A stretch of DNA of 64,000 nt from a virus (taxonomy: Duplodnaviria; Caudoviricetes), in the IMG/VR virus record IMGVR_UViG_2706795719_000001, positions 1-64,000 of that record, one strand, 5' to 3'. Shown in pieces: positions 1 through 64,000 of the stretch. How positions within the stretch are numbered: the first letter of the stretch is position 1; each line of letters starts with the position of its first letter. The notes below the pieces were generated by a model that worked only from the letters and a program-made list of their open reading frames with translations, did not search any database and was not told the origin of the DNA. The position numbers were made by a program, and so were the translations under genes.

Positions 1-2046
1 TTATAATTCCTTAGGTTTCAAATAAGTATTAATGATTTTAATTTGTTTTTCTGTAAATTCTGGCAAATTATAAACATAATAATATAATACAGGGTATTTT
101 TCGCGAATATTCTTTTCAGAATTTTCAAATTCTTGTTCTTTTTGAGTTTCAAGTAAAGTCAGTTCATTGTATAAAGCTTCATCAGAACATAAAAGTATTC
201 TTTTTAATTCTAAATATAAATACAAATCTATAGCAGGCTTGTATTTTGGATTTAATAAAAGCATATCAATCCATGGAAGTTCTTTTAGAACATCACAATT
301 TAAAAAGTCAGAACTATATTCAACAGGAATATTATTAATATTTAAATTGAATGATTTAATTTTATCTGAAAGCATATCAATCATATTTTGTCCTTCAGAA
401 TATTTAAATGCTGCAGGTCTAATAACATGGAATTCTTGTATTCCTAAAAATTCACAAAGTTTAATTACGGCTCTATTAGCTATGTATTGCTTATTTTTGT
501 CTGAACATATAATTGTATTATCGTATGAATATAAAATAGGCCCTTTAATTTCTCGGACTTCTGATGCTGTTAAGTACAAGTCGCTTTTAGAAAAATACTT
601 ATTCCATTTATCTTCTTTCATTGTCCAAATTTGTACATTAGAAGCTTTTGGTCGGGCTTCAACAGGTTTAGAAGTTTTGTATTTGGTTCTTAAATAAGAT
701 AAATTATAGATTGATAAGTCATCACCCATGAAATCTTTTATTTGTTCTAGGGTTTGCGTTTCTGAATCTTTTAAAACAACACATAATCTATCAAAACCAA
801 AATCTTGCTTCATTCCACGAATTGTAGCAATTTTGTCTTTACCTTTACAATCATCAATTATAACTAATAAATTAGATACACCAAAATTTAAAATTGTGCT
901 AATATTTTGCTTATATTTAGTAGAACTATGATTAAGATTACTAATTCTAACCAATTTAGGATTATCACAAATATAATATCCTTGCAAATATAAGTCAGGA
1001 TAAGCTCTATATTTCGAGTGCAAATTTTTAATTGGTCCAAATTTTTTAGATTCAAAATATTTTTTTAAATATTCACACAAACGATACGGTTTAGTATTTA
1101 CATATCTTAGAACGGCCCTTTCAGAATCAATATCGTCGATTTCTTTTTGGATCTCTGTATATATTTCTTTTGTTATTTCTTCAACTCTTCTTTTAATATT
1201 GTTTACCGTGTCGTCGTCATACGAAATTTCTTCACGAGAAGGAGCAATATCAAGTTCACCTAGCTTAAAGCGAATAAATAGTTTACCTGGTTCACCTAAA
1301 GCACGTATTCCGGAAAAGTCAAAAGATTCACTCTTTAATGGATATCTAATTTTACCCATAATTGCATAAACTTCTGTTGAATCAACCGATAACCCGGAAT
1401 CTGCAAAAAAGTATTCATCTGTAGGTAAATAATTAACTTGAATCTGTGGGCCTACAAAATTGGGTTTAATGTCACAAAACGTGGCAAAAACATATAGTGC
1501 TTCATGATGCCATCTAGAAACATCTTTTTCTAAAACAGGAACAGTTATTTCTAATCCAGAAGGAGAATCATCTTCAACATCAAAAGTAGGAATTAACGAA
1601 GGTTCACCATTATCTAGACAAGCTGTATATCCACGAGCACGACCTTCAAATCTTGATACAATAGAAAATGTTTCTGTATATCCAAATGGAGATTTAGAAC
1701 CTAATCCTAAAGCACCAATAAAATCATTAGAATCTGATTTTGTAGATTCAAAATATGTGGTATACATATGAGTGACATCGTCATCGGATAATCCTGGACC
1801 GTAATCGCGAATAATAAATCTTGGATCAATAATAGATGGCAAAGTAACGTCAAAAGGATTAAAATGGCCTAATAAAGTATGAGCATCTGCGGCATTACAG
1901 CTCAATTCACGAATAATTGCTCTAATCTGATTAGTATATAAATTTTGTGACAAAACTTTAAAAGCTTTAGCAGATGTGGCAATTGTAAATTTGGTAGAAG
2001 TTTTATTACTACCTAACATTATTTCATTAGTATTATGTAATTTCAT
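1..2046 (-). CDS. rIIA: RIIA protein (N-terminal GHKL ATPase-like domain)
   Basis: IRELSCNAADAH, IRDYGPGL and GALGLGSKSPF GHKL motifs; T4 position downstream of gene 60. Confidence 0.93.
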   Translation of the reverse strand: MKLHNTNEIMLGSNKTSTKFTIATSAKAFKVLSQNLYTNQIRAIIRELSCNAADAHTLLGHFNPFDVTLPSIIDPRFIIRDYGPGLSDDDVTHMYTTYFESTKSDSNDFIGALGLGSKSPFGYTETFSIVSRFEGRARGYTACLDNGEPSLIPTFDVEDDSPSGLEITVPVLEKDVSRWHHEALYVFATFCDIKPNFVGPQIQVNYLPTDEYFFADSGLSVDSTEVYAIMGKIRYPLKSESFDFSGIRALGEPGKLFIRFKLGELDIAPSREEISYDDDTVNNIKRRVEEITKEIYTEIQKEIDDIDSERAVLRYVNTKPYRLCEYLKKYFESKKFGPIKNLHSKYRAYPDLYLQGYYICDNPKLVRISNLNHSSTKYKQNISTILNFGVSNLLVIIDDCKGKDKIATIRGMKQDFGFDRLCVVLKDSETQTLEQIKDFMGDDLSIYNLSYLRTKYKTSKPVEARPKASNVQIWTMKEDKWNKYFSKSDLYLTASEVREIKGPILYSYDNTIICSDKNKQYIANRAVIKLCEFLGIQEFHVIRPAAFKYSEGQNMIDMLSDKIKSFNLNINNIPVEYSSDFLNCDVLKELPWIDMLLLNPKYKPAIDLYLYLELKRILLCSDEALYNELTLLETQKEQEFENSEKNIREKYPVLYYYVYNLPEFTEKQIKIINTYLKPKEL

Positions 2047-2072
2047 TATTAACTCATTTGTCTATTATAGTA

Positions 2073-2264
2073 TTAATCATATAACTTATTATACAAGGTA
2101 CTAATACACGATTCAATATCGGGCCCTTTAATAGAGTAAAAGGACCCATCAATATATACTTCTAAAATATAACCCATCATTTCATGGATAGCACTTTCAA
2201 CACAATAGAAAGGAGAGCATTCCCCTTTATACATTTTATTTTTATATTCTATATGGATAACCAT
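2073..2264 (-). CDS. hypothetical protein (rIIA.1 position)
   Basis: 63-aa ORF with SD-like AAGGA, co-oriented with neighbours. Confidence 0.55.
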   Translation of the reverse strand: MVIHIEYKNKMYKGECSPFYCVESAIHEMMGYILEVYIDGSFYSIKGPDIESCISTLYNKLYD

Positions 2265-2273
2265 ATTATTTCC

Positions 2274-2501
2274 TTAATCAAAAAATCCTGGTCTGTCTTC
2301 AAGTTTTTTATGAATACCGAATAATGCATCTTCGATAGAAATTCCATCTTCAACAATGGCTTCTCTTCTATTATTAAACACTTTAACTTGATAAGCAACT
2401 AATTCTACATGTAAAGCTGTTCTTTCATAAATTGGAAGTACGACTGTCCGTCGTACGCTTCCTTTATACCAAAACCCTACTTCTGTCATGATTTCATCCA
2501 C
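2274..2501 (-). CDS. hypothetical protein
   Basis: 75-aa ORF overlapping the gene 60 3' end. Confidence 0.5.
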   Translation of the reverse strand: MDEIMTEVGFWYKGSVRRTVVLPIYERTALHVELVAYQVKVFNNRREAIVEDGISIEDALFGIHKKLEDRPGFFD

Positions 2502-3022
2502 TCTTTTCTAAGATCTGCATTATCACCAAATAACATTTCGAATAACTCTTCATAATTATCAGGCAATTCCACTATATCGTAAACCGGGTCCCTAACAACA
2601 CGTTTATATTCATTTGAAGTTAAAGAAGCTAGTCCTTTAATATACCGTGGTGCTGACCAGCCTTTTAATTTGGATTTTTCTTTTTCGTATTCTTCTACAT
2701 TATAATACCATTTCTGTTCATTACCTTTTTGAATAATAATTAAAGGTGTTTTACAAAAACGAATTCTTTGTTCTTTATATAATTCAGGCCATTTAGCAAA
2801 GAATGCTAATAGCGAAGGATATATGGAACCTTGTCCAATTATCTCTTTATTTGTGAGGTGTGTCAATGAGTAGCCCGAAGGCTACCCATCAACATCGGCA
2901 TCAGTCATAATAGCGATGTTATCATACATCATATTACTAGCGATAGAAGTTCTTTTAACAATAGTCTGGGCTTTATATTTAGTCATATCAATATCATTTT
3001 TATCGATTTTTGAGAATTTCAT
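2486..3022 (-). CDS. 60: DNA topoisomerase II subunit gp60, expressed by translational bypassing (segments 3022-2885 and 2833-2486, about 161 aa)
   Basis: ATG at 3022 gives 46 codons MKFSKIDKNDIDMTKYKAQTIVKRTSIASNMMYDNIAIMTDADVDG then TAG; resumes QGSIYPSLLAFF...YIKGLASL...LRKEWMKS, matching both halves of T4 gp60. Confidence 0.92.
2834..2890 (-). promoter_or_regulatory. ribosomal bypass (hop) element
   Basis: GAUGGGUAGCC-UUCG-GGCUACUCAUU take-off hairpin containing GGG (2887-2885) and UAG; mini-SD GAG 6 nt before landing GGA (2836-2834), as in T4 gene 60. Confidence 0.88.
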
Positions 3023-3809
3023 TTTTAACCTCGTAATATTCTGTATTTGGTTTCCAGCCTTGTTTAAACATATTTAAGGCCTTCGCGTATAATTTACTTC
3101 GTTTTTCTATTCCTGACTTCTTCATCCATTTAGCAACACCAGTTGCTTTTGGGCGAGATTCATCATAATTTGTTATATACCAGTTGTATAGAGACTCTAT
3201 ATTAACAATAGATTCCTTTTCAGCACCAAACTTATTAAACCAGGGTCTAGAATCATTTACTTCTTTAGCTCTTTTTGTTGCATTATTCCAGTTACCAATG
3301 CCCTTAAGCCCAAGTTCATTTATTTTAGGGTCATCAACTTTGAGACGGTATATTTTCCCTGATTCATCCTTAAAATTTGTTACACCTTTTTCGCCTTCAA
3401 ATCTATTTCCGAAATTGTTTCCAACCCATTCATCTTTATTAAATGTTCCTTTAACAAGCAATTTGCATTTTCCAGTTTTAACATTTCTCATAGATACTTT
3501 ATCAGACATAAATGCTTTAGACCATTTACTAACTGCTTTTCTATGGGCCTTTCTTGCGAATTCATAAGATCGAGAATTTTTATTAGAGTTCAACATTCTA
3601 CCTAAAGCGAAAGCCATTTCTTTGTTTCTATGTATTTTATACAATAACAAATGAGCAAAGAAATGTTCTCTACATGTAAGCTTTACTAAATTAGATTTGT
3701 CGTTTGACCCACCCATAGATCTAGGTACAATGTGATGAATTTCGCCTTCTTCGGCAGGATTTTCCTGCCGAATTTTAATTAAACTATTATATATTTTAGA
3801 GTAATTCAC
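3000..3809 (-). mobile_element. mobA: free-standing HNH homing endonuclease, MobA-like
   Basis: EIHHIVPRSMGGSNDKSNLVKLTCREHFFAHLLL HNH motif; lies between genes 39 and 60, the mobA position in T4. Confidence 0.85.
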
Positions 3810-5340
3810 TAACTTTAACCCAAGTTCCTTTTATTAGAATTTCGTCGTTTTCATTAACTATAACTTCTTTACCATCTATAATAGTTTTAAACCATTGCCC
3901 ATCTTTAGCGTATTCAAATGGAGATTCACCTAGTGTTAATCCTGTAATAGCCATTATATCAAAAGCTTCTTTACTCTTCATTATATCTACATCTTTCATA
4001 CCCCATGTATTTAAGAATTTACCTCTTAAAGGATATCCACCTTGAGTATCTTGAATACGAGAAGTCAATAATTCATTTAAAGCCGAATCTCCTTCTGTTA
4101 AAAACAATGTTGTTCCTTTACCTGGTTTTCCATAAAAGTTTGCTTTAATATGTTTTGCGACTTTGGCTTTTGCTGCTTTTTTAGCTGCTTTAGTGGCCGC
4201 AGCCTGTTCTGCCGCTAATTTACGGGCCAAAACAGCTTCAATAATAGGCATCAAGACGGTTTCAGTCTTCATTAATTGATTGGCAAGTTTTTTAACATCA
4301 ATATCCATGTGGTTTTTAACTTCACCCCATGTATTCGATAAACGTTCTTTTGTCTGTCCATCAAATTTTAAATCAGACATATCACGAACAAATAACAATA
4401 ATGTTAAACATTCTTTAATTCTTGCTTTTGTTACATCAATTTTAAACTTGCGTTTAATCATAGGGATTAATTCGGTACAGAACTCATCCATAAACCAATC
4501 GATATGAGAACCACCTTTCTTTGTATGGATATTATTGACATAAGAAATATGACGGAACCCATCAGGAGATCGTCCTATGGCGATAGAACAATTCTTTTGG
4601 TCATAGATAATAGAATCTTCATCAAATTGTTTTGAATACTTCTTGAAGTTCCCTGCAACCTTTTTACCATTAAATTTGAATTCGATATCAGGAAAAACAA
4701 CTGACATGGTCATTAAACGGTCTAATGTAATATCTTTATAGATATCAGATAAATTAGTATCTTCAAAATGTTCAAAATCTGGAACAAATTTTACTTCGGT
4801 TCCTTTGTATGTAGATTTTTTAGATTTCCAAGAAATATTTTCTGCACCATCAGTACAGTTAACTGTGATTTCATTTTTTCCATCTGAAGTAATACCGACA
4901 AACATAGTAGAAAAAATATTTGTAAGGGCGGAACCCACACCGTTCATGCCACCCGTTTTGCGTTTTGAGTCATCTCCAAAGTTACCACCAGCTCTTGAGC
5001 GGGTCCACGCAGCAACAGGACCTGGAATTTCTTCACCTTCAGGTGTAATAACCATTGATTGAGGTAATCCACGACCGTTGTCTTTAACTGTTACTGTATC
5101 ATTTTCAATAGTGACTTCAATTTTATTAGCAAATTTAAATTCAGTTCTAATAGCTTCGTCAACTGAATTGTCAATAATTTCATCAATAATTTTTACAATA
5201 CCAGGAACATACTTTATGGTCTTATATTCACCAAAAATAAATTGCTCAATATTTTCAGAAGCAGAAGAGCCAATATACATACCAGAACGTTTAATAATGT
5301 GTTCACGGTCACTTAAAATTTTAATTTCGTGGTTACTCAT
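3796..5340 (-). CDS. 39: DNA topoisomerase II ATPase subunit gp39
   Basis: EHIIKRSGMYIGS, EIIDNSVDE, GGMNGVGS, LTEGDSA and PLRGK motifs. Confidence 0.97.
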   Translation of the reverse strand: MSNHEIKILSDREHIIKRSGMYIGSSASENIEQFIFGEYKTIKYVPGIVKIIDEIIDNSVDEAIRTEFKFANKIEVTIENDTVTVKDNGRGLPQSMVITPEGEEIPGPVAAWTRSRAGGNFGDDSKRKTGGMNGVGSALTNIFSTMFVGITSDGKNEITVNCTDGAENISWKSKKSTYKGTEVKFVPDFEHFEDTNLSDIYKDITLDRLMTMSVVFPDIEFKFNGKKVAGNFKKYSKQFDEDSIIYDQKNCSIAIGRSPDGFRHISYVNNIHTKKGGSHIDWFMDEFCTELIPMIKRKFKIDVTKARIKECLTLLLFVRDMSDLKFDGQTKERLSNTWGEVKNHMDIDVKKLANQLMKTETVLMPIIEAVLARKLAAEQAAATKAAKKAAKAKVAKHIKANFYGKPGKGTTLFLTEGDSALNELLTSRIQDTQGGYPLRGKFLNTWGMKDVDIMKSKEAFDIMAITGLTLGESPFEYAKDGQWFKTIIDGKEVIVNENDEILIKGTWVKVSELL

Positions 5341-5355
5341 TATATCTCCTTTAAA

Positions 5356-5694
5356 TTAAGAAGGCACCTTATCAAAAATAAAGACAAAAGCATTATGTTC
5401 TTCATTTGAATATGGAGGAATTGCCACTTCTAAATATTTTAAATCTTCTTCATACATATAAGAAGAAAAATCTTTAATATCTCTTAATGCGAATTCTTCA
5501 TGCTTAAGAAGGTCTCCTATTAATTTTGGGTTTGGGTCCCATACTTTAACACGTTTTCTATAAACATGTGTAATTCTAAAAGGCCTACTATCTAACATCC
5601 ATCGATACTTATCTAAAAGGGCCCATTGTTCTTTATATTCAGGGTTTAATCTATATAATTGATCACTATTTAGTGATTCTGCTTGTACCCACAT
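5356..5694 (-). CDS. hypothetical protein, possibly GoF/MotB-like
   Basis: weak YRLN..PFRI pattern shared with neighbouring ORFs; GGAGG SD. Confidence 0.4.
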   Translation of the reverse strand: MWVQAESLNSDQLYRLNPEYKEQWALLDKYRWMLDSRPFRITHVYRKRVKVWDPNPKLIGDLLKHEEFALRDIKDFSSYMYEEDLKYLEVAIPPYSNEEHNAFVFIFDKVPS

Positions 5695-5705
5695 ATAACC
5701 TCCAT

Positions 5706-5724
5706 AAAAGGGACCGAAGTCCCT
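5706..5724 (-). terminator. intrinsic terminator
   Basis: AGGGAC-UUCG-GUCCCU followed by UUU. Confidence 0.8.
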
Positions 5725-5727
5725 ATA

Positions 5728-6162
5728 TTATTCAAAAAATACATCTAGCAATTTACGTATTGCTTCTGCCTGTTCTTTTGTAGTAACTTCCAAATTTAGT
5801 TTAACTGAATTAGGCTTTAAATTAAATACCTCACCAGTTGGTGGTTCCACAGGCATTATAGCAAGTGGAACATTCGACATAGACTCCGGGAGATAATCTA
5901 TTTCTTTACAATATTTTTCTAAATCATCGCCACAAAAAATATATAAAGGCATATCACTTGTATCAAATTCTAACCCATTAAAGAATTTGATTGTTTCAAA
6001 GCATGAGTAATCGTCTTTTGAATAGAAAAAAGGTGTTCCCACCAATTTATTTTCGGTAACAAATTTTTCAAATTCTTTAGCCCATACAGTTCCGTTATCA
6101 AGAATAAACGCATCAAAGGCCGATTGTGATTTAAAAACATACCGTTTCATATGGTCAATCAT
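5728..6162 (-). CDS. GoF (ComC-alpha)-like protein
   Basis: RYVFKSQSAFDAFI start and VKLNLEVTTKEQAEAIRKLLDVFFE end resemble recalled T4 GoF; syntenic between 39 and cef. Confidence 0.55.
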   Translation of the reverse strand: MIDHMKRYVFKSQSAFDAFILDNGTVWAKEFEKFVTENKLVGTPFFYSKDDYSCFETIKFFNGLEFDTSDMPLYIFCGDDLEKYCKEIDYLPESMSNVPLAIMPVEPPTGEVFNLKPNSVKLNLEVTTKEQAEAIRKLLDVFFE

Positions 6163-6163
6163 A

Positions 6164-6586
6164 TTATTGTCCTTTAAGATGTTCTAGTAATTCATTAATA
6201 AAGATAACAAGTTCTGTTTTAGAATTTAAAGTTTTTGCAGGAATTTCTAATTTAAATTCTTCTTTTTGATGGGAGTTCATATCCTTTGGAATATTTACAA
6301 AGAATTCTCTAAATTGTTTATCTTCTGTTTTAAATGTTAACAAACTACTATGAATAGGGATAGTATAAGATGGATAATATAAATCTGAAAATTCTAATCC
6401 ATTATCAAAAACACATCTTAAAAATGTATTTTCTGTACGATTAAAATAAACTGAAAATGGCATATCTTGTAAGTTGTTGTATATAACAAAATCTGCAAAA
6501 CTAGATTGGGCATTACAAAAACAACCGTATCTTGATACGTTAACACCCTTTTTAAATTTTAGACGTCCAATAAGTTCTTCTTTCAT
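6164..6586 (-). CDS. GoF-like paralog
   Basis: shares GRLKFK, FDNGLEFSD and INELLE with adjacent ORFs. Confidence 0.5.
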   Translation of the reverse strand: MKEELIGRLKFKKGVNVSRYGCFCNAQSSFADFVIYNNLQDMPFSVYFNRTENTFLRCVFDNGLEFSDLYYPSYTIPIHSSLLTFKTEDKQFREFFVNIPKDMNSHQKEEFKLEIPAKTLNSKTELVIFINELLEHLKGQ

Positions 6587-6588
6587 AA

Positions 6589-7026
6589 TTATGATTCCAA
6601 GTATTCTAATAATTCATTGATCAGCACTTTTGCTTCAGCTTTATTAGTAATAGTTTTATTGATTACTAAGTCTTTAGAATTTAAGTCTGGTTTTGGTTTC
6701 TCAATATCTTTTACAGCTTCAATAAATTTAAAATTAGAATGTCTTAGTTCACATTTAGAACCTTCAATATTAAGTCCAAACGTATAGAATTCTAACCCAG
6801 TATCTGAAAATATCATACCATTATCAAATACAATTTCTAAATCATACCAAGCCGGGTTGGTTTCAATTAAATTAATGGTAAAACTATGGTGTTTTAATAA
6901 ATACTTATCTAAAAAGTCAGAAAATAATACACGTGTTGTATTAAATTCTTGTTGTTCTACATAGTGTTTGATACTAATTGGAGATTTAAATTTAAATCTC
7001 CCTAATGATTTAATAAATTTGCTCAT
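6589..7026 (-). CDS. GoF-like paralog
   Basis: shares GRFKFK, FDNGMIFSD and INELLE with adjacent ORFs. Confidence 0.5.
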   Translation of the reverse strand: MSKFIKSLGRFKFKSPISIKHYVEQQEFNTTRVLFSDFLDKYLLKHHSFTINLIETNPAWYDLEIVFDNGMIFSDTGLEFYTFGLNIEGSKCELRHSNFKFIEAVKDIEKPKPDLNSKDLVINKTITNKAEAKVLINELLEYLES

Positions 7027-7961
7027 AGCACGGCCTTAGCCCATTTAGTGGTTTTAGATTTAATTTGTTCATTTAAATCATCAATAACGATACACATTAG
7101 GTCTTTATCATTGACAAGTTCAAATTCTTGTTTATTACGATAGTTAAGCCATAATGTATCAATTAAGCAATTAATAACATCAGCGGCTTCACCTGTTGCA
7201 CATTCGTCAACTTCATCTTGACGAAATGTAGCTTTAGAGTATTCACCAATTTCTTCGACTAAATGGGCAAAAACCATACTTAAATCACGTTCTGGTGCTT
7301 TAATACACATTTTAACGGTCGGACTAATGTCTAAAATTGGTTCACAATCAAAATCAGGCTCTTTTAATGGCTCTTCTTTGAAGACAATCGGTGTTTGTTC
7401 ATATTGAATAATCTGAATACCTGATAATTCAAAAAATTCTTGTTCTCTGAAATCATAAGTATAACCACCAAGTTTAGACAAACAAACAAACGAGCCAAAT
7501 GATTCATTTAAATTAGTATATATAGTTCCGTTAATATATACAGCTAAAGGATTGCCATAATCGTCTGTTTTTAAAATCGTGACAATTTTAGATTTAGTAT
7601 TATGTAAAAATTTAAAAATAGGATAAAGACGTCTTTGTTCTTCTGTTTCGGGCCAGAATTTATTTAATTTATAAGAACGGCCTTCTTTGAACATAGGTTG
7701 ACGAGTAAATGATTCATCTAGAGTTTGTTCACCTAAAACACACCAGAATGAGTCATCATTTGATAATTCAACAATTTGATTATTGATTAAAATTTTAGAT
7801 GCACCATAATATTGCATTGCGTTGGAAACCGTCACATCTAAAATTTGGACTTCCATGTTATCAAAAAGACGAATTCCACGGTCTTCCATGATTCTATAAA
7901 ATGCACTGACTTGGTTTAAAGAAGCCAGGTTTAATGTATAGATAGAACCTTTACTAATCAT
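7023..7961 (-). CDS. two GoF/MotB-like repeats fused to a MazG-like NTP pyrophosphohydrolase domain
   Basis: C-terminal HLVEEIGEYSK...GEAADVINCLID (EExxE...ExxD) motif; internally repeated N-terminal half (GSIYTLN / GRSYKLN). Confidence 0.6.
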   Translation of the reverse strand: MISKGSIYTLNLASLNQVSAFYRIMEDRGIRLFDNMEVQILDVTVSNAMQYYGASKILINNQIVELSNDDSFWCVLGEQTLDESFTRQPMFKEGRSYKLNKFWPETEEQRRLYPIFKFLHNTKSKIVTILKTDDYGNPLAVYINGTIYTNLNESFGSFVCLSKLGGYTYDFREQEFFELSGIQIIQYEQTPIVFKEEPLKEPDFDCEPILDISPTVKMCIKAPERDLSMVFAHLVEEIGEYSKATFRQDEVDECATGEAADVINCLIDTLWLNYRNKQEFELVNDKDLMCIVIDDLNEQIKSKTTKWAKAVL

Positions 7962-7965
7962 AATA

Positions 7966-8181
7966 TTATCCTTTTAAATTTTCAAAGAAAAATTCAGTTT
8001 TAGCAGTACTACCACAAGAACTGATAACACGTTTATAAACAGCAACGGCTTCATTATTTTCAATAACATATAAATTCGTCAGATGAATCGTATGAGACAC
8101 TTCTGAATCTTTTTGAACAACATTTAAAGTGTTTGAAAATAAAACATCTTCAAATTCATCACGTGTAATTACTTGTTCCAT
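7966..8181 (-). CDS. cef: Cef modifier of suppressor tRNAs
   Basis: TRDEFEDVLF...VVQK...HLT matches recalled T4 Cef; syntenic. Confidence 0.8.
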   Translation of the reverse strand: MEQVITRDEFEDVLFSNTLNVVQKDSEVSHTIHLTNLYVIENNEAVAVYKRVISSCGSTAKTEFFFENLKG

Positions 8182-8223
8182 TATAAACTCCCGTTATTTG
8201 TTTTGTTTCGTTTTGATGTAAGT

Positions 8224-8253
8224 ATAATACAAAATAAAAGAGGTCTTGTAAAC
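8224..8253 (-). promoter_or_regulatory. T4-type early promoter
   Basis: GTTTACA-N17-TATTAT; the -35 lies within a 9-bp inverted repeat (8236-8244/8252-8260). Confidence 0.8.
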
Positions 8254-8274
8254 CTCTTTTTTCTCTTTTTAAAA

Positions 8275-8952
8275 CTATTTTTTGATAGATACCGGGTCTA
8301 TATCTTTTTCTTCAGGAACTTCTTCAAGTCCAAGCGCATATCGTTCTGCTGTTTTAAGCATAATAATGTCTTTAGCACAGTCATGAATAGAGTCGTGTAA
8401 AACAAACCCATTTAAAACACCTTTACGAATAGGACACATAGTCATGTCTCTGTCTAATAAAAGTTTTCTAATAGAAGTCCTTGTATCATTTTGATTCCAA
8501 AAAGCGATAAATTCTTTCTTAAACGTATCTACGTCTTCTAAAGCTATTCCAGATTCTAATTCACGTTGGGTGATCATATGTTTTAAAATAGGAAAGTCAA
8601 ACGACATACCACGGCTATATCCTTGAGATTTCCAGAAATCAATTCCTTGGGCATCTAAATAATTCTTTAATATATCTAGTCCTTCATTAATCGTAACGTC
8701 CTGTGGTGTTCTAACAAGATTCTTTTTAGCTTCAGGTTCTTGTTGTTTCCACCATTCTACTGTGGATTTATAGAATACCCTTTTACCTTTTTGTGAATTC
8801 AAATCAAACTTAATACGCAACCCACGTTTAACAAGATCTTCAAAAGATTCTACTACATTAGGGTCCGGGTTAAAAGTAATAATAGATAAATCGATAACAG
8901 CCGAATCCGGCTGATTACCAAAAGTTTCTAAGTCAAATACAAAATCAATCAT
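8275..8952 (-). CDS. dexA: DexA 3'-5' exonuclease
   Basis: DFVFDLETFG, RGMSFDFPIL and HDSIHDCAKD (DEDDh) motifs. Confidence 0.93.
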   Translation of the reverse strand: MIDFVFDLETFGNQPDSAVIDLSIITFNPDPNVVESFEDLVKRGLRIKFDLNSQKGKRVFYKSTVEWWKQQEPEAKKNLVRTPQDVTINEGLDILKNYLDAQGIDFWKSQGYSRGMSFDFPILKHMITQRELESGIALEDVDTFKKEFIAFWNQNDTRTSIRKLLLDRDMTMCPIRKGVLNGFVLHDSIHDCAKDIIMLKTAERYALGLEEVPEEKDIDPVSIKK

Positions 8953-10271
8953 ATATACCACACATTTTTCTGAGCACGAGTTGTTCCGACATATAATAAC
9001 TGTGAAGCAACGTCAACTTCTGCATATTTTATAATACAAGGCGTATAAAGAAAACTGTTTTTTACTGTTACACCTTGTGCCTTATGGATTGTACTACATG
9101 GAATAGGTTTTACTTTTGTGAATGCATCTTTAATTTCCCAGAAGTCATCCCAATAAGCCCGTCCGTTTCCTGATTTATATTGTTGTGCAACTTTACCTAA
9201 AAACATCCAAAGCTGGGTTTGGTTTTCTTCTCCATAAACAACATTAAGATAATTGGTTGTGCCTTCATCAACAGATTGGACTTTTAAAAGAAAGTAAGGT
9301 AAATCGATTTTAAAATCAACCCCACGGCACTGAAGTTTTCTAGTCATTTCCTTTACGTCTAGAATTTGCACAACTTCACCATTATTAAAGATGATTTCTT
9401 TCATCTTTTTGCCTTCAAATTTTATAGTTTGCATATATGGTTCTTGCATAACTAAAGCTTCACCAATAATAAATGGATCATCTTTTTTATAAAAGTTTTT
9501 ACGGATGATTTGATTTAACTTATCAACAGATTTATTAGTATAAGCAAAAAATCTATTATCAAAGAAATCTTCTTCAGATTTTATTTGCTTAAAATAATCT
9601 ATCATCATATCACGTAAAGAAGGTGGATGAAAAATACCTTCGCCATCAATAATGTTTTCTCTAATCCATCCACCTTCTCTAATTTCTGTAGCAACTTCAA
9701 TAATTGGTTGATTTGAACGCTTTACTTCAGTCAGATGCATTTGTTTAAACCGATGATCTGTAAAAAATCTAGATACACCCGGGTCATCTTGAGGTTTTAA
9801 CTGGGCTTTATCTCCGATAGCAATAACAATAGTCCATGGCATGATGTTGTTCATTAAAAGCTCAAATAATTTTGTATCATAGAACGAAGCTTCTTCACAG
9901 ATTAATACACGAATTTTATCTAACTCAGGGGCCTTTCTTTGTTCAAAAATCCGATGTTCTTCATAAGTTACCGGATTTATTTTTAAAATACTGTGGATTG
10001 TTGATACTTCTCGCCCAGTAAAATCAGCCAGTACTTTTTTAGAAGCATGGGTTGGCGCAGCTAAAACAACTCCAGGGATCCCTTCTTTTTCGATGAAATC
10101 CATAATAAACTTCATTAACAAACTCTTACCGGTACCAGCAGGTCCGTTAATTGTTAAATGGGTTGTTTTGGCTTTCCAGTTGGATTCTTGTTTATATGCT
10201 TGTTGAATCAAATCTGTTGCACATTCGTAGGCTTCTTTCTGACCTTGAGTTAGGTCATCAAATTCAATCAT
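8949..10271 (-). CDS. dda: Dda SF1B DNA helicase
   Basis: GPAGTGKS, STIHSILKI, CEEASF, STIHKAQG and LYVGTTRA motifs. Confidence 0.95.
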   Translation of the reverse strand: MIEFDDLTQGQKEAYECATDLIQQAYKQESNWKAKTTHLTINGPAGTGKSLLMKFIMDFIEKEGIPGVVLAAPTHASKKVLADFTGREVSTIHSILKINPVTYEEHRIFEQRKAPELDKIRVLICEEASFYDTKLFELLMNNIMPWTIVIAIGDKAQLKPQDDPGVSRFFTDHRFKQMHLTEVKRSNQPIIEVATEIREGGWIRENIIDGEGIFHPPSLRDMMIDYFKQIKSEEDFFDNRFFAYTNKSVDKLNQIIRKNFYKKDDPFIIGEALVMQEPYMQTIKFEGKKMKEIIFNNGEVVQILDVKEMTRKLQCRGVDFKIDLPYFLLKVQSVDEGTTNYLNVVYGEENQTQLWMFLGKVAQQYKSGNGRAYWDDFWEIKDAFTKVKPIPCSTIHKAQGVTVKNSFLYTPCIIKYAEVDVASQLLYVGTTRAQKNVWYI

Positions 10272-10561
10272 ACTATTTTCACCTTTTTAATATAAAGTGT
10301 ATCTAACATTCGCTTTTGGAGTGTCGTCAAATATTCTGGTTTGTGGATTAAAATTTTTTCCTCTCGTTTAAACCAGAGAAATCTTTTATATTGTATTTTG
10401 TATTTAGGTTTAAGCTCATTAATAATATATTCTTTAAAACGATTAAAGGCCTCATTGCAGAGACCTTTTGTTTTATATATCATTAAAGCTTGTGTGTCAG
10501 GATTCTGACATAATATATCAAATCCTGCTACGTCTTTGTAGACTATCGCATAATAATACAT
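10268..10561 (-). CDS. dda.1: Dda.1-like protein
   Basis: YYYAIVYKD..GF start resembles T4 dda.1; synteny. Confidence 0.65.
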   Translation of the reverse strand: MYYYAIVYKDVAGFDILCQNPDTQALMIYKTKGLCNEAFNRFKEYIINELKPKYKIQYKRFLWFKREEKILIHKPEYLTTLQKRMLDTLYIKKVKIV

Positions 10562-11177
10562 AAAGTTCTTTTCCTACTCTTTTATAAGAAGAATCTAATG
10601 AAATACCTAAATATAATTTTAACTTATCATACTTAGATAGCTTATTAAATCGTTCTTCGGCTTTATAAAGAACATTTAAAATTCTAAGACTTCTATCTTT
10701 CTTTTGTATGCATCTTTCATGTTGTTCTTCTAAATTTTTAAGAGACTTTTCTTGTTGATTAACCCGGTTTCTTAGTTTTTTATTATTTGAGTTCATACTA
10801 AGTCTTTTCTTATTGATAATAAGTTTAGACCTAAACTTTGTTATGGATGAAATCGCTTCATTTTTCTCTTTATTTACACTATTAATTTTCTTTTTAATAT
10901 CTTCTAGTGTCATAGAACTTTTATAACAATTATATTCTCCTTTAACAGGAATCACATTACCTTTAACATACCCTTTAGAATTATCAAATCTTTCAAAAGA
11001 TATACCTTCAAGGTCATTACAATGTTTAGGCATAGACATCGATTCGCCAGAATATGCACACTTTGATTGTTCACAAATGTTTTTAACATATCTCAAAGAC
11101 AAATTAAATTCTTTATTTCTTGATTTGGCGGATTTACGGATTTGTGTGTATTTTTTAATCACATCTTCAATTTGCAT
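10518..11177 (-). CDS. srd: Srd anti-sigma/decoy protein
   Basis: SAKSRNKEFNLSL..CAYSGE..SFERFDNSKGYVKGNVIPV plus coiled coil; synteny. Confidence 0.85.
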   Translation of the reverse strand: MQIEDVIKKYTQIRKSAKSRNKEFNLSLRYVKNICEQSKCAYSGESMSMPKHCNDLEGISFERFDNSKGYVKGNVIPVKGEYNCYKSSMTLEDIKKKINSVNKEKNEAISSITKFRSKLIINKKRLSMNSNNKKLRNRVNQQEKSLKNLEEQHERCIQKKDRSLRILNVLYKAEERFNKLSKYDKLKLYLGISLDSSYKRVGKELYVLLCDSLQRRSRI

Positions 11178-11204
11178 GATGACCTCCTAGAATAATTGAG
11201 AGAC

Positions 11205-11234
11205 AATATACAACATTCTAGGAGATTTGTAAAC
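11205..11234 (-). promoter_or_regulatory. early promoter of srd
   Basis: GTTTACA-N17-TATATT; 10-bp inverted repeat 11184-11193/11215-11224. Confidence 0.8.
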
Positions 11235-11428
11235 TAGTTAATGTAAACTATTTTACCATTAATAGAATAAGTAATAGACACTTCTTTTTTATGTTGTTTT
11301 TTAATATTTTCCGGATAGATAGGAAGAATAGAATCAACAATTCTCAATTGGTCTTCTGTACTCATAGAAGGGCTAACAGGATAGCCCATTTTATTGAGAA
11401 TTTTAGACATTTGAAATAACGTTAACAT
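11234..11428 (-). CDS. hypothetical protein
   Basis: 64-aa ORF translationally coupled to gene 56 (TAATG). Confidence 0.55.
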   Translation of the reverse strand: MLTLFQMSKILNKMGYPVSPSMSTEDQLRIVDSILPIYPENIKKQHKKEVSITYSINGKIVYIN

Positions 11429-11952
11429 TAATATCCTCGTTCTTGGCGAGCAAAGTTTTCTGCATTTTTTAAGTAATATAGAACAAAAATTTCTTCAGAA
11501 GACATACCAAGTCCAATAAGTTTATTCATAAAGAAATGAACCTGGTCAATAAGTTCAAATTTGACTTCTAATTGATCAGCTTCGGATAATTCAGAAAATG
11601 GTTTATTTGTCATTTCTTCATGGCGGGCTTTCCAAGGTTTCCATACTGCTGATGCTTCTTTATCACCATTAGACATTCCGCCTAAAGAAGTATACAACTC
11701 ACGGGTTTCATCATCTAAATAATCATCTTGACTACGCATCCATTTAAGAATATCGCCACATGTTTTTAATTCATCAGGCGATTGGTTATTAAATGGTTTG
11801 GTTTTTGCTAAGAAAACTTGTAAGGATTTCTGCATATCAAGCATTACTTGTAACGGGTCTTGTCCTGAACTAATAATATCAGAATATGCTTCACGAGCTT
11901 TTGTTAAAGAACCTTCATCTACTAAAGTTGAACATACATTAAAATGGGCCAT
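11428..11952 (-). CDS. 56: dCTPase/dUTPase gp56
   Basis: MAHFN.C, DPLQVMLDMQ, WKPWK, FELIDQVHF and KNAENFARQERGY match T4 gp56. Confidence 0.95.
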   Translation of the reverse strand: MAHFNVCSTLVDEGSLTKAREAYSDIISSGQDPLQVMLDMQKSLQVFLAKTKPFNNQSPDELKTCGDILKWMRSQDDYLDDETRELYTSLGGMSNGDKEASAVWKPWKARHEEMTNKPFSELSEADQLEVKFELIDQVHFFMNKLIGLGMSSEEIFVLYYLKNAENFARQERGY

Positions 11953-11961
11953 TGTTATTCC

Positions 11962-12540
11962 TTATTCAAAATATTTTAAAGTTTTTTCTGGGTAATTAAC
12001 ACAAACACCAGTACATAATACATCATTACTTAATGACGCATCTAAAGACCATTTTTTATTTTCAGGTTCCCACGTAGGTTTTTTGATAGAAGATTGCACA
12101 GAACCATTATATGAAGTAAAAACATATTGGTGTGATTGTTTAATAAAAAGGGCTTTACCAAAATACTGGACTTGTTTATACTTTACTTCTCCACAATTAT
12201 CCCAATTAATAAATGGCTTTGACAACTCATCTAATTTTTCATTTGCTTCTTCTAATGTAGAAAAACAATTTTCACATGGAGTTGTTCCAACATAATACCA
12301 AATTCTTGGTTCTGAACTGGGGCTTTCGACAAAAATTAAATCCATCAGTCTGTAATTATTAGTCTCGCCATTATCCCACTGAACATCAATACCAAAATCA
12401 TCTACGTCTAAAGAATCTTTGTCGATATTAGATATAGTTCCTTTGCACGGGGGATTTCTACTTCCGGCCTGTATACTATAAAACTCAGAACCAGGGTGTA
12501 TTTTTACTCTATTTCCAACTATTGCATGTTTAATATCCAT
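11962..12540 (-). CDS. hypothetical protein with SH3-like (MIB-HERC2-like) N-terminal domain
   Basis: VGNRVKI..GTI..VQWDNGETNNYR. Confidence 0.5.
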   Translation of the reverse strand: MDIKHAIVGNRVKIHPGSEFYSIQAGSRNPPCKGTISNIDKDSLDVDDFGIDVQWDNGETNNYRLMDLIFVESPSSEPRIWYYVGTTPCENCFSTLEEANEKLDELSKPFINWDNCGEVKYKQVQYFGKALFIKQSHQYVFTSYNGSVQSSIKKPTWEPENKKWSLDASLSNDVLCTGVCVNYPEKTLKYFE

Positions 12541-12591
12541 TATACTTTCCTTAAATTTAAGGACCTGATTAATCGGCCCTTCATATAATTA

Positions 12592-12891
12592 TTAAAAAGA
12601 CTTATTTATGATTTCAGTCATTTTAGATAAAGCTTCATACTCAGTAGCAAATTCATAAGATATCTTATGAAATTTGACAACATACACTAGTTCTGGGCCG
12701 AGTTCTACTAAATCTTTTTCACTATAAGTATTCTTTAAACCATTATCCCATTGTACTTTTATTGATAATCCGAAAGCAGATTGGACATGAATATCTTCTA
12801 TAGTCCCGACAATTTTAGGATTAGCCCTACCTAAATTATAGAATTCTGACGTCTTTTTAATTTTTACACGATCACCGACTTTAAAAACCAT
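12592..12891 (-). CDS. paralog of the adjacent MIB-HERC2-like domain protein
   Basis: VGDRVKI..SEFY..NP..GTI..VQWDNG..NTY. Confidence 0.5.
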   Translation of the reverse strand: MVFKVGDRVKIKKTSEFYNLGRANPKIVGTIEDIHVQSAFGLSIKVQWDNGLKNTYSEKDLVELGPELVYVVKFHKISYEFATEYEALSKMTEIINKSF

Positions 12892-12892
12892 A

Positions 12893-13435
12893 TTATTCCT
12901 CTAAAATTCTCAATGCTAATTGAACATCATAAAAAGATAATCCAATTAGCCCGTTAACTTGGACAAAATTACCACCTAAACCATATACATAATGCTGGAT
13001 AGAATCATCTAATATAACATATTTTTCGACTTCATGGTCTAAAACATATCTTAATATACTTTCACCACGGGATCGTCCACCGCCAGTAAAATCTATTGTA
13101 TCATGGATGTCTACGCCTAAAGCTTCAGAAATTTCTTTTTCTCTATCTTTATAATCATCATGCTTTGATGATTTGGCCCATGAAGAAATTAAGACAACCT
13201 TAGCATCAGTAGATGCTAGTAATTCTTTAAATCGATTTAATTCTTTGATGCCAATATATCCTAATTTAGTTCTAATAGCTAAATCATCATTAAAACAAGA
13301 TACTTGGCTGTTTAATACACCATCAATATCAAGAAATATCACTTTTGATTTTGACTGAACTGGGTCTTTTGAAGAATGCATGAGTTTTATCATCCTTAGC
13401 TTGTTCAAATGTTGCTTTAAATTCAATTTCACCAC
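12893..13435 (-). CDS. HAD-superfamily phosphatase (Swiss-army-knife RNA-repair type); true start probably near 13342-13381
   Basis: VIFLDIDGVLNS, VVLISSW and YVILDD motifs. Confidence 0.75.
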   Translation of the reverse strand: MVKLNLKQHLNKLRMIKLMHSSKDPVQSKSKVIFLDIDGVLNSQVSCFNDDLAIRTKLGYIGIKELNRFKELLASTDAKVVLISSWAKSSKHDDYKDREKEISEALGVDIHDTIDFTGGGRSRGESILRYVLDHEVEKYVILDDSIQHYVYGLGGNFVQVNGLIGLSFYDVQLALRILEE

Positions 13436-14138
13436 GGTAATCTAATGGCACACATTTAGGTAGTGATCCGTATACTGTTGATTTATTTTCAAGCTCAACG
13501 GTCATTTTAGAAACTATCCCATAAAAATCTTCATATGTTTTAACTCTTAAAACTGTTCCTTTTATTACTTGTTTACCATCAGGGGCTTCACCTTTGTCTT
13601 TTTTGTGGTCATTATATATGTCATCAAACACTTTGTTTGAATATTCCTGAATAGCTACAAGAAATTTTCTATGGGTTTTAACTTCAGCCATACAAACAGG
13701 AACATCTCCAATATTCCACTTTTTATAAGGAAGACCAACTTCAATCCATGGTGTTTTTGCTAAAACATTATACATGTCTATAGTGAGTCTAAGCTTCCAG
13801 AACCTATTTCTAGTAATAGATATAGGTTTTTCTATATCATCCCATTCACCTATAACTGGTAAATATTGCCCACCACCATACTCTTCTATTTCCATTGTAT
13901 ACGGATTTTCCCATAAAAACCCATCAAATGGAGCATGTAGTCTACCATCAACCCCTTCAGTTGGTTCAACAGTTTTTATCCCTAAAGAATCGGATAAACG
14001 TCTATTAGATAACCAGCCTGAATTAAGTTCATTGGCCTTATCAATTATACGCTGACGGTGTTCTTTATATGATTTGGTATGAGATTCTAATAAACCATCA
14101 ATAAATTCTTTAAACATATATCCTCCTGTTTTAATCAC
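13329..14138 (-). CDS. hypothetical phage protein with probable C-terminal OB fold
   Basis: long ORF downstream of an early promoter; beta-rich C-terminus (GTVLRVK..KMTV..VYGSLP..FKATF). Confidence 0.6.
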   Translation of the reverse strand: MIKTGGYMFKEFIDGLLESHTKSYKEHRQRIIDKANELNSGWLSNRRLSDSLGIKTVEPTEGVDGRLHAPFDGFLWENPYTMEIEEYGGGQYLPVIGEWDDIEKPISITRNRFWKLRLTIDMYNVLAKTPWIEVGLPYKKWNIGDVPVCMAEVKTHRKFLVAIQEYSNKVFDDIYNDHKKDKGEAPDGKQVIKGTVLRVKTYEDFYGIVSKMTVELENKSTVYGSLPKCVPLDYRGEIEFKATFEQAKDDKTHAFFKRPSSVKIKSDIS

Positions 14139-14144
14139 AGGTCT

Positions 14145-14174
14145 AATATACTACATTAGTAGACCTGTGTAAAC
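14145..14174 (-). promoter_or_regulatory. early promoter
   Basis: GTTTACA-N17-TATATT; 10-bp inverted repeat 14136-14145/14160-14169. Confidence 0.8.
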
Positions 14175-14178
14175 TGTT

Positions 14179-14364
14179 TTATTCTGCCCATGGATCGGAC
14201 TCAGTAGTATCATCACGGACAACATCTTCTTCAATCAACGTTCCATGGCATCCATATTTTTCTGCATCTTCTAAAGCTTCTTCGAGAGTTTCTGCTTCAA
14301 CTTCGTAGACTCTTCGGCCACGAACGTATCCAGAAAAATTAATACCAATTTTAAATGTTGCCAT
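14179..14364 (-). CDS. hypothetical protein
   Basis: 61-aa acidic ORF with GGAG SD. Confidence 0.55.
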   Translation of the reverse strand: MATFKIGINFSGYVRGRRVYEVEAETLEEALEDAEKYGCHGTLIEEDVVRDDTTESDPWAE

Positions 14365-14665
14365 TTTCTTCTCCGATCTTAATCAAAATTTTGGCCAAGG
14401 CTTCAACATATGTTTTTGAAGCCAAAATAAAAATACCATTGGTCCCTTCTGTTTTAGAGCTCCAGAACTGTTCCCACTTTACAATAGATATTTTATGCTT
14501 TTCGATAATATCAAAAATATTTTTAGGTGGTGTAGTAAAGAAATCAAATACATACCAATTATATCCATCACCCCATTCAATACCACCAGATGGGGTGAAA
14601 TTACCTAAGTCTTCCCAGTTGTGAAAATAAGAAAGCAATTTACGATTCATTTCTTGTTTAGTCAT
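14351..14665 (-). CDS. hypothetical protein
   Basis: 104-aa ORF directly after primase. Confidence 0.55.
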   Translation of the reverse strand: MTKQEMNRKLLSYFHNWEDLGNFTPSGGIEWGDGYNWYVFDFFTTPPKNIFDIIEKHKISIVKWEQFWSSKTEGTNGIFILASKTYVEALAKILIKIGEENGNI

Positions 14666-14667
14666 AA

Positions 14668-15687
14668 TTAGCCTTTACAATATTTTGCATGTCTAAGTTT
14701 AGCTTCTAATCCAGAACAAATATTGTCTTTCATATATTGTTCTATTTCTTCTGCAGTAGCACCTTCTTTCACAATCATATCATTGACATCTTTGGATGTA
14801 AACTTTAATTTATCCCACATAACAACTTTTTCACCAGCCTCAATTAATTTTTCCAGACGTTTTGATGTATCTGGATGCCTGGGTTCATTATCTAATACCC
14901 ACACACGAGTATGCGGGAATGGAACAAAATCAAGACTTAATGTACCCCCTGTTATGGCACAAGAATTAGGGATAAACAAAGAATCTATTGGACCTTCAAA
15001 CATAAAAACAGTTTTATTTGGGTCAACTGTATCTTGTCCGTATATCTTAGTAGAACTCTCAGAAGCTTTTATTGTTACATATTTTGCATTAGATTTCTTT
15101 AAAGCCCTTCCTTGGAAACTTTCTATTTCTCCATCTTTATTAAAGATAGGAATAACTAATCTGTATTCCTGTTTTGGTGACTCATATGTGCCAGGAACAA
15201 CACTGTTACATAATCCTTGCCAGTCTGTAGTAAACCATAACCTTGACCATTTGTCTTTAGGGATCTTCCTGGCCTTCACGTAAGATATGATAGGATGTGA
15301 TTCCGGCAATTTATCTAATCGTTCAGAAAAATTTAATTTTTCTATTATCTTTTTAGGAGCATGTTTGGGTTCGAATTTTTCTACCGGTTTATAAAAAACA
15401 TTTTGTTCTTTTCTGCGCTCCATTAATAAAGAAGGCCAAAGTTCAGGATGGTGGTCTTTAACAAATTCTGTAAATGGTCTGCTATAATCACAGTTAAAAC
15501 ATTTGACCCATAAACAATCCATTTCTTGGAGTTCTATAATCCAAAATCTTGCTTTAGTATCAGAAACAGCAGAATCACCACAAATAGGACATCTACAGTT
15601 AACCCTAAATGGAGAATTACTTGTTTTTTTATACATTGGTTCGAATCTGACTATATTGTCAGCAAAATCATAATCAGCTAAAAACAT
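14668..15687 (-). CDS. 61: DNA primase gp61
   Basis: CPICGDS...CFNC zinc ribbon, SFQGRAL, EGPIDSLF and LDNEPR TOPRIM motifs. Confidence 0.96.
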   Translation of the reverse strand: MFLADYDFADNIVRFEPMYKKTSNSPFRVNCRCPICGDSAVSDTKARFWIIELQEMDCLWVKCFNCDYSRPFTEFVKDHHPELWPSLLMERRKEQNVFYKPVEKFEPKHAPKKIIEKLNFSERLDKLPESHPIISYVKARKIPKDKWSRLWFTTDWQGLCNSVVPGTYESPKQEYRLVIPIFNKDGEIESFQGRALKKSNAKYVTIKASESSTKIYGQDTVDPNKTVFMFEGPIDSLFIPNSCAITGGTLSLDFVPFPHTRVWVLDNEPRHPDTSKRLEKLIEAGEKVVMWDKLKFTSKDVNDMIVKEGATAEEIEQYMKDNICSGLEAKLRHAKYCKG

Positions 15688-15703
15688 ATAACCTCTATAT
15701 ACT

Positions 15704-15727
15704 AAAAAAGGAGCCCATGGCTCCTTT
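15704..15727 (-). terminator. intrinsic terminator
   Basis: AAGGAGCC-AUG-GGCUCCUU followed by a U run. Confidence 0.75.
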
Positions 15728-15737
15728 ATATCATAGT

Positions 15738-16109
15738 TTAATTAGTAGCATCTTTTTTCTTTTTCTTGCCCAATTTATTAGGGCCTTTTGAAGTAATAGA
15801 ACCAGAGGTTTTTCCTGATGCAATGTTTTCTGTGCTTCCACCAGAATCACCTGCTACCATTTCTTCAATAATTGGATGTTCTAAAAAAGATTCATCTAAA
15901 TTATAGCCATCCATTATCTCATAGACTTTTTTAATCCGTTCAGCATAAATTTCTGAACCTTGCTTTAACCACCTTACATCTTTATGTAACCGTGTATAAG
16001 AAGGGTCGTTCATAACGAATTTTATTACATCGCCTTTTTCATTAATAATACCTTTTTTAAAGGCATCCCATTCAGTAAAAGGTGTTTCTAACAATTTAAT
16101 TATACTCAT
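15738..16109 (-). CDS. 61.1: gp61.1-like protein
   Basis: EMVAGDSGG..ENIASG.TSG.I..KGP matches recalled T4 61.1. Confidence 0.7.
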   Translation of the reverse strand: MSIIKLLETPFTEWDAFKKGIINEKGDVIKFVMNDPSYTRLHKDVRWLKQGSEIYAERIKKVYEIMDGYNLDESFLEHPIIEEMVAGDSGGSTENIASGKTSGSITSKGPNKLGKKKKKDATN

Positions 16110-17527
16110 AGAATAAGTCCTTCTAAGTTACCAGCTAATTTATCAATCTTATCACGAGTATTTAATTCTGCTTGGTTAATCATTTTACCTTGGACAACAT
16201 TTAAATCGGGTTCTTCTTTAATAGTTGCATCTGTTTCTACCCAGCGTTGATTACCCTTTTTAACAATTAAATTAAATTTATTCCATTTGTTTTTATCACC
16301 ATAACGGGACTTAATTTGTTTAATTAATTGTTGTCCCATTTGAGCCAGCTCTTCGGTTTCTACAACACCCAACATAAAATCCGCTGTAGCGGGTAAACCA
16401 GCTGATTCTGCAACGTCGGCCATTTCCATATCAGAAGCAGACCATGCTTGGCGTCCGGTTTGAGCAGCTGTCCATAATACGGTTTGGGTTTCAATAGCAA
16501 GACCACGTAATTCTTCTGCAATTGCTTTTATTAACGTATAACTGTTTTCAGTAAATTTTAGACGTGTACTGCCACAAATACCTAAGTAGTCAATAATAAT
16601 AATATCTGGAATAAACCCATCTTTTAATTTTAATTCATTTAAAAGAGCCCGGAAAGTATTAGCATTGGCACCACCTGTGGGATATTGCTTAAACTTCAGT
16701 CTTCCTGGGGTTTTTCCACCAGAACCTTTTTTAAGGCGTTCCATTTTTGCCTTAAATTCAGCATAAGTAATATTATTATTATCAATGTCATCTAATGAGA
16801 CATCCAATAAATTTGCATCTATACGTTTAGCACACACATGTTCAGCCATTTCCATGCTGATGTATAAAACATTATATCCAGTTTGGAGATAATCTGCAGC
16901 TAATGAACATAAACCAAGTGATTTACCAACGTTAACACCAGCCATTAAAATATTAAGAGTACCTTTTTCAGCACCGCCTTTTGTTATTCTGTTAAGAATA
17001 GACAATTTAAAAGGGACCTTATTAGCTTTTGTCTGGTATAATAACCATCGTTTTTCATAATCGTCAAAATAATCATGACCAATATCAGAATCAAAACATA
17101 TGGACAACGCTTCTTGAAGAATCTCTGGGATAATTCCTTTGTCAGGAAGTTTTTTATCACGTTTTGACTCGTCTAAAGAGGCATTTGTTTGAATTTCAAT
17201 GCTTTTAGACATAGCATTATACAAAGCAATATCTTGTACATATTTTTCTGTTGATTTAACAAGCCAATCAAAATCTTCAGGGGTGTTTTTCATTTTGCCT
17301 AAAAATTCTTTTGCAGCTTTAAATTGAGAATCTCCTAACGAACTATTTTCTAAAGCAATATCCAAAGCAGTTATAGTTGGAACAGATTTAAATTCTTCTA
17401 CATGTTTTTTGATTGTATTAAAAATAGTTTTAGAAGAGCCATCAAAATATTCTTGTTTTAAATATGGCCAAACTTTAACAAAATAATCTTTATTATAAAT
17501 TAATTGAGATAAGATTACGTTAACCAT
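16106..17527 (-). CDS. 41: replicative DnaB-like helicase gp41
   Basis: AGVNVGKSLGLC, IDYLGIC and KSRYGD motifs. Confidence 0.97.
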   Translation of the reverse strand: MVNVILSQLIYNKDYFVKVWPYLKQEYFDGSSKTIFNTIKKHVEEFKSVPTITALDIALENSSLGDSQFKAAKEFLGKMKNTPEDFDWLVKSTEKYVQDIALYNAMSKSIEIQTNASLDESKRDKKLPDKGIIPEILQEALSICFDSDIGHDYFDDYEKRWLLYQTKANKVPFKLSILNRITKGGAEKGTLNILMAGVNVGKSLGLCSLAADYLQTGYNVLYISMEMAEHVCAKRIDANLLDVSLDDIDNNNITYAEFKAKMERLKKGSGGKTPGRLKFKQYPTGGANANTFRALLNELKLKDGFIPDIIIIDYLGICGSTRLKFTENSYTLIKAIAEELRGLAIETQTVLWTAAQTGRQAWSASDMEMADVAESAGLPATADFMLGVVETEELAQMGQQLIKQIKSRYGDKNKWNKFNLIVKKGNQRWVETDATIKEEPDLNVVQGKMINQAELNTRDKIDKLAGNLEGLIL

Positions 17528-17844
17528 CAGTGTCCCTTAAATATATCGAAAATACTGGTTTTAACTTTAGTGTTTTCAATTTGTGATTTAATACATTTTT
17601 CAATATGTGGTTCTATAATATTGTTTGGTAATTCAGAAAGAGTCGAATAATCATATTCTACTTTACCGTTTTTAATATCTATAGAATGGATGTATACTAA
17701 ATGAGGAGTGTTGTCAATTAAAATGACTATTTCTTGTATAACATCTTTCATTGATTCTTTGACAATATTTAACGACTTTTCATATATTTCTTGGTCATTC
17801 CCTATATTATCAAGAATCTTAAATTCTTCGTCAAAGTTTTGCAT
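17527..17844 (-). CDS. 40: head vertex assembly chaperone gp40 (start taken at ATG 17844)
   Basis: SL.IVKESM.DVIQEI..HLVY..PHIEKCI matches T4 gp40; synteny uvsX-40-41. Confidence 0.8.
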   Translation of the reverse strand: MQNFDEEFKILDNIGNDQEIYEKSLNIVKESMKDVIQEIVILIDNTPHLVYIHSIDIKNGKVEYDYSTLSELPNNIIEPHIEKCIKSQIENTKVKTSIFDIFKGH

Positions 17845-19210
17845 ATATATAATTTCCACAGTCCCAAATTCGCCGAAGTCCATTATTATAACAATTTTCG
17901 ACTTCAGTTAATTTAGGATTAAAATCTAAAAGTTTGTCTTTCAATTTATGTTTCATAAATGAAGACCTATGATAAAGCTTATCTTTTACAATATAATAAT
18001 AACACGGTTCAGATGTACCGATGTATTTTAATCCTAATTTATTATATACATTTCCTTGTGACCATCTTCTATTTGCATAAGAAATATATGTTAACCCTTT
18101 TAATAATTTAGAAGCACCTCCAACAACTGTATATCCAGCTTTAGAACATAATCTAAGTAATTCTAGATCATATTCTTTATTATATCTGGATTTACCAAGA
18201 ACAGCTACTTGGACAAGTTCATCATTATAGAATAACCCTTTATAAATTGAACCTGGACATTTACCTTGTAGGTGGTTTTCTTCTATGAAATTATTAGCAA
18301 TCTTTTTATCAATTTTTTTTAATGAACATTTTCTAGCGTATATTCTTTTAGATAACCCAAGTTTATTTTTAATAACAGATTTCCATATCTCTTTTTTAAT
18401 GGGGTCATTCCATTCATTCTCAAATATATGAAGAAGATTTATCCCTTTAGATTCACAGAGTTCCGTTTTATTGAGATGGTATCTATATAATCTTTTATCA
18501 TCTTCTTTAGAATTAGAAGAGTGCCAATATATCCCATTAAATTCAATAGCCAGAGAGTGTCCTGGGATATAGATATCTAGTTCATATGGTAATATAACCT
18601 GTTTGGTGTTTTGTTCACAGGACACACCTAGCGAACAAATATAATCATATACTTCTTGTTCTAATCCAGATTTACCAGACATTGATTTAATAGGATATCC
18701 ATGTTTTTCCATGAACTTAAATGCAGAAGAATGAGAGTTTAAAGATAACCCAAAATGCTTTGCAACGTCTTCCCAAGTTTTATTTGATAGATCTTCCATT
18801 ATATCTGGATTTTTTATGTCATCCAAATTCTTATAATTATATTGTAATGGATGTTCACCAAGTTGATATTTTTTTCCTCCCCATTTTCTTTCCGTTCCGT
18901 ATTTGTCCATACAAGTTCTTCTGGTTTTATTTTGGGTTTTTGCAGATTTAATAGAGCACTTATTAGAACAAACTTCTAATAATTTATTTCTGTATACAAT
19001 AACGGGTTTGCCACAATGACATTTAGGCACATCTTCTATTTTAGTAATACCGTTTTCAAGAAACACAATAACCTGGGGCAATGAAGCCCCAGGAAATGAT
19101 TTAATTATTTCTTGAAATAAAACAGTATTATGTTTTTCTAACCATTGTAAATTTCGTTTCGGGACTAATTTACCATTAGAATAACATAAAGTTTTTATTT
19201 CATTTATCAT
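17831..19210 (-). mobile_element. Hef-like (PD-(D/E)xK, Vsr-type) free-standing homing endonuclease
   Basis: ELDIYIP..LAIEFNGIYWH..LLHIFENEW core, N-terminal CxC..CS..C zinc motif; inserted between uvsX and 40. Confidence 0.75.
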
Positions 19211-19830
19211 AATTCTTCCATAGATTCCAATTCATCCATAGTAGAAGCAACAGAACTATCAGAGAAAACATGTTCTTCTACTTCAAGATTCATTAACTCT
19301 TCTACTTCTTGTTCTACTGATTCATCATTAACCATTTGTCCAAGTTTATATCGGTTTTCAATAGCTTCACGGAATGGAGCATGTTTCAATAAAGGTCCCC
19401 AGAAAGCAACACATCTTGTGTCTTTAGCTCGCCAATTCTTTTCTTCAGGAACCATTTCACCAGTTTCTTTATTTAAAAATGCTTGAGTATACCAACCGTT
19501 TTTAGGTTTAACAACAAATCCTAATTCTAGACCCATATCAAGTAATCCAGAATAAGGGTCAATACCACCATCAAATGTAACATCAATAAAGAATTTAGAT
19601 TTTTCTTTTACTGTACGAGATTTTTCGACATTTAATACAAATTGATAACCTTGTAAATCAGTACCATCTTTAATTTGTCTACGTCCAATAATATACACAT
19701 TATCAGCAGAATACATCACACCGGTATTATGTGTAACTACGCCGTTTTCTAATACATAGTGTTCTACATCTTTTACGGATAAATCGTATACTTCTTTTTT
19801 ACCTACGCGATTAATATTTTTAATTTTCAT
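19207..19830 (-). CDS. uvsX: UvsX C-terminal half preceded by a 35-aa C-intein (19830-19726)
   Basis: VYDLSV..HYVLENGVVTHN/T intein F and G blocks, then TGVMYSADNVYIIGRRQIKDG of UvsX. Confidence 0.93.
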   Translation of the reverse strand: MKIKNINRVGKKEVYDLSVKDVEHYVLENGVVTHNTGVMYSADNVYIIGRRQIKDGTDLQGYQFVLNVEKSRTVKEKSKFFIDVTFDGGIDPYSGLLDMGLELGFVVKPKNGWYTQAFLNKETGEMVPEEKNWRAKDTRCVAFWGPLLKHAPFREAIENRYKLGQMVNDESVEQEVEELMNLEVEEHVFSDSSVASTMDELESMEEL

Positions 19831-19844
19831 TACTTACCTTTATT

Positions 19845-20567
19845 CTATTGTGGTAATATGTCGTAAGACCATCCTTCACATCCACGTTTTATTTTAGAAA
19901 TGATTGTATTTGGGTTAATGTTTAATATCCTAGATGCAGGTCTTACACCTCTATACTTAACGCCATTAATTATAACCGGTTTTTGACGTGGGTGTGAATT
20001 TTTTAGTCTTTGTTTGGCCTTTTCCGATATTCTATTAATGGTTTCTTTACTATGAGTCTTTCCATAAAACCCATTATTTTCACCTGATACGCTTTTTGAT
20101 ATATTAGATTTATGGCAATTAGATAACTTTTTACCATATGTAACGCCAACGTATTCTCCTGATTTGACTAATGGGTGGTTACGTTCGAGTCTAATACATT
20201 TACCAGTTTTAATGTGTTTGTATGTTGCATATTTTGAATTACAATATGAATTATGGGAACACGCATAATCTAAATTAAAATATTCTGGGTTGGTTTTTGC
20301 CTTGACTTCTTTTTGATATTTAGATTCTATTTTTAATAATTCAGAATGCGTAATAGTCTCATATTTTTCTAATATAACAACTTCTACACTGTCATCAATA
20401 AAATCATAGTAATTTTTATATTTAGATGACCCATAGTATTCTTTACCATCAGAACAAATGATTTTGTTATTTACATAAGAAGCATTAGTTTTACTTCCTA
20501 TGTAATAATATGGCATTGTTTTATTTTTAATACGATTATTAAATATTACTTTATACACAAAATTCAT
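19845..20567 (-). mobile_element. free-standing GIY-YIG (Seg-like) homing endonuclease with NUMOD3-like DNA-binding motifs
   Basis: FVYKV...YYIGSK, YYGSS, E..YQ and YFN; GENNGFYGKTHSKET motif. Confidence 0.85.
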
Positions 20568-20608
20568 AGATACCTCGATTGTACATTACTCCGGTATCTA
20601 TATTTAAT
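20566..20608 (-). promoter_or_regulatory. RBS-occluding hairpin with an adjacent late-promoter-like element
   Basis: AUAGAUACC/GGUAUCUAU 9-bp stem covering part of the GAGG SD and the AUG; ATTAAATA at 20608-20601. Confidence 0.55.
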
Positions 20609-20610
20609 AC

Positions 20611-21534
20611 TTATTTTATCGCACAATCCATACCAACTAATAAATCTTTGGCTTCTACCCATGTTGGGATGTCTTTTACCATTACTAAGAATTTATGGGT
20701 ATCTGAAACAGTTACTTTATATCCATCTTCAAATTCGATTTCTATACATTCAGGGGTTCCTTCAGCTAAAGTTTCAGGGTCCCAAATATAAGTAACTTCA
20801 TTATCACCAACTAAAGTTTTAACTCTATCACCAGGTTTAATATCTTCTACATTTTTAGTAGAACCATCAGCCATTTTAATCTTAGTTCCAGCAACAACAC
20901 AACCACCGGTCATAACGGTTTTACTGAACATTTCAATTGTTTCAATGGTATGATTAATACCTACACACGGAATATCCTTTAAAGTAAAATATGGAGTAGC
21001 CATACGGAACAATGATTTTAACTGCTTAGCCCGTGTCATATCAGCGACAGATTTTTCATTTAAAGCATCTTCAACTTCTTTCTTAGAAGCTAAGTTACCA
21101 ATAGAGTCAATAAAGACTATAACTTTTTCACCACGTTCGATGGCTTCTAATTGATTAATCATATCAATTTTAAGTTCTTCTACGTTTTTAACTGGAGTAT
21201 GAACAACTCTGTCTGGGTCAACGCCCATAGAACGTAAATATGCACTTGTGATACCAAATTCTGAATCATAAAATAAACAAATTGCATCAGGATATGCATT
21301 CATATATGCTGCTACTAATGTAAGACCCATATTAGATTTAAAGTGTTTACTTGGACCGGCTAAAATAGTAATACCAGATTGAAGTCCACCATTAATAATA
21401 CCAGATAATGCAATATTCAAAGTAGGAATCTTAGTTCTAACAACCGATTTCTCATTGAAGAATTTAGATTCGCTAAGAACAGAAGTCATTTTATTAGTAG
21501 AAGCTTTCATTAAACGTTTTTTTAAGTCTGACAT
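20611..21534 (-). CDS. uvsX: UvsX N-terminal half (211 aa) followed by a 96-aa N-intein (Cys1 at 20901)
   Basis: GPSKHFKS P-loop and DSIGNLAS; ...SKTVMTGG/CVVAGTKIKMADG (block A), VTVSDTHKFL..WVEAKDL (block B). Confidence 0.93.
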   Translation of the reverse strand: MSDLKKRLMKASTNKMTSVLSESKFFNEKSVVRTKIPTLNIALSGIINGGLQSGITILAGPSKHFKSNMGLTLVAAYMNAYPDAICLFYDSEFGITSAYLRSMGVDPDRVVHTPVKNVEELKIDMINQLEAIERGEKVIVFIDSIGNLASKKEVEDALNEKSVADMTRAKQLKSLFRMATPYFTLKDIPCVGINHTIETIEMFSKTVMTGGCVVAGTKIKMADGSTKNVEDIKPGDRVKTLVGDNEVTYIWDPETLAEGTPECIEIEFEDGYKVTVSDTHKFLVMVKDIPTWVEAKDLLVGMDCAIK

Positions 21535-21583
21535 TTTTTATCCTTTAAAAATGACAAACATAATATTTTACTCAAATCACTAA

Positions 21584-22498
21584 TTAGATTTCCCAAATAG
21601 GGCCTTTAACAATAATATCTTCATATGACGGTAATGCATAAATACATTGTACATTACATTTAAAATATATAAATTCTGCTAAACCCGGATGGAACACCTT
21701 TTCAGGATTTTCTTCATATATAATATTAGGTTTAGCTTTTAATGCATGGTAATATTCTGATTTATTTAATTTTAATAATTCACAGTCAGGATATTTTTCT
21801 TTATCCCAAGAATCATTAGGGTCTGTTATAATCAATTTAAGATTATATCTTTTGCATGAATTATATACATAATCGAAATCATAGCACTTGTCTGATATTC
21901 TAAATGGAAAAAATATTGTATTCTTCCAATCAAAGCCTATACAGGATTGTTGCATAAACTTCTCAGGAACACCAGGAGCAATTACTTCTTGTGTAACAAT
22001 GATTTTATCAGACAAAGCTCCATGAGACACTAGAACATCTTTCTGGCACTTATTAAGAACCGTTGTGTAAATACTTCTATTTACAGAATCAACATCTTCT
22101 TGAATAAATTCATCAATATATTCTCTTGGGTGTTTAGGGTCTTTTGTGATATTAAAATTGAAAAAGACCGGAAACGTTCCTTTATATCCTGTTATATCGC
22201 TTACTACAGCATCACAATTATAAAAATTAGCTAAAGAATCTACCATAAATGTATTGTATTCCCAGAATGTTTTTCTGGATTTATAAGCATTTTCTTGATA
22301 AACAGCTTCTTCAAAAATAATATCAGGAAAATATTCTTGTAATTCCTCTGAATCTTCACATTGTAAAGAATGTGGAATAACAATAACATCACCTTTTTGG
22401 TGCCGATTTAAATGTAATTGAAGATTTCCGTCTTTTAACAGGGAATATTTCCCTGTTTTATAAGACCTCATAGAATACATTGGTACAATGAGATTCAT
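21584..22498 (-). CDS. putative DNA glycosyltransferase (arabinosyltransferase-like)
   Basis: occupies the beta-gt position next to the TS homolog; Rossmann-like strands, IFFPFRISD and FHPGLAE motifs; function inferred from context. Confidence 0.55.
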   Translation of the reverse strand: MNLIVPMYSMRSYKTGKYSLLKDGNLQLHLNRHQKGDVIVIPHSLQCEDSEELQEYFPDIIFEEAVYQENAYKSRKTFWEYNTFMVDSLANFYNCDAVVSDITGYKGTFPVFFNFNITKDPKHPREYIDEFIQEDVDSVNRSIYTTVLNKCQKDVLVSHGALSDKIIVTQEVIAPGVPEKFMQQSCIGFDWKNTIFFPFRISDKCYDFDYVYNSCKRYNLKLIITDPNDSWDKEKYPDCELLKLNKSEYYHALKAKPNIIYEENPEKVFHPGLAEFIYFKCNVQCIYALPSYEDIIVKGPIWEI

Positions 22499-22506
22499 AA
22501 TAATCC

Positions 22507-23196
22507 TTATAGAAAAGATTCTACATATTTTATATCACGTTCAAATACATGTGCAGAAACCATAGAATGTGTGTAATGACCTAAAGAAACACCACATTCT
22601 TTTGCAATGTATTCCATTAATTTACCTTGTAAATAAATATCAAGTTGTAATACTACTGCACAATTCTGTGAACGCATATGGGTGTGAGTATATAATTTAC
22701 CATTACGAATATAATATGTTATAGAATCTGTACAAGGGTATTCTAATGATTCATCTGAATCTAATAAAGCCTGGTCTTGTTCTTGAAGAATTTGGAATAC
22801 CACTCTTCGAGAGTTAGGTTTTTCTTTAAGTTCTTTAAGCAAGGCAGGTAATTGGGCCAAAATTCTAGGTCCATAAAAAGTATTGAAGTTTGCTGGCAAT
22901 ACGTCACTTTTTGGTTTACTAATAAATTTAGCTACATTTGGATATTCTTTAAATGCTTCTTCTGCATCAGTTCCACCAGAAATCATAAATTGCCAAAAAT
23001 CTTCAGCGTATTTGTAATCAATACGGTTTATTAAAAGGTCTTCAAATTTATATGTAGAAGGGTCCATTACTCGAAAACAAAGTGAGCCAATTTCTCGACA
23101 TTCGCCAATTCTAGACTCAGTAATAAAGTCATATTCAGAAATGACTAAATCGTTAACAACCTTAAAAGCTTCTTCAAATGTTTGTTTAACAATCAT
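22507..23196 (-). CDS. thymidylate-synthase-family dCMP-modifying enzyme (gp42 position)
   Basis: YGPRI, NSRR, catalytic YPC, MRSQN...LD (Asp at the dCMP-specificity site) and SAHVFE. Confidence 0.85.
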   Translation of the reverse strand: MIVKQTFEEAFKVVNDLVISEYDFITESRIGECREIGSLCFRVMDPSTYKFEDLLINRIDYKYAEDFWQFMISGGTDAEEAFKEYPNVAKFISKPKSDVLPANFNTFYGPRILAQLPALLKELKEKPNSRRVVFQILQEQDQALLDSDESLEYPCTDSITYYIRNGKLYTHTHMRSQNCAVVLQLDIYLQGKLMEYIAKECGVSLGHYTHSMVSAHVFERDIKYVESFL

Positions 23197-23579
23197 AAAA
23201 GTCCTTGTAATTTTTTAGAATATTGCATTAAAAATATAATTAATGGCTGTGCTTCTGGAGGAGTATTTAATAATTTCTTTTCTTCTACTTGTCCATTATA
23301 TATCGGTAAATGATTAGCTTTTTTGGTTTGTCCAATTTTAATTGCTAATTTATTCCGTTTATTAAAAAGATCAATCATTTGTTTATCTATTTCTTCGATA
23401 GATTTTCTATCTTTTTCTAAAGATTCTTTATCATTCAGATCTTTAATCCAGTCTTTAGCCATTGAAGAAGAAATATTTTTAATTAATTCTTTAGGAATTG
23501 GCGGAATATCAATTCCAGGATAATCCTTATTTAAGAATATTTTTGGTGTTCTTGGTGGCCAAAATGATTCACATTTCAT
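23193..23579 (-). CDS. AroQ (type II) chorismate mutase domain protein
   Basis: LEKDRKSIEEIDKQMIDLFNKRNKLAIKIGQTKKANHLPIYNGQVEE...YSKKLQ keeps the spacing of E. coli CM R11, R28, K39, E52 and the S84/Q88 pair; GAGG SD before ATG 23579. Confidence 0.78.
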   Translation of the reverse strand: MKCESFWPPRTPKIFLNKDYPGIDIPPIPKELIKNISSSMAKDWIKDLNDKESLEKDRKSIEEIDKQMIDLFNKRNKLAIKIGQTKKANHLPIYNGQVEEKKLLNTPPEAQPLIIFLMQYSKKLQGLL

Positions 23580-23635
23580 GAGAAACCTCAATTTTTATAA
23601 GAATAAAGTAATATCATCATTAAATTTAATTAGCA

Positions 23636-23815
23636 TTATTTACCTAATATTTTACCGGAAGGGCCATCATACAAAGAGGCTTTTATAATAAAACCTTTTA
23701 GATCGTGGTTGTATTTTTTGAATTTAGTTATTTCACTCATAAACATAATAGATGAAACAATTTCGCCATGGGTCATAATAGCAGGCACAAGCCTGCTCAA
23801 TAAAGTTTTCTTCAT
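23636..23815 (-). CDS. small hypothetical protein in the modification cluster
   Basis: 59-aa ORF from ATG 23815 with GGAG SD. Confidence 0.5.
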   Translation of the reverse strand: MKKTLLSRLVPAIMTHGEIVSSIMFMSEITKFKKYNHDLKGFIIKASLYDGPSGKILGK

Positions 23816-23816
23816 A

Positions 23817-24983
23817 TCAATTCTCCGGATATCTTTCTTCATCATCGGCACCGTCTAAAACCTTGATTTCTATTTCATCAGGTTTACGATCATTTTTAGA
23901 TAATTGTCGTTTATAATACCGTTCACAATATTTACATGTCGTACCACAGATTTCATTAGCACAATCAAAATCAGGATGTTTAAACCAACGTTTATTTAAA
24001 AATCCATCTAATAAAGAAGTTTCTAAATATACTTGGTGTTGATGGTCTAATTCTGATTGACCATTATAAATTGTTTCTAATGGTTTCCAGAGCTCTAATA
24101 AATTACCTTCAAACTTTTCTGATGCATAAGCTTCTAGAACTTTAACAATATATTCTGTTGTTCCAGTACGGCCCGATACTTTAAACTGAGAAATACCAAT
24201 AGAACGGTATAGCTCAAGATCTTGTGGACGAATAAATCTTGTACGAAGCCAATTAAATGGGTCAGTATCACGAGCTTTAATACAGTGTTGCATTGGATAT
24301 CCACCTAAAGATTGAGCATCTTCTGCTGTTATATCTGTACTATGAAAAATATAACATGAATCACGGTAAGAGCAATGAGTTGTATATCCTTTACCTGCAT
24401 TTGAACAGAATTCGTTTACAAGCAATTCAAATATGATTCCATTCTTATTGCAAAACTCTGCGGCTCGTTTTAAAAACGAAACACTTCGGTTTTTATGAAT
24501 ACCACAACAAACTTTCTTAATATTATATTGGTCATGAAGATATTTGATTTGTGTTACGGCATCAACATGAAGAATAGTAGAAACTTCAAATTGAATTTCT
24601 TTATTAACTTCACGAATAATTTCCATAATAATTGGATTAGCAACCGTTACACGATAAACACCTATACTCCATAGATATTGAACATAATCTTGGATGGCTT
24701 TCTTTTTCCATTCCTGTAACTCTCTTTTAGAGCCAGGGTTAATAGTGTTCAGTGTGTAATTGAAACATATTCCTAAGTCATTGCAACGTTGTACGTATGT
24801 TTCTAGTTGTTCATTTTTTACATCAGGTAATCTAAAATCAGGTCTGGCCGCAGCAAAAGCCATATCTCGTGTGCTACCATACACTTCATTAATAATACTA
24901 TTAGGGTATTTCTTGTTTAATTCAACAATTTTATCAAGAAGAGTTAAATCAAAATTAGTCCCAACTTTAAATGTATTTTTCAT
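23817..24983 (-). CDS. peptidase U32-family Fe-S hydroxylase
   Basis: FNYTLN, EVSTI, ELLVNEFC..C..C..C, FIRPQDL and FKVSGR motifs. Confidence 0.88.
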   Translation of the reverse strand: MKNTFKVGTNFDLTLLDKIVELNKKYPNSIINEVYGSTRDMAFAAARPDFRLPDVKNEQLETYVQRCNDLGICFNYTLNTINPGSKRELQEWKKKAIQDYVQYLWSIGVYRVTVANPIIMEIIREVNKEIQFEVSTILHVDAVTQIKYLHDQYNIKKVCCGIHKNRSVSFLKRAAEFCNKNGIIFELLVNEFCSNAGKGYTTHCSYRDSCYIFHSTDITAEDAQSLGGYPMQHCIKARDTDPFNWLRTRFIRPQDLELYRSIGISQFKVSGRTGTTEYIVKVLEAYASEKFEGNLLELWKPLETIYNGQSELDHQHQVYLETSLLDGFLNKRWFKHPDFDCANEICGTTCKYCERYYKRQLSKNDRKPDEIEIKVLDGADDEERYPEN

Positions 24984-25000
24984 TTTGTTCCTTATTTACA

Positions 25001-25021
25001 AATAAAGGCCTTTCGGCCTTT
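25001..25021 (-). terminator. intrinsic terminator or processing hairpin
   Basis: AAAGGCC-GAAA-GGCCUUU followed by AUUU. Confidence 0.65.
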
Positions 25022-25023
25022 AA

Positions 25024-25227
25024 TTATTTTTTTAATTGTGCTGTGACTTCATCTAATTTTGTAGACATATCTTTAAAAGTAATGTCATTTCCTTGCAGAC
25101 TTGACACAATAGTTGACACTAAAACAACAAAGGATAATAAAACACCTACACAAAAAACAAAAACTGAACTTGCGGCACCAATAAGAAGGCCAAGAACTAA
25201 ATTTTTAAAATATTTTAATACTTTCAT
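25024..25227 (-). CDS. small membrane protein
   Basis: long hydrophobic segment LVLGLLIG...VSTIV. Confidence 0.55.
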   Translation of the reverse strand: MKVLKYFKNLVLGLLIGAASSVFVFCVGVLLSFVVLVSTIVSSLQGNDITFKDMSTKLDEVTAQLKK

Positions 25228-25788
25228 TTATTGTCCTAATTTAGAATTAATATAGTTAATAACAGAATCGTACGGAGCTGCATCTAAAACATTATTTTTA
25301 GAATCATGCTCTACCAGTTTAAATGTTTGGATGTTCATATTATCATAAAATAAATCATAGACCGAAATAATGTCATTGAATTCATCTTTGGATAATTTGA
25401 TTAAATCATCTTCAAAGTCTTCGCCTAATCTATTACGAGTTAGACCTACAACAAGACATTTTGATCTTAATTTAATTAAATCTTTTACATAGTTATTAAA
25501 AGATTCTTGATTTTCTTTAATAATAAATGATTTGTTATGATGTTTACGATAGATATAATAAACCATATTACTTAAAAAGCAACGATCCAATACATATTTT
25601 TTAGTAGGGTCTAAGTGTTCAAGTAAAGTTTCAAAAATAGCTACTTCGCTTCTTGTGACTATAGTAAACAATCCTTCAGAAGTCTTTTTAGGGAATTCTA
25701 TTAAAGTGAACCCTTCATTTTCTACTAAATGTTGTATTAATGTAGTTTTACCTGAATTATCAGGTCCTTCAATAGCAACAATATTCAT
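25228..25788 (-). CDS. thymidylate-kinase-like dNMP kinase
   Basis: IEGPDNSGKTT P-loop and VLDR..LS..VY. Confidence 0.85.
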   Translation of the reverse strand: MNIVAIEGPDNSGKTTLIQHLVENEGFTLIEFPKKTSEGLFTIVTRSEVAIFETLLEHLDPTKKYVLDRCFLSNMVYYIYRKHHNKSFIIKENQESFNNYVKDLIKLRSKCLVVGLTRNRLGEDFEDDLIKLSKDEFNDIISVYDLFYDNMNIQTFKLVEHDSKNNVLDAAPYDSVINYINSKLGQ

Positions 25789-26151
25789 TTTATCTCCGGA
25801 ACGTATGGTTTGTAATTAGATAAGCCAGATTTAGCAAGCTTTTTGAATGTACCAGGGTCCATAGCCTTATCATCTACAATTAAATCGTAAAACGGCTTAT
25901 GAGTTAATAGATTGTGATATTTTAATCCAATAGATTCTAAATTAGAAACCAGTGATGGAACAATTTCTGTAGCAATTTTACCAGGACCTACTGAAGTCAT
26001 ACCACGAGCGGTGTATAATGTTATAGTATGACCTTCATCATAAAGGTCATTAATAATTTTTACCATTTCTGGGTCTGGTTTAAAATTTTCATAATCCCTA
26101 TTGGTATTCCATAGGGTTATTGTATTATCTATGTACAAAAAATAAATTCAT
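25785..26151 (-). CDS. HAD-family sugar-phosphate phosphatase with an apparent +1 frameshift in codon 6
   Basis: ATG at 26151 reads MNLFF-GTAC-ATA-GAT; removing one T gives MNLFFDIDNTI (DxDxT); LYTARG and KP.YDLIVDDKA motifs intact. Confidence 0.75.
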
Positions 26152-26218
26152 TGCTACTTTAGTCCACTTAGTTTAAAATAATTACTTAAACTTCCGGATT
26201 GGTTTATTATTTTACCAC

Positions 26219-27820
26219 CTAGTTTACTAAATCATGCAAAATCCATTTTTCAGGGCATTTGGTAATAATAGAAAGTGTAACACCATTTTTTAATTCAGGA
26301 ACCTGTTCACCTGATTTTAAAGTTCTTGATTTAGGAATATCTTTTAATAAAAGGGAAAGTTTGTATAAGCCGTTATAATATGCACCCAAAGCTTTTAAAG
26401 GGTTATTTTTAAAATATCCGGCTAAAGCCATCCAAATAACAGCAATCCATAATTTGTGTTTAAATGTACACATAGGAATGTCATCTAAAGGCATAATTGG
26501 TTTAACATCAACAAATACTTTCTTTCCAACAAGACACAATCCACCCCATAGTGGGTCGGAATTAAATTCGTCATATCCGTCAATAGAATATAAAACTTTG
26601 GCTTCGTCGTAAATAGCCGGACCTTTTACAGAATTTCCGAAATATCCACGTGGGTCAATTATTTTAATATCACCTTTATCACTAAACAAAATATTGCTAT
26701 AATGTGGATCACCATGGATAAATTGATATGGTTCTTTTTTATCAGATAAAATTTCCAATGCATGTTTTAGTAATTCTTCAGGGTCTGAAACTTTAACATC
26801 ATTGACATGAGTTACACCATTTGGTGCAAATCCTTTAATTAAAGGTGCAATAGATTCGTTTCTAATTAAAACTTTATCAAGAACTTCTTTTTTAACATCA
26901 GAATACCAGGTTTCATCTTCAGGGATAATTGGGTCACCACTAATAGATTTTAATGCAGATATAACTTTATATACCATAAGAATTTGGCTTTCTTTAGTCA
27001 TTAACTTATAGGCTTCAGCCATTGTTAAGCCGTAAATACGTTCCATTTTAATAAATTCATTAGGCTTAAAATCAAAAATAGTAGGAATGAATTTAGAATC
27101 TACATTAGAGTACCAATTCATTTCTTTTTGTTGCATTTGTTTGCCAAATTCGTTGGTTGGGATTTTGAATACAACTTCACCATCGAATTCTAATTTATTA
27201 AAGTCCCGGTTTATTTCTGATTCTTCATGGGCTTTAGCTAATTTTTCTTTATCACCGATATCAATAACCTTAGGTAATTTAAATTCTTCCATTTTAAATG
27301 GCATATTATTGATATTATCAGCTAAATCTTCTCCATAAGGCCCTTTAAATCCTTCCCAATTTTTAATTTGATACATTCCTACTACGCCACCACCTGTACC
27401 AACTTCATTAAATTTATTATCGACAAATTCAAATCGGCAATCGGTTCCAAATGTGTAGCAATAATTATGACCCCAATCAACAATATGATTTTCTGGGATA
27501 ATATCACACCAGTTAAAAACTATATTATGGCCAATAATATCGTCTTTAATAGAATCTATAGCATGGGCACTTCCAAAAGAAACATCCACATTTCTAATAG
27601 TAATATCTGGAAGACCCATTGTTTTAATATAACCTTTAACAAGGGTGTTATATTTGCTATGGATAACTAAGATAATCTCATCCGATTGAGGTGAATATAA
27701 ATCAACCAGGTGTTTTAAGACCGTATGTTGTTTATAGTTAACCATAACTTTAGGAATTTCGCTTGTTATAGGATATAAACGCGAACCTAAACCCGAACTT
27801 AATATGACAACTTTCTTCAT
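26219..27820 (-). CDS. bifunctional NTP-sugar nucleotidyltransferase / APH-choline-kinase-like sugar kinase
   Basis: VVILSSGLGSRLYP..PK N-terminal motif; IHGDPHYSNIL..IIDPRGYFG C-terminal kinase motifs. Confidence 0.85.
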   Translation of the reverse strand: MKKVVILSSGLGSRLYPITSEIPKVMVNYKQHTVLKHLVDLYSPQSDEIILVIHSKYNTLVKGYIKTMGLPDITIRNVDVSFGSAHAIDSIKDDIIGHNIVFNWCDIIPENHIVDWGHNYCYTFGTDCRFEFVDNKFNEVGTGGGVVGMYQIKNWEGFKGPYGEDLADNINNMPFKMEEFKLPKVIDIGDKEKLAKAHEESEINRDFNKLEFDGEVVFKIPTNEFGKQMQQKEMNWYSNVDSKFIPTIFDFKPNEFIKMERIYGLTMAEAYKLMTKESQILMVYKVISALKSISGDPIIPEDETWYSDVKKEVLDKVLIRNESIAPLIKGFAPNGVTHVNDVKVSDPEELLKHALEILSDKKEPYQFIHGDPHYSNILFSDKGDIKIIDPRGYFGNSVKGPAIYDEAKVLYSIDGYDEFNSDPLWGGLCLVGKKVFVDVKPIMPLDDIPMCTFKHKLWIAVIWMALAGYFKNNPLKALGAYYNGLYKLSLLLKDIPKSRTLKSGEQVPELKNGVTLSIITKCPEKWILHDLVN

Positions 27821-28269
27821 TTATTTTTCTCGCAAATTTTCTTTAATGTAGGAACATCGTATTTAACAACCTGAGAATAATCACCTGTTAAACTAGCATT
27901 TTGTTGCATAACACGGTATGTGATAACAGCTCGTTGATAACAATTGAGCTCAACTTTTTTAGGTTGTTCCATTGGAGGAAGATTTCTATCTTTAGCTAAT
28001 TGAGCGTCAACACGGGCTGAAGCTTCAGCAATTTCTGCACGAACACGTAATCTGTCTGCTTCTCTTTTGGCATCAAGTTGACGTTCTAATTCAGCTCTAG
28101 ATTGATATTGTGGATTTTTATTAAAATAAGCGATTCCATTAGATGTTGATGCTAACTGCCCAGATTGTTGCATTCTAGCTTCACGTTTAGCTTTATAAGC
28201 TTCGTATTCAGCTTGGCTCATACATCCGGTCATAGTTAAACAAATAAGTCCGATTAAAATATGTTTCAT
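27817..28269 (-). CDS. predicted lipoprotein
   Basis: MKHILIGLICLTMTG-C lipobox; GAGGAG SD. Confidence 0.65.
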   Translation of the reverse strand: MKHILIGLICLTMTGCMSQAEYEAYKAKREARMQQSGQLASTSNGIAYFNKNPQYQSRAELERQLDAKREADRLRVRAEIAEASARVDAQLAKDRNLPPMEQPKKVELNCYQRAVITYRVMQQNASLTGDYSQVVKYDVPTLKKICEKNK

Positions 28270-28297
28270 AATATGTCTCCTCAATAAATTTAATCGG

Positions 28298-28328
28298 AAC
28301 TATATCACTTATTTTATAGAAGCATTAA
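28298..28328 (-). promoter_or_regulatory. MotA-dependent middle promoter upstream of the modification cluster
   Basis: TAATGCTTCT MotA-box-like element followed 13 nt later by TATAGT. Confidence 0.6.
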
Positions 28329-31036
28329 AAATCAAATAAATCAGCTAAAGAAGATTTTTTCTCATAATCAATTTTAGCGGCATTTGTAAATGATGATAAT
28401 GGTTTAACAAATGTTTTGTTAAAAAGTTCTTGGTAATCAAGATTACGTTTAACAAGCTCTTCTATTTCTTGTGGTAAATCTGAGCCAGAAGGCCAAGAGA
28501 TACATTTTTCACCAAATGGATTTCCTTCTTTTAATGGAAGAACTTTAACTTTCTCACCTTCAAAAATAGGTGGTGCACCATCTAAATTTTTAGTCGAACG
28601 ATTATAAGCTAAAACGCCTTTAACATGGTATGGACATCCTTTAGTTGGGAATCCTTCTGCGTCAGAATACTTCATAAGATTATTAGCACTTGATACTGAA
28701 GCTATTGAGCTATAATCGTTTTCTCGGAATTGTTTTTCAAATTCTTTATAATATTCTTGTAATGATTCTTCACCTTCTTGCAACATACGTCGAATACACT
28801 CTTTTAGTGCAACTTGGCAACTTTTTGGTGTACTAGATTTTTGTGTTTCTAGACCCATGATTTTTAATTCTGGGGTTTCGTATCTGGTACCTTCCATATC
28901 CCAGACATTTAATGCATATCGTTTCTTAGCAGTCCAGAATCCACCTAATCCTTTAGTTCCTAATGGAGGACCAGCAATAGCTTCTCGGTCCATAAACATC
29001 AAATGTTCTCTGTTGTTCATGTATTCTTTTAATTCACGATAAGCTGTGTCAATAGCGGGTTCCATTTTTTCTGATGCAAACTTAGATAAGAAATCTACTA
29101 ATTTTTGAGTATCGTTATTAAATTTATGTTCAACTTTATCTACTAAATTATCTAAACAAACATAAACTGAGTCTGTATCACCTGCGATAACATAAGAATA
29201 GTTTTCGGTTCCTAATGTTGTATTTAAATATTCGTTAATTTTGCGTTCAATCCACTGGATTGCAAGTTGTCCAAATAATGTAATGGCCGAAGCATTTCTT
29301 AAATCATAATATCTGAAGTAAATATTACCTAATGCACCATAACAAGAGTTAATCAATAATTTTCTGTTAATTTGGGCTGTATTAGATGTTACAATAACCC
29401 ACTCACAGTATTCTAATAATTTCTCTAAAGATTCTTTAGAAGCAGTATTTAATAAAGCTTTAAAGTCTTCATTAAAATCAAATCTTCCGTCAACTTCAGG
29501 TAAATCATTAGTCCCATAAGAACCTTTATGTAATGCGGCTTTAACAAGTTCTGCATTACGTTTAGCAGCTAACATATATCCTTTATGTTCTTTACGTTGT
29601 AAGAACACTTTTTCTACTTCTTCAGGAATAACACCTTGATATGATTTATCATACATCCAACCATTAGGAGAACATGAATAAACATCTGATGGTCTTGGCG
29701 CGGTCTTATTAATATAGTCAGCCATAGGTGCAACAGGAAAACTTCCTACTATTGTCTCTGGACTTATATTAGCTTGTCTAATAATACTCGGATATAGGCT
29801 TGTAAGGTCAAAACTTAATACCCATCGGTATGCATTAGGAACAGGTTCTTTAACATAAGCACCTGGATATCCTTGTCTTAAATGTTGTTTTAATTCAGGA
29901 ATAACTTTCTTTTTAACTTTAAGTGAATTAAAAATAATAGCGTCCCACGTTTTAATAGGGCTAAATACTGATTGAATTTGCATTTTTGAATAATATCCAA
30001 GAGATAATGCTAATTCAATAAATTGACGTTTCTTATCAATTTCTTGCACACAATTCACATCTTCAATATTATAACTAATATATCTATTGTGATTTGCCAT
30101 TCTTAATTTATTAAGAGCACCTTTATATTTTAGTTTACCTTTACCTGTTTCAAATTCCGCGATAAAGTCTAAATTATATGTAGGTTGGTTTGTAAAACTG
30201 AATTTCTTGTAAAGATCTAAATAATCAAGGACTGAAACACCCATGATATCGAAAATTTGTTTATCGCCATAAATATTTTGAATGACTTTAGAACGAATCT
30301 TTCGACATGGAGACATTCTTTTTGCAACTCGTTCACCTAAAACGTTTGTAATTCTATTAACAATATACGGGATATCAAATCCTTCAACGTTCCATCCTGT
30401 AAAAATAACAGGTGGTTTTTCTTCCCATAAACGAACATATTCTAATAATAGTTCTTCTTCTGTTTCGAAAGGAAGATAAACGACTTTATCAATAATTTCT
30501 TGAGATAATTCGTCACCACCTTGATTTTCCGGTAAAGCAGCTAATTTTGCATCCCATTTAGAGACACTACCAAAAGCAGAATTTAATAAGTCAAATACAT
30601 AAAACTTATCATCAATAGAATCGTAATGGGTAATAGCATCTATTTCATATAAAGCCAGTTCTGGTTTAGGAAAATCAGTACCAGTAACCTCAATGTCGCA
30701 GTTTGCAATACGAATGTATTTTCTATTATACATAACGTCATAAGCATAATTATCACTAATATAGGCCAATTTAAAGTCATCCATACCCATGACTTCTTGA
30801 CCTACATCTTTCATTCGCTTAGACCAATCACGTGCATCTTGGATAGAACTAAATTTTTTACGTGTACAATACTTTCCATAGATATCTTTGTATTTTGTTT
30901 CTGTTCCTTCTACAGAATGCCAAAATAAAGATGGTTCATATTGCACAGTTCGTTGGCGTTCTTTTCCATCTGAATCGATATACCTTTCAAAAATGTTATT
31001 ACCAATTTGTTCTACATTTAAATAAAATGGTTTCAT
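28325..31036 (-). CDS. 43: family B DNA polymerase gp43
   Basis: CDIEV exonuclease, SFDLTSLYPSII, KLLINSCYG and GDTDS motifs; 903 aa, unsplit. Confidence 0.98.
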   Translation of the reverse strand: MKPFYLNVEQIGNNIFERYIDSDGKERQRTVQYEPSLFWHSVEGTETKYKDIYGKYCTRKKFSSIQDARDWSKRMKDVGQEVMGMDDFKLAYISDNYAYDVMYNRKYIRIANCDIEVTGTDFPKPELALYEIDAITHYDSIDDKFYVFDLLNSAFGSVSKWDAKLAALPENQGGDELSQEIIDKVVYLPFETEEELLLEYVRLWEEKPPVIFTGWNVEGFDIPYIVNRITNVLGERVAKRMSPCRKIRSKVIQNIYGDKQIFDIMGVSVLDYLDLYKKFSFTNQPTYNLDFIAEFETGKGKLKYKGALNKLRMANHNRYISYNIEDVNCVQEIDKKRQFIELALSLGYYSKMQIQSVFSPIKTWDAIIFNSLKVKKKVIPELKQHLRQGYPGAYVKEPVPNAYRWVLSFDLTSLYPSIIRQANISPETIVGSFPVAPMADYINKTAPRPSDVYSCSPNGWMYDKSYQGVIPEEVEKVFLQRKEHKGYMLAAKRNAELVKAALHKGSYGTNDLPEVDGRFDFNEDFKALLNTASKESLEKLLEYCEWVIVTSNTAQINRKLLINSCYGALGNIYFRYYDLRNASAITLFGQLAIQWIERKINEYLNTTLGTENYSYVIAGDTDSVYVCLDNLVDKVEHKFNNDTQKLVDFLSKFASEKMEPAIDTAYRELKEYMNNREHLMFMDREAIAGPPLGTKGLGGFWTAKKRYALNVWDMEGTRYETPELKIMGLETQKSSTPKSCQVALKECIRRMLQEGEESLQEYYKEFEKQFRENDYSSIASVSSANNLMKYSDAEGFPTKGCPYHVKGVLAYNRSTKNLDGAPPIFEGEKVKVLPLKEGNPFGEKCISWPSGSDLPQEIEELVKRNLDYQELFNKTFVKPLSSFTNAAKIDYEKKSSLADLFDF

Positions 31037-31053
31037 GTATTTTCCTAGTTTTA

Positions 31054-31071
31054 ATTCCGAGTGATTAGAAT
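31054..31071 (-). promoter_or_regulatory. gp43 autogenous translational operator hairpin
   Basis: AUUCU-AAUCACUC-GGAAU just 5' of the SD; the T4 operator is AGCCU-AAUAACUC-GGGCU in the same position. Confidence 0.78.
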
Positions 31072-31074
31072 ATA

Positions 31075-31095
31075 AATAAAGGCCTTTCGGCCTTT
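31075..31095 (-). terminator. terminator upstream of gene 43
   Basis: AAAGGCC-GAAA-GGCCUUU followed by AUUUAU. Confidence 0.7.
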
Positions 31096-31098
31096 TTG

Positions 31099-31326
31099 TT
31101 AATATGTAGTTTCAACTACTAACTTACGTATTTTAGGTTCTTCTCTATTAGGGTCATAAGTAAACCCCATCATAACTTGCATAGATGGGTCTAATCTAAT
31201 AGATTCTGCTACTTGAATAGCTATTTGTTGTTCTATTGGTTTAGAAAAATAATCTGGGGCCTTAATAGTCAGATTTTTCAATTTAGCTAAAAATTCTTCT
31301 TCAGACGTATTTTCTTCAATAATCAT
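31099..31326 (-). CDS. hypothetical protein
   Basis: 75-aa ORF between regA and 43. Confidence 0.55.
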   Translation of the reverse strand: MIIEENTSEEEFLAKLKNLTIKAPDYFSKPIEQQIAIQVAESIRLDPSMQVMMGFTYDPNREEPKIRKLVVETTY

Positions 31327-31328
31327 TA

Positions 31329-31694
31329 TTAATTACCAATTCTGTATTTGTGGATTAATTTCCAGTCTTCTTTTTGTTTAAACGAAATAACACGGAAATT
31401 ATGTTCTTCTGGAAGATTTAATTTCTGCCCTTCAATAATATCACATAATTCCCAGGACTCTAATAAATTCGCAATAGAGTCACGACGTTGAATATCTTCT
31501 TCAGAGATATCTACTTTACGACCATCTAATTTTAAAAGCTCTTTAAAGTGAACAATAAAATATTTACCTTGTTTTTGTAAAATATGACAACTTTGATAAA
31601 GTTCTTTTTTAGAATTATTTGCAATACCAATTCGGGTTAAAGTTTCACGAATTTTTAGAAAGTCTTCAGGAGTTTTTAATTTAATTTCAATCAT
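31329..31694 (-). CDS. regA: RegA translational repressor
   Basis: EDFLKIRETLTRIGIAN..LYQSCHILQKQG.Y.IVHFKELL.LDG. Confidence 0.96.
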   Translation of the reverse strand: MIEIKLKTPEDFLKIRETLTRIGIANNSKKELYQSCHILQKQGKYFIVHFKELLKLDGRKVDISEEDIQRRDSIANLLESWELCDIIEGQKLNLPEEHNFRVISFKQKEDWKLIHKYRIGN

Positions 31695-31696
31695 AA

Positions 31697-32269
31697 TTAC
31701 CATGCCTTTATAAGTTTATTGATTTTTGTTCTATCAGTTTTATTTTTAATAACAGCTTTAAGAAAGTCTTCAGTTACCATAGCTTTTGTTTTCTTTAAAA
31801 AGTCAGATAAGGTTCCTTTAGCTTTCATTATCTTATAGTATTCATCTGCATCTCTTGTATTAATAACAAAATACATAGAAATTAATTGTAATATTACTTT
31901 ATATTCTGAATCATCATTATACTTGGCCCATTTGCCGTATCTTTTACCTGCTTGTATAGCTGCTCGATAATAATTATAATGGCCTTCATCTGACAATTCA
32001 GAACCATATAGATTCATGTAATGAACAGGAATAATACAATCAACATGTTGACTTAAAGCGTTATCAATCCAATGTTTTGAATACTGTTCTTTTTGTTCAA
32101 TAGTTAAATCATCTTTAGAAACTGTTATTCCATTTAATATAGCGAACATAACATTTTCAGAATTTTCTTTATAAGAATCTGCTAATTTTTTAACAGATTC
32201 CCAGTCTTGATTCATCCATGCTAGTTCATGTTCATTTAAATCAGGTTCGTCTTCAAATAAATTATACAT
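31697..32269 (-). CDS. 62: clamp loader subunit gp62
   Basis: IDNALSQHVDC, GKRYGKWAK; synteny. Confidence 0.92.
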   Translation of the reverse strand: MYNLFEDEPDLNEHELAWMNQDWESVKKLADSYKENSENVMFAILNGITVSKDDLTIEQKEQYSKHWIDNALSQHVDCIIPVHYMNLYGSELSDEGHYNYYRAAIQAGKRYGKWAKYNDDSEYKVILQLISMYFVINTRDADEYYKIMKAKGTLSDFLKKTKAMVTEDFLKAVIKNKTDRTKINKLIKAW

Positions 32270-33224
32270 TCCATGTTAATCCTACTGCTAAACTTACGAA
32301 TGTGGACATTAATAAAAGTTCTGTATTAGATGCTAATCCAAAAAACTTATTTGCATCACCAACAGTTTCATACATATGAACAACACCCACAGGTTTTAAT
32401 AACGGATATAATTCATTAGCTAATTGGAGAATAAATGTTTTAAAATCTGGCGCGTATTTAATGGCTAATACACGAAGATCTTTTATATTTTTTGTTTGTA
32501 ATGCAGTAATAACATCGTCAAGTTGTGATTTCTTATCAACAATACGTCCTAAAATACCTGTGTCAATTTTACCATTGACAGAATAAATATCAAGCTCATT
32601 TACAGTTTTACGTAAATCAGGAAAATTTTGTTTTACCAAATGGGCTAAAATTTTAATATCTTCTACTTCAATATTTTCTGCTTTACAAATTTCTACACAA
32701 CGTTTAATCATATCACGCATCATAGAAATTTTATCTTCATCAGAAGGGTCTGTAAATTTTATAACACGAGCACGTGATTGCAATGGTTTAATTATACCGT
32801 CTAAATTATTAGCAGTTATAATAATAGAGCAGTTTTTCGAATATGTTTCCATAAATGAGCGTAAATGACGTTGTGCATCACCTAAACCTGCACGGTCAAA
32901 TTCGTCAATAATAATAATTTTATTTCTTCCTTCTAAAGAACCTGAAGAAGCAAATGGAGTTAATTGAGTACGAATAAAATCGATTTTACAATCAGCCCCA
33001 TTAACAAACATATATTCAGAATTTGTTTGTTTTGCTAAAATTAAAGCCGTAGTCGTTTTACCCGTTCCTGGACTTGGAGATGTTAAAATTAAATGTGGAA
33101 TACGGCCCTTTTTAATAAGGGCATTAAACGTTTCTTTATCATGTTTAGGTAAAATACATTCATCAATTGTTTGAGGGCGATATTTCTGCTCAAACATAAA
33201 CTCGTCTTTATTAATAGAAATCAT
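32262..33224 (-). CDS. 44: clamp loader AAA+ subunit gp44
   Basis: EQKYRP, SPGTGKTT, IIDEFD and PLQSR motifs. Confidence 0.96.
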   Translation of the reverse strand: MISINKDEFMFEQKYRPQTIDECILPKHDKETFNALIKKGRIPHLILTSPSPGTGKTTTALILAKQTNSEYMFVNGADCKIDFIRTQLTPFASSGSLEGRNKIIIIDEFDRAGLGDAQRHLRSFMETYSKNCSIIITANNLDGIIKPLQSRARVIKFTDPSDEDKISMMRDMIKRCVEICKAENIEVEDIKILAHLVKQNFPDLRKTVNELDIYSVNGKIDTGILGRIVDKKSQLDDVITALQTKNIKDLRVLAIKYAPDFKTFILQLANELYPLLKPVGVVHMYETVGDANKFFGLASNTELLLMSTFVSLAVGLTWNV

Positions 33225-33238
33225 AATATTAATTTACC

Positions 33239-33919
33239 TTAAAATGTGTGATTAGATTCTTGTTCCAGCACAATTACATATTTAAATGTAGGTGTTTCAA
33301 ATTTAATAGCACCTTTACTAGAAATCATAATTTTATAATCTGCCATTAGTACTTTCATATTATTCATATTAATGACAAATTTAAATGTTTCTGAAGATTC
33401 CCATTCACAGACTTCAATAGAAAATAACACTTTTTCTAAATTAGCGTCAACAGCTTTATTGTAACCATTAATAACAATTTTATTATCTAATGATTCAATG
33501 GCAATAGTATCTGCACCAACAGCTCGAGTCATTTTTGTAATTTGTTGTAGATCTTCAGCTTTCAATTCAAAAATTACGTCTGCTACTGGAAATCCAATAG
33601 GGTTTTTAGGAACTACGATAGTACTTAAATCTGCTGTTGCAAAAAACACTTCTGTACGGTCATTTTTAATTACAGCAACTCGTTCTTGTTCATTATGGGT
33701 AATAGTTGCGTCTTCACCAACTAAGGCTAAAATATTTAAAAAACCCGGCAAATCATAAATAGGCATTTCTGAATCAATTTCATCTGCGATAGTTGCATCA
33801 GCATAAACAGTTTTATTAATTGCACGTGTCATAATGAAATTACCTGGTTTTAAAACAATACCCGGATTAATTGCACTAAAATTTTTAAGAATGGTTAAAG
33901 TATCTTTACTAAATTTCAT
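33239..33919 (-). CDS. 45: sliding clamp gp45
   Basis: MKFSKDTL.ILKNFSAIN.GI, IYDL.GFL. Confidence 0.95.
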   Translation of the reverse strand: MKFSKDTLTILKNFSAINPGIVLKPGNFIMTRAINKTVYADATIADEIDSEMPIYDLPGFLNILALVGEDATITHNEQERVAVIKNDRTEVFFATADLSTIVVPKNPIGFPVADVIFELKAEDLQQITKMTRAVGADTIAIESLDNKIVINGYNKAVDANLEKVLFSIEVCEWESSETFKFVINMNNMKVLMADYKIMISSKGAIKFETPTFKYVIVLEQESNHTF

Positions 33920-33928
33920 TATATTACC

Positions 33929-34255
33929 TTATTTGATTGTTTCAATTACAGAAAGAGCAGCTTTTAATAATAATTCTGTAGTATCAATTTGGAATTTTTC
34001 TTCAAGAATATCTGTTCCAGGAATAAGTTTTGCACCATTTTTGATAGCTTCTTCTTTATGGGCTTTCATTAACTTAATATATTCTTTTGATACATCAGAA
34101 TCAATAGACCTATAAAAACTAAATTTGGTTTCTTTTGGAAGAGATTTTAATTTAGATTTTTTAGATTCTGGTAATTGCGATACCCATGCTTGACGAATTG
34201 CATTTTTAAAATCTTTATCTTTTAATTTAGTTTCTTTAATCATATACATCCTCAA
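33929..34255 (-). CDS. rpbA: RNA polymerase binding protein RpbA
   Basis: IRQAWVSQLP..FY..ID..VS; synteny. Confidence 0.8.
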   Translation of the reverse strand: MRMYMIKETKLKDKDFKNAIRQAWVSQLPESKKSKLKSLPKETKFSFYRSIDSDVSKEYIKLMKAHKEEAIKNGAKLIPGTDILEEKFQIDTTELLLKAALSVIETIK

Positions 34256-34418
34256 CAGTCCAATAATTGTGTCTGTTATTCATTATTTTAGGAAGTTCGT
34301 CTCCGAACTTCTCTTCAAGTTGTTGTTTTGTAACCAGTATTATATCATCTGTATATCTATTGCAAAGATAATATTTTTTAATTTCTGGATAAGTTTCTAA
34401 ATCTGTAAATAAACTCAT
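34236..34418 (-). CDS. 45.2: gp45.2-like protein
   Basis: size and synteny between 46 and rpbA. Confidence 0.6.
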   Translation of the reverse strand: MSLFTDLETYPEIKKYYLCNRYTDDIILVTKQQLEEKFGDELPKIMNNRHNYWTVEDVYD

Positions 34419-36100
34419 TGTTCTTCTTTAATTGTAAATCGACCAATTTTATTCATTATAATATGACGGTCATAATCTTGTGGATTATGGTCACTATGTG
34501 AAATAATAAACACATTATGGTCTTCCATAGAATTAAGAATTGACATTATTCCTTTAGAGGCTTCAGAGTCCATACTACCGTCAAAAACTTCATCTAAAAA
34601 TAATGTTTTTATATTAACACCAGATATCATTGATGCAATGTCATGCCAAGTAAATAAAATAGCAGAATCTATTCTTGCTTTTTCACCTTCACTAAACGAA
34701 AAATAAGAAAATGTTTCTCGTCCACGAGACTTAATGGTTTCTGCAAATTCTTCATTTAAAGTGACTTGGTAATCTGCGCCTAATTTAGCTAAATGTTTAT
34801 TCAATTGCTTATTAAACAAAGGAATATATTTAGAAATTATAGCTCCTTTAATACCAGTATCTTTTAACATATCTGTTAAAATACCTCTATGATATTTTTC
34901 CATAACCATATCGGTTTTAAGTTTAACAATTTTATCAAGATCTTTTAGTAAAGCTTCAATTTTATCAGAATTATCAATTTTTTCTTTAGATGCTTGCTCT
35001 ATTGCTTCATTTAATCTATCAATATTACTTGTTGATTTGAGTATTAAATCAGTAAGGGTTTTTATTTCCATATTGATTTCGGATATTTTTTGTTCTTGAC
35101 GTTTAAACATGTTTAGTTTTTGTTCAACGTCTTTAGACATATCTGAAAGCTTAATTAAAGCCTTATCACATTTTGCAATAGATTCTTTAATCATTGGAAC
35201 TTTAGATGTCCCTTGGAGTTCCTGCATACAACTGGGACAACTCCCGCCTCTATCGTATAAAGAAATAACTCTTGAGTAATTTTCTTTTTCAGTTTTAACT
35301 TTAGAAATAGCCTGAACTATTTTTGTCATAGAACTTTGTGGGTTATCACCAAGAACAATAGTCTTCAATTCTTCTTGTAGTCTGGATATTTTTGCTTTTG
35401 ATTCTGATATATCAAGTAGCTGTTTATCTTTTAACTCTTGGTAACGGTCAATGTTAGCAGATGACAATTTCTCTTGCGATTCTGCAAAATCTTTTTGTGC
35501 TTTTAATTGTGCATCCAAAGAATCTTTTTTAGCATCTATAATAGCAAGTTTTTGGTTTATTTCACGGATATAAGATTTATTAAGTTTATCCATGATTCCT
35601 AGTGTATTTACGTTTAAAAGATCTTCTACTAATTTTCTCCGTTCAGGGGTCTTTTGTTGCATAAAAGGGACAAACCCGGCAGTACCAAGAACAATTGTGT
35701 TTTTAAATGTTTCCATATTCATTCCAATCATTAATTCAAATTTTTCTTGGAAATCTTTTACAGAAGCATCTTCATCTAAAGGCTTATCATTAACCTTTAT
35801 TTCAAACACATTAGGTTTTTGTCCGCGTTTAACAAAATATTCATCAGAACCATATTTAAACCATAACTCGACTATTAAGTCTTTTTTATTAAAAGAATTA
35901 ATTAGCATTCCTTTTTTAATAGGTCTAAATGGTTTACCAAATAATGCAAAACAAATTGCTTCTAACATGGTGCTTTTACCAGCGCCATTTTTGCCAGTAA
36001 TCAATGTTTTATGATGTTGGTCTAATACAATATCTATAGGAGCTTGTCCAACAGATAATATATTCTTATATTTTACCCTAATTAATTTAAATTCTTTCAT
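34415..36100 (-). CDS. 46: Rad50/SbcC-like recombination ATPase gp46
   Basis: GKNGAGKST, CPSC zinc hook, FSEGEKARID and LDEVFD. Confidence 0.96.
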   Translation of the reverse strand: MKEFKLIRVKYKNILSVGQAPIDIVLDQHHKTLITGKNGAGKSTMLEAICFALFGKPFRPIKKGMLINSFNKKDLIVELWFKYGSDEYFVKRGQKPNVFEIKVNDKPLDEDASVKDFQEKFELMIGMNMETFKNTIVLGTAGFVPFMQQKTPERRKLVEDLLNVNTLGIMDKLNKSYIREINQKLAIIDAKKDSLDAQLKAQKDFAESQEKLSSANIDRYQELKDKQLLDISESKAKISRLQEELKTIVLGDNPQSSMTKIVQAISKVKTEKENYSRVISLYDRGGSCPSCMQELQGTSKVPMIKESIAKCDKALIKLSDMSKDVEQKLNMFKRQEQKISEINMEIKTLTDLILKSTSNIDRLNEAIEQASKEKIDNSDKIEALLKDLDKIVKLKTDMVMEKYHRGILTDMLKDTGIKGAIISKYIPLFNKQLNKHLAKLGADYQVTLNEEFAETIKSRGRETFSYFSFSEGEKARIDSAILFTWHDIASMISGVNIKTLFLDEVFDGSMDSEASKGIMSILNSMEDHNVFIISHSDHNPQDYDRHIIMNKIGRFTIKEEQ

Positions 36101-37119
36101 TATGAATTAACCGATTCCACGTGAAGGCTTAAGGCATACTTAAACAAGATTTCTTTCTCTTCATCAGATATACCGTCTATTGCATTAATGTATTCTCGGA
36201 TTATTGTTTCTAAACTTTCTACGATAATATCTTCTGAATCATCTACATCAGGTCCTTGGACATTATTCTTAGAAACAATTTTTAAAGAGTGCACAACAGA
36301 TTCTAATTTTGATTCAAACTCTGTAAAATTGTCATCCATTTTATTAACAATAACACGGACAGCAATATCTTTATAATCATCAGGATTAATATCAGATGGA
36401 TATTGAATCCGTTGATGCCACATTGTTTTGTTCTGAACAAACTTGGTTGTATGGTCTTTTGGATTAAATATCCATACACCTCTAGGGTCGTCCTCATCGC
36501 CGGCAGTAATTGAATACGGCGTACCAATATATAATACATTACCTGCTTCAGAAATTGTATGGAAGTGCCCTGAGTAAACTTTATCATATTTTTTTAAGAA
36601 ATCTGGTTCTAGACCATGAGACTTCATCCCTTTATAAAAATAGAATCCATTTAATTCCCAGTGCCCTATACAAATTTTAGCATTAGAACTTTTAATATGG
36701 TCTAAGATTTCTTTTGTATTTTCTTCACACATCCATGGGATTAAATCAATTAAAACACCTTCTATTTCTACTGTGGTTGGTTTATCATAAATTGTAACAT
36801 TGCTGTGCTTAGATAATAACTCAGATACAGAGTTGGGATGAATTTTATTTTTGAAATGTAAATCATGATTACCGATAATCACGTGTAAGTTAATTCCGGC
36901 TTTTTTAAATTCATTTACGTTTTCTCTAGAAAATTCCATTGTGACATGAGTGATTGCTTTTCTAACATCAAACCAATCACCAAATTGAATAATTTCTGTG
37001 ATTCCATTTAGTTTACAGACTTCTATTACTTGTTTAACTGAATCTCTTTGGATATTTTGAATCCAAGGGTCGTCTTTAGCGACCCCATAATGTAAATCAC
37101 CCATAAATAAAATCATCAT
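36100..37119 (-). CDS. 47: Mre11/SbcD-like nuclease gp47
   Basis: GDLHYG, GDWFD, GNHD, GHWE and SGHFH phosphoesterase motifs. Confidence 0.96.
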   Translation of the reverse strand: MMILFMGDLHYGVAKDDPWIQNIQRDSVKQVIEVCKLNGITEIIQFGDWFDVRKAITHVTMEFSRENVNEFKKAGINLHVIIGNHDLHFKNKIHPNSVSELLSKHSNVTIYDKPTTVEIEGVLIDLIPWMCEENTKEILDHIKSSNAKICIGHWELNGFYFYKGMKSHGLEPDFLKKYDKVYSGHFHTISEAGNVLYIGTPYSITAGDEDDPRGVWIFNPKDHTTKFVQNKTMWHQRIQYPSDINPDDYKDIAVRVIVNKMDDNFTEFESKLESVVHSLKIVSKNNVQGPDVDDSEDIIVESLETIIREYINAIDGISDEEKEILFKYALSLHVESVNS

Positions 37120-37134
37120 AATATCCTTTGTCAA

Positions 37135-37338
37135 TTAAAAATTATACCATTTTTTAATTCTAGCAGAATCTGCAATAACTTCTTCGTATCCATCAAATTT
37201 ATATACTTCACCACTGCCAACCTTTCTAGCAGAGGTTTTTGTTAATTTAACATAGAATGAATTAGCAAATTCAAACATAGTATCTGTTTTGAGTTTTTTA
37301 AATGTTGATGTCTGTATCATTTTCTTTGGCTTCTTCAA
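37135..37338 (-). CDS. hypothetical protein (a-gt.3 position)
   Basis: ends ARIKKWY; synteny. Confidence 0.5.
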   Translation of the reverse strand: MKKPKKMIQTSTFKKLKTDTMFEFANSFYVKLTKTSARKVGSGEVYKFDGYEEVIADSARIKKWYNF

Positions 37339-37639
37339 TTATTTTAAACATAGCTTTACGAGAGGTTTCATAACAATATTCTAGAACACCATGTTCTGTA
37401 GATTGTTTATAAATCTTACGTAATTTGCCTAAAGCGTAAATAAATTGTTCTTTATTTCCACTTAATAAAGATTCTTCGTATAAAGTTTTTAATCGATTAA
37501 TTTCTCGTTTGTTCTTTTTAAGAATCTTTTCTGCTCGTTTTTCAGCTTCGGCTTGAAGTCTTTTTTCATATTTTTCTACATCAGGGTCAATACTATCATT
37601 GGTAATTTCTTTAGATTCATTCATTATCAGTCCACTCAA
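37298..37639 (-). CDS. a-gt.4-like protein
   Basis: AEKILKKNKREINRLK...YALGKLR.IY; synteny. Confidence 0.65.
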   Translation of the reverse strand: MSGLIMNESKEITNDSIDPDVEKYEKRLQAEAEKRAEKILKKNKREINRLKTLYEESLLSGNKEQFIYALGKLRKIYKQSTEHGVLEYCYETSRKAMFKIIEEAKENDTDINI

Positions 37640-37925
37640 ATTCTAAGTATAAATTAAAATCCTCTATAGTGTATGAATGATTAAATACTCCCTGTTTTAC
37701 GGAAATATCTTCATCATATACATTAATAGGATCAATTATCACAGGGATATTATAATATTCTTTTAAAAAAAGCTTAATTAAATACGGTATTGCGTTTATA
37801 TCGTTATATTCTTCAATCAATGGTGTTAGATTGAGTTTCTTCTTCAAGTAATTCATAAAAATCATCCAATGTAGGTCCTGTATCACTAGTCTTTTTAGAC
37901 CCACTAGATTTAACAGAACTTTCAT
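37617..37925 (-). CDS. a-gt.5-like protein (true start probably near the gene 55 stop)
   Basis: AIPYLIK..L...IDP; synteny. Confidence 0.5.
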
Positions 37926-38361
37926 AAGAAGTTAATTTGTCATATATGTCCTGTATAAAAGTTTCATCAGCAATTTGTGTTAAATCACTATCAAACTCAT
38001 CATATACATTATGGACAAAATAGCTATATTTTATTGCCATTTCTTTTCGTTCTTTTTTAATTCGTTGAACGAAGGCATTAAAACAAGCCATAGTGATGTA
38101 AGCATGTGGATTATTATATTTAGTTTCGTCAAAGCCATATAAACCTTTTATTGTGGCTTCAATCCCATCCCAATACATTTCTTGTTTCCAAGCAGCTGTA
38201 TATCCAGAAAAATTATATCGATTAGAAAGACCTTCAGCTATAAGCATAATAGCTCGTCCTATAGAATCAGGAATTTTAACTTGATGTCCCGCTTTATAAC
38301 ATTTTTGTTTCCAATCACAAATCTCTTTATATAATTCTTTATTGTTAATATAATTATTCAT
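37813..38361 (-). CDS. 55: late transcription sigma factor gp55
   Basis: [45 protein letters not shown]. Confidence 0.96.
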
Positions 38362-38411
38362 CAAGAACCTCCAAGTTAATTATATACAAAAATAATATTT
38401 TGCATTTGCAA

Positions 38412-38432
38412 TCAAGGAGCGAAGCTCCTTGA
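38412..38432. other. perfect 9-bp hairpin with a GCGAAGC core
   Basis: TCAAGGAGC-GAA-GCTCCTTGA; no clear U tail. Confidence 0.7.
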
Positions 38433-38461
38433 AATTCTTTATTATTAAGTTCTTTATATTA

Positions 38462-38573
38462 TATATAACTATTAAGTAATAAATTAATAACTATAGTAAA
38501 CTATTTTATTAAAAGTATAGTATATTCTATATAACTATTAAGTAATAAATTAATAACTATAGTAAACTATTTT
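38462..38573. repeat. two identical 46-bp AT-rich direct repeats (38462-38507 and 38528-38573)
   Basis: TATATAACTATTAAGTAATAAATTAATAACTATAGTAAACTATTTT twice, period 66; each copy contains three AACTAT. Confidence 0.92.
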
Positions 38574-39988
38574 CTAATATATTCTATCCAGTCTTTTACT
38601 ATTTTTTGGTCTTCTTCATTTTCAGGATCTAGTTTTCTTCCTAGTTTTCTTAACAAATACATATATCGATATTTTTCTTTATCTGTCATTTGATACTGTT
38701 TTTGAAATGAGATTCTTTTTCTAGTTTGTTTTATTTTAGGCACTTTTAACATATAGTCAGTACATATAGTCGAATTTTTAAAATACCTTTCTTTTATGTA
38801 TTTTGCTAATCTCATATCAGGAACAAATAAATTAACTTTTTTGTTACTTTTATTAACCCTAATATTTGTTCTGGCACATAATTGGAAAGCTGGTTCTAAA
38901 TATTTAGATACAATATATGCATCCACTAATTCGTCTTCTTCTAATCCTGCCGATAATGACAATTCTTTTAAAATAGGAATTTGCCATGGCAAAGGATTAA
39001 AACTAAACATCACCACAACGTTCCTGTAATCAGTGTAGGAGTTTAATCCGTGTGGATTATATGGAACTTCAAGTCCTTTATTAAAACGTGCCCTGTATGA
39101 ATTCCTGGTGTATATAAATGGTTCGTCACCAATCAAACCATCAAGAATATTTTTTATTCTTGAATAATTGGTTAAGCCATTGACTTCTTTATCTGCATTA
39201 TGTTTAGACCAAGAATTTTCAAACATCACATTTATTTGTATTCTTGATGTATTAGAATATTCTTTAAATACCAGTTTGTCTTCTAATGGTGATTTTACAA
39301 AATCCCACTTATTAAAGTACTTAAGAATTTTACCAGTAAATGTGTCTTCTATATTTGCTGCAGAAATAGTTACCTTATCAAATACTTCCCAATCTTTACT
39401 AGAAACATCATTAATAAAATAACATGTTGCGCCTGTCTCAGTTTTAGATATCTTTGTTGGAATACCTTGTAATAAAGCTTTATATAGAGGAAGTAAACTC
39501 ACACAGATATCATCTAATTGATTGAGACCTTGTAATGCTAATTCTTCAACTTCTTCTTTATATTTTTCATTTAAAACTAAATCTGATAATCCTTCTCCAA
39601 TAGGCATACAGAATTTGAGTATTTCATCTAGATTGTGTGAAAACACAAATTTATTAAATGATACTAATTCTGGGACTTCGTCAATATATAAACTAAAGCC
39701 ATTAAATTTACTAAAGTCTGTAATAGATAATAAAGCAGAATGTGTTATGAAAATAACATCAGATTTGGTTTCTTCTATAGCTTTACTAACAGATTTAGAC
39801 CCGAGTTTATTGTCAGAATCAATCAATACCCCTTTTCCGCCCAACGAGCAAAAATAATCAAAGGACTGCTTAGATAAAAGCCTCGATATCGAGGCTATAA
39901 TTGATTTTTCTTTATTATTGACAATATGTTCTACAATAGCTTTAGTCTTTCCAGCGGCTGGGATTGCTTTTAAGACTTCGATTTTCAT
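38567..39988 (-). CDS. SF2 helicase-like protein (candidate origin-binding protein)
   Basis: AIPAAGKT Walker A, FITH, LYIDEVP Walker B, ISAA and FQLCART motifs. Confidence 0.7.
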   Translation of the reverse strand: MKIEVLKAIPAAGKTKAIVEHIVNNKEKSIIASISRLLSKQSFDYFCSLGGKGVLIDSDNKLGSKSVSKAIEETKSDVIFITHSALLSITDFSKFNGFSLYIDEVPELVSFNKFVFSHNLDEILKFCMPIGEGLSDLVLNEKYKEEVEELALQGLNQLDDICVSLLPLYKALLQGIPTKISKTETGATCYFINDVSSKDWEVFDKVTISAANIEDTFTGKILKYFNKWDFVKSPLEDKLVFKEYSNTSRIQINVMFENSWSKHNADKEVNGLTNYSRIKNILDGLIGDEPFIYTRNSYRARFNKGLEVPYNPHGLNSYTDYRNVVVMFSFNPLPWQIPILKELSLSAGLEEDELVDAYIVSKYLEPAFQLCARTNIRVNKSNKKVNLFVPDMRLAKYIKERYFKNSTICTDYMLKVPKIKQTRKRISFQKQYQMTDKEKYRYMYLLRKLGRKLDPENEEDQKIVKDWIEYIRK

Positions 39989-40296
39989 TAATTAAATCCA
40001 TTTGCACGTAGTTTTTTGTATTTACGAATACCTTTTGTAGTAATTTCTGTAGGACCTTTAATATTAGGCTTGACACCGAACGCCTGAATACCAAAGTTAT
40101 TTAGAATTGTCTCGACCATAATTTCTCGAATACCATTTTTAGAAATCTGGTGATAATCTTTGTTGAGGGATTCATGAAGAATTTGTTCATGATTATCTAA
40201 AAATCTTGGAGTAATAATTGCATTTTCTTCTAACATTTTTTCTTCAACGATAGGGAAAATGTAGTTTTTAATTTCATTACGAAGTGCCTTACTCAT
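39988..40296 (-). CDS. gp55.2-like protein
   Basis: NEI.N.I, ISKNGIREI and IQAFGV; synteny. Confidence 0.55.
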   Translation of the reverse strand: MSKALRNEIKNYIFPIVEEKMLEENAIITPRFLDNHEQILHESLNKDYHQISKNGIREIMVETILNNFGIQAFGVKPNIKGPTEITTKGIRKYKKLRANGFN

Positions 40297-40567
40297 AAAT
40301 ATCTCCAATATATGATTTTAATCCAGATAAACCGCCAACTGGTTTATCGTCAATAAATATTTGTGGGTATATAATACTAAGGTTTTGTTTATTAAGCAAT
40401 TTTGCCAGTGAAACTATTGTATCTCTATGATAATCAAAACCATCTTTAGTATTATATAAAACCGGAATAAATTTATATTCTATCCCATATTCATTACATA
40501 ACCTAATAGCTTCTTTACATGAATAACAACGTCCCACTTCTTCTGGAATACCATAAATTGTTATCAT
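40289..40567 (-). CDS. nrdH: glutaredoxin NrdH
   Basis: IYGIPE..RCYSC, YPQIFID..VGG. Confidence 0.85.
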   Translation of the reverse strand: MITIYGIPEEVGRCYSCKEAIRLCNEYGIEYKFIPVLYNTKDGFDYHRDTIVSLAKLLNKQNLSIIYPQIFIDDKPVGGLSGLKSYIGDIYE

Positions 40568-40902
40568 TCACTAACACTCAAAGAAAGGCTTATATTAAAC
40601 TCATGTAATTTATCAGGGCCTTGTACTTCTATTTTAGAAGTAGCCATATTTATCCAGATATATTCATATTCTATATCATGCGGAAGACCAAAAAGATTAT
40701 CTTCTTTTAATTCAGCATTTAAAAAGACCACATCTAAAAAATGGTCCCATTCTGTGACGGTGTCCCAATTTTTAATTCCTAATATATTAACTATGTGATT
40801 ACTCATACTCAGACCACTCATTATTAAATTTTCTATACATTTTTTGATTATCCGAACCACGAAAAGGTTTATCCGTCGGTTTAGTATAATCGTACTTTCC
40901 AT
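40564..40902 (-). CDS. hypothetical protein (true start probably near 40806-40818)
   Basis: ORF between nrdG and nrdH. Confidence 0.45.
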   Translation of the reverse strand: MESTIILNRRINLFVVRIIKKCIENLIMSGLSMSNHIVNILGIKNWDTVTEWDHFLDVVFLNAELKEDNLFGLPHDIEYEYIWINMATSKIEVQGPDKLHEFNISLSLSVSE

Positions 40903-41275
40903 CTATAATAACATCAACATAGTCTAAAAGCTCTAATGATTCTTCAGGCAGATCATTAAATTCATATCCAGTATAAATCCAAATAGATTTTCTAGTTTCT
41001 TCCTTTACTCTTTTACAAATATTAATGGTTTCTTTTATATTAGAGCGATACAAGGGATCACCACCAGAGATAGTAAGCCCATTAATATATGGTTTATTAA
41101 CCATAGTGATTAAATATTCCAGGGTTGATTCTGTGAATTCCTGGCCATTACATGGGTTCCAAGTAGACTTATTGTAACACTGTTCACATTTATGAGAACA
41201 CCCCGTAACAAATATCACTGTTCTAAATCCTATACCGTTTAAAGAATCACATGGAATAATAGATGCATAATTCAT
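40799..41275 (-). CDS. nrdG: anaerobic RNR activase NrdG (radical SAM)
   Basis: NG.G.R..IFVTGCSHKCEQC, SGGDPL, FRGSDNQ. Confidence 0.95.
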   Translation of the reverse strand: MNYASIIPCDSLNGIGFRTVIFVTGCSHKCEQCYNKSTWNPCNGQEFTESTLEYLITMVNKPYINGLTISGGDPLYRSNIKETINICKRVKEETRKSIWIYTGYEFNDLPEESLELLDYVDVIIDGKYDYTKPTDKPFRGSDNQKMYRKFNNEWSEYE

Positions 41276-41289
41276 TTTATCTCCTTAGC

Positions 41290-41310
41290 AAAAAAGGGCC
41301 GAAGCCCTTT
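41290..41310 (-). terminator. intrinsic terminator
   Basis: AAAGGGC-UUCG-GCCCUUU followed by UUU. Confidence 0.85.
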
Positions 41311-41312
41311 AA

Positions 41313-41606
41313 TTAACTGTATGCATAAGCTTCATTGGATTTTTTCTTATAAACTAAATCAGTCCTTAGTGTATCATATTCTGGGTTTTCAAGCACTTTA
41401 TTTAAAATATGTCTTTTATCTGCTCTTGATAATTTAGCTTGGGCCGTTTTAACTTCGGAATCAATTCCTTTCCAACGTTTTGGTTTATCGGAATGGAAAA
41501 TATTATCTGCAACATCATTAGGGTCTTTATATGCTCTTGCTGTTCTTGAAGTTTTGTCGTAATAGCCATTATTTTTTAATGTTTTTCTTCTAACAGTTTT
41601 ACCCAT
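41313..41606 (-). CDS. T4-like hypothetical protein (resembles the 55.x family)
   Basis: MGKT.RRK..K, NIF.SDK.+R.KGIDSEVK. Confidence 0.6.
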   Translation of the reverse strand: MGKTVRRKTLKNNGYYDKTSRTARAYKDPNDVADNIFHSDKPKRWKGIDSEVKTAQAKLSRADKRHILNKVLENPEYDTLRTDLVYKKKSNEAYAYS

Positions 41607-41615
41607 AATAATTCC

Positions 41616-43460
41616 TTATGCTAAATGTTTAGTTCTATGAATAACTTCTTTTTGTTTACCTTCATTAAATCCACGAGAAGCAGGATTACCAAGATATCCG
41701 CAAGTTCGACGAACAACAGACATCTTTTTAGTGTCCATTTCACCACATTTAGGGCATTTAAACCCATTCTCTGTAGGAATAAATTCTCCATGGAAATCAC
41801 ATGTAAAGCATTGGTCAACAGGTGTATTTGTTCCAAAATAATCAAGATTTTCTACAGCATAATCCCAAACTTGTTCTAATGCTTTTAAATTATCTTTCAT
41901 ATTAGGAAGTTCTACATAAGAAATATGACCACCAGTGGCAATACGATGATAATCCTTTTCAAAATCAATTTTTTCAAACGGGTTAACTTTACGTTCTACA
42001 TCAAGGTGAAAACTATTTGTATACCAACCTTTATCTGTAATTCCTTTAACAGAACCAAATTCTGCTTTATCTAATTTACAGAATCTGTGGCATAGACTTT
42101 CAGCAGGAGTAGAATAAAGACTGAATGCATATCCAGTTTCTTCTTTCCATTTAGAAAGGTAATAATTCATTTCTTTTAGAATGTGTTTGCCAAATTCTTG
42201 GGCTTCTTTATTATCAAATGGTTCGTCATTAAAAATTAATTTTAATGTCTCATGAAGACCAATATAACCTAATGAAATAGAACTGCGTCCGTTTTTGAAT
42301 AATGACAAGATTTCGTCATTAGGATTCATTCGAACACCAAATGCGCCACCACAATATAAAATTGGAGCCACAGAAGCTTTTGCACCACGTAAAGAATCAA
42401 TTCTAGTCATAAGAGCAGTATAACAGAGGCCAAGTCGATCTCGTAATGATTGAATATATGATTCTTTAGATAAATTGTCACTACCTAATTCCAGGGCTAT
42501 TCTAGGAAGATTTAAAGTGACAACACCCAAATTATTCCTTCCATCTAAAATTTCTTGTCCATTTTCTTTATAAACCGATAAAAAACTACGACAACCCATA
42601 GGAGAAACAGGAATAGAACTTCCAGTTATTTCTTTATTAATTTTAGAAGAAATAATATCAGGGTACATTCTTTTAGCCGAACATTCTAGAGCTAATTTTT
42701 TTATAGAATAATTAGGGTCTTCAGGTTTTAAATTAATTCCTTCTTCAATAAAGAAGACTAATTTTGGAAATATTGCTGTGACTCCATCTTTGCCTAATCC
42801 TTTAATTCTATTTTTTAAAATAGCTTCTTGAATAACAGTGCCCATCCATGTGGTTGAAGTACCAAAACTAATTGTTACAAAAGGAGTTTGCCCATTAGAA
42901 CTAAAAAGTGTATTAATTTCGTATTCATAAGCCTGGAAAGCATCATAAACATCTTTTTCTGTTTTCTTCATGGCATATTTGTCAAAATCAGATATGCCCC
43001 ATTCAAAAGCTTCATTCAGATGTTTTTGATAAGTTGCTTCTACATATGGTTCTAGTACAACATCAACATTAGCAAAAGTTGTACCACCATATTGATGAGA
43101 AGCCACTTGGGCCGTAATCTGTGCCATAATTGCACAAGCGACTCCAATAGATTTTGGAGTTTCTATTTCAGCATTGCCAAGCTTAAACCCATTTTCAAAC
43201 ATACCTTTTAAATCGACTAAACAACAATTTGTAAAAGGCAGAGATACACTATAATCTAAATCATGGTAATGTATAACTCCTTTGTCATGGGCTTCTACTA
43301 CATTAGAAGGTAATCTGCTACGAGCCACATACTTGGAAGCAATTCCGGCCAGCAAGTCACGTTGTGTAGGAAAGACACCATAGGGCTTGTTTGCATTTTC
43401 TGTAGAAAGTTCATTTGATTCACGATTACATACCTCATTAATTTGAGAAATTAGATTCAT
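41616..43460 (-). CDS. nrdD: anaerobic (class III) ribonucleotide reductase NrdD
   Basis: HYHDLDY, TNCCL, PMGCRS, NLPRIAL, YTNSFH and RRTCGYLG glycyl-radical motif; no intron. Confidence 0.97.
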   Translation of the reverse strand: MNLISQINEVCNRESNELSTENANKPYGVFPTQRDLLAGIASKYVARSRLPSNVVEAHDKGVIHYHDLDYSVSLPFTNCCLVDLKGMFENGFKLGNAEIETPKSIGVACAIMAQITAQVASHQYGGTTFANVDVVLEPYVEATYQKHLNEAFEWGISDFDKYAMKKTEKDVYDAFQAYEYEINTLFSSNGQTPFVTISFGTSTTWMGTVIQEAILKNRIKGLGKDGVTAIFPKLVFFIEEGINLKPEDPNYSIKKLALECSAKRMYPDIISSKINKEITGSSIPVSPMGCRSFLSVYKENGQEILDGRNNLGVVTLNLPRIALELGSDNLSKESYIQSLRDRLGLCYTALMTRIDSLRGAKASVAPILYCGGAFGVRMNPNDEILSLFKNGRSSISLGYIGLHETLKLIFNDEPFDNKEAQEFGKHILKEMNYYLSKWKEETGYAFSLYSTPAESLCHRFCKLDKAEFGSVKGITDKGWYTNSFHLDVERKVNPFEKIDFEKDYHRIATGGHISYVELPNMKDNLKALEQVWDYAVENLDYFGTNTPVDQCFTCDFHGEFIPTENGFKCPKCGEMDTKKMSVVRRTCGYLGNPASRGFNEGKQKEVIHRTKHLA

Positions 43461-43927
43461 TTTAAAGATTTCCTTAAAGCTTTTTTATATCTTTTAGTTA
43501 ACTCGGTTTTTGTATCTGTCTCTAGATATTCAAATCCGTTTATTGTCATTTCTTCTATCATTTCTTCTTTAGACATCCGAGAGAACTCTTTAGATTTGTC
43601 TATTATATACTGTGGATGTATAGGATTTTCACTGCTGTCTTGTTTTAAATAAAATAATAAATTTTCCATCCAAGTAATATATTCAACTTTAGATTTTAAT
43701 CCTGACCGATTAAATTTATGTTTCATTTGTCCTTCTGCTGCATTACATAACGCACACAATAATCCACGGACTTTACCAGCTTCAGGACCAGATAAAGCAT
43801 GGTCATGGTCTAAATGATTTTTTTGAACATCTTTATCTAATTCTAACTTGCAAATACAACAAAGGCCCTTTTGGGCCTTATACATTTTTTCTTTTTCTTG
43901 TTTAAATGATTTTCCGGATAATAACAT
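43457..43927 (-). CDS. 49: endonuclease VII (Holliday junction resolvase) gp49
   Basis: C.IC..HLDHDH..G.VRGLLC.LCN. Confidence 0.95.
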   Translation of the reverse strand: MLLSGKSFKQEKEKMYKAQKGLCCICKLELDKDVQKNHLDHDHALSGPEAGKVRGLLCALCNAAEGQMKHKFNRSGLKSKVEYITWMENLLFYLKQDSSENPIHPQYIIDKSKEFSRMSKEEMIEEMTINGFEYLETDTKTELTKRYKKALRKSLK

Positions 43928-43931
43928 TATA

Positions 43932-43964
43932 ACCTCTATAATTTATCATATAGAGGTATTTATT
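43932..43964 (-). promoter_or_regulatory. late promoter plus RBS-occluding hairpin of gene 49
   Basis: AATAAATA (43964-43957) overlapping ACCUCUAUA/UAUAGAGGU stem that hides the GAGG SD. Confidence 0.78.
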
Positions 43965-44114
43965 AAAAATTATAACTCACCAGTCTCATACCATTTTTGT
44001 TCTTGTTCTTCACTATCAAAGAAACCTTCAAGACCCGTAGGTAAAGCATTTGAAATTCTGTTCAATAAATCATAGAGTTTATTATTTTGGTCTTCTAGAT
44101 AAGCAATACGATCT

Positions 44115-44387
44115 TTATCGTTCATTAATATATTCCTTAAATTTATCAAATCCACCAATAGACACATCATCTATAAAAATCTGTGGCATCGTTAATCCAA
44201 CTTCTGAACGTCGATTTAGACGTTTGACTAATTGGTCTATAATTTTTTTATTTAAAACAGGTCCTTCATCTTCAGAAACTGGGATAAAAGTGTAATCTAA
44301 TTTTTTAATATCAGCTAATCTTTTGGCATTAATACATGGAACACATTTAAAGTGTTTAGGGTCAAATCCATAAATTTCTACTTTCAT
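44115..44387 (-). CDS. nrdC: thioredoxin/glutaredoxin NrdC
   Basis: IYG....KCVPCINAKRL, LTMPQIFID..IGGFD. Confidence 0.9.
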   Translation of the reverse strand: MKVEIYGFDPKHFKCVPCINAKRLADIKKLDYTFIPVSEDEGPVLNKKIIDQLVKRLNRRSEVGLTMPQIFIDDVSIGGFDKFKEYINER

Positions 44388-44653
44388 TTAGATGGCACCA
44401 TTTTAGTTAAACTTTCCGGGATAGTGAATACAGATAATTTAGGATGGTCAACCCAAATGGTTTTTTCTACAGTACCATCATCTTCTATAATAATTTCTTC
44501 AAAAAACCCAGCTTCTCTGAAATATTTTCCTGCTACAGTAGAAAATTGTTCTCTATTAAGTCCATATTTAGCCAATACTTCATCTGTTACTTCTTCATTC
44601 TTTAATACTTCAATAGAAGAGATGTATTTTAGTGGTTTACGTGATAATTGCAT
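44384..44653 (-). CDS. hypothetical protein
   Basis: 89-aa ORF in the nrdC region. Confidence 0.5.
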   Translation of the reverse strand: MQLSRKPLKYISSIEVLKNEEVTDEVLAKYGLNREQFSTVAGKYFREAGFFEEIIIEDDGTVEKTIWVDHPKLSVFTIPESLTKMVPSK

Positions 44654-44661
44654 AATTTGCC

Positions 44662-44886
44662 CTATTTAATTAAGAAATTAATATATGTTTTTATAATACT
44701 AGTAATAAATTCCCAAATCCAAATAACAATAACCATAATTAAAATAAATGGCCATAAAAACATTAATTGGAAAAACGAATATACTAACTTATCAGAAAAT
44801 TTTTCTTTAATATTTTTATCAAATTTAAATGTTAGAGATGCTATAACAAATGATAATAAAACATATCCTACAATATATAAAAACAT
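44662..44886 (-). CDS. small membrane protein
   Basis: two hydrophobic segments, FLWP motif. Confidence 0.55.
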   Translation of the reverse strand: MFLYIVGYVLLSFVIASLTFKFDKNIKEKFSDKLVYSFFQLMFLWPFILIMVIVIWIWEFITSIIKTYINFLIK

Positions 44887-44888
44887 AG

Positions 44889-45074
44889 TTATCCTTTATA
44901 AAATGTTGTTTTACAATGTCTACATTTGTATTTTAATTCTTGTACCCAAGAGACTAGCTGAACCTGATAGGTTCCACATCCAGGACATTGTGGAATGTTT
45001 TTAGAAGCGTCTTCACGACGCTTAACAATTTTTTCTACTTCTTCCCAGTTAATAATATCTTTATGAAGGACCAT
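44889..45074 (-). CDS. small zinc-ribbon protein
   Basis: CPGC...CRHC. Confidence 0.6.
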   Translation of the reverse strand: MVLHKDIINWEEVEKIVKRREDASKNIPQCPGCGTYQVQLVSWVQELKYKCRHCKTTFYKG

Positions 45075-45076
45075 CT

Positions 45077-46069
45077 TTATTCCTTAAATCTATAATAACT
45101 TTTTACTTCTTGTAAATAAACATCATGGATAAATTTATCCCAGAATTCTTTATCTACTTTTTTAGGTAATCCATTTTTAGCAGCGATTTTAGCTTTCTTT
45201 TCTACGTCATCCACAATGGATTCTAGATTCTCTTGAACAAGTTTAAAATCAATTTTACCTGCTTTGATATCTTTAATTTGTCCTGCCATTTGTAACGGCA
45301 TTACTAAATCACCAGTATCATAGATTTCTGCTAATTGAACACCTGCACGATATGCATGGCTCAGAGCTTTCCAATCGATACCTTGGTTTTCTTCAGCTTT
45401 ACGGGCTCTATCGCCATATTCTTCCCATAGCTTATATAATGATTTGTACATTTCATCTACAGTAATAGTCATTTGGTATTTACGACCTAAAACTTCATAG
45501 AAAACCTGAGTTGTACCTTTATCATCAGTTTGAGAAGTGAATAAAGCAAATTCTAATTTAGGAAGTAGGTGTTTAATATTTCCAACTTTAACTTGTTCAG
45601 AAAAATTAGATGAAGTATATGGAGTAATTATATCAAGAACGCGTTTTAAGCAAGCTAATCTGGAACCTTTAATTCCATATTTTGCAGCTTGTTTACGGAC
45701 ATATCCTAAATAGGCCTTCATATCAGTTGTATAAAACTTAGAACGGTGTTTTCTAATAAAGTCCCATGTTTCTGGTAAATCTGAATGAACAACCATTTCA
45801 TTAGGGGCGTGGATTAAATCTAGTGCTACAGTTTCGCCACGTGCCGCCAGGGATAAAAAGTATTTTAACGAATATAATTCATGATCAATATCAGAAGAAG
45901 TGTTCTTAGATGATCCTGTATTGGTATTCATATTAAAGTGTTCTGTTACTTGACAAGTCACAATACTATGGCCACTAGGGACAAAAATTTCTTTATAATC
46001 TAAATCAGATTCTGGTGTAGTGGTTCCATACAAATGGGAACCAAATAATACTTTAGCAACGGTTTTCAT
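45077..46069 (-). CDS. Pol-beta-superfamily nucleotidyltransferase (nrdC.11-like)
   Basis: FGSHLYGT.TPESDLDYK motif, DWKALSHA.R. Confidence 0.82.
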   Translation of the reverse strand: MKTVAKVLFGSHLYGTTTPESDLDYKEIFVPSGHSIVTCQVTEHFNMNTNTGSSKNTSSDIDHELYSLKYFLSLAARGETVALDLIHAPNEMVVHSDLPETWDFIRKHRSKFYTTDMKAYLGYVRKQAAKYGIKGSRLACLKRVLDIITPYTSSNFSEQVKVGNIKHLLPKLEFALFTSQTDDKGTTQVFYEVLGRKYQMTITVDEMYKSLYKLWEEYGDRARKAEENQGIDWKALSHAYRAGVQLAEIYDTGDLVMPLQMAGQIKDIKAGKIDFKLVQENLESIVDDVEKKAKIAAKNGLPKKVDKEFWDKFIHDVYLQEVKSYYRFKE

Positions 46070-46244
46070 TATTTACTTCCTTTCATAAATCTAAAAATAC
46101 CCATAAAAATATAAGCCGGCCAAAATATCATATCCATAATAAAAGCCATGACGTTATCTTTATTAGTCCATTTTACTCTAAGGCCCTGTCTAATTTCAGT
46201 AACCATAGAAACTAAAGCTACTAAAAATGAAATTAAAAGATACG

Positions 46245-46724
46245 TCATTTTGATTCCTTTTCTTGTAAAGATTTAATAGTATCAAGATAAATGGTTTTAG
46301 CTTTTTCTTTATCTGAAACATATTCAAATAGGTAATCTAAAGCTTCTTTAGAGATATCTTTGTATTTTACTTTCCAGGGTTTATAATATGATGCGAGTAA
46401 TTGGTCCTTTTTAAATAATTCATCTAATAAAGGAATAACTTTCATATAATAGAATAAACATGTTCCTACAACTTCAGAAATATATTCATCTTTTACAGGA
46501 GTTCCTGATTTAATTAGATTGTCTGTAATTTTTAAATTAAAGAAAGCCGTTTTGCAATCAGATAAAACTGGATTATTAAAAGCATACAGATCTTCACATA
46601 GTTCAGTAATGCGTTTTTCTGCTTTCTTTTGTTTAGGAGAAGGATTAACTAATCCACCAAAAATTTGAATTGGTGGGTAGGCCGCAATATTAGAAATAAA
46701 ACTTTGTTGCATTGTTAAAGTCAT
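46245..46724 (-). CDS. hypothetical protein
   Basis: 159-aa ORF with AGGA SD. Confidence 0.55.
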   Translation of the reverse strand: MTLTMQQSFISNIAAYPPIQIFGGLVNPSPKQKKAEKRITELCEDLYAFNNPVLSDCKTAFFNLKITDNLIKSGTPVKDEYISEVVGTCLFYYMKVIPLLDELFKKDQLLASYYKPWKVKYKDISKEALDYLFEYVSDKEKAKTIYLDTIKSLQEKESK

Positions 46725-46969
46725 AAGTTATCCTATAAGATTAAGCTTTCATCCATCCATAAACAGAGTATTTGATGTTAAAATCAATTGGTTCTGAATA
46801 TGTATAAGTTCGTGTCATCCTATTATACTTAATTCTAATATCTGTAGCGTCAGGATTTGAAAAAACAGCTACTGGATTTAAACCAGATGGAGTTATTGAA
46901 ACATCTGACTTAAATTTGTAATCAATACCATTAATTTTGTATATTTTATTTTCTTTTAACATAATAATC

Positions 46970-47563
46970 TTAAAATTGTTGTACATATTTTAGTTCAAAG
47001 GCTTTCATAGCACTTGAATCAGAAATACGAATTAAAATAGGTTCTTGGTCTGAATGCTGAATAAGCAAAGTTGTATCTGTTATATAAAGTATCGAGTAAG
47101 GTTTTCCTTTAGCATTTGTTATTACATCACCAGGTTTTGCTTGAACCCATGAATAGCCTTTAGTTTCTTTACAATATGTCATGGTATTCATACTAATTAA
47201 TTTTCTACTAGGCCCAATTCTTAATTCAATTTCTAGGTCTTTAGGAATAAATGCCGAACCTAAAAAAGAAAAATCGTATTTTACCTGATCTAATAATTTG
47301 TATACCTTACCTATAGCACATCCTCGAATAAAACTATCAATTTTTAAAAACATTGAGTTGCTTAATTTATCAATACCAAGAATTTTTGCTTCATACACAA
47401 TAGGAGGAGGTGTTGATACTAATATAAAGTTTTCTACAGTCGGTGAATACTTAAAAATTACTTCTACTTCATCGCCTTCTTTTATATCTACATTGTCCGT
47501 AGAAACAGGACCATATTTATGTGTTAAAATAGGCATATTAATTTCCTTGATAAAATTGTTCAA
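46970..47563 (-). CDS. hypothetical protein
   Basis: long co-oriented ORF. Confidence 0.5.
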   Translation of the reverse strand: MNNFIKEINMPILTHKYGPVSTDNVDIKEGDEVEVIFKYSPTVENFILVSTPPPIVYEAKILGIDKLSNSMFLKIDSFIRGCAIGKVYKLLDQVKYDFSFLGSAFIPKDLEIELRIGPSRKLISMNTMTYCKETKGYSWVQAKPGDVITNAKGKPYSILYITDTTLLIQHSDQEPILIRISDSSAMKAFELKYVQQF

Positions 47564-47716
47564 TTACAGATTTAAGCTTAAGTGCTTCTTCTTTTGTTAA
47601 AACGATAAGATCTTCATCTTGCATAATTCTAATAGCCGATTTATCAGAAATAGAACGGCTCACTTCAATGTCACCCATAATAAATTTATCATTTGTATTC
47701 CACATAAAAATCTCCA

Positions 47717-47735
47717 TAAAGGCCTTTCGGCCTTA
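47717..47735 (-). terminator. GAAA-loop hairpin, probable terminator
   Basis: AAGGCC-GAAA-GGCCUU followed by UAU. Confidence 0.6.
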
Positions 47736-47737
47736 TA

Positions 47738-48466
47738 TTATTTGAATTCAATAAAGTTACAATGTTTGTTTTTAAATGATTCATGAATTTCGTCACTTAA
47801 AGACTTTTCTCGCACTTCAATATCTTTTTGGATATTAGTTTGATGTTCTAAACGTTTTTTCAGTCTACGCTGGGCCATTTTTCTAGGTAAAAAGTCTGCA
47901 AACAACCAAACCCCACCAACAACAATTAAAAATACCAAAGCACCTAAAACTGCAAATAAAATTGCTCCTAAAATATAAGCGCCAATAGTTAATCCTGTTC
48001 CTAATGTAATGCCAAATGAAGCCAGAATATTAATAAGTACTGTGCCGCCAAGATTTCCAAATATTAAAGCCACAGCTGAAATAAGTAATACCGTAAATAA
48101 CCCACGACCTAAAAGGTTCCAAAAATATCCACAAATACTTTTAGGCATACTATCTTTAGGGGTTATTAATTTTGTTAATTTATAATGCCAACTGTCTTTT
48201 TTAATTTCAATTTTAGGTGCAACGTTTGCTAAACGAATATCGACAATATCTGAACCCCACACACGATATTTAATACCAACAACCTTAAAATTAGTGCCAT
48301 GGACATCACCGTTTGAATAAACTACAATATCGTGTTTTAAATCTTTTACATTTTCTATAAGAACATTAGCAACTTTTGTTGCTTCTTCTTTAGTTTCCCA
48401 TTCCGTATTTAAACGGTGCCATTTTGGAGTATTACCATCATTAATGAATAATTCAATAGTATACAT
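47738..48466 (-). CDS. membrane protein
   Basis: SWHYKL..S.C.YFW followed by 2-3 transmembrane helices. Confidence 0.6.
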   Translation of the reverse strand: MYTIELFINDGNTPKWHRLNTEWETKEEATKVANVLIENVKDLKHDIVVYSNGDVHGTNFKVVGIKYRVWGSDIVDIRLANVAPKIEIKKDSWHYKLTKLITPKDSMPKSICGYFWNLLGRGLFTVLLISAVALIFGNLGGTVLINILASFGITLGTGLTIGAYILGAILFAVLGALVFLIVVGGVWLFADFLPRKMAQRRLKKRLEHQTNIQKDIEVREKSLSDEIHESFKNKHCNFIEFK

Positions 48467-48683
48467 TATAATTCCTTAAAAGAGTTTAACAATAGTTTAA
48501 ATCTACGTAATTCGTCAACATCAACACCAGATACTATAAGACCACTAAATTCAAAAGTATAATCTATTTCATCTTTATGCCTCAATTGACTAAAGTTGTT
48601 GTTCTACGATTTAACGGGCCATAATTAATGGTCTTTTTAATTCTGGTAGGTAATCCTTCATCAATTTCTGTCTTTATTTGCAT

Positions 48684-48890
48684 TTAACCTCTGATATTTT
48701 TCTTATATTGGTTAGGCCAAGTATTAGAATTAAAGGCCCAAATTAAAACGCCTAGCCATCCAAAAACTGTCCATCCAAAAACAAAATTAGAAATAAAAAT
48801 AGAAGTTTTTGCACAATGGTCTCTATGCCATCCGATAATAAATGGTAAAAAATAAAATAATATCATACCTATTAAAATTAAGAGTTCCAT
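48684..48890 (-). CDS. imm: Imm-family superinfection immunity membrane protein
   Basis: YFLP.II...R.H....IF..N...GWT..GW...LIWA signature. Confidence 0.82.
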   Translation of the reverse strand: MELLILIGMILFYFLPFIIGWHRDHCAKTSIFISNFVFGWTVFGWLGVLIWAFNSNTWPNQYKKNIRG

Positions 48891-49090
48891 TATGCTTCCT
48901 TTTTAATTAAACGGGCTGTATTAGGAATTTCTTCATTAAACTGAACAAATTGTTCTTTTTCATTTAATAAACGTAAGCCTAAACAAAATACTACAATCCC
49001 AGTTAAACCAACGTACATAACAATATAATCCATAGAGTTGTATCTAATTTTATCACCGGCATCAATTTGGCCTAATTCGGAAAGTTTCAT
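48890..49090 (-). CDS. hypothetical protein
   Basis: 66-aa ORF with AGGT SD. Confidence 0.5.
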   Translation of the reverse strand: MKLSELGQIDAGDKIRYNSMDYIVMYVGLTGIVVFCLGLRLLNEKEQFVQFNEEIPNTARLIKKEA

Positions 49091-49268
49091 ATAACCTACT
49101 TATTCATTTTACGTTGAAGATCAATTTGTCGTTCTTTAATAAGACGGTCTAATTGGTCATTAGATAAACATACACAATCACTGCCTTGATGTAAAACATA
49201 CCCTAATTCATTTGTAGAAACTTTAACATCAAGATTTTTGTGTAAACAATCAGTTAAATAAAAATGCA

Positions 49269-49391
49269 TTATTCCTCCAAAAACTTCTTTTTGTGTTTTT
49301 GTTTACGATTTGATTCTAATTCAGCTTTCTTTTTGTCTTTGTGAACAGAAGCTCTATTAAAATCATGTTTAGCTACAAAATTATTTTTCAT
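49269..49391 (-). CDS. small basic protein (40 aa, absent from the ORF track)
   Basis: MKNNFVAKHDFNRASVHKDKKKAELESNRKQKHKKKFLEE with GAGG SD; resembles a small T4-like protein from recall. Confidence 0.65.
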   Translation of the reverse strand: MKNNFVAKHDFNRASVHKDKKKAELESNRKQKHKKKFLEE

Positions 49392-49392
49392 A

Positions 49393-49656
49393 TTACCTCA
49401 ACTGTGAATCTTTAGAACCACGTCTGTTGTAATAAGATGTGGTGATAATATCATGGCTTTCTTGACAAGTACAACAATAATTACAATTTTTTATTATTTG
49501 TCTACGACGTTCAGGGATCTCTTCACCGCATTCAAGACAGTATATATCATTGTTGTACGAAGAATTGACCAGGCTTAATCTGGCCCACTCTATAGCATCT
49601 TTAATGACAGCTTCTTTAGTTGCAAAGCCATCATCTGAAGGACCCCATCCATTCAT
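49393..49656 (-). CDS. DksA/TraR-family C4 zinc-finger protein, YbiI-like
   Basis: GW..DD, CLECGEEIP..RR...C..CQ and C-terminal YNRRGSKDSQLR as in enterobacterial YbiI. Confidence 0.88.
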   Translation of the reverse strand: MNGWGPSDDGFATKEAVIKDAIEWARLSLVNSSYNNDIYCLECGEEIPERRRQIIKNCNYCCTCQESHDIITTSYYNRRGSKDSQLR

Positions 49657-49970
49657 TTTTTCACCATAAAGTTATAAATGAATCGATACACTTCATCTGG
49701 ATCTTTTTGTTCCCAGATATCTAATTTAGGTTCATGGCCAATAATGTTTTGATAATGTTTATATACATTTAAATGATTTGAATGTAACCAATTAACAAAG
49801 GCCTGGCCGATACGTTGGAATCCTTTTACGGATTCTTCATTCCAATACATATACCAATCATGCATATCGCAATAATTTAAAAGTTTAGGAACTTCTTTTT
49901 GAAGATTATCAATAAATATTTGCTTCTCGTGAGCAGATAGTGATTCAAATTTGTCAAGAGTCATATTCAA
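49653..49970 (-). CDS. hypothetical protein
   Basis: QRIGQAFVN motif ORF. Confidence 0.5.
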   Translation of the reverse strand: MNMTLDKFESLSAHEKQIFIDNLQKEVPKLLNYCDMHDWYMYWNEESVKGFQRIGQAFVNWLHSNHLNVYKHYQNIIGHEPKLDIWEQKDPDEVYRFIYNFMVKK

Positions 49971-50166
49971 CCTCAGAATTTAAAGTTTTTAGAATGATAC
50001 TGTTTATCCTGTGAAACATGTTTATCAGAAGCTTCAGCAATACCAATTTTTATAGGACGTGCAGATAAACGGTCTTTGATATCTACTTTCTTTTCAAATT
50101 GCCCACACAACAAATAAAATAAACGTTCGTTAGTCATGATAATCTCCAATTGGTTTTAATAAGGCT

Positions 50167-50196
50167 ATATTAATACATAACATAGCCTTTGTAAAC
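50167..50196 (-). promoter_or_regulatory. early promoter
   Basis: GTTTACA-N17-TAATAT; 8-bp inverted repeat 50161-50168/50182-50189. Confidence 0.78.
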
Positions 50197-50200
50197 ACAT

Positions 50201-50638
50201 TTAAATTTTTTCAAATCCAGATTCGTCGCAATCATTTTCGTCATAAAAGACCGTGTAACCTTGATTAGACAACGAGGCAACTAAATCACCCATAATTTCA
50301 ATGTTATCTTCAGAATGGTTCATTGATAAATAAACATAATTATTATCACCAACATATTCGACATAATCATTGTTTGTTTTTGTAACAACAAAAATTGATT
50401 TTGGTGCTCTATTACGGGTAAAATATAGACGAAAACATTCTAAATTATAACCAATAATTTCACAAACAGAATTCGTTTTGTTTCTTTCACTAATGGAAGC
50501 TATAGAGTTTACCGGCATACCAAAATTCAGTTCATTTGATTTTGCATTCATTGTATTGATAATAGCATTAACTGTTTTAATAGTGTCATCACAGACCACA
50601 AGAACTTTACTAGATACGCTCATTTTATTTTCCTTCAA
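50201..50638 (-). CDS. hypothetical protein
   Basis: co-oriented ORF in an early operon. Confidence 0.5.
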   Translation of the reverse strand: MKENKMSVSSKVLVVCDDTIKTVNAIINTMNAKSNELNFGMPVNSIASISERNKTNSVCEIIGYNLECFRLYFTRNRAPKSIFVVTKTNNDYVEYVGDNNYVYLSMNHSEDNIEIMGDLVASLSNQGYTVFYDENDCDESGFEKI

Positions 50639-51239
50639 GGTCTTTAATCATTTGGTCAAGAATCATATTAGTAGCTTCTACAAGAATACTTTTCATCGAA
50701 TTAAACATCTGTCCATCGGACATTTTAGAAAGCTTAAAGTAGGTTTCCCATCCAGGTTCATTAGTAAATTCAAACTGTTTAGATGCAAAAAACTCTTTTA
50801 CTTTTTTAACATCTTCTACTGTTACGAGTTTATTATCCTGGATTTTGTTAGCCAATGCTTGTTGCACTTGTTTTCGTTCTAAATGGATGACTTCAAGCTG
50901 GTCAATAACATCAGACCAATTCTTTGTATATTTTTCTGCATCAGCAAAAGAATAAAATGCAAAATTTTTATTATAGCGTTTTGAATCATTACCTTTAATA
51001 ATGGTGTTCATATCAGATAATGATTTACATGTTTTAAAACCATTTTTATCAATACAAACAACCCACCAGATCAGTTCTGAACTAAAAGAAAAACTTTCTT
51101 GATGTGGCTTAGCTACTACAGTATATTTTTCTACCATATTAATAGGAGTACCATATGGGGTTGTGCCATACCCAACATAAAAAGTAAATCCAGGAACAAG
51201 GTCTTCAAATTTAATATTCTTAATCATGATAATCCCCAC
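50625..51239 (-). CDS. hypothetical protein
   Basis: first ORF after an early promoter. Confidence 0.55.
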   Translation of the reverse strand: MGIIMIKNIKFEDLVPGFTFYVGYGTTPYGTPINMVEKYTVVAKPHQESFSFSSELIWWVVCIDKNGFKTCKSLSDMNTIIKGNDSKRYNKNFAFYSFADAEKYTKNWSDVIDQLEVIHLERKQVQQALANKIQDNKLVTVEDVKKVKEFFASKQFEFTNEPGWETYFKLSKMSDGQMFNSMKSILVEATNMILDQMIKDLEGK

Positions 51240-51256
51240 TTGTTGTTGATGTGATC

Positions 51257-51285
51257 ATAATATCATGATAAACCACTTTGTAAAT
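51257..51285 (-). promoter_or_regulatory. early promoter
   Basis: ATTTACA-N16-TATTAT. Confidence 0.65.
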
Positions 51286-51303
51286 ACTTTTTTCAATAAA
51301 ACC

Positions 51304-51327
51304 AAAAAAGGAACCCGTAGGTTCCCT
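51304..51327 (-). terminator. intrinsic terminator
   Basis: GGAACC-UACG-GGUUCC followed by UUUUUU. Confidence 0.85.
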
Positions 51328-51700
51328 ATGATAATGATAATAAATACTTTGTTTTCTTACACAGCGTCATAATTTCATCTAAAGCAGATTGACCAGCACT
51401 ACATGTCGAGTCATAAATGTCTTCTCCTAAAGAAATAATTGTATCTAGAATTTCTTGGTCCGACGATATTCGTGTTGGAAAATTCCTGGTATAAGTACCA
51501 CCACTTCCAAGATAGATTTCTACAAATGTATCTATTAGGTCTGGCATGTCTTCATAAAAATCTTCGTATACTTTATGGTGGGCATAACTTTTAGTCTCAA
51601 AATGATATGAGTGCATATATGAAGAACTTATTAAGCATAGTCCTATAAATTCTGAGTGTTTAGTGCTTTTAGGTTTTACAAATGCCGAAAATTCATTCAT
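51326..51700 (-). CDS. ferritin/Dps-like protein (rI.-1 position)
   Basis: H.YHF.TKSYA.H...E.FY....DLID.F.E. Confidence 0.72.
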   Translation of the reverse strand: MNEFSAFVKPKSTKHSEFIGLCLISSSYMHSYHFETKSYAHHKVYEDFYEDMPDLIDTFVEIYLGSGGTYTRNFPTRISSDQEILDTIISLGEDIYDSTCSAGQSALDEIMTLCKKTKYLLSLS

Positions 51701-51986
51701 CGTGAACTAATTCCTTTTTAAGGTTGTACACATATTCTTGTGCAGCACTTTTTCCATCTTCGCTGCATTTGTTGTTTTGACAGTTAGTTTCTTCCCATTT
51801 TGTTTTAATGAAAGCATAAAACTGTACTGATTCTTCTTTTGATGGTTCTTTCAATTTACTATACACGGACATGGCGCCTTCTGCGTATACGTTAAAATAT
51901 TTATCATCAGATGCATAGGCACTAGACAATAATATGCTTAAACATAATAGAATGCCCGATAAAAAGTAATTGTTGAATTTGGCCAT
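51693..51986 (-). CDS. rI: RI antiholin (lysis inhibition)
   Basis: N-terminal hydrophobic signal, VY.....S.EES.QFY.F, two Cys; synteny. Confidence 0.78.
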   Translation of the reverse strand: MAKFNNYFLSGILLCLSILLSSAYASDDKYFNVYAEGAMSVYSKLKEPSKEESVQFYAFIKTKWEETNCQNNKCSEDGKSAAQEYVYNLKKELVHDE

Positions 51987-52013
51987 ACGGCCTCCAATAT
52001 CTAAGTAATCCAA

Positions 52014-52226
52014 TTAATGATATATAGATTTCAATTTATAAATCATCTTGACATCAGAGAAATAGTTACTTAGTTTTTTATATTGCAAATAGTCTGCATG
52101 GCTTTGAGTAGTATTAAATTCTATTTCTGATTGCTTTAAACAGGGTTTAATTTCTTTCATATGAAGAGCCAATTCTATTGCTGACATCCGTTGTAACTTT
52201 TTCTTAGAAAGCATTTCAGTGCTCAT
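52014..52226 (-). CDS. rI.1-like protein
   Basis: synteny between tk and rI. Confidence 0.55.
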   Translation of the reverse strand: MSTEMLSKKKLQRMSAIELALHMKEIKPCLKQSEIEFNTTQSHADYLQYKKLSNYFSDVKMIYKLKSIYH

Positions 52227-52249
52227 ATAATTCTCCTAGTCAGTTTATA

Positions 52250-52816
52250 TTATTTATTAAATTCAAAATAATGTTTACGACAAAACGAAATATATTTATC
52301 ATCACCTCCTATTTCAACAACCTCACCTTCTTTTACAGGATTACCGAATCTATCACTTTTAGCAGTATGCGTTGCTTTTCTTCCACAATAACAAACAGCT
52401 TTAAGTTCTTCTAATTTATCTGCCCATGACAATAAAGCGGCAGAGCCTTCGAACAGTTCACCTTTAAAATCAGTTTTTAAACCAAAACACATAACAGGAA
52501 TATTATGGATATCAACAAATTTAGTCAATTGAATAACTTGTTGTTTTGTTAAGAATTGTGCTTCGTCAATAAGAACACATGAAGTTTTTAATGCTGATTC
52601 TAAATATTTTTCGTATAAATTATCAGAACAAGAAAATAATTCACATGGTTCTTTAATACCAACTCTACTAGATATAACCCCTATATCTCTGGTGTCAATA
52701 TCTGGTTTTAAAAGTAAACAAGGCATACCTTGTTCGGTATAGTTATTATTAACAGATAATAATTTTAATGATTTACCAGCTGCCATAGATCCGTAAACAA
52801 AATATAGTTGTGCCAT
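52250..52816 (-). CDS. tk: thymidine kinase
   Basis: YGSMAAGKS, LIDEAQFL, GLKTDF.GELFEGS, C.CG and CRKH. Confidence 0.96.
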   Translation of the reverse strand: MAQLYFVYGSMAAGKSLKLLSVNNNYTEQGMPCLLLKPDIDTRDIGVISSRVGIKEPCELFSCSDNLYEKYLESALKTSCVLIDEAQFLTKQQVIQLTKFVDIHNIPVMCFGLKTDFKGELFEGSAALLSWADKLEELKAVCYCGRKATHTAKSDRFGNPVKEGEVVEIGGDDKYISFCRKHYFEFNK

Positions 52817-53139
52817 GTTAATCCTTAATCCATTCTACCCACAGAACACACTCTGCGTCTTTCTTTTTACCGGTTTTAGTTTTATATGTATATACTACTT
52901 TATGTTCTAGAAACTTAATAGGCTTGACATCTGGATAACTATTAGTTTCTCTAATAGATTCATAATGGGATAAAGAGAGAAGTCTTCCTTCTCTCTGCAT
53001 TTTAAAAGGATGTGGTAAATGAGTCATTTAAATGCACCTCTAAAAGCAAAATATACACAAATAGCTAAAGCAGGGAAAATAATAACAGAAATCATAATAT
53101 TAATAAACATCTCACTAAGTAAAAATTCCATATATTCCT

Positions 53140-53349
53140 CTAAATTTTCTGTTTTAGTATTAAATAAATTACATTAACGCAAACCCATATCCACATCATA
53201 GGCCATAATAAAATTAATCCAATAAAGATAATATTTTGTTTTATCTTATCATGTGGATATCCAAAGCACCACAAAAAATTAGATACAGTGAATAATCCAC
53301 AAAAAAGATATAAGGCGATAAAAATAGCTAAAATAGACCCAAATATCAT
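53140..53349 (-). CDS. small membrane protein
   Basis: two hydrophobic segments, LLWP motif. Confidence 0.55.
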   Translation of the reverse strand: MIFGSILAIFIALYLFCGLFTVSNFLWCFGYPHDKIKQNIIFIGLILLWPMMWIWVCVNVIYLILKQKI

Positions 53350-53786
53350 TTCAATTCTTTAAACTTCATTTTATCATGACCATCAATACGATATGTCCCA
53401 TATTGGCCCACATTATCTATAATATTAACAACTATTTCACCATTGCAAACTCTAAACAACCTGGCTAATTTTGTGACTTCATATTTGTTAATAATAAATT
53501 GGGGTCCTAAAAGATCTCCATGAACTACTCTATTGCACCCAGAGACAAAAAATTTTCCATTAGGAATAGAGATAGAGTCGGATTTATCAATTAAAGAATA
53601 AAAGGTAGCACCAAAAATACGTTTTTTAGGTTGCCATACTATTTCTATATTAGATTTTTTAAGGCCGGCATTTTCTATTAAAGACCCTGATATTCCATAT
53701 AATTTAGGATTGATATATCCAGGAACTTCATACCATGAAAAACTATAAGAACTAAAAAATATAAGGCATGCTAATAAATATTTCAT
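53346..53786 (-). CDS. secreted/periplasmic hypothetical protein
   Basis: N-terminal signal peptide MKYLLACLIFFSSYSFS. Confidence 0.55.
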   Translation of the reverse strand: MKYLLACLIFFSSYSFSWYEVPGYINPKLYGISGSLIENAGLKKSNIEIVWQPKKRIFGATFYSLIDKSDSISIPNGKFFVSGCNRVVHGDLLGPQFIINKYEVTKLARLFRVCNGEIVVNIIDNVGQYGTYRIDGHDKMKFKELK

Positions 53787-54097
53787 TGGTTTATCCCTGC
53801 TATATATTTGTCCATTAAAGCCCCTCTATATGTTTCACAGATTTCGCTATTAGGTGCTTTCTCACATAATGAAGATAACGAATTGGCTTTATTCTTCAAA
53901 GCTGATATTTTATACTCAGCATCTTTTTTGGATTGTAAAAATCCTTCATGAAAACTTGTACTTAATTCTACTGATAGAATATTAATACATTCTATATCAT
54001 CACCACAAAAATATTTTGCAACATCTATAGACTCTTCCATGTTGTTAGATGCAATAACCGGAAATGTTACTAAAAATAACAATAAAAGTTTTTTCAT
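53783..54097 (-). CDS. vs: Vs valyl-tRNA synthetase modifier-like protein
   Basis: signal-like N-terminus, A.YFCG....C and four-Cys pattern; synteny. Confidence 0.7.
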   Translation of the reverse strand: MKKLLLLFLVTFPVIASNNMEESIDVAKYFCGDDIECINILSVELSTSFHEGFLQSKKDAEYKISALKNKANSLSSLCEKAPNSEICETYRGALMDKYIAGINQ

Positions 54098-54100
54098 AAC

Positions 54101-54661
54101 TTACTCCATTGTTTTTCCTACAATAGATTTAGATTTAAGATATTCTGCTATTGTTCTGACTTCATAAGAATATGTTTGTCCTGCTTTATATTTCCAGTTA
54201 TAACCTGCGTTATAACTAGCTAAAGCTTTATTAATATCTCCTTTATGAACTTTTAACCATGCTTTTAATTCAACATGGCTCCAATAAGCAGAATTACTTC
54301 TATCTAATAGTTCTTCAATTATATCAGAATCAGCTTTAGGTGTTCCGGCTTGTTTTAACCGATTCCTAATAGTTTTGATATAATTTTGGAACATACCATA
54401 AGCATGGTGGTTTTTCCGGTAAACTACCAAATTAGGGTTTTCATACCCTGAACTTTCTTTAAACGCTATAGCAGCAAATATATACCCAAGATGATCTTCA
54501 TCCTTTTCAAAATCTCTTGGGTCTCCGTTTTTATTGAATTGTTGACCAAAATGATATGCATAATTCAGATTATCATATTGTTCATAAGACAAATTATCAG
54601 GTAAATGCACTGCACTACAGGAAATAGAGACAAATAATAATAGAACTGTTAAATATTTCAA
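54101..54661 (-). CDS. vs.1: Vs.1 SLT-like lytic transglycosylase
   Basis: AAIAFKESS, AYGMFQ and ALASYNAG. Confidence 0.85.
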   Translation of the reverse strand: MKYLTVLLLFVSISCSAVHLPDNLSYEQYDNLNYAYHFGQQFNKNGDPRDFEKDEDHLGYIFAAIAFKESSGYENPNLVVYRKNHHAYGMFQNYIKTIRNRLKQAGTPKADSDIIEELLDRSNSAYWSHVELKAWLKVHKGDINKALASYNAGYNWKYKAGQTYSYEVRTIAEYLKSKSIVGKTME

Positions 54662-55077
54662 AATTTAATCACCTTTGTTGAAATTTTAGATGGTAATCTA
54701 GAAGGATTGAAAATAACCATACGACATGTCAATCCATATGTTCCTTTTGTTCCTTCTGAAGAAGTAAATCCAATCCATAGCTTCCCATCAGTAATTTCTA
54801 ACCTTGTAGGTTTGTACTCTATATTAGGGTCTGGATTTTCTATAGGCATATCAGGAAGTTTACAGTAATCTAAAATAGATTCTTTAGCCTGATATAATTT
54901 ATTTAATAGACCAAAAATATCACTTAATTGAATTCCACGTTCTAGTGTTCGGTCGATAATATGACTACCAAATTTAATATGGAACCCTGCATTTTCTTTA
55001 TTTAAATTTTTATTTATTTCTGAAAAAGCCTCAGAAAATTTTCTTCGTGCTTTTGCACGTTCTACATGAATGTTCAT
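54658..55077 (-). CDS. regB: RegB endoribonuclease
   Basis: FHIK...HIIDR...R, Y.P.RLEITDG.LWIG.T, CRM...NP.RL. Confidence 0.9.
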   Translation of the reverse strand: MNIHVERAKARRKFSEAFSEINKNLNKENAGFHIKFGSHIIDRTLERGIQLSDIFGLLNKLYQAKESILDYCKLPDMPIENPDPNIEYKPTRLEITDGKLWIGFTSSEGTKGTYGLTCRMVIFNPSRLPSKISTKVIKF

Positions 55078-55475
55078 TATTTAGACTCCAATTTTTTACC
55101 ATAATATTTATACCAATCTGGTTTTTGAGCAATTTTTTCATCTAATCTTGATTTAGATAACATAATATCAGTCTCAGATGGAATATAGTCATTATACCAC
55201 GATTTAGGAAAAATGAAATCAGTTTTTTCAAAAGAAATATTAAAACCACGATTTTTACACTCCTGGATTAAAGCGTTTTGTCTTTGTTCTAAAAATTTTA
55301 GTTTATTGTAAAAGAATTTAACATGTCCTGTGCCAAGGACATAATTTGCAGGAATTTTGACAGGTTTACCATAAGCTTTAAGAGCTAAAGTAAATACTCG
55401 TGGAAGTTCGCGATATTCAGCGATAAGATGTTGATCTGTGAGAAGTGATGGGTCTAAAAGATTAATACGTGTCAT
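55077..55475 (-). CDS. denV: DenV pyrimidine-dimer glycosylase (endonuclease V)
   Basis: MTRINL....L.DQHL.AEYRELPRVF, LGTGHVKFFYNKL. Confidence 0.96.
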   Translation of the reverse strand: MTRINLLDPSLLTDQHLIAEYRELPRVFTLALKAYGKPVKIPANYVLGTGHVKFFYNKLKFLEQRQNALIQECKNRGFNISFEKTDFIFPKSWYNDYIPSETDIMLSKSRLDEKIAQKPDWYKYYGKKLESK

Positions 55476-55498
55476 ATATCCTCCATTAATTTAAAGAT

Positions 55499-55528
55499 AA
55501 TATAACACGTATTTTTATTAATGTAAAC
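55499..55528 (-). promoter_or_regulatory. early promoter
   Basis: GTTTACA-N17-TATATT. Confidence 0.75.
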
Positions 55529-55896
55529 TAAATTTTATCAGTAAATGTTCTGTTAATAACATCTTCTTTCTGTTCTGCAGTCAGAGAATTAAATCTGACG
55601 GCATACCCAGAAACGCGAATTGTTAATTGTGGATATTTTTCAGGATGTTCTTTAGCATCTAACAACATTTCTTTATTAAGAACATTGACATTCAGATGTT
55701 GTCCACCTTCGATTCTTGGAGCAAACTCAATAGCTAAATCTTTTTGAGCAGAATTACCAAATGAAGACATTGGAACAACTTCATCTTCTTTAAAATATTT
55801 AGAAGCCAGAATTCGGCAATTATTTGTTTCTGTGTCTATTAAGAAAATAGTCCCATAAAAAGGTCCAGAAACTAGTTGTCTTGCTTGAATTGTCAT
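55528..55896 (-). CDS. grcA: autonomous glycyl radical cofactor (GrcA/Vs.6)
   Basis: [43 protein letters not shown]. Confidence 0.95.
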
Positions 55897-56062
55897 TATT
55901 TTACCTCGTACATGTAAGGTTCTGTAGAATTTTCATCTTTAACAAAACCATAGAATTTTTTGTCTACATAAAGAGCAATAGAATTTTTATGTTTAATCCA
56001 CACTAAAGAAACTAAATTTTCAGAATTTCCAAAAACACCTTTTGCTTCATTTAAAATCATAA

Positions 56063-56554
56063 TCACATTCCTATAATATATACAACAGGTTCATGGTTTA
56101 CACATTTAACTACATCAGCTAAATTGTTAATAAATTCATTAGGATTTAAGCCCATGGGTTCTTCAATAATAAAAATAGGAGAATTTAAAGTTATACCTCT
56201 AAATCTATTATAGAAACTAGGATTCATTAAAGACCTGTTTTTAACGGATATAAATTCTACATCTTTAATAGGTTTAATGCCAATTTCTTGAATTTTTTCT
56301 AAATAAAGACGTTTTGTATTATCTGCCATTCGGCCTAAAACAAAAATGTCTCGTTTTGGATTTTTGATCTTTTGTTCTAATACAAATTTAGCAACATCTG
56401 TTGATTTGTATGTCTGACGTCCAAAATCTAATTTGCATTGTCTGTATTCTGCTATTCTAGCAGCAAAACAATAATTTTTTATTTGTTTAGATTCTTCTTC
56501 AGACGTGTTTTCGCATTTATTTAAAAATTGGGTCATTAATTCTAAGTAATTCAT
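56063..56554 (-). CDS. hypothetical protein (vs.7-like, degenerate P-loop)
   Basis: DFGRQTYKST and FRG...FIIEEP. Confidence 0.5.
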   Translation of the reverse strand: MNYLELMTQFLNKCENTSEEESKQIKNYCFAARIAEYRQCKLDFGRQTYKSTDVAKFVLEQKIKNPKRDIFVLGRMADNTKRLYLEKIQEIGIKPIKDVEFISVKNRSLMNPSFYNRFRGITLNSPIFIIEEPMGLNPNEFINNLADVVKCVNHEPVVYIIGM

Positions 56555-56606
56555 TTTTTTTTAATCCTTAGGCCATATACGAATGAAATATATGGCGAAG
56601 TTTAAG

Positions 56607-57071
56607 TTAAAAGATATAATATTTTGATAGTTTTGAAAATATTGTGTCTTCTTTGTTTTTTAATACTACTACTGAATATAGTCCTTTATTTCCATCATCA
56701 ATAATTTCGTTTATCCATGTTTCGAAATTATCAGAGATTAGCTTAATGAAAGATTCATTGCTTCCACGCTGTTTATATCTTTTTAGGTATTCATCTTTCA
56801 ATGATATATCAGGAACTACAACATAAAAAGGAACTTTTTCTTTTAATAATGCTTCTCTGACAACTTTGTGTGAAGAAGCAAAAGTTAAAGTTTGTTTGTA
56901 TCGCATTTCTTTTAAATGCTTAATATAATTCTGTGGAAATTCTGACTTATCAAAATTTGACGAATCTGAATCTGACACTTTAATTCCATATTTTAAAAAT
57001 TGTTCGGTCGCATAACTTTTACCTGTACCTGGAAAAGCACACACAATAGGAACATTATCTATCATTATCAA
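56607..57071 (-). CDS. P-loop NTPase/kinase-like protein
   Basis: AFPGTGKS, DSDSS.F, FP.NYI. Confidence 0.7.
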   Translation of the reverse strand: MIMIDNVPIVCAFPGTGKSYATEQFLKYGIKVSDSDSSNFDKSEFPQNYIKHLKEMRYKQTLTFASSHKVVREALLKEKVPFYVVVPDISLKDEYLKRYKQRGSNESFIKLISDNFETWINEIIDDGNKGLYSVVVLKNKEDTIFSKLSKYYIF

Positions 57072-57084
57072 CCTCTATAATATT

Positions 57085-57450
57085 TTATACTTGAAAGTGT
57101 GGACCATCAGGAAATGATTTCCAGTCCCCACCCCATTCTATTTTAACACCAAGTTCTTTTGCAGCTTGCTTCATTGCTTTAGCAACAAGTTCAAACTTAG
57201 ACCAGTCTTTCCATGGAATATCTCTGTTAACTAAAGGTCCTAAATCTACGGCATCGCCTGTTAAATGGCGACTATTTAAAGTTTTAGAGACGCCTTTTTT
57301 AACATTTTCTTTTTGTTTTTCAAGTGTACGAACGCCTTCAATAACCATAAAATCTATCTCAGATATCTGGATTGCTCGTTCTACAACTTTAACTAAATCT
57401 GGATTAACACCTTTTAATCTATCTTTTGATCTTTGTGATAATACGTACAT
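57085..57450 (-). CDS. endolysin, M15 L-Ala-D-Glu peptidase
   Basis: EGVRT..Q, SRHLTGDAVD and WGGDW..F.DGPHFQ; gene e position. Confidence 0.92.
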   Translation of the reverse strand: MYVLSQRSKDRLKGVNPDLVKVVERAIQISEIDFMVIEGVRTLEKQKENVKKGVSKTLNSRHLTGDAVDLGPLVNRDIPWKDWSKFELVAKAMKQAAKELGVKIEWGGDWKSFPDGPHFQV

Positions 57451-57486
57451 AAGTTTCTCCTTTGTTGTCTTATGTACGTATTTATT
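57440..57486 (-). promoter_or_regulatory. late promoter plus start-codon-occluding hairpin of the endolysin
   Basis: AATAAATA (57486-57479); perfect 14-bp stem 57469-57482/57440-57453 that includes the AUG. Confidence 0.85.
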
Positions 57487-57489
57487 AGA

Positions 57490-57933
57490 TTAAAGAGGCT
57501 TATAATCTGTAGGCAATGTTTTAAGCATAGATAAGAAATATTCAGTGTCGATTGCTAAATCTTTTTTATCAACTTCTAATGTGTCTTCATTTAGAAAATG
57601 ATATTTTTCGACCATTTCTTTAAAATAAGCCAAAATGCCATTATCACATTTTTTTGATACACTAATTTCATTATCTAGAGATTCAAACCCATCATTATAT
57701 GTTGTATATCCAAAAATACTAAAACATAGATCTTTTAGTTCTAATGGATTTTCAACATCAGGAAAATGCTTTTTAAGAATAGGTTCTAAATCTTGGGAAT
57801 AAGTTTTAATAATATGCGGTGTTAATTCTAGGTTAATGCTACATTCTACCATATCGTGCTTAATTCGACCACCTTCTTCAAGGTCGCCAATTTCCGTAAT
57901 TAAATCAAAAAGTTCTTTATCTTTAATAATCAT
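57490..57933 (-). CDS. hypothetical protein
   Basis: 147-aa acidic ORF. Confidence 0.5.
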   Translation of the reverse strand: MIIKDKELFDLITEIGDLEEGGRIKHDMVECSINLELTPHIIKTYSQDLEPILKKHFPDVENPLELKDLCFSIFGYTTYNDGFESLDNEISVSKKCDNGILAYFKEMVEKYHFLNEDTLEVDKKDLAIDTEYFLSMLKTLPTDYKPL

Positions 57934-57986
57934 TTTTATTCCTTATTCATTAGTATTATTCATAGAAATCTTATAAATCCATGATA

Positions 57987-58391
57987 CTACAATACCTTTA
58001 ATAATAACTTAGATTGTGATTTAGAGCAATATTTAGGGATGTCTTTTAAATCAATCCATTTAAATGCATCATTTTCTGGGAATGTTTTGCCATATTTGGT
58101 ATACATACTTGTACATACACATTTTTCTACATCAGGCATATTAGGGCCTTTGTATAAAAATAAATGCATGTTTTTACCATTATAATAAAAATGTTCGTCT
58201 AAATCTTTTAGGTTTTCAGGGTCAGTAACAGTAAAATTAGTTTCTTCCTTAACTTCGCGAAGAGCAGCTTCTAAAGCAGTTTCGCCTTCATCAATATGTC
58301 CTTTTGGAATTCCCCAATAAGGTGTATTAGTTGCGTGACATAAAAGGATTTTGTCATCTTTAATAAAAATAATTCCGGAAGAGATTTCCAT
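57987..58391 (-). CDS. nudE: Nudix hydrolase NudE
   Basis: PKGHIDEGETALEAALREVKEETN Nudix box. Confidence 0.92.
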   Translation of the reverse strand: MEISSGIIFIKDDKILLCHATNTPYWGIPKGHIDEGETALEAALREVKEETNFTVTDPENLKDLDEHFYYNGKNMHLFLYKGPNMPDVEKCVCTSMYTKYGKTFPENDAFKWIDLKDIPKYCSKSQSKLLLKVL

Positions 58392-58698
58392 TTTTAATCC
58401 TTAATATTCGGCATCATAAAGACGATTAATAACTTCTTCAATCATTTTGGATTCCGAAACAGATAATGATTCAGAAGGTTCATAAAAAATTTCTCCTGGA
58501 ACATCAGAACCTTTAAATAATGTATCAAATAATACATTCATACCTTGTTCTGTAAATTCTACATTTTTACAGAAAGTATAGTGGTCGGAAGACACACTAA
58601 TTATATGAAAAGCTATATACATGTCATATCCTCTTAGTATATTATTGAATCAAAATTAATTCATTGATATAATCTAAATATGTTCTATATTTCGTATT

Positions 58699-58974
58699 TC
58701 AATTATGTCCTCTTTTAGATTCTATATAATCTTGTATGTCTTTATCCCTTTTAGCCTTCTGTTTTTTCTTTTTATCAGGGTATTCTTTACACCAAATAAC
58801 AAAATCATAAGCCAATAAAAATAAAACTAAAATAATACAAAAAGAACTACATAATAAAACCACTTGGGCCGTTGATAATTCATCATCACCGTCATCAATA
58901 CACCCTAAAATCAATAAAGACACTATCGTCCAAATAAGCATCCCTATAAATATTGTTTCTAAAAACCCACTCAT
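58699..58974 (-). CDS. membrane protein
   Basis: two transmembrane helices and a basic tail. Confidence 0.55.
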   Translation of the reverse strand: MSGFLETIFIGMLIWTIVSLLILGCIDDGDDELSTAQVVLLCSSFCIILVLFLLAYDFVIWCKEYPDKKKKQKAKRDKDIQDYIESKRGHN

Positions 58975-59020
58975 AATTTATTCCTGCATTGCATAATATA
59001 GACTATATTCACTCCTTAAT

Positions 59021-59041
59021 AAAATGGGCCTTTCGGCCCAC
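59021..59041 (-). terminator. intrinsic terminator
   Basis: UGGGCC-GAAA-GGCCCA followed by UUUU. Confidence 0.78.
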
Positions 59042-59053
59042 AAATCATTTTAA

Positions 59054-59650
59054 TTATTTGTTAAAAGTATCAACATATAATTCGAGTTCTGTCATGTTCA
59101 CTGCCACATTAGAACTTTCTGTAAATGTATCAACTTCAGAAATAATAGTATCAACATCAACTAATACATGGTCTGTTGAAGCCATAACATCTTCAGGCAG
59201 TTTAATGCCTAATGCATCGGTTTCTTTATTCAATTTAATAACTTCTAAATTAGCTTTAATTTCTTCTAATTTATCTGCTAGTTCAACCACCTTTTCGGCA
59301 ATAAGAATAATTGACTTTTTACGATTTTCAACTTCAGCTTCTAAAGCTTCACCTAATTTTTTATATTGTAGTGCTGCAATAAAATATGCTTTAGGAACAG
59401 GTTGATTTTTTGATTTAAGTAAACGAATATGTTCTTCTTTAAGATTACTGTTTTTAAAGTGCTCTTTTGATTTTTCTTTTAAATGAGCAATACTTTGTGT
59501 AGCTGTAATTTCAGCATGGCGAAGCTCATCGATCTTGTTAATAATCGCAGTAGCTGCTTGGGTGTAACGTTCTTCAGCAGAAAGGTTAGATTTAAAGAAA
59601 AAGTTCAGTTTTGTTGAAAAAAAGTTTTTAGCATTTTTTAATAAGCTCAT
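59054..59650 (-). CDS. e.6-like coiled-coil protein (PspA-like)
   Basis: NLS.EERYT.AA..II..I..L, long amphipathic helices; synteny. Confidence 0.6.
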   Translation of the reverse strand: MSLLKNAKNFFSTKLNFFFKSNLSAEERYTQAATAIINKIDELRHAEITATQSIAHLKEKSKEHFKNSNLKEEHIRLLKSKNQPVPKAYFIAALQYKKLGEALEAEVENRKKSIILIAEKVVELADKLEEIKANLEVIKLNKETDALGIKLPEDVMASTDHVLVDVDTIISEVDTFTESSNVAVNMTELELYVDTFNK

Positions 59651-59871
59651 TTTATTTCCTTGCATGTATTGGTTTCAAAATTAACATCAATATTTTTACG
59701 TTCAACACCAAGACTAACTAATTTAGAAATACACTGGCCTTGAATTCTTTGGTCTTCAAGACCTTTAGAAACACTTTTAGTTAATGCACTCCATGAAAAA
59801 CAAACAACTATTAGAACAAGTAATAAGATTAAATATTTCATTATAAACTCCTTTGTTTTGTTGATAGTGCT

Positions 59872-59901
59872 ATAATACACACTATCAACAAATTTGTAAA
59901 T
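59872..59901 (-). promoter_or_regulatory. early promoter
   Basis: ATTTACA-N17-TATTAT; the -10 lies in the loop of a 13-bp inverted repeat 59857-59869/59880-59892. Confidence 0.8.
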
Positions 59902-59903
59902 AC

Positions 59904-60176
59904 TTATTTTACCAGTTTCTTAATCTTTTTCCAACTTTCTTTAAAATCATCAACTTGATCTGTAGGAATCCAATACCCTACACCAACGCCGCCGTTATAA
60001 TCAGAACATTGGTCACAATACCCATCCCATGTATCTTCGTCGGAATAATTAGGAGTTTCTTCAGCCCGAAGTAGATTATCAACTTTTTCTAATAACTCAG
60101 GGTTATTGTCAATTATTGAAAAATACCATACTCCACGACTATTTTGAACATTGATTGAGTTACGTTGTAATTTCAT
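59904..60176 (-). CDS. hypothetical protein (e.8-like)
   Basis: SIN....RG.WYF.I, GYWI..D.V..FK..W. Confidence 0.5.
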   Translation of the reverse strand: MKLQRNSINVQNSRGVWYFSIIDNNPELLEKVDNLLRAEETPNYSDEDTWDGYCDQCSDYNGGVGVGYWIPTDQVDDFKESWKKIKKLVK

Positions 60177-60203
60177 TATATCCTCCTTTGTTTTGATAAG
60201 GCT

Positions 60204-60233
60204 ATAATATTACATGTTATAGATGTTGTAAAC
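60204..60233 (-). promoter_or_regulatory. early promoter
   Basis: GTTTACA-N17-TATTAT. Confidence 0.78.
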
Positions 60234-60699
60234 TGGTTTTTGAAATATTTTTTAGTTTTTCTCTACATTGCTCTATGTAAGTGTTTCGGTCTTTTGTTTT
60301 CTTTTCTTTTAATACATTGCATTTGTATTCAATAAAAGATTTACCTTCTAAACATGATATTAATGATTTGACTTGGGCCTTATTTAAAAATAAAACACAT
60401 TCTTTCTCGGTTTTAATATCAGTATAAGATAACCCATAGGTCCTAAATCGTAATTCCGGAAATTCTTTTTCTAAAAAATTTGTTTTACCAAGAGGCAAAT
60501 TACAACTAAGTGCATGATGAAAAGCACAATAGTCCAATGTCACATCATTAATAGAATTACTTACTAAAAAATCTAGTATGACTTTACCTGTATAACAAGA
60601 GTTTTGACTTGAATTATAATAATGTGTCGGTCTTAAATCTACCCAAAGAATACCTTTATATTCACCTGAATCAAAACAACTAAAAATACTATTATCCAT
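60217..60699 (-). CDS. hypothetical protein, paralog of the adjacent gene
   Basis: MDN..F, W.D.R, LFL...Q and RN.YIE.CR shared with 60692-61147. Confidence 0.6.
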   Translation of the reverse strand: MDNSIFSCFDSGEYKGILWVDLRPTHYYNSSQNSCYTGKVILDFLVSNSINDVTLDYCAFHHALSCNLPLGKTNFLEKEFPELRFRTYGLSYTDIKTEKECVLFLNKAQVKSLISCLEGKSFIEYKCNVLKEKKTKDRNTYIEQCREKLKNISKTSLQHL

Positions 60700-61147
60700 A
60701 ATAAGCCTCTATCTTTTTACGACATGTTTCAATATATTGATTTCGTTCATTAGTTCTTTTAGAATTAATAAAATCTAATTTGGCCTTAGTAAAATCGGTT
60801 TCAGAAATTTCGGTCATTAATTGCGAGGTTTGGTCTCTAGATAAAAATAGTGCATAACAATAATTCCCTTCCATAAAAACCACGGCATTAGTTCTAGAAT
60901 TTATTTCATCTACAGATTTTATTAACTTGTTAAATGGTATATTTAGTTCTATAGCAGCATCAAACTCACATGCATAAAATTTAACAGAATCAGCGACTTC
61001 ATACAAAAACTCTTTTATTTCTTGTATAGAAAATTTTGTCTTATTATAAGTTAATATCCAATTAGTATCAGGGTCCCTTATATCGGCCCAAATTATGTTT
61101 GAACCACTCCCTGCACATTTATACCGATAAAAAACATTATTATCCAT
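60692..61147 (-). CDS. hypothetical protein, paralog of the adjacent gene
   Basis: same shared motifs as 60217-60699. Confidence 0.6.
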   Translation of the reverse strand: MDNNVFYRYKCAGSGSNIIWADIRDPDTNWILTYNKTKFSIQEIKEFLYEVADSVKFYACEFDAAIELNIPFNKLIKSVDEINSRTNAVVFMEGNYCYALFLSRDQTSQLMTEISETDFTKAKLDFINSKRTNERNQYIETCRKKIEAYYG

Positions 61148-61153
61148 ATATCC

Positions 61154-61444
61154 TCACATTTTCTCACAAAAGGCCCATTCTGCATGATATACAGAAGCTC
61201 CTTTAGTATCATTCATACAAACTAAATCAACAGGTGAAACAACACGGTATAATACAGGTTCTCCACCTAATGATCTAACTGCACGACCGGCATAAATTTT
61301 AGCTAAACCAAGGTCTTCAGTAAAGAAGATTCTATCAAGATTTTTCTTACGTCCTTTTTCAGAAATGGTTTCTGTTGTTTCTGGTGGAAGCAACATATGT
61401 TTAATACCGCACACAGAAGAAGAACCATGATAGAACGTTTTCAT
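61154..61444 (-). CDS. small Arr-like ADP-ribosyltransferase
   Basis: FYHGS..., IFFTEDL.LA..YA and P.LYRV pattern of H-Y-type ART. Confidence 0.6.
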   Translation of the reverse strand: MKTFYHGSSSVCGIKHMLLPPETTETISEKGRKKNLDRIFFTEDLGLAKIYAGRAVRSLGGEPVLYRVVSPVDLVCMNDTKGASVYHAEWAFCEKM

Positions 61445-61721
61445 TATTAAGCCTTTAAAGTGGTTATTTTTAATAATTTAGTTTTTAAATCAGAAACAAT
61501 TTTACGTTGTTCCAACACGGCATATTTAACCCCTTTTGGGTATTTGCCATCATATGTAGAAGTCTCATTATCGCATGAAAGAATAACTAAGCTATTCAAT
61601 AAGGCCTCTTCTAAATCTAAAGTTCTTTTAATTTCATTTACTTCTAAAGCAAATCCGCGTTTAGCTTTGTATTTAGCGTATTTAGATCTCATTATAATCT
61701 CCATTATTAAATCATGGGTCT

Positions 61722-61751
61722 ATTATACTATCTATGGATTGAGATGTAAAC
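61722..61751 (-). promoter_or_regulatory. early promoter
   Basis: GTTTACA-N17-TATAAT. Confidence 0.82.
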
Positions 61752-61761
61752 AGATAAAACC

Positions 61762-61789
61762 AAAAAAAAGGAGCACTAGGCTCCTTTTT
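61762..61789 (-). terminator. intrinsic terminator
   Basis: AAAAAGGAGC-CUAGU-GCUCCUUUUU followed by further Us. Confidence 0.82.
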
Positions 61790-61790
61790 A

Positions 61791-62204
61791 TTAAATGCAT
61801 CCACCACAAGATGAATGCTTCCAGTCTTTATCATTAATATATGGATAAAGATTTTCTAAAACTTGTTCTAGGTCTTTAAACCCATGTCGTTCTAACGAAG
61901 ATCTTAAACCATTGGTATCATTCTTAATTACATATTTGACCCATCGGTCTTTATCCATACCTTGGACTTCATATTCCCAAACGTCATCCCAATTTTCAAA
62001 ATGCCAACTGCCATATTCTTTTCTGGTATCAAAGTTTCCAGATTCTAATCCTGTTAATTTGATACCATCAATAATAATTGCCCATTCACCAAAACATAAT
62101 GATGGATAACTTCCAGACCAATCTACAGAAATTTCCATAATATTCCTTATAAACAAAATACAACAGCAGCTAAAAATATAAAGACAAATAACGGGATATA
62201 CCAA
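61791..62204 (-). CDS. hypothetical phage protein (likely start MEISVDW)
   Basis: W.GSYP.LC.G.W ... CGGCI terminus. Confidence 0.55.
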   Translation of the reverse strand: MVYPVICLYIFSCCCILFIRNIMEISVDWSGSYPSLCFGEWAIIIDGIKLTGLESGNFDTRKEYGSWHFENWDDVWEYEVQGMDKDRWVKYVIKNDTNGLRSSLERHGFKDLEQVLENLYPYINDKDWKHSSCGGCI

Positions 62205-62248
62205 ATTGTCTTAATCACATCACTAGGTTTTTCTGTATCAAACATATG

Positions 62249-62653
62249 TTACCACCCATAAGAAAGACCGGCACCGACAGAAGAATTAGATTCATTATCA
62301 AATGAAGCATTAACTTTAAAAATAATATTTGTATCTGATGGCTTACCACCTACAGATACACCTAAAGCACTTCCAGATTTATATCCGCCAACGCCAACGC
62401 CAATACTGAATGATTTAGTATAATCAATAGGGATACTAGTTACTGCCATGGTCCCAGCAATAGCAGAATATAATTTATCATAAACCGGGGATGAACTACT
62501 AATATATCTGTTCATTGTCTCAGTTACGGTTCCATCATGGTATGTGTGACTACCATTACTAATCCATTTATCATCATTATAATCAGCAAAATTTGACCAT
62601 GCTGCAAAAGACAATAAAGATGATAATAAAATCATGCATTTAATATATTTCAT
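62249..62653 (-). CDS. YadA-like trimeric autotransporter anchor protein
   Basis: signal peptide; SAIAGTMA..SIP linker, GVGVGGYKSGSALGV and terminal VGAGLSYGW beta-signal. Confidence 0.85.
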   Translation of the reverse strand: MKYIKCMILLSSLLSFAAWSNFADYNDDKWISNGSHTYHDGTVTETMNRYISSSSPVYDKLYSAIAGTMAVTSIPIDYTKSFSIGVGVGGYKSGSALGVSVGGKPSDTNIIFKVNASFDNESNSSVGAGLSYGW

Positions 62654-62661
62654 AAATCACC

Positions 62662-63012
62662 TTAGTAATAAAGAGTTTGGCCTACAAAAATTTTATTTTC
62701 GTCTACAATGTTGTTTAAAATTTTAAGATATTCGATAGAAACACCTAAATTTAGTGAAATTTCGCCCAATGTATCTTTATACCGAACTTCATATGCCATT
62801 AAATTGGAATCACGGTTAATCGATGCTGTTAAAAAGTCAATAGAATTAAAAACTTTTAAACTAATAACTTCGTCGTTACCTTCATTATACCCAATACCGC
62901 GTTTAACTATAGAAACTTCAGACCCAAATTCAGTTTCAATTGCGCCAATAATATTCCGTGTATCAACCATAAATCGAGATTGGTTTTCTAAAGAAGTCAA
63001 AATAATTTTCAT
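62662..63012 (-). CDS. LysM-domain protein
   Basis: YEVRYKDTLGEIS...GVSIEYLKILNNI.DENKIFVGQTL. Confidence 0.8.
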   Translation of the reverse strand: MKIILTSLENQSRFMVDTRNIIGAIETEFGSEVSIVKRGIGYNEGNDEVISLKVFNSIDFLTASINRDSNLMAYEVRYKDTLGEISLNLGVSIEYLKILNNIVDENKIFVGQTLYY

Positions 63013-63086
63013 AATAGATCCTTGTTTGTTTAGGTGGAATAATATTAACATATAAAAGTATAAAGCAATAATTAAATATCAAAAAC

Positions 63087-63115
63087 AAAAAAGGTCCAAC
63101 ATTTCTGTGGACCTT
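63087..63115 (-). terminator. terminator after the tRNA cluster
   Basis: AAGGUCCA/UGGACCUU stem followed by UUUU. Confidence 0.72.
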
Positions 63116-63148
63116 AAAAGCAACTTCTTTTATTATTTATTTTAAATA

Positions 63149-63223
63149 TGGCACACCCACGGAGATTCGAACTCCGGTTACCTGCTCGAAAGGCAGGGGT
63201 CCTTACCACTAGACGACGGGTGT
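63149..63223 (-). tRNA. tRNA-Glu(UUC)
   Basis: cloverleaf; CCTGC-CT-TTC-GA-GCAGG anticodon arm, GTTCGAATC T loop, encoded CCA. Confidence 0.93.
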
Positions 63224-63228
63224 ATAAA

Positions 63229-63320
63229 TGGAAGAGAGTATGGGATTCGAACCCATGGAGCACCTTCCAGTACCCAACGGTTTTCAAGACCGTCTCATTA
63301 AACCTCTCTGACAACTCTCC
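63229..63320 (-). tRNA. tRNA-Ser(UGA)
   Basis: ACGGT-CT-TGA-AA-ACCGT, long variable arm, GTTCGAATC, encoded CCA. Confidence 0.92.
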
Positions 63321-63324
63321 AAAA

Positions 63325-63645
63325 TTAAAATATCATGTTATAAATTGAACCTTTACCAAAATCAATTTGCTGGGTTTTAGAATATTCTTTAAATAGTTCA
63401 AAATCACCAATTAATTCGGGTTCCCATTGTCCTTCTAAACCATAACATGAACAATGCGAGCCATGTACTTCCCAAAATTGTCCTAATATATCGGCATAAA
63501 TTACAATAGCGCATCCACAATAATCTTCACAATCATAATAAGCTAAAACAATTTCTTTATCTGCTAAAACATCTGTTGGAATTTGGAATTCATTACAAAT
63601 ATCTTCTTTGGAAGTAAACAAATCCATAAATACATTAGTTTTCAT
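63325..63645 (-). CDS. hypothetical protein within the tRNA cluster
   Basis: 106 aa with GAGG SD, EVHGSHCSCYGLEGQWEPE. Confidence 0.65.
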   Translation of the reverse strand: MKTNVFMDLFTSKEDICNEFQIPTDVLADKEIVLAYYDCEDYCGCAIVIYADILGQFWEVHGSHCSCYGLEGQWEPELIGDFELFKEYSKTQQIDFGKGSIYNMIF

Positions 63646-63664
63646 ATTATCCTCACAATTAATT

Positions 63665-63740
63665 TGGCGGTCTTACCGAGAATCGAACTCGGTGCTGTTC
63701 CGTGACAGGGAACTATGTTAACCAGGTACACCATAAGACC
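63665..63740 (-). tRNA. tRNA-Asp(GUC)
   Basis: GTTCC-CT-GTC-AC-GGAAC, GTTCGATTC, encoded CCA. Confidence 0.93.
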
Positions 63741-63761
63741 TAAAAATGTACCCATCCGGTT

Positions 63762-63937
63762 TTCCAGTTTGGTGAAGGGTTGTCACCTCTAGTTTTAACC
63801 TGCTAGTCAAGTAATAATTGCATATCGTCCAAATTATCAATCCCGTCTAGGTTATATTACACCACTTCCTAGAATACCAGAGATCTTGTTCTGGATTTAA
63901 TCGACGTAGCTTACACCATATACGCCTGACTGTGGAA
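63762..63937 (-). ncRNA. candidate structured ncRNA
   Basis: six consecutive hairpins within a bulged terminal stem, no long ORF, located between two tRNA genes. Confidence 0.55.
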
Positions 63938-63939
63938 TT

Positions 63940-64000
63940 TGGAGCGACCTAGGAGAATTGAACTCCTATCTTCTGGGTGGAAGCCAGAAATAATACCCGC
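63940..64000 (-). tRNA. tRNA-Gly(UCC), 5' end outside the window
   Basis: TCTGG-CT-TCC-AC-CCAGA, GTTCAATTC, encoded CCA. Confidence 0.88.

Follow-up and report, generated by a model that had tools for sequence, protein, structure and literature searches.

A putative gene 60-type translational bypass cassette with a 51-nt in-frame gap in a T4-like Proteus phage

Few known departures from collinear decoding are as extreme as the programmed bypassing of ~50 nt, and gene 60 of bacteriophage T4 was, to our knowledge, its sole known example for thirty years. In T4, the stop codon that comes after the take-off codon is no effective competitor of take-off, and mutants are known in which landing takes place on GGG, GGU and even GGC. 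Manning and Atkins (bioRxiv 10.1101/2022.08.31.505936) have described cassettes of this type in 28 genomes representing six clades, Proteus phages included (clade 2: Pm5461, PM2, ProteusX and PmiM). According to that preprint, the conserved signal residues of the nascent peptide are Y16, Q19, V22, R/K24, Y/F33, M39 and T/S40; the 5′ stem-loop upstream, which matters in T4, is reported to be T4-specific and not conserved in other clades, and the 3′ stem-loop past the landing site is poorly conserved across clades. As for the codons, "GGG/GGA in Proteus" is presented as a wobble pair served by one tRNA, along with two stem changes that conserve base-pairing. The cassette is termed "50 nt", and "stops and/or frameshifts" are mentioned in general terms; the 51-nt, in-frame, single-stop geometry of the Proteus cassette is not singled out in the preprint, and the terms 'phage-encoded' and 'tRNA gene' have no occurrences in it.

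The window, i.e. the whole stretch of DNA analysed here (64 kb at the start of a 161,989-bp phage genome, 31% G+C), contains what is very probably a translational bypass cassette of a MobA homing-endonuclease element, which has inserted into the gene for the large subunit of topoisomerase II in a Pm5461-like phage of Proteus (T4-like; Bragavirus). The original prediction, which was made from the letters of the DNA, implied that this variant was novel. In this respect it was mistaken, as the variant is already present in the preprint: in the part of its File S3 that was at hand (10.1101/2022.08.31.505936), the cl2_Proteus_Pm5461 row matches the window cassette, including the C at position 2860 (T in PM2, ProteusX and PmiM). 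Since the lesson had been drawn from the same sequence in 2022, the present scan adds confirmation and not discovery, the increments beyond the preprint being limited to the 51-nt single-stop in-frame geometry and the phage tRNA gene. No later paper on the Proteus cassette, nor an experimental test of it, was found in the literature.

Gene order and anatomy of the cassette

All the features described below lie on the minus strand. The gene 39 homologue (3796..5340; 514 aa), which encodes the N-terminal part of the topoisomerase II large subunit and harbours the Pfam domains HATPase_c and DNA_gyraseB, carries at the end of its product a C-terminal extension derived from the inserted element. 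The end of this gene overlaps by 14 nt with an ORF coding for a MobA-type HNH homing endonuclease (3000..3809; 269 aa; Pfam HNH, 23.2 bits against a cut-off of 21.4), which in turn shares 23 nt with the start of gene 60. The layout is identical in Proteus phages PM2 and SJ_PmiM, the records of which label the homologues as topoisomerase II large subunit and homing endonuclease. Both phages are members of the genus Bragavirus and represent the nearest records for gene 60 (98.9% and 95.3%, respectively). In addition, the endonuclease matches the MobA row of vB_PmiM_Pm5461 in the portion of File S4 of the same preprint (10.1101/2022.08.31.505936) that was available.

The first segment of gene 60 (2885..3022) comprises 46 codons starting with the ATG at 3022 and is an element-encoded N-terminal extension. 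As had been claimed in the original prediction, it ends with DADVDG, the last glycine being specified by the take-off codon GGG (2887-2885; codon 46 of gene 60), and is followed immediately by UAG (2882..2884). The untranslated coding gap, counted from this UAG through the landing codon (2834..2884), is 51 nt long, i.e. exactly 17 codons; both segments of the gene share one frame, and UAG, the sole in-frame stop within the gap, is the only barrier between them, which is again what the prediction had maintained. The landing codon GGA (2834..2836) is preceded by the GAG mini Shine-Dalgarno element (2843..2845), which is positioned 6 nt 5′ of it (spacer AUAAUU) in A/U-rich surroundings. Decoding would resume at CAA (2833-2831), and the codons that follow the landing GGA (CAA GGT TCC ATA TAT CCT) read QGSIYP, onward QGSIYPSLL, so the positions given for this part of the cassette proved correct too. 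Apart from the landing GGA itself (gap positions 49-51), GGN triplets occur in the gap at positions 9-11 only (GGG/GGC inside the stem), and a scan of the gap sequence found none between the stem and the landing codon. The second segment (2486..2833) consists of 115 codons and a stop (2488-2486) and encodes the Toprim C-terminal region (TOPRIM_C, 32.8 bits against a cut-off of 29). When the two segments are joined, the predicted product has 161 aa. With respect to codon usage in this genome, GGG is the rarest glycine codon (6.75 per 1000, as compared to 17.6 for GGA) and UAG the rarest stop, terminating 15 of 172 long ORFs.

Both the take-off codon and the UAG are enclosed by the take-off stem-loop (2861..2894), in which positions 2894-2880 are paired with 2875-2861 and the loop (2879-2876) is part of a CC-UUCG-GG cap. 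The stem was predicted to have 15 bp, including G-U pairs, and a minimum free energy of −22.1 kcal/mol (z = −6.73), and none of 200 shuffled sequences was as stable. The UUCG hairpin of the original prediction is therefore present, but its stem is longer than the 11 bp that had been proposed. In the 64 nt upstream, a 5′ stem-loop was weakly predicted (−11.6 kcal/mol, z = −2.1; 6 of 200 shuffles as stable), and past the landing site a 3′ stem-loop was predicted at 2770..2829 (−15.7 kcal/mol, z = −3.25), which may be the counterpart of the forward barrier of T4.

At the protein level, segment 1 can be aligned with residues 1-46 of T4 gp60 without gaps and with 59% identity. All the residues of the nascent-peptide signal, namely Y16, Q19, V22, R24, Y33, M39 and T40, are present in it, and the alignment also confirmed that TKYK stands in place of the T4 sequence KKYK. 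The cassette fits the features of gene 60-type MobA cassettes, having an N-terminal extension of about 45 aa encoded by the element, the take-off site at DADxDG (its invariant Gly or the Asp before it), the UAG, the stem and a mini Shine-Dalgarno element (GAG, GGG, GGA or AGG; 5-7 nt); as regards its codon pair, GGG and GGA are both readable by the anticodon UCC.

Conservation, covariation and the parental junction

Alignment of gene 60 across relatives, which had been suggested as a check, revealed an identical 51-nt GGG/GGA gap in PM2 and SJ_PmiM. Contigs of three independent public sequencing runs (X1, X2 and X3) span the gap without indels and with one substitution (position 2860); being assembled contigs, they allow presence and the absence of indels to be read, and not read-level variant frequencies. 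Of the public runs listed with the stretch, none is recorded as RNA. A 50-nt gap between two GGA codons, which had been named as a finding that would speak against the prediction, was not seen, the contigs of all three runs retaining the 51-nt GGG/GGA form. That the 51st base and the GGG might stem from sequencing error was considered and rejected, given that three genome records and the contigs from three independent studies agree. In the run contigs, one site is variable within the gap as compared to 4 and 2 sites in the flanking 51-nt coding stretches, and hence the constraint on the gap is no weaker than that on coding sequence.

In the GenBank records of the relatives, gene 60 is given either as a fragment with a TTG start or in the form of two CDS (PM2, L001, 3657-4037; SJ_PmiM, L002, 3501-3641 and 3657-4037). 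This split is likely a systematic mis-annotation, a joined CDS being the expected form, and gene 60 ought to be entered in these records as one joined CDS. This is how T4 gene 60, of the same layout, is annotated.

The take-off stem was also compared among seven cassettes of five clades. In this set, 93% of the cells were paired, whereas the slid controls reached 29-43% only, and six pairs were altered on both sides; these values were matched by none of 500 shuffles. At the pair to which the take-off codon contributes its third base, three of the seven cassettes have U-A, two have A-U and the remaining two G-C, and in no case is this base unpaired. Because its partner covaries across clades, the change from A-U to G-C at the take-off codon is truly compensatory, as originally claimed, and the covariation supports the accompanying suggestion that the take-off stem is under selection.

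The junction between the two segments was tested by a protein-level comparison with phiP4-3, a relative without the insert. In the uninterrupted Topo2L of this phage (...IMTDADVDG-QGSIYPSLLAFFAKWPELYKEQRIRFCKTPLIIIQKG...), the Gly codon is followed directly by CAA. The same junction is also given as ...NIAIMTDADVDG-QGSIYPSLLAFFAKWPELYKEQRIRF..., where DADVDG-QGSIYPSLLAFFAKWPELYKEQRIRF equals segment 1 plus segment 2 of the window, and segment 2 is collinear with the phiP4-3 protein after DADVDG. A hop from GGG to GGA with decoding resumed at CAA would restore the phiP4-3 junction, DADVDG-QGSIYPSLL, exactly. The record of phiP4-3 itself (L003) divides the topoisomerase gene into two pieces (2030-2578 and 2638-3852), with an apparent frameshift near 2578-2638 that is probably a sequencing error in the record.

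Contigs of insert-free relatives were found in runs X1 and X4. Their similarity to the window ends exactly at position 2837, beyond which an uninterrupted topoisomerase is encoded, and it is this precise point of divergence that identifies the landing codon as the 3′ end of the inserted element. In run X1, the insert-free contigs co-occur with insert-carrying ones; natural populations of Proteus phages are therefore polymorphic for the MobA element.

Crossing of the gap and its alternatives

Given the observed anatomy, homology, covariation and parental junction, we infer that bypassing occurs, and the same holds for its efficiency and for the tRNA-Gly that carries the peptide. By homology with T4 gene 60, the course of events may be pictured as follows. 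Once the ribosome has translated the 46 codons of segment 1, the newly made peptide (TKYK...R24...Y33...MT) would act in the exit tunnel. At this point the P site would contain peptidyl-tRNA-Gly paired to GGG, and the A site UAG; the UUCG stem-loop would form and the anticodon would release the codon. No peptide bonds would be made while the ribosome slides across the 51 nt, and re-pairing at the landing site would fall to the same tRNA, the simplest candidate being a tRNA-Gly with the anticodon UCC of either the host or the phage. Decoding restarted at CAA would yield a single 161-aa gp60 with the junction DADVDG-QGSIYPSLL.

ARAGORN, when run on the whole genome, detected 8 phage tRNA genes, all on the minus strand (Glu-UUC, Ser-UGA, Asp-GUC, Gly-UCC, Pro-UGG, Met-CAU, Tyr-GUA and Arg-UCU). 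The cluster begins at 63149 in the window and runs to 64936 in the genome, the end of the window cutting the Gly gene. On the window alone, the program missed tRNA-Gly(UCC), the gene being cut at 64000. The phage tRNA-Gly(UCC) gene of the original prediction thus exists, although not with the span of 63940-64000 assigned to it, its true end being at 64014. A suppressor tRNA with a CUA anticodon was also considered as a phage product and rejected, there being none among the 8 tRNAs found in the whole genome.

The UCC anticodon reads both GGG and GGA by wobble, hence one tRNA can leave the former and land on the latter. To assert that this tRNA "would be needed" was nevertheless too strong, as T4 mutants land on other codons and the gene is also found in the cassette-free phiP4-3. 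The tRNA-Gly(UCC) of the latter phage is 98.7% identical (about 91% in Klebsiella phages), which marks this gene as a part of the phage backbone and not as a companion of the cassette. Since re-pairing in the P site tolerates imperfect pairing and the tRNA is not tied to the cassette, the need for it is not established. On the other hand, a CCC-anticodon tRNA-Gly that reads GGG would be mismatched at the third position of GGA, and for this reason bypassing could be less efficient than that of T4.

The presence of a single UAG in an in-frame gap means that some readthrough product is compatible with the sequence alone. If readthrough were the main route, gp60 would be 178 aa long, with 17 residues containing PSGYSLTHLTNKEIIG between DADVDG and QGSIYPSLL, and both the gap length of exactly 17 codons and the UAG as the only in-frame stop agree with this. 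Such a product, however, would have the invariant Toprim motif DxDxDG split from its continuation, the two being contiguous in the parental gene, and a coding insert would not explain the retention of all the RNA signals of T4 (stem, GAG spacing, no early GGN) or the covariation of the stem. It must also be borne in mind that the phage genome lacks a tRNA with the CUA anticodon, that the homologous cassettes of other clades shift frame or hold extra stops, and that the stop competes poorly with take-off in T4. Readthrough as the main route is thus extremely improbable. Nor does it seem credible, save at a similarly low level, that the cassette is a decayed or inefficient remnant of a GGA/GGA ancestor, in which GGG and the extra base represent slightly harmful drift tolerated because little gp60 is needed. 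The rarity of GGG among the glycine codons of this phage would suit such a course of decay, but the A-to-G change in the take-off codon is matched by a U-to-C change across the stem, the gap is conserved at least as well as the flanking coding sequence, and the variant is fixed in all the Proteus-clade genomes and metagenome contigs examined. Moreover, GGG take-off is likewise paired with GGA landing in a distant cassette (L016, see below).

A further possibility is that two polypeptides are made, of which the 46-aa peptide ends at the UAG and the C-terminal part is initiated separately, e.g. at TTG 2866 (N-terminus MTHLTNKEII), with subsequent non-covalent assembly. A TTG-started ORF (2866-2486) is indeed found among the gene calls, annotations of this kind are carried by the GenBank records of PM2 and SJ_PmiM, and the topoisomerase already functions as a split enzyme (gene 39 and gene 60). 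The two-CDS annotations, however, stem from automatic gene calling, the T4 equivalent being a joined CDS, and the TTG in question is buried inside the 3′ arm of the −22 kcal/mol stem. The sole G-rich run upstream of it (GGG, 2875-2873) takes part in the pairing of the stem as well, which leaves TTG 2866 without an accessible Shine-Dalgarno sequence; the GAG, for its part, precedes by 6 nt a GGA, which is no start codon. Finally, the glycine codons at both ends of the gap and the exact parental junction would have to be put down to coincidence, making separate initiation highly unlikely. Translational bypassing from GGG to GGA is therefore retained as the preferred reading, which is also the one that Manning and Atkins arrived at for this clade.

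Comparison with other cassettes and with T4 gene 60

Gap length varies considerably among the cassettes compared. The frame changes across the gaps of KARL-1 (43 nt), T4 (50 nt) and Thanatos-1 (52 nt), and it is maintained in S16 (48 nt, two stops), in the Proteus clade (51 nt, one stop) and in the metagenome contig L016 (54 nt, two stops). Lengths of 43-54 nt that cover all three frames fit frame-independent re-pairing. Judged by these cassettes, an in-frame gap is not special to the mechanism, and the Proteus clade is unusual only in having UAG as the sole barrier to readthrough.

When metagenomes were scanned for MTDADVDG with a TAG behind it, 3 loci were obtained, of which L016 alone has a cassette. 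In this contig (Ga0209174_10012078, minus strand), the cassette at ~570-651 comprises the GGG take-off codon, UAG, the CC-UUCG-GG hairpin, GAG and the GGA landing codon. The ORFs of the contig are located at 842-2431, 625-780 and 205-558, and the 51-aa N-terminal extension comes directly after the gene 39-like ORF, no endonuclease being present. The cassette was not seen among the rows of File S3 of 10.1101/2022.08.31.505936 in the part at hand. The second locus (L017; Ga0163180_10007781, minus strand, ~3067-3093) is gyrB-like and reads DADVDG-TAG-HIRTLLLTFF, with TAG at the place where Ser or Ala is usual; this in-frame TAG could reflect a reassigned codon, a pseudogene or a sequencing error. 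The third (L018; BNJU01004582.1, minus strand, ~3527-3553), also gyrB-like, has an extra TA right after DADVDG, and AHIRTLMLTFFF continues in the +2 frame; the same hotspot codon is affected here, either by a frameshift or by an error of assembly. An exact-pattern scan of IMG/VR (GAY-NNN-TAG with a UUCG hairpin) gave 5 loci, all of them terminator-like hairpins without topoisomerase context, and no further cassettes.

Mismatched codon pairs were encountered as GGG to GGA (Proteus clade and L016), GGU to GGC (S16, Stupor and nMG13) and GAU to GAC (KARL-1). The reverse order, i.e. Watson-Crick pairing at take-off and wobble at landing, was not seen among the mismatched pairs examined, which amount to ~3 independent codon types. 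It might be proposed on these grounds that natural cassettes obey a rule of polarity, with a wobble-paired take-off codon and a Watson-Crick-paired synonym for landing. Such a rule seems rather doubtful, since the third base of the take-off codon is additionally constrained by the stem and the pattern is suggestive at best. If it were true and acted as a thermodynamic ratchet, the tRNA-Gly isoacceptor that occupies GGG (CCC or UCC) would set the efficiency of bypassing, and the phage tRNA-Gly(UCC) would act as a cofactor of the process. The in-frame, single-stop gap of the Proteus phages would also serve as a reporter provided by nature, with a distinct product for each of termination, readthrough and bypassing.

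Natural variants of this kind reveal which of the bypass signals are essential and which may vary. The pairing of the take-off codon, the stop that follows it, the spacing of the GAG and the signal residues of the nascent peptide are fixed, and gap length, frame and the exact identity of both codons are variable. Salmonella phage S16 resembles the Proteus phages in having an in-frame gap, though one of 48 nt with a second in-frame stop, and hops from GGU to GGC with tRNA Gly-GCC. In Acinetobacter phage KARL-1, take-off is shifted one codon earlier, the codons are GAU and GAC, served by tRNA Asp-GUC, and the frame changes. The byp elements of yeast mitochondria (Magnusiomyces) have no sequence kinship with these cassettes; their gaps are shorter, an unused sense codon occupies the A site, and both the MobA element and the nascent-peptide signal are lacking.

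There is a close likeness to T4, the only one of the gene 60-type cassettes for which bypassing has been demonstrated experimentally, the Proteus cassette being known here from its sequence. Both have a 46-aa first segment with take-off at Gly46 followed by UAG, the CC-UUCG-GG cap and a GAG situated 6 nt before the landing codon. They differ in the take-off codon (GGA in T4, GGG in Proteus) and in the length of the gap (50 nt and 51 nt, respectively), the extra base of Proteus being located between the stem and the GAG. Whereas the gap of T4 shifts the frame and contains a second in-frame UAG, that of Proteus is in frame and has one stop. The stem of T4 (10 bp, −14.7 kcal/mol) is shorter and weaker than the one predicted for Proteus (15 bp, −22.1 kcal/mol), and within the nascent peptide H44 of T4 is replaced by V44 and K14 by T14 (KKYK to TKYK). 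Despite these differences, 43 positions of the gap are identical to the 50-nt gap of T4, and since the insertion also affects the homologous codon and the arrangement of gene 39, HNH endonuclease and gene 60 is shared, a chance likeness between the two cassettes is excluded.

Follow-up and report, generated by a model that had tools for sequence, protein, structure and literature searches.

Among the systems most similar to the locus described here are the U32 family proteins of bacteria and the phage gene clusters for arabinosyl-5-hydroxycytosine (arabinosyl-5hoC) DNA. Prephenate is the established oxygen donor of UbiU/V, RlhA and TrhP likewise require it, and in vitro hydroxylation has so far been demonstrated for no U32 protein (PMC10990095). 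The [4Fe-4S] motifs of the family are CX6CX15CX3/4C or, in UbiU, CX6CX16CX38C (PMC6747719). Both for ho5U in tRNA (TrhO and TrhP) and for ubiquinone (UbiI-H-F and UbiU-V), one and the same product is made by an O2-dependent enzyme and by a U32 enzyme employing prephenate, which together cover the oxygen range (PMC6599085, PMC6747719).

With regard to phage DNA, the 2026 literature assigns the synthesis of the 5-hydroxy-dCMP used for arabinosyl-5-hydroxycytosine DNA to a thymidylate-synthase (TS) homolog, not to a U32 protein (PMC13326640). Specifically, RB69 gp48 makes 5-hydroxy-dCMP (5hodCMP) with a bound flavin and O2, with incorporation of 18O2, and together with a dNMP kinase it suffices for 5hodC in E. 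coli; gp80 of DLP3 is a fellow verified TS-type synthase, the signature of these enzymes being L143E, D169N and N177D in ThyA; and DLP3, an Acinetobacter phage devoid of U32, still makes tri-arabinosyl-5hoC (PMC13326640). In the published pathway of RB69, DLP3 and HY126, U32 has no defined role, and chorismate mutase, prephenate and DAHP synthase are not mentioned. Since the TS homolog is enough under O2, with gp48 alone being sufficient, and since DLP3 lacks U32, the latter is dispensable, at least in air, and a U32 protein with a mutase can provide no more than a parallel route or one used under certain conditions.

The window, that is, the whole stretch of 64,000 nucleotides that was analysed, derives from a T4-like Proteus phage with a 162-kb genome and is 98% identical to Proteus phage PM2. 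Several parts of an arabinosyl-5hoC cluster lie in it (AfhE-like and AfhF-like genes, a DNA glycosyltransferase and a nucleotide kinase; Table 1), with roles taken from the literature on the RB69, DLP3 and HY126 clusters. The same TS-type synthase and AfhE-like, AfhF-like, Tmk-like and gp46:47-like genes are found in those Afh clusters, within the same DNA polymerase-to-uvsX interval. In particular, homologs of the 304-aa protein, 52-87% identical, occupy the same position in related phages, the arabinosyltransferase role of RB69 gp46:47 being a prediction (PMC13326640); the counterpart of the 186-aa kinase is RB69p045, named 'nucleotide kinase', and those of the 117-aa phosphatase are RB69 gp51 and HY126 AfhF. 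Homologs of AfhE occur in 368 phage records, and that of the window is only 42% identical to the RB69 protein, so that the sugar may differ. Unlike the published clusters, this phage has no SIS-type isomerase, as the SIS domain (arabinose-5-phosphate isomerase) is absent anywhere in the 162-kb genome; host KdsD or GutQ may be used instead, or the sugar may be a different one.

Table 1. Features of the DNA-modification cluster in the window.
Feature	Position	Strand	Evidence
304-aa protein, family and position of RB69 gp46:47 (predicted first DNA arabinosyltransferase)	21584..22498	-	PHROG 3891
Thymidylate-synthase homolog, 5-hydroxy-dCMP synthase of flavin/O2-dependent type	22507..23196	-	identity to RB69 gp48
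Chorismate mutase, AroQ-type, 128 aa	23193..23579	-	Pfam CM_2, PDB sequence search, AF2, Foldseek, residues
ORF, 59 aa, no assigned function	23636..23815	-	PHROG 38618, E 6e-41
U32-family protein, 388 aa, probable Fe-S enzyme, candidate prephenate-dependent hydroxylase	23817..24983	-	Pfam Peptidase_U32
Nucleotide kinase, thymidylate-kinase-like, 186 aa	25228..25788	-	weak Pfam Thymidylate_kin match and P-loop
HAD-like sugar phosphatase (AfhF-like), 117 aa	25785..26138	-	NCBIfam capsule biosynthesis phosphatase, E 1.2e-9
Bifunctional sugar kinase / nucleotidyltransferase (AfhE-like), 533 aa	26219..27820	-	Pfam NTP_transferase and APH

The TS homolog matches its Pfam family with 53.9 bits and the solved structures 9iqu/9iqc with an E-value of 2e-115, and is 76% identical to RB69 gp48, the EYPC and HMRSQN...QLD stretches being identical; it is through this identity with gp48, and not through a direct alignment with E. 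coli ThyA, that the synthase signature is assigned on the ThyA numbering. Upstream of it, the original prediction had placed a 128-aa ORF between the U32 gene and the TS homolog, with an ATGA overlap, and this arrangement was found in the annotated locus: the ORF runs from an ATG at 23579, preceded 6 nt 5' by a GAGG Shine-Dalgarno sequence, to a TGA at 23193 that overlaps the ATG of the TS gene. An alternative TTG start at 23591, reported in the ORF list, is probably spurious. The layout was incomplete in one respect, since the 59-aa ORF between U32 and the mutase, with its ATG 2 nt past the U32 stop and no Pfam match, had been overlooked; at this site PM2 carries an inserted homing endonuclease gene. 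The gene annotations are not new, as RefSeq already names 'chorismate mutase' and 'peptidase' (U32) in PM2.

The assignment of the C-terminal ~75 residues of the 128-aa product to the AroQ family is sustained by several lines of evidence. CM_2 (Pfam) matches with 46.7 bits against a cut-off of 27 (E 3.7e-12), over profile positions 2-47 of 80 only, and a six-frame search of the genome gives the same result; 15 chorismate-mutase models of NCBIfam also match, all below their equivalog cut-offs. Residues 1-50 form a lineage-specific N-terminal extension that EcCM (1ECM) and 1YBZ do not have, and residues ~53-128 a three-helix catalytic domain of the same fold as in these enzymes. In the PDB sequence search, residues 58-97 pair with positions 11-50 of EcCM from E. 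coli, and residues 54-126 are aligned with 1ybz of P. furiosus (36% identity, E 1.3e-5). The resulting register agrees with the one originally proposed: R58, R75, K86 and E99 correspond to R11 (R11' in the dimer notation of EcCM), R28, K39 and E52, the S84/Q88 spacing is kept by S121 and Q125 after an H2-H3 loop ~10 residues shorter, and D48 and R51 of the DxxRE motif are replaced by N95 and V98. Across 11 phage homologs, none of the six catalytic equivalents varies, nor does N95, and position 98 is always V, I or L; the conservation of the six extends to 150 relatives from the library. The N/[VIL] pair recurs in 43 of these 150 nearest AroQ sequences, all of which keep R11, R28 and K39; moreover, at the Asp48 position the contact with the ligand is made by the backbone, and no more than 57% of AroQ sequences have Asp there (PMC12329711). 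Judging from these alignments, the D48 and R51 positions are variable among AroQ proteins. The AF2 model (helices 30-88, 96-105 and 108-127; domain pLDDT 86-95) retrieves chorismate mutases in 22 of the 25 top PDB rows of Foldseek, with 1ybz at a TMt of 0.90 and an rmsd of 1.0 A and, as second-best fold match, the DAHP synthase-chorismate mutase 5j6f; the E-values are weak (4e-3 or above) because the domain is small. The product of the 128-aa ORF is, on its sequence and predicted fold, a credible AroQ chorismate mutase, from which we infer the activity. It is not fused to a prephenate dehydratase or dehydrogenase, and its genomic partner is U32 rather than Phe/Tyr genes.

The U32 protein matches Peptidase_U32 (Pfam) with 42.7 bits against a cut-off of 22.4, and its AF2 model (pLDDT 92.8) finds its best PDB match in the U32 protein Mk0906 (5d88, TMt 0.67), by fold only, since the sequence search of solved structures with U32 returned no match. 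It has in common with RlhA, TrhP and UbiU-UbiV the U32 domain, the TIM-barrel fold and, with the partial correspondence given below, a conserved cysteine cluster. When its profile is compared with E. coli U32 proteins by hhalign, RlhA scores a probability of 86% (E 4.8e-6), TrhP 13% and UbiU 5%; by profile, the closest one is RlhA, the rRNA 5-hydroxycytidine synthase, which itself hydroxylates C5 of cytosine. No U32 equivalog of NCBIfam is matched, the best being UbiU with E 0.002 and 17 bits against a 440-bit cut-off. Nine cysteines are invariant across 60 homologs, among them C193, C204, C210 and C234 (CX10CX5CX23C). Of these, C204 and C210 align with the CX6C of RlhA, and the CX3C pair of RlhA stands opposite non-Cys residues, the third and fourth of the canonical Fe-S cysteines (CX15CX3/4C) having no aligned counterpart in the phage family; in other words, two of the four canonical positions are matched, and an extra invariant Cx4Cx3Cx2C is present at the C-terminus. 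In contrast to RlhA (653 aa) and TrhP (453 aa), the phage protein is a single polypeptide of 388 aa devoid of their C-terminal domains, and, unlike RlhA, TrhP and UbiU-UbiV, it is virus-encoded within a DNA-modification operon, where a putative link to prephenate shows in the gene order. Profiles and motifs indicate that the phage U32 is a distinct virus-borne clade, ortholog of none of RlhA, TrhP, UbiU and UbiV. Metagenomic homologs, 50-58% identical, exist as well.

That mutase and U32 would co-occur in other phages had been set as a test of the original prediction, and co-occurrence was found both by tblastn and in IMG/VR. Among the tblastn matches listed, all phage chorismate mutases lie beside U32 or the adjoining TS gene, in ~60 records from at least 13 host genera. 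The IMG/VR loci recovered with the mutase profile have U32 directly upstream in 10 of 10 cases, and, conversely, a chorismate mutase lies no farther than ~1.6 kb away in 23 of the 49 viral loci that contain U32 homologs. Some of these mutases are stand-alone, others are DAHP-synthase fusions upstream or downstream of U32; in Thanatos-2, a phage of Shewanella, U32 and mutase have been relocated as a pair, away from the TS gene. The linkage exists in three independent architectures, including fusions in jumbo phages (Pfam DAHP_synth_1 and CM_2 next to U32) akin to the AroA(G)-type bifunctional DAHP synthase-chorismate mutase of Bacillus/Geobacillus (5J6F). The order U32, chorismate mutase, TS is conserved in Straboviridae, and in the lineages examined U32 is always inside a DNA-modification cluster. 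Specifically, jumbo-type viral genomes, 90-100% complete, have U32 beside GT304-like, AfhE-like and Tmk-like genes, and carry no TS-family gene or canonical ThyA only.

The distribution also has gaps. RB69 possesses U32 but lacks both chorismate mutase and DAHP synthase, RB69-type phages retain U32 and are without mutase, and three complete U32-bearing viral genomes contain no chorismate mutase; the mutase is therefore only accessory. The TS gene occurs without U32 in ~130 records, and phages of Acinetobacter, a strict aerobe, account for 57 records with TS and AfhE and essentially no U32, in agreement with host physiology; phage KARL-1 has neither U32 nor DAHP synthase. A strict rule opposing aerobic to anaerobic hosts is nonetheless ruled out by E. 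coli Dhakaviruses, for example JS10, which are without U32, chorismate mutase and DAHP synthase with host and habitat in common. As for ORF049c of RB69, considered as a diverged mutase, it was discarded: it has no Pfam match, hhalign against the mutase profile gives a probability of 0.2%, and its homolog is another small ORF, present alongside the mutase in phages of Yersinia and Pectobacterium.

DAHP synthase and chorismate mutase are feedback-controlled steps of the shikimate pathway. The phage has its own DAHP synthase gene of the AroG/F/H I-alpha type (237 bits), ~105 kb from the U32 cluster, so that, unlike in the AroA(G) fusion, the two activities would reside in separate genes. DAHP synthase is present in 211 phage records and U32 in 220, with nearly the same distribution across genera. 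A search of the genome for chorismate synthase, prephenate dehydratase, prephenate dehydrogenase and CmoA found none, which discards a complete phage shikimate or Phe/Tyr pathway, as well as the prephenate to CmoA/Cx-SAM route of carboxymethylcytosine phages. The idea that the phage supplies itself with prephenate, bypassing the feedback control of the host, fits a genome with its own DAHP synthase and no prephenate-using enzyme.

A tentative interpretation, to which we assign nearly even chances, is that U32 and the mutase constitute an O2-independent, prephenate-driven backup route to 5-hydroxycytosine. The AroQ protein would convert host chorismate into prephenate, with the phage DAHP synthase probably raising the chorismate supply. 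Rather than being destined for amino acids, prephenate would act as the oxygen-donor co-substrate of the adjacent U32 Fe-S enzyme, for which we infer hydroxylation of cytosine at C5 without O2, with dCMP as the most likely substrate and DNA as a possible one. Two routes to 5-hydroxycytosine would thereby coexist, the TS-type flavin/O2 enzyme operating under oxic growth and U32 with prephenate in the anoxic gut, a habitat that, for a facultatively anaerobic host, fits the U32 route; the product of either one would then be decorated by the phage glycosyltransferases. The logic recalls that of TrhO/TrhP and UbiI-H-F/UbiU-V, with the differences that the proposed pair is viral, acts on a DNA precursor and brings its own prephenate-making enzymes, and that its redundancy is putative. 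In a broader form, which we consider possible at somewhat less than even chances, the phage U32 would be the first enzyme to hydroxylate a DNA precursor (dCMP, or C in DNA) without O2, with prephenate as donor and with DAHP synthase and mutase securing the prephenate; U32 would serve as a backup of the TS-type flavin/O2 enzyme in enteric T4-like phages and would be the sole hydroxylase in jumbo phages from anoxic habitats. A full-text literature search, with partial coverage of recent papers, returned no phage paper linking mutase or U32 to arabinosyl-hydroxycytosine, and in a word search of two related phage papers peptidase, hydroxylase and chorismate are unmentioned; within the accessible literature, as far as that coverage extends, a prephenate-fed U32 route to 5-hydroxycytosine is not proposed.

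A different possibility, which we regard as unlikely, is that U32 does depend on prephenate fed by the mutase but modifies RNA (host or phage tRNA U34, the TrhP target, or rRNA C2501, the 23S position hydroxylated by RlhA), tuning translation during infection. The nucleic-acid U32 enzymes characterised so far all have RNA substrates, RlhA is the closest E. coli profile, and RB69 virion DNA has no base beyond arabinosyl-5hoC that would need a second enzyme; against this, in every lineage U32 sits within the DNA-modification operon, abutting GT304-like and AfhE-like genes even in jumbo phages, a Cys-rich tail takes the place of the RlhA/TrhP C-terminal domains, and the host already has RlhA, TrhP and TrhO. 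Another view takes mutase and distal DAHP synthase as ordinary auxiliary genes that boost aromatic amino acids for the making of phage proteins, the mutase being only incidentally adjacent to U32. Pathway enzymes that escape feedback inhibition are frequent among auxiliary metabolic genes, and the distance between DAHP synthase and the cluster would agree with this view, which appears quite improbable nonetheless, as the phage mutases, among the matches listed, occur only near U32 and in three independent architectures, no phage prephenate dehydratase or dehydrogenase exists to use the product, and DAHP synthase and U32 are jointly present or absent across genera.

The placement of U32 on the sugar branch or in glycan modification, with the AroQ protein as a non-catalytic or moonlighting partner, is suggested by the description of RB69p050 as a 'sugar or heterocycle reductase' in Lee et al. 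and by one BASEL phage record reading putative UDP-arabinose biosynthesis enzyme. We consider it very unlikely, because DLP3, other Acinetobacter phages and Dhakaviruses have the full sugar pathway and transferases without U32, and a scaffold would not need the strictly conserved catalytic residues of AroQ. Finally, a reading that follows the original prediction sees in U32 the main, obligatory and genome-scale source of 5-hydroxy-dCMP, with the TS homolog activating C5 and the mutase as third part of the machine. The translational coupling of mutase and TS and the conserved gene order in Straboviridae speak for such a unit, which is however highly improbable: the flavin- and O2-dependent synthesis of 5hodCMP by RB69 gp48 largely refutes it, jumbo-phage U32 occurs without a TS-type hydroxylase and the TS gene without U32, the Thanatos pair is apart from its TS gene, and an obligatory three-gene module does not hold for DLP3, devoid of U32, or for RB69-type phages, devoid of mutase.

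The published 5-hydroxycytosine pathway needs O2, and these phages infect Enterobacterales of the often-anoxic gut; accordingly, an O2-independent route by U32 and prephenate, if true, would explain how the DNA coat is kept up there, maintaining its anti-restriction and anti-CRISPR protection in the gut, with a bearing on the therapeutic use of RB69-, Klebsiella- and Proteus-type phages. The route would also extend prephenate-dependent U32 chemistry beyond RNA and quinones to DNA precursors and, for the in vitro assay that the family is missing, would offer a small, soluble, single-subunit U32 protein acting on a nucleotide. In addition, the widespread DAHP synthase of phages would turn out to be a cofactor-supply gene and not an auxiliary gene for amino acids.

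The window belongs to a T4-like phage genome of 162 kb and, over the region examined, shares 98.1% identity with PM2, a Proteus phage of the genus Bragavirus. Its DNA-modification genes are all minus-strand and fill the interval from the DNA polymerase gene to uvsX (see the table). Specifically, the 533-, 117-, 186- and 304-aa proteins have as counterparts, in that order, an AfhE-like gene, an AfhF-like gene, a nucleotide-kinase gene and the first-glycosyltransferase gene in the pathway by which, in RB69 and in the Acinetobacter phage DLP3, cytosine is replaced by arabosylated 5-hydroxycytosine (5hoC) (Lee et al., NAR 2026, PMC13326640). In these phages the thymidylate-synthase (TS) homolog, RB69 gp48 or DLP3 gp80, forms the base at the level of 5-hydroxy-dCMP; it is a flavin-binding enzyme into whose product 18O enters from 18O2 (PMC13326640). 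He et al. 2026, as cited in that paper, provide a crystal structure and prove in vitro that the oxygen comes from O2. The TS homolog of the window is 76% identical to RB69 gp48, with identical active-site stretches, and its matches in the PDB include 9iqu and 9iqc (E 2e-115).

Features of the modification interval and the adjoining uvsX region (window positions unless a locus is named), with related features elsewhere
Feature	Position	Strand	Remarks
DNA polymerase gene	28325-31036	-	
155-aa lipoprotein-like ORF	27817-28284	-	signal LTMTGC; between AfhE and DNA polymerase gene
533-aa NTP-transferase + kinase protein	26219-27820	-	AfhE-like
117-aa HAD-like phosphatase	25785-26138	-	AfhF-like
186-aa thymidylate-kinase-like protein	25228-25788	-	nucleotide kinase
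67-aa ORF		-	between 186-aa kinase and U32 genes
388-aa U32-family protein	23817-24983	-	
U32 C-terminal 50 residues	23817-23965		Cx4Cx3Cx2C
59-aa ORF	23636-23815	-	between U32 and chorismate mutase
128-aa ORF, predicted chorismate mutase	23193-23579	-	
229-aa TS homolog	22507-23196	-	
304-aa protein	21584-22498	-	first-glycosyltransferase type
uvsX, two ORFs	19207-21534	-	
uvsX N-terminal RecA part	20611-21534	-	ends in Hint module
NUMOD3 homing-endonuclease ORF	19845-20567	-	free-standing; between both uvsX parts
uvsX C-terminal part	19207-19830	-	intein splicing motif, then T4 UvsX C-domain
459-aa ORF	17831-19210	-	overlaps end of uvsX C-terminal part
AroG/F/H-type DAHP synthase	G000:C1:128745-129581	-	whole 162-kb genome, locus L009, outside window; Pfam 237 bits
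PM2 homing endonuclease gene	L075:2807-3490		between U32 and chorismate mutase; missing from window 23580-23816
RB69 ORF049c	L001:6155-6394		79 aa
ORF049c homologs	L015:4771-4998, L016:4831-5001, L018:4727-4960		

In the same study U32 of RB69 (RB69p050) figures solely as a table entry, 'sugar or heterocycle reductase', and the words chorismate, prephenate, peptidase and RlhA are absent from the text; its discussion mentions that other routes of pyrimidine hydroxylation are known for tRNA, with no tie to the phage gene (PMC13326640). Moreover, DLP3 produces full modification without any U32 (PMC13326640). The original prediction, which had U32 supplying 5-hydroxy-dCMP on a genome scale, must therefore be revised, as U32 is not the established synthase. 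No paper connecting the hydroxylation of phage DNA with U32, with prephenate or with chorismate mutase was found in a literature search whose scope did not take in Mahler et al. 2025 or He et al. 2026. The gene names themselves are not new, since the RefSeq entry for PM2 and several further records already use 'chorismate mutase' and 'peptidase'; in PHROGs, the mutase families are entered as unknown function.

Further features of the interval deserve a brief description. AfhE of the window is 72% identical to the Dhakavirus/Marfavirus type and only 42% to that of RB69. In contrast to RB69, DLP3 and phiP4-3, which have a SIS-domain arabinose-5-phosphate isomerase, none was found in the whole 162-kb genome; the sugar attached may thus be a different one, or the phage may depend on KdsD or GutQ of its host. 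The 155-aa ORF, for which a family search gave no significant match, lies in a position similar to that of imm in T4. As for mobile elements, the homing endonuclease gene that PM2 carries and the window lacks represents a presence/absence polymorphism of a mobile endonuclease within the module. In uvsX, a homing endonuclease gene interrupts an intein, or the intein is split around it. The 459-aa ORF, which has weak sub-threshold matches to an REase_MTES_1575 nuclease domain and to the Mom family of proteins (23 bits), may be related to modification or may be a further mobile endonuclease.

A GAGG motif precedes the ATG start of the 128-aa ORF, and the proposed overlap of its TGA stop with the TS start, as ATGA, is borne out by the sequence. 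The assignment of its C-terminal 75 residues or so to the AroQ family also holds: the Pfam CM_2 profile matches them with 46.7 bits against a cut-off of 27 bits, covering only profile positions 2-47 of 80, and 15 NCBIfam chorismate-mutase models match under their equivalog cut-offs. In the AlphaFold2 model the domain forms the three AroQ helices with pLDDT >90, and AroQ mutases make up nearly all of its best structural matches, among them 1ybz, the short enzyme of P. furiosus (TMt 0.90, rmsd 1.0 A); residues 1-50 are a lineage-specific extension modelled at low confidence. Alignments to E. coli EcCM and to 1ybz confirm the catalytic register that had been read from the sequence, including the changes D48 to N and R51 to V. 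Among 11 phage homologs the equivalents of R11', R28, K39, E52, S84 and Q88 are invariant, that of D48 is always Asn and that of R51 is Val, Ile or Leu in every case. When 1.8 billion representative proteins were searched with a profile, 9174 AroQ relatives were returned, and in the best 150, a sample biased toward the query profile, R11, R28 and K39 are present throughout, while 43 lack both the Asp of position 48 and the Arg of position 51, nearly all of them pairing Asn with Val, Ile or Leu. This recurrence argues that the variant is not phage-specific decay and, together with the retention of R11, R28 and K39, makes chorismate mutase activity of the 128-aa protein likely.

The distribution of these genes was assessed by tblastn against 50,697 phage records. 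U32 is found in 220 of them, all at amino-acid identities of at least 81%, mainly from Escherichia (137), Klebsiella (26), Shigella (14), Serratia (7), Yersinia (6) and Proteus (5), and Acinetobacter is not within the ten commonest genera, the smallest of which has three records; the TS homolog (352 records) and AfhE (368) each include 57 Acinetobacter records. Chorismate mutase, present in about 60 records from at least 13 host genera, directly adjoins U32 or the neighbouring TS gene in all matches listed, and the versions of Providencia, Pectobacterium, Klebsiella, Edwardsiella, Enterobacter, Yersinia and Shewanella phages exceed the Pfam threshold for CM_2. In Shewanella phage Thanatos-2 the U32-mutase pair is kept together but separated from the TS gene, at a distance of two genes. 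Scanning IMG/VR with a profile of U32 yielded 49 loci, 23 of which have chorismate mutase within about 1.6 kb of U32, so that the predicted co-occurrence of the two genes in other phages is indeed found. The linkage takes three forms: a short Straboviridae mutase downstream of U32; a full-length stand-alone mutase (Pfam 55 bits) downstream of U32 on jumbo-phage contigs; and a DAHP-synthase-chorismate-mutase fusion upstream or downstream of U32. As three complete U32-bearing genomes are missing the mutase, gene content indicates that it is accessory to U32, never the reverse.

Across phage genera, identity floors in tblastn are at least 81% for U32, about 72% for TS, about 42% for AfhE and about 36% for chorismate mutase, and the unusual conservation of U32 points to very strong constraint or recent horizontal spread. 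In RB69-type Mosigviruses (about 160 records) the 79-aa ORF049c follows U32 in place of chorismate mutase, whereas in the window the slot after U32 is filled by the different 59-aa ORF. ORF049c was considered as a chorismate mutase and rejected, being unrelated and coexisting with the mutase in Yersinia and Pectobacterium phages. Its family (57-79 aa, PHROG 8601, motif Y-x-DAF-x-HS...HIN) lies always directly 3' of U32, in about 163 phage records with or without chorismate mutase, and may be a U32 partner.

The 388-aa U32 protein passes the Pfam threshold and has about 280 homologs, mostly metagenomic proteins without a name that are about 360 aa long and 50-58% identical to it; none of the NCBIfam equivalogs applies to it, the best being UbiU with 17 bits against a 440-bit cut-off. 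Its AF2 model (pLDDT 92.8) finds the U32 protein Mk0906 as best PDB match. When profiles were compared with the four E. coli U32 proteins, RlhA, whose product is 5-hydroxycytidine in 23S rRNA, scored a probability of 86% (E 4.8e-6, 203 columns), and TrhP and UbiU 13% and 5%. Nine Cys (C159, C193, C204, C210, C234, C341, C346, C350 and C353) are invariant in 60 homologs. An Fe-S cluster is probable, with uncertain ligands, because RlhA's CX6C is matched in the alignment by C204 and C210 and the canonical CX15CX3/4C half (as defined in PMC6747719) has no aligned counterpart. The C-terminal Cx4Cx3Cx2C (C341, C346, C350, C353), invariant in 60/60 homologs, is missing from RlhA, TrhP and UbiU, and may bind a second metal or Fe-S site. 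Conversely, the C-terminal domains of RlhA and TrhP are missing from phage U32, which suggests a different, perhaps small, substrate.

Upstream in the shikimate route, the genome encodes a DAHP synthase; chorismate synthase, prephenate dehydratase, prephenate dehydrogenase and CmoA were not found in it. The phage is thus predicted to supply exactly the two feedback-controlled steps and to end with prephenate. Phage records with a DAHP synthase number 211, and they are spread over the genera in almost the same way as those with U32. Among phages spot-checked, with U32 and DAHP synthase sought by whole-record family searches and the mutase by Pfam scan of the ORF beside U32 (genome-wide for this window's genome only), the combinations are graded: Acinetobacter KARL-1 and E. 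coli Dhakavirus JS10 have neither U32 nor DAHP synthase, nor a mutase gene visible within the DNA-modification cluster; RB69 has U32 alone; Shewanella Thanatos-2 has U32 and mutase without DAHP synthase; Klebsiella F48 and this window's genome have all three.

Every lineage has U32 within its DNA-modification cluster. In viral genomes other than Straboviridae it adjoins a gene clearly homologous to that of the 304-aa transferase (E 1e-21), with AfhE-like, HAD-like and Tmk-like genes also close by, and a TS-family gene was found in just one of ten such records (five of them 90-100% complete), with the canonical ThyA residues (LAPC, RSGD, FN). Because a 5hoC-type glycosyltransferase requires a hydroxyl acceptor, U32 would be the obvious candidate hydroxylase in genomes having no TS-type hydroxylase or hydroxymethylase. 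Prephenate is the established oxygen donor for UbiU/V and is required by RlhA and TrhP (PMC10990095). In the mechanism proposed here, chorismate mutase and, in support, the DAHP synthase of the phage would raise the prephenate level; U32 would then hydroxylate cytosine at C5 without O2, with prephenate as oxygen donor, and the nucleotide would be incorporated via Tmk-like and dNMP kinases and the polymerase before transferases glycosylate the incorporated base. This full mechanism, from mutase through prephenate to O2-free formation of 5hoC by U32, is put at slightly below an even chance.

Other readings of the same genes have to be weighed. The resemblance to RlhA could mean that the substrate of U32 is RNA; considering the missing C-terminal domains, this is unlikely. 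Chorismate mutase and DAHP synthase could be plain aromatic amino-acid auxiliary genes, which, set beside the adjacency of the mutase to U32, is rather improbable. That U32 acts in the sugar branch, in line with its published label as a reductase, is quite improbable beside the Acinetobacter phages and Dhakaviruses that have the whole sugar pathway and lack U32. Finally, an obligatory machine of U32, mutase and TS homolog, as originally envisaged, would agree with their adjacency in the window and is highly improbable given RB69 and DLP3. Further explanations, not in this list, hold the remaining probability.

Returning to prephenate-dependent hydroxylation by U32, in Straboviridae this route would run parallel to the O2/flavin TS-type enzyme. 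U32-bearing phage records come essentially never from strictly aerobic Acinetobacter and are present in facultative anaerobes, with the E. coli Dhakaviruses as the exception, a host pattern that loosely fits the proposal of such a parallel route to the modified base.

Follow-up and report, generated by a model that had tools for sequence, protein, structure and literature searches.

Comparative sequence analysis identified the interval between tRNA-Gly and tRNA-Asp as the gene for a non-coding RNA of ~188 nt, encoded on the minus strand together with the surrounding tRNA cluster and belonging to an uncatalogued family. The predicted fold, which is well supported by covariation, comprises five local hairpins and two pseudoknots, one formed by the 5' end with the loop of hairpin P3, the other a compact H-type pseudoknot within the 3' half. 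Genome comparison shows an accessory cassette, exchanged among large virulent phages that are unrelated to one another and present or absent among near-identical sisters.

The window (the whole stretch of DNA that was analysed) comprises bases 1-64000 of a 161,989-bp virus record, and its closest relative, with 94% identity across the 900 bp around the locus, is the T4-like Bragavirus Proteus phage PM2. At its end lies a tRNA cluster on the minus strand, ordered Arg, Tyr, Met, Pro, a small ORF, Gly, the RNA element, Asp, a 106-aa ORF, Ser and Glu. tRNA-Gly(UCC) has an encoded CCA that ends at 63940, and tRNA-Asp(GUC) occupies 63665-63740, starting at 63740. An initial annotation had placed a candidate RNA between these tRNAs on the minus strand, a location that the tRNA calls bear out; the gene is indeed there, but the interval proposed for it (63762-63937) was slightly shorter than the true unit (Table 1). 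A covariance model (R1), built from 12 copies, matched the window at 63750-63940 with 211.7 bits over model positions 1-188, and this was the only copy in the genome of the window phage. All helices of the double-pseudoknot family are formed in the window copy. The gene boundaries agree with the indel relative to the sister phages phiP4-3 and SJ_PmiM, and with the start of transcription in jumbo phages.

The element interval contained no ORF of more than 40 aa, and neither ARAGORN nor Infernal called a tRNA or T-arm within 63741-63942, while the flanking tRNAs were called; the earlier view that the region is neither coding nor a tRNA was therefore upheld. The element was also richer in G+C (~40%) than nearby non-tRNA sequence (~27-36%), as had been claimed. 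A coding reading from an invariant AUG in the 3' block was rejected: the downstream frames are unrelated among copies and span 7-37 codons.

Table 1. Features of the RNA gene in the window and their coordinates.
Feature	Positions	Strand	Description
Whole RNA gene	63750..63939	-	~188 nt conserved; from the base after the tRNA-Gly CCA to just beyond the invariant 3' UGG block
Pseudoknot 1, 5' strand	63932..63935	-	Pairs with 63862-63865 in the P3 loop
Hairpin P1	63899..63931	-	Hairpin 1 of the initial annotation plus three outer pairs; conserved hexaloop
Hairpin P2	63877..63894	-	Hairpin 2 of the initial annotation; 18/18 members by independent folding
Hairpin P3	63846..63873	-	Hairpin 3 of the initial annotation; loop carries the 3' strand of pseudoknot 1 (63862-63865)
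Junction J3/4	63839..63845	-	Single-stranded; near-invariant in all clades
Hairpin P4	63813..63838	-	Hairpin 4 of the initial annotation; invariant 7-nt block in the loop
Pseudoknot 2, H-type	63789..63812	-	S1, 63808-63812/63798-63802; S2, 63803-63806/63789-63792
Hairpin P6	63771..63787	-	Hairpin 6 of the initial annotation; 5-bp stem and 7-nt loop ending in three invariant bases
Tail segment	63764..63767	-	Three bases past P6; complementary to the S2 3' strand, 63789-63792
Invariant 3'-terminal block with UGG	63752..63755	-	Conservation ends directly after
A/U-rich trailer	63741..63749	-	Reaches the tRNA-Asp 5' end; part of the inserted cassette, not conserved

Several other features of the cluster were recorded. 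A hairpin followed by a T-run after tRNA-Glu (63081-63115, minus strand) resembles an intrinsic terminator and probably ends the tRNA operon; it has a 9-nt loop and was missed by the consensus scan for that reason. The 106-aa ORF between tRNA-Asp and tRNA-Ser (63325-63645, minus strand) is Cys/His-rich in paired motifs, is kept in PM2, Shigella phage vB_SdyM_006 (SdyM006), phiP4-3 and SJ_PmiM, and may encode a small zinc-binding protein; a Pfam search gave no family for it, and the ORFs on either side of the jumbo-phage copies of the element are unrelated to it. The tRNA-Ser(UGA) at 63229-63320 scored 53 bits with the Rfam tRNA model, was also called by ARAGORN, and looks intact; its equivalent in PM2 (3704-3792 of the extracted locus) is labelled a pseudo-tRNA in the PM2 record.

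A BLAST search with the element as sole query matched 53 phage records. These included PM2 (97.5%) and SdyM006 (89%), both Bragaviruses, the T4-like Morganella phage vB_Mm5, ~35 jumbo phages of the 121Q/PBECO4/RaK2/K64-1 type (87-92%) and three T5-like Proteus phages (86%), with more distant matches in Aeromonas phages 65 and avDM6 and in Klebsiella phage KP13-16. A second round with avDM6 as the query added ~15 further Aeromonas T4-like phages. R1 found full-length matches at 18 distinct loci (100-218 bits), drawn from six phage lineages and three metagenome contigs. In each annotated record the copy sat within a tRNA island and shared the strand of the tRNAs; the copy itself was either unannotated or overlain by a doubtful small ORF. 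The record of vB_Mm5 puts all of its tRNAs opposite the CDS strand; ARAGORN places the flanking tRNAs (Phe and Glu) on the strand of the element, and the tRNA strands in that record therefore look wrong (locus L005, 200-2600). An ORF just upstream of the element in the same phage (1086-1499) matched a YadA-like membrane anchor domain (PF03895, E = 1.8e-12), which is unusual for a phage.

No match was obtained in 5,426 complete E. coli genomes or among the plasmids of PLSDB. A scan of contigs from 185,579 bacterial species with the most conserved 3' motif gave chance hits only; five pattern hits were rejected because they scored 8 bits or had no R1 match. Pattern scans of IMG/VR returned known isolates only. 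Rfam 15, which holds ROOL, GOLLD, wcaG, ToxI, T-box, RNase P, tmRNA, 6S and a set of self-cleaving ribozymes, yielded no family in a 4-kb scan at E up to 1, and only two chance-level hits (11-12 bits) when the element alone was scanned at E up to 10. Literature searches found no published description of this RNA family, and the main text of a 2023 survey that reports 10,006 viral structured-RNA candidates (PMC10690425) contains no mention of jumbo phages, Escherichia phages or Klebsiella. The novelty proposed initially thus withstood comparison with both Rfam and the T4 species I/II RNAs, in that neither a family nor homology was found.

The initial annotation had also looked to folding energy better than that of shuffled controls. 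The single window sequence did not provide this (z = -0.70; 47 of 200 shuffles folded as well). By energy the claim would fail, and the case must therefore rest on comparative evidence. Registers were fixed from invariant anchors, and 18 sequences were scored against two controls, slid partner strands and 1000 shuffles. The 18 sequences represent only ~5 independent clades, and the events behind the covariation counts are accordingly few; the shuffle control ignores relatedness. Slid controls were 0-73% paired, and shuffles matched the observed pairing between 0 and 4 times in 1000 for P3, P4, S1, S2, P6, the tail helix and pseudoknot 1. The covariation among homologs supports a novel structured non-coding RNA, as had been proposed.

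P1 was recovered by independent RNAfold runs in 18 of 18 members despite differing stem letters, with visible compensatory changes, and P2 varied in both stem length and letters in SdyM006, a T5-like phage, KP13-16 and contig L022. The six pairs of P3 and the six of P4 were each 100% paired in the 18 sequences, with double-sided changes at 6/6 and 4/6 positions, respectively. The window copy of P4 carries a private 1-nt U insertion at the stem-loop boundary (63820-63838, minus strand), which either bulges out or shortens the stem and leaves a loop of 12 nt; in the 17 other members P4 has an 8-bp stem and, in the close group, a 9-nt loop. P6 was 100% paired with one double-sided position, its fourth pair being G-C, A-U or U-A. 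Long runs of invariant unpaired bases occupy the loops and junctions. G-U pairs recur in the helices of the family where the other strand would give A-C, which assigns the RNA to the tRNA strand.

The six hairpins proposed in the initial annotation were therefore all present and accompanied by compensatory changes in relatives, but the global arrangement in which they had been placed was not retained. The fifth is not a plain hairpin, its stem being one of the two helices (S2) in an H-type pseudoknot. Of the 7 pairs of the bulged closing stem, 6-7 form in the window and close relatives but only 2-3 in the Aeromonas phages and KP13-16, without compensation. The proposed kiss between loops 5 and 6 retains 1-3 of 4 pairs in distant clades, likewise uncompensated, and the 5' strand of the supposed loop belongs to helix S1. 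Two pseudoknots supported by covariation take the place of these contacts. Pseudoknot 1 was paired in 82% of cells across the 18 sequences, against 27-62% with a slid partner, a level reached by 0 of 1000 shuffles, and one of its positions is C-G, G-C or U-A in three different clades. Pseudoknot 2 has a 5-bp S1, a 1-nt first loop, a 4-bp S2 and an A-rich 5-nt third loop; S1 and S2 were both 100% paired in the 18 sequences, each with two double-sided positions and 0 of 1000 shuffles as good, and S1 was also found by RNAalifold unaided. Tertiary pairings between loops 1 and 4, and between a loop or junction and the P6 loop, were considered by eye and rejected, being of no more than 3 bp with no informative covariation.

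These results bear on the suggestion that the RNA is a protein sponge or decoy, displaying the same octamer in two hairpin loops of a structure closed by a 5'-3' stem. Both octamers are present, at 63911-63918 and 63857-63864, 54 nt apart, and the window as a whole contains four copies of the octamer against 2.3 expected. Formation of the closing stem is feasible in the window sequence and in close relatives. However, most of the second copy at the element serves as the 3' strand of pseudoknot 1. Nor is the repeat a conserved trait of the family: jumbo-phage copies share just 5 of 8 letters at the second site, the Aeromonas copies lack the repeat, and the KP13-16 copy also differs at the second site. 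Neither the closing stem nor the kiss is maintained in distant clades, and the element contains no tandem repeats, its sole direct repeat being that of 8 nt. The reasoning from repeated loops to a sponge or decoy does not hold, and a sponge built in this manner is improbable. A sponge for CsrA was also rejected: of the three GGA motifs in the window copy, the one in the P4 loop and the one immediately preceding the 3' UGG have no counterpart at those positions in the Aeromonas clade. The RNA might conceivably still serve as a decoy or in counter-defence.

The 3' strand of S2 has a second potential partner. Three pairs between this strand and the tail segment were 100% paired in the 18 sequences (4 of 1000 shuffles did as well), and two Aeromonas phages, CC2 and AS-zj, show concerted changes in the shared strand, in its S2 partner and in the tail segment. 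As the two pairings of 63789-63792 are mutually exclusive, the 3' domain is probably two-state. Covariation of a single 4-nt strand with two partners makes it likely that the domain switches between the pseudoknot and an extended hairpin, a reading based on three pairs and essentially three evolutionary events. A small tail hairpin (P7) that would compete with the tail helix failed in the Aeromonas clade.

A two-state 3' domain invites the interpretation that the RNA is a tRNA-end-binding or ligand-sensing switch, in which the invariant UGG pairs with tRNA CCA ends and the alternative pairing reads the binding event. The bulge of T-box RNAs and loop 15 of RNase P pair with tRNA CCA ends. In the present family the UGG block is invariant, single-stranded and at the 3' edge of an element that sits in a tRNA array (ZPAH1 is the only member with a change in the block, a single one just before UGG), and one strand has mutually exclusive covarying partners. 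Against this, the complementarity amounts to merely 3-4 nt, the purine after UGG would match only the rarer tRNAs with a pyrimidine discriminator and does not track the neighbouring tRNA, no T-box or wcaG model matched, and there is no conserved downstream gene to regulate. In this specific form, the switch is unlikely. Somewhat less doubtful, though still tentative, is a bistable trans-acting RNA that would recognise tRNA ends, or a host defence enzyme directed at tRNA or RNA, through its invariant loops and UGG, and flip on binding. Were that so, the RNA would be an RNA-only device for counter-defence or tRNA-pool control, traded as a cassette among the tRNA arrays of unrelated virulent phages.

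The ends of the element indicate how the RNA might be made. In the window phage, PM2, SdyM006, the T5-like phages, KP13-16 and contig L022 the element starts at the base after an encoded CCA, and the same start was found in four of the five Aeromonas phages examined, phage 65 having no tRNA call directly upstream. Four different tRNAs (Gly, Leu, Pro and Leu) precede these CCA-adjacent copies. In 121Q-type jumbo phages and contig L016 the 5' end instead lies 6-8 nt downstream of a near-consensus sigma-70 promoter. None of the copies in the jumbo phages, RaK2, L016 and Mm5 is immediately preceded by a tRNA; most of them follow a promoter. That one 5' end is reached by either processing or initiation argues for a discrete trans-acting RNA, and against any need for 5' self-cleavage.

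A cis-acting processing element or self-cleaving ribozyme, which would cut its own 5' end and free the 3' CCA of the upstream tRNA, would account for a start exactly after the encoded CCA in five lineages, and for a pseudoknotted core with many invariant unpaired bases. HDV-like 'theta' ribozymes of gut phages have been proposed to free tRNA 3' CCA ends in this way. However, in the jumbo phages and L016 the element begins at a promoter and no tRNA precedes it, from which it follows that the family needs no 5' cut. In addition, no Rfam ribozyme model matched, the strand order is unlike that of the HDV-like nested double pseudoknot, and sister phages mature the same tRNA-Gly without the element. 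A ribozyme of this kind is thus quite unlikely.

The favoured proposal is that host tRNA-processing nucleases would release a discrete RNA. The 3' side would be freed by the RNase P cut at the 5' end of tRNA-Asp, and the 5' side by an endonucleolytic cut in A/U-rich bases after the tRNA-Gly CCA; the flank beyond the invariant UGG block is A/U-rich as well. The initial annotation had reasoned that processing of the flanking tRNAs would release the RNA, and the placement of the gene agrees with this. From these features we infer that the locus gives rise to a discrete, stable RNA. The element and the next tRNA are separated by an additional 65-90 nt in the Aeromonas phages and in KP13-16. These segments hold a conserved hairpin with a 7-bp stem in three Aeromonas loci, the 3' side running into CCA (L006 1633-1720, L010 1633-1722 and L030 1388-1475), and a T-arm-like sequence after the element in KP13-16 (L007 1579-1643); they may represent a second small RNA or a tRNA fragment.

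The accessory nature of the gene was apparent from comparisons of sister phages. In the Bragaviruses phiP4-3 and SJ_PmiM the near-identical tRNA-Gly and tRNA-Asp are only 2-4 bases apart and the element is precisely absent, whereas the window phage, PM2 and SdyM006 carry an insertion of ~200 bp between them. In the Escherichia jumbo phage G17 all that is left of the RNA gene in the syntenic gap is its first 36 nt (L035 801-836), and the same 36-nt remnant was seen between the same flanking ORFs in phAPEC6, Sharanji and other phages, i.e., in some Asteriusvirus genomes. This deletion remnant indicates that the RNA is dispensable in that genus. Between the Bragaviruses and the jumbo phages the element is better conserved than the adjoining tRNA-Gly, for which there was no match, and within the close group compensatory changes occur in SdyM006, L016, RaK2 and the T5-like phage. 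These two observations point to horizontal exchange followed by selection on the fold. Homing endonuclease genes near some copies are possible vehicles for tRNA-island cassettes: in SdyM006 a SegD/SegB-like GIY-YIG gene (L004 838-1443) overlaps the start of tRNA-Gly upstream of the element, and HNH endonuclease genes lie near the copies in WPEC5 and ZPAH1.

The high identity between unrelated phages, together with the homing endonuclease genes near some clusters, might instead reflect recent DNA transfer of a spacer or homing-endonuclease target with no function of its own. Compensatory changes, however, keep eight helices even in clades that are 70-75% identical, the G-U pairs are strand-specific, and the jumbo phages provide a dedicated promoter. 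A non-functional spacer is largely refuted by the covariation, and may be regarded as extremely unlikely. That the gene has passed among T4-like, T5-like and jumbo phages speaks for a portable function, independent of phage background.

No protein gene was conserved next to the element across its copies, nor was any downstream gene: the neighbours vary between tRNA-Asp, Glu, Ser or Thr and unrelated small ORFs. A riboswitch or cis-regulatory leader was rejected since no conserved ORF follows the invariant 3' block and no regulated gene is in a fixed place; no riboswitch model matched in Rfam either. Another reading considered is that the RNA imitates a type III antitoxin or otherwise acts as a decoy for one particular RNase toxin of the host. 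Type III antitoxins are pseudoknots encoded as tandem repeats of ~34-36 nt, and phages reportedly escape ToxIN with antitoxin-like RNAs, which the present RNA may resemble. ToxN enzymes cut at A-rich sites (PMC8860590), and an A-rich site precedes the element. The element has neither tandem repeat units nor an Rfam match of any kind, and such a mimic is very unlikely.

The account that we favour, with somewhat more confidence than doubt, combines these elements: a double-pseudoknot non-coding RNA of the tRNA cluster, carried on a mobile cassette and released by nucleases, that would act early as a trans-acting binder with a switchable 3' domain and confer a conditional advantage. The RNA would fold into a compact double-pseudoknot body, be expressed early, and bind in trans a conserved host partner, or one related to tRNA or translation, via its invariant loops and 3' block. 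The benefit would be conditional and host-dependent, of the host-takeover or counter-defence kind; such a role is suggested only by analogy, from the accessory status, patchy distribution, early promoter and tRNA-array context of the gene.

The orphan structured RNAs of phage tRNA islands (T4 species 1/2, ROOL and GOLLD) have been unexplained for decades. The present family is of a size that suits structural work, and the phages that carry it are culturable (coliphages and phages of Proteus, Klebsiella and Aeromonas). Natural pairs with and without the element would ease genetics, namely PM2 or the window phage with phiP4-3 or SJ_PmiM, and 121Q with G17. If a role in counter-defence or tRNA-pool control is correct, the family adds an RNA-only player to the conflict between phage and host, and helps to explain the non-tRNA passengers of tRNA arrays.

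The family is new, but the kind of phage RNA to which it belongs is a known one, though unexplained. Two highly expressed non-coding RNAs, ncRNA001 and ncRNA002, have been described in the related jumbo phage PA5oct (PMC7318152), and were rejected as homologs (best score 7.8 bits with filters off). The wcaG motif (RF01761) is, like the present RNA, an orphan phage RNA of H-type pseudoknots and hairpins. Its model gave no match at E up to 10, its module order differs, and wcaG-type RNAs are a chain of repeated modules, whereas the present RNA is a single integrated fold. The geometry of pseudoknot 2 is that of the luteovirus frameshift and preQ1-I aptamer type. It differs from those H-type classes in being one module of a 188-nt RNA and in lacking a reading frame, an Rfam match and a second loop able to house a ligand pocket.

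ROOL and GOLLD resemble the present RNA in being elaborate pseudoknotted RNAs of phages and prophages, often beside tRNA islands, with no known function (PMC12286853). They differ in length (~500-800 nt), in occurring mostly in Gram-positive hosts and in forming multimeric cages, and neither model matched the element. The shared genomic context (PMC12286853), conserved loops that could make intermolecular contacts, and a pseudoknot helix that is palindromic in most members might suggest that the RNA self-assembles into a small RNA-only particle. The RNA is, however, three- to fourfold smaller than either ROOL or GOLLD, shows no homology to them, and has lost the palindrome in CC2, AS-zj and KP13-16; a particle of this type is highly improbable.

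The closest parallel in context is provided by T4 species 1 (rnaC, 139 nt) and species 2 (rnaD, 119 nt), which are likewise small non-tRNA non-coding RNAs on the tRNA strand of a T4-type tRNA cluster. Both are stable RNAs, dispensable and with no known function. Neither aligned with the present RNA, and R1 found nothing in T4 69500-74500; moreover, rnaC has a tRNA-like T arm, which the present RNA lacks. Unlike rnaC and rnaD, the family described here also occurs in T5-like, jumbo and other phages.
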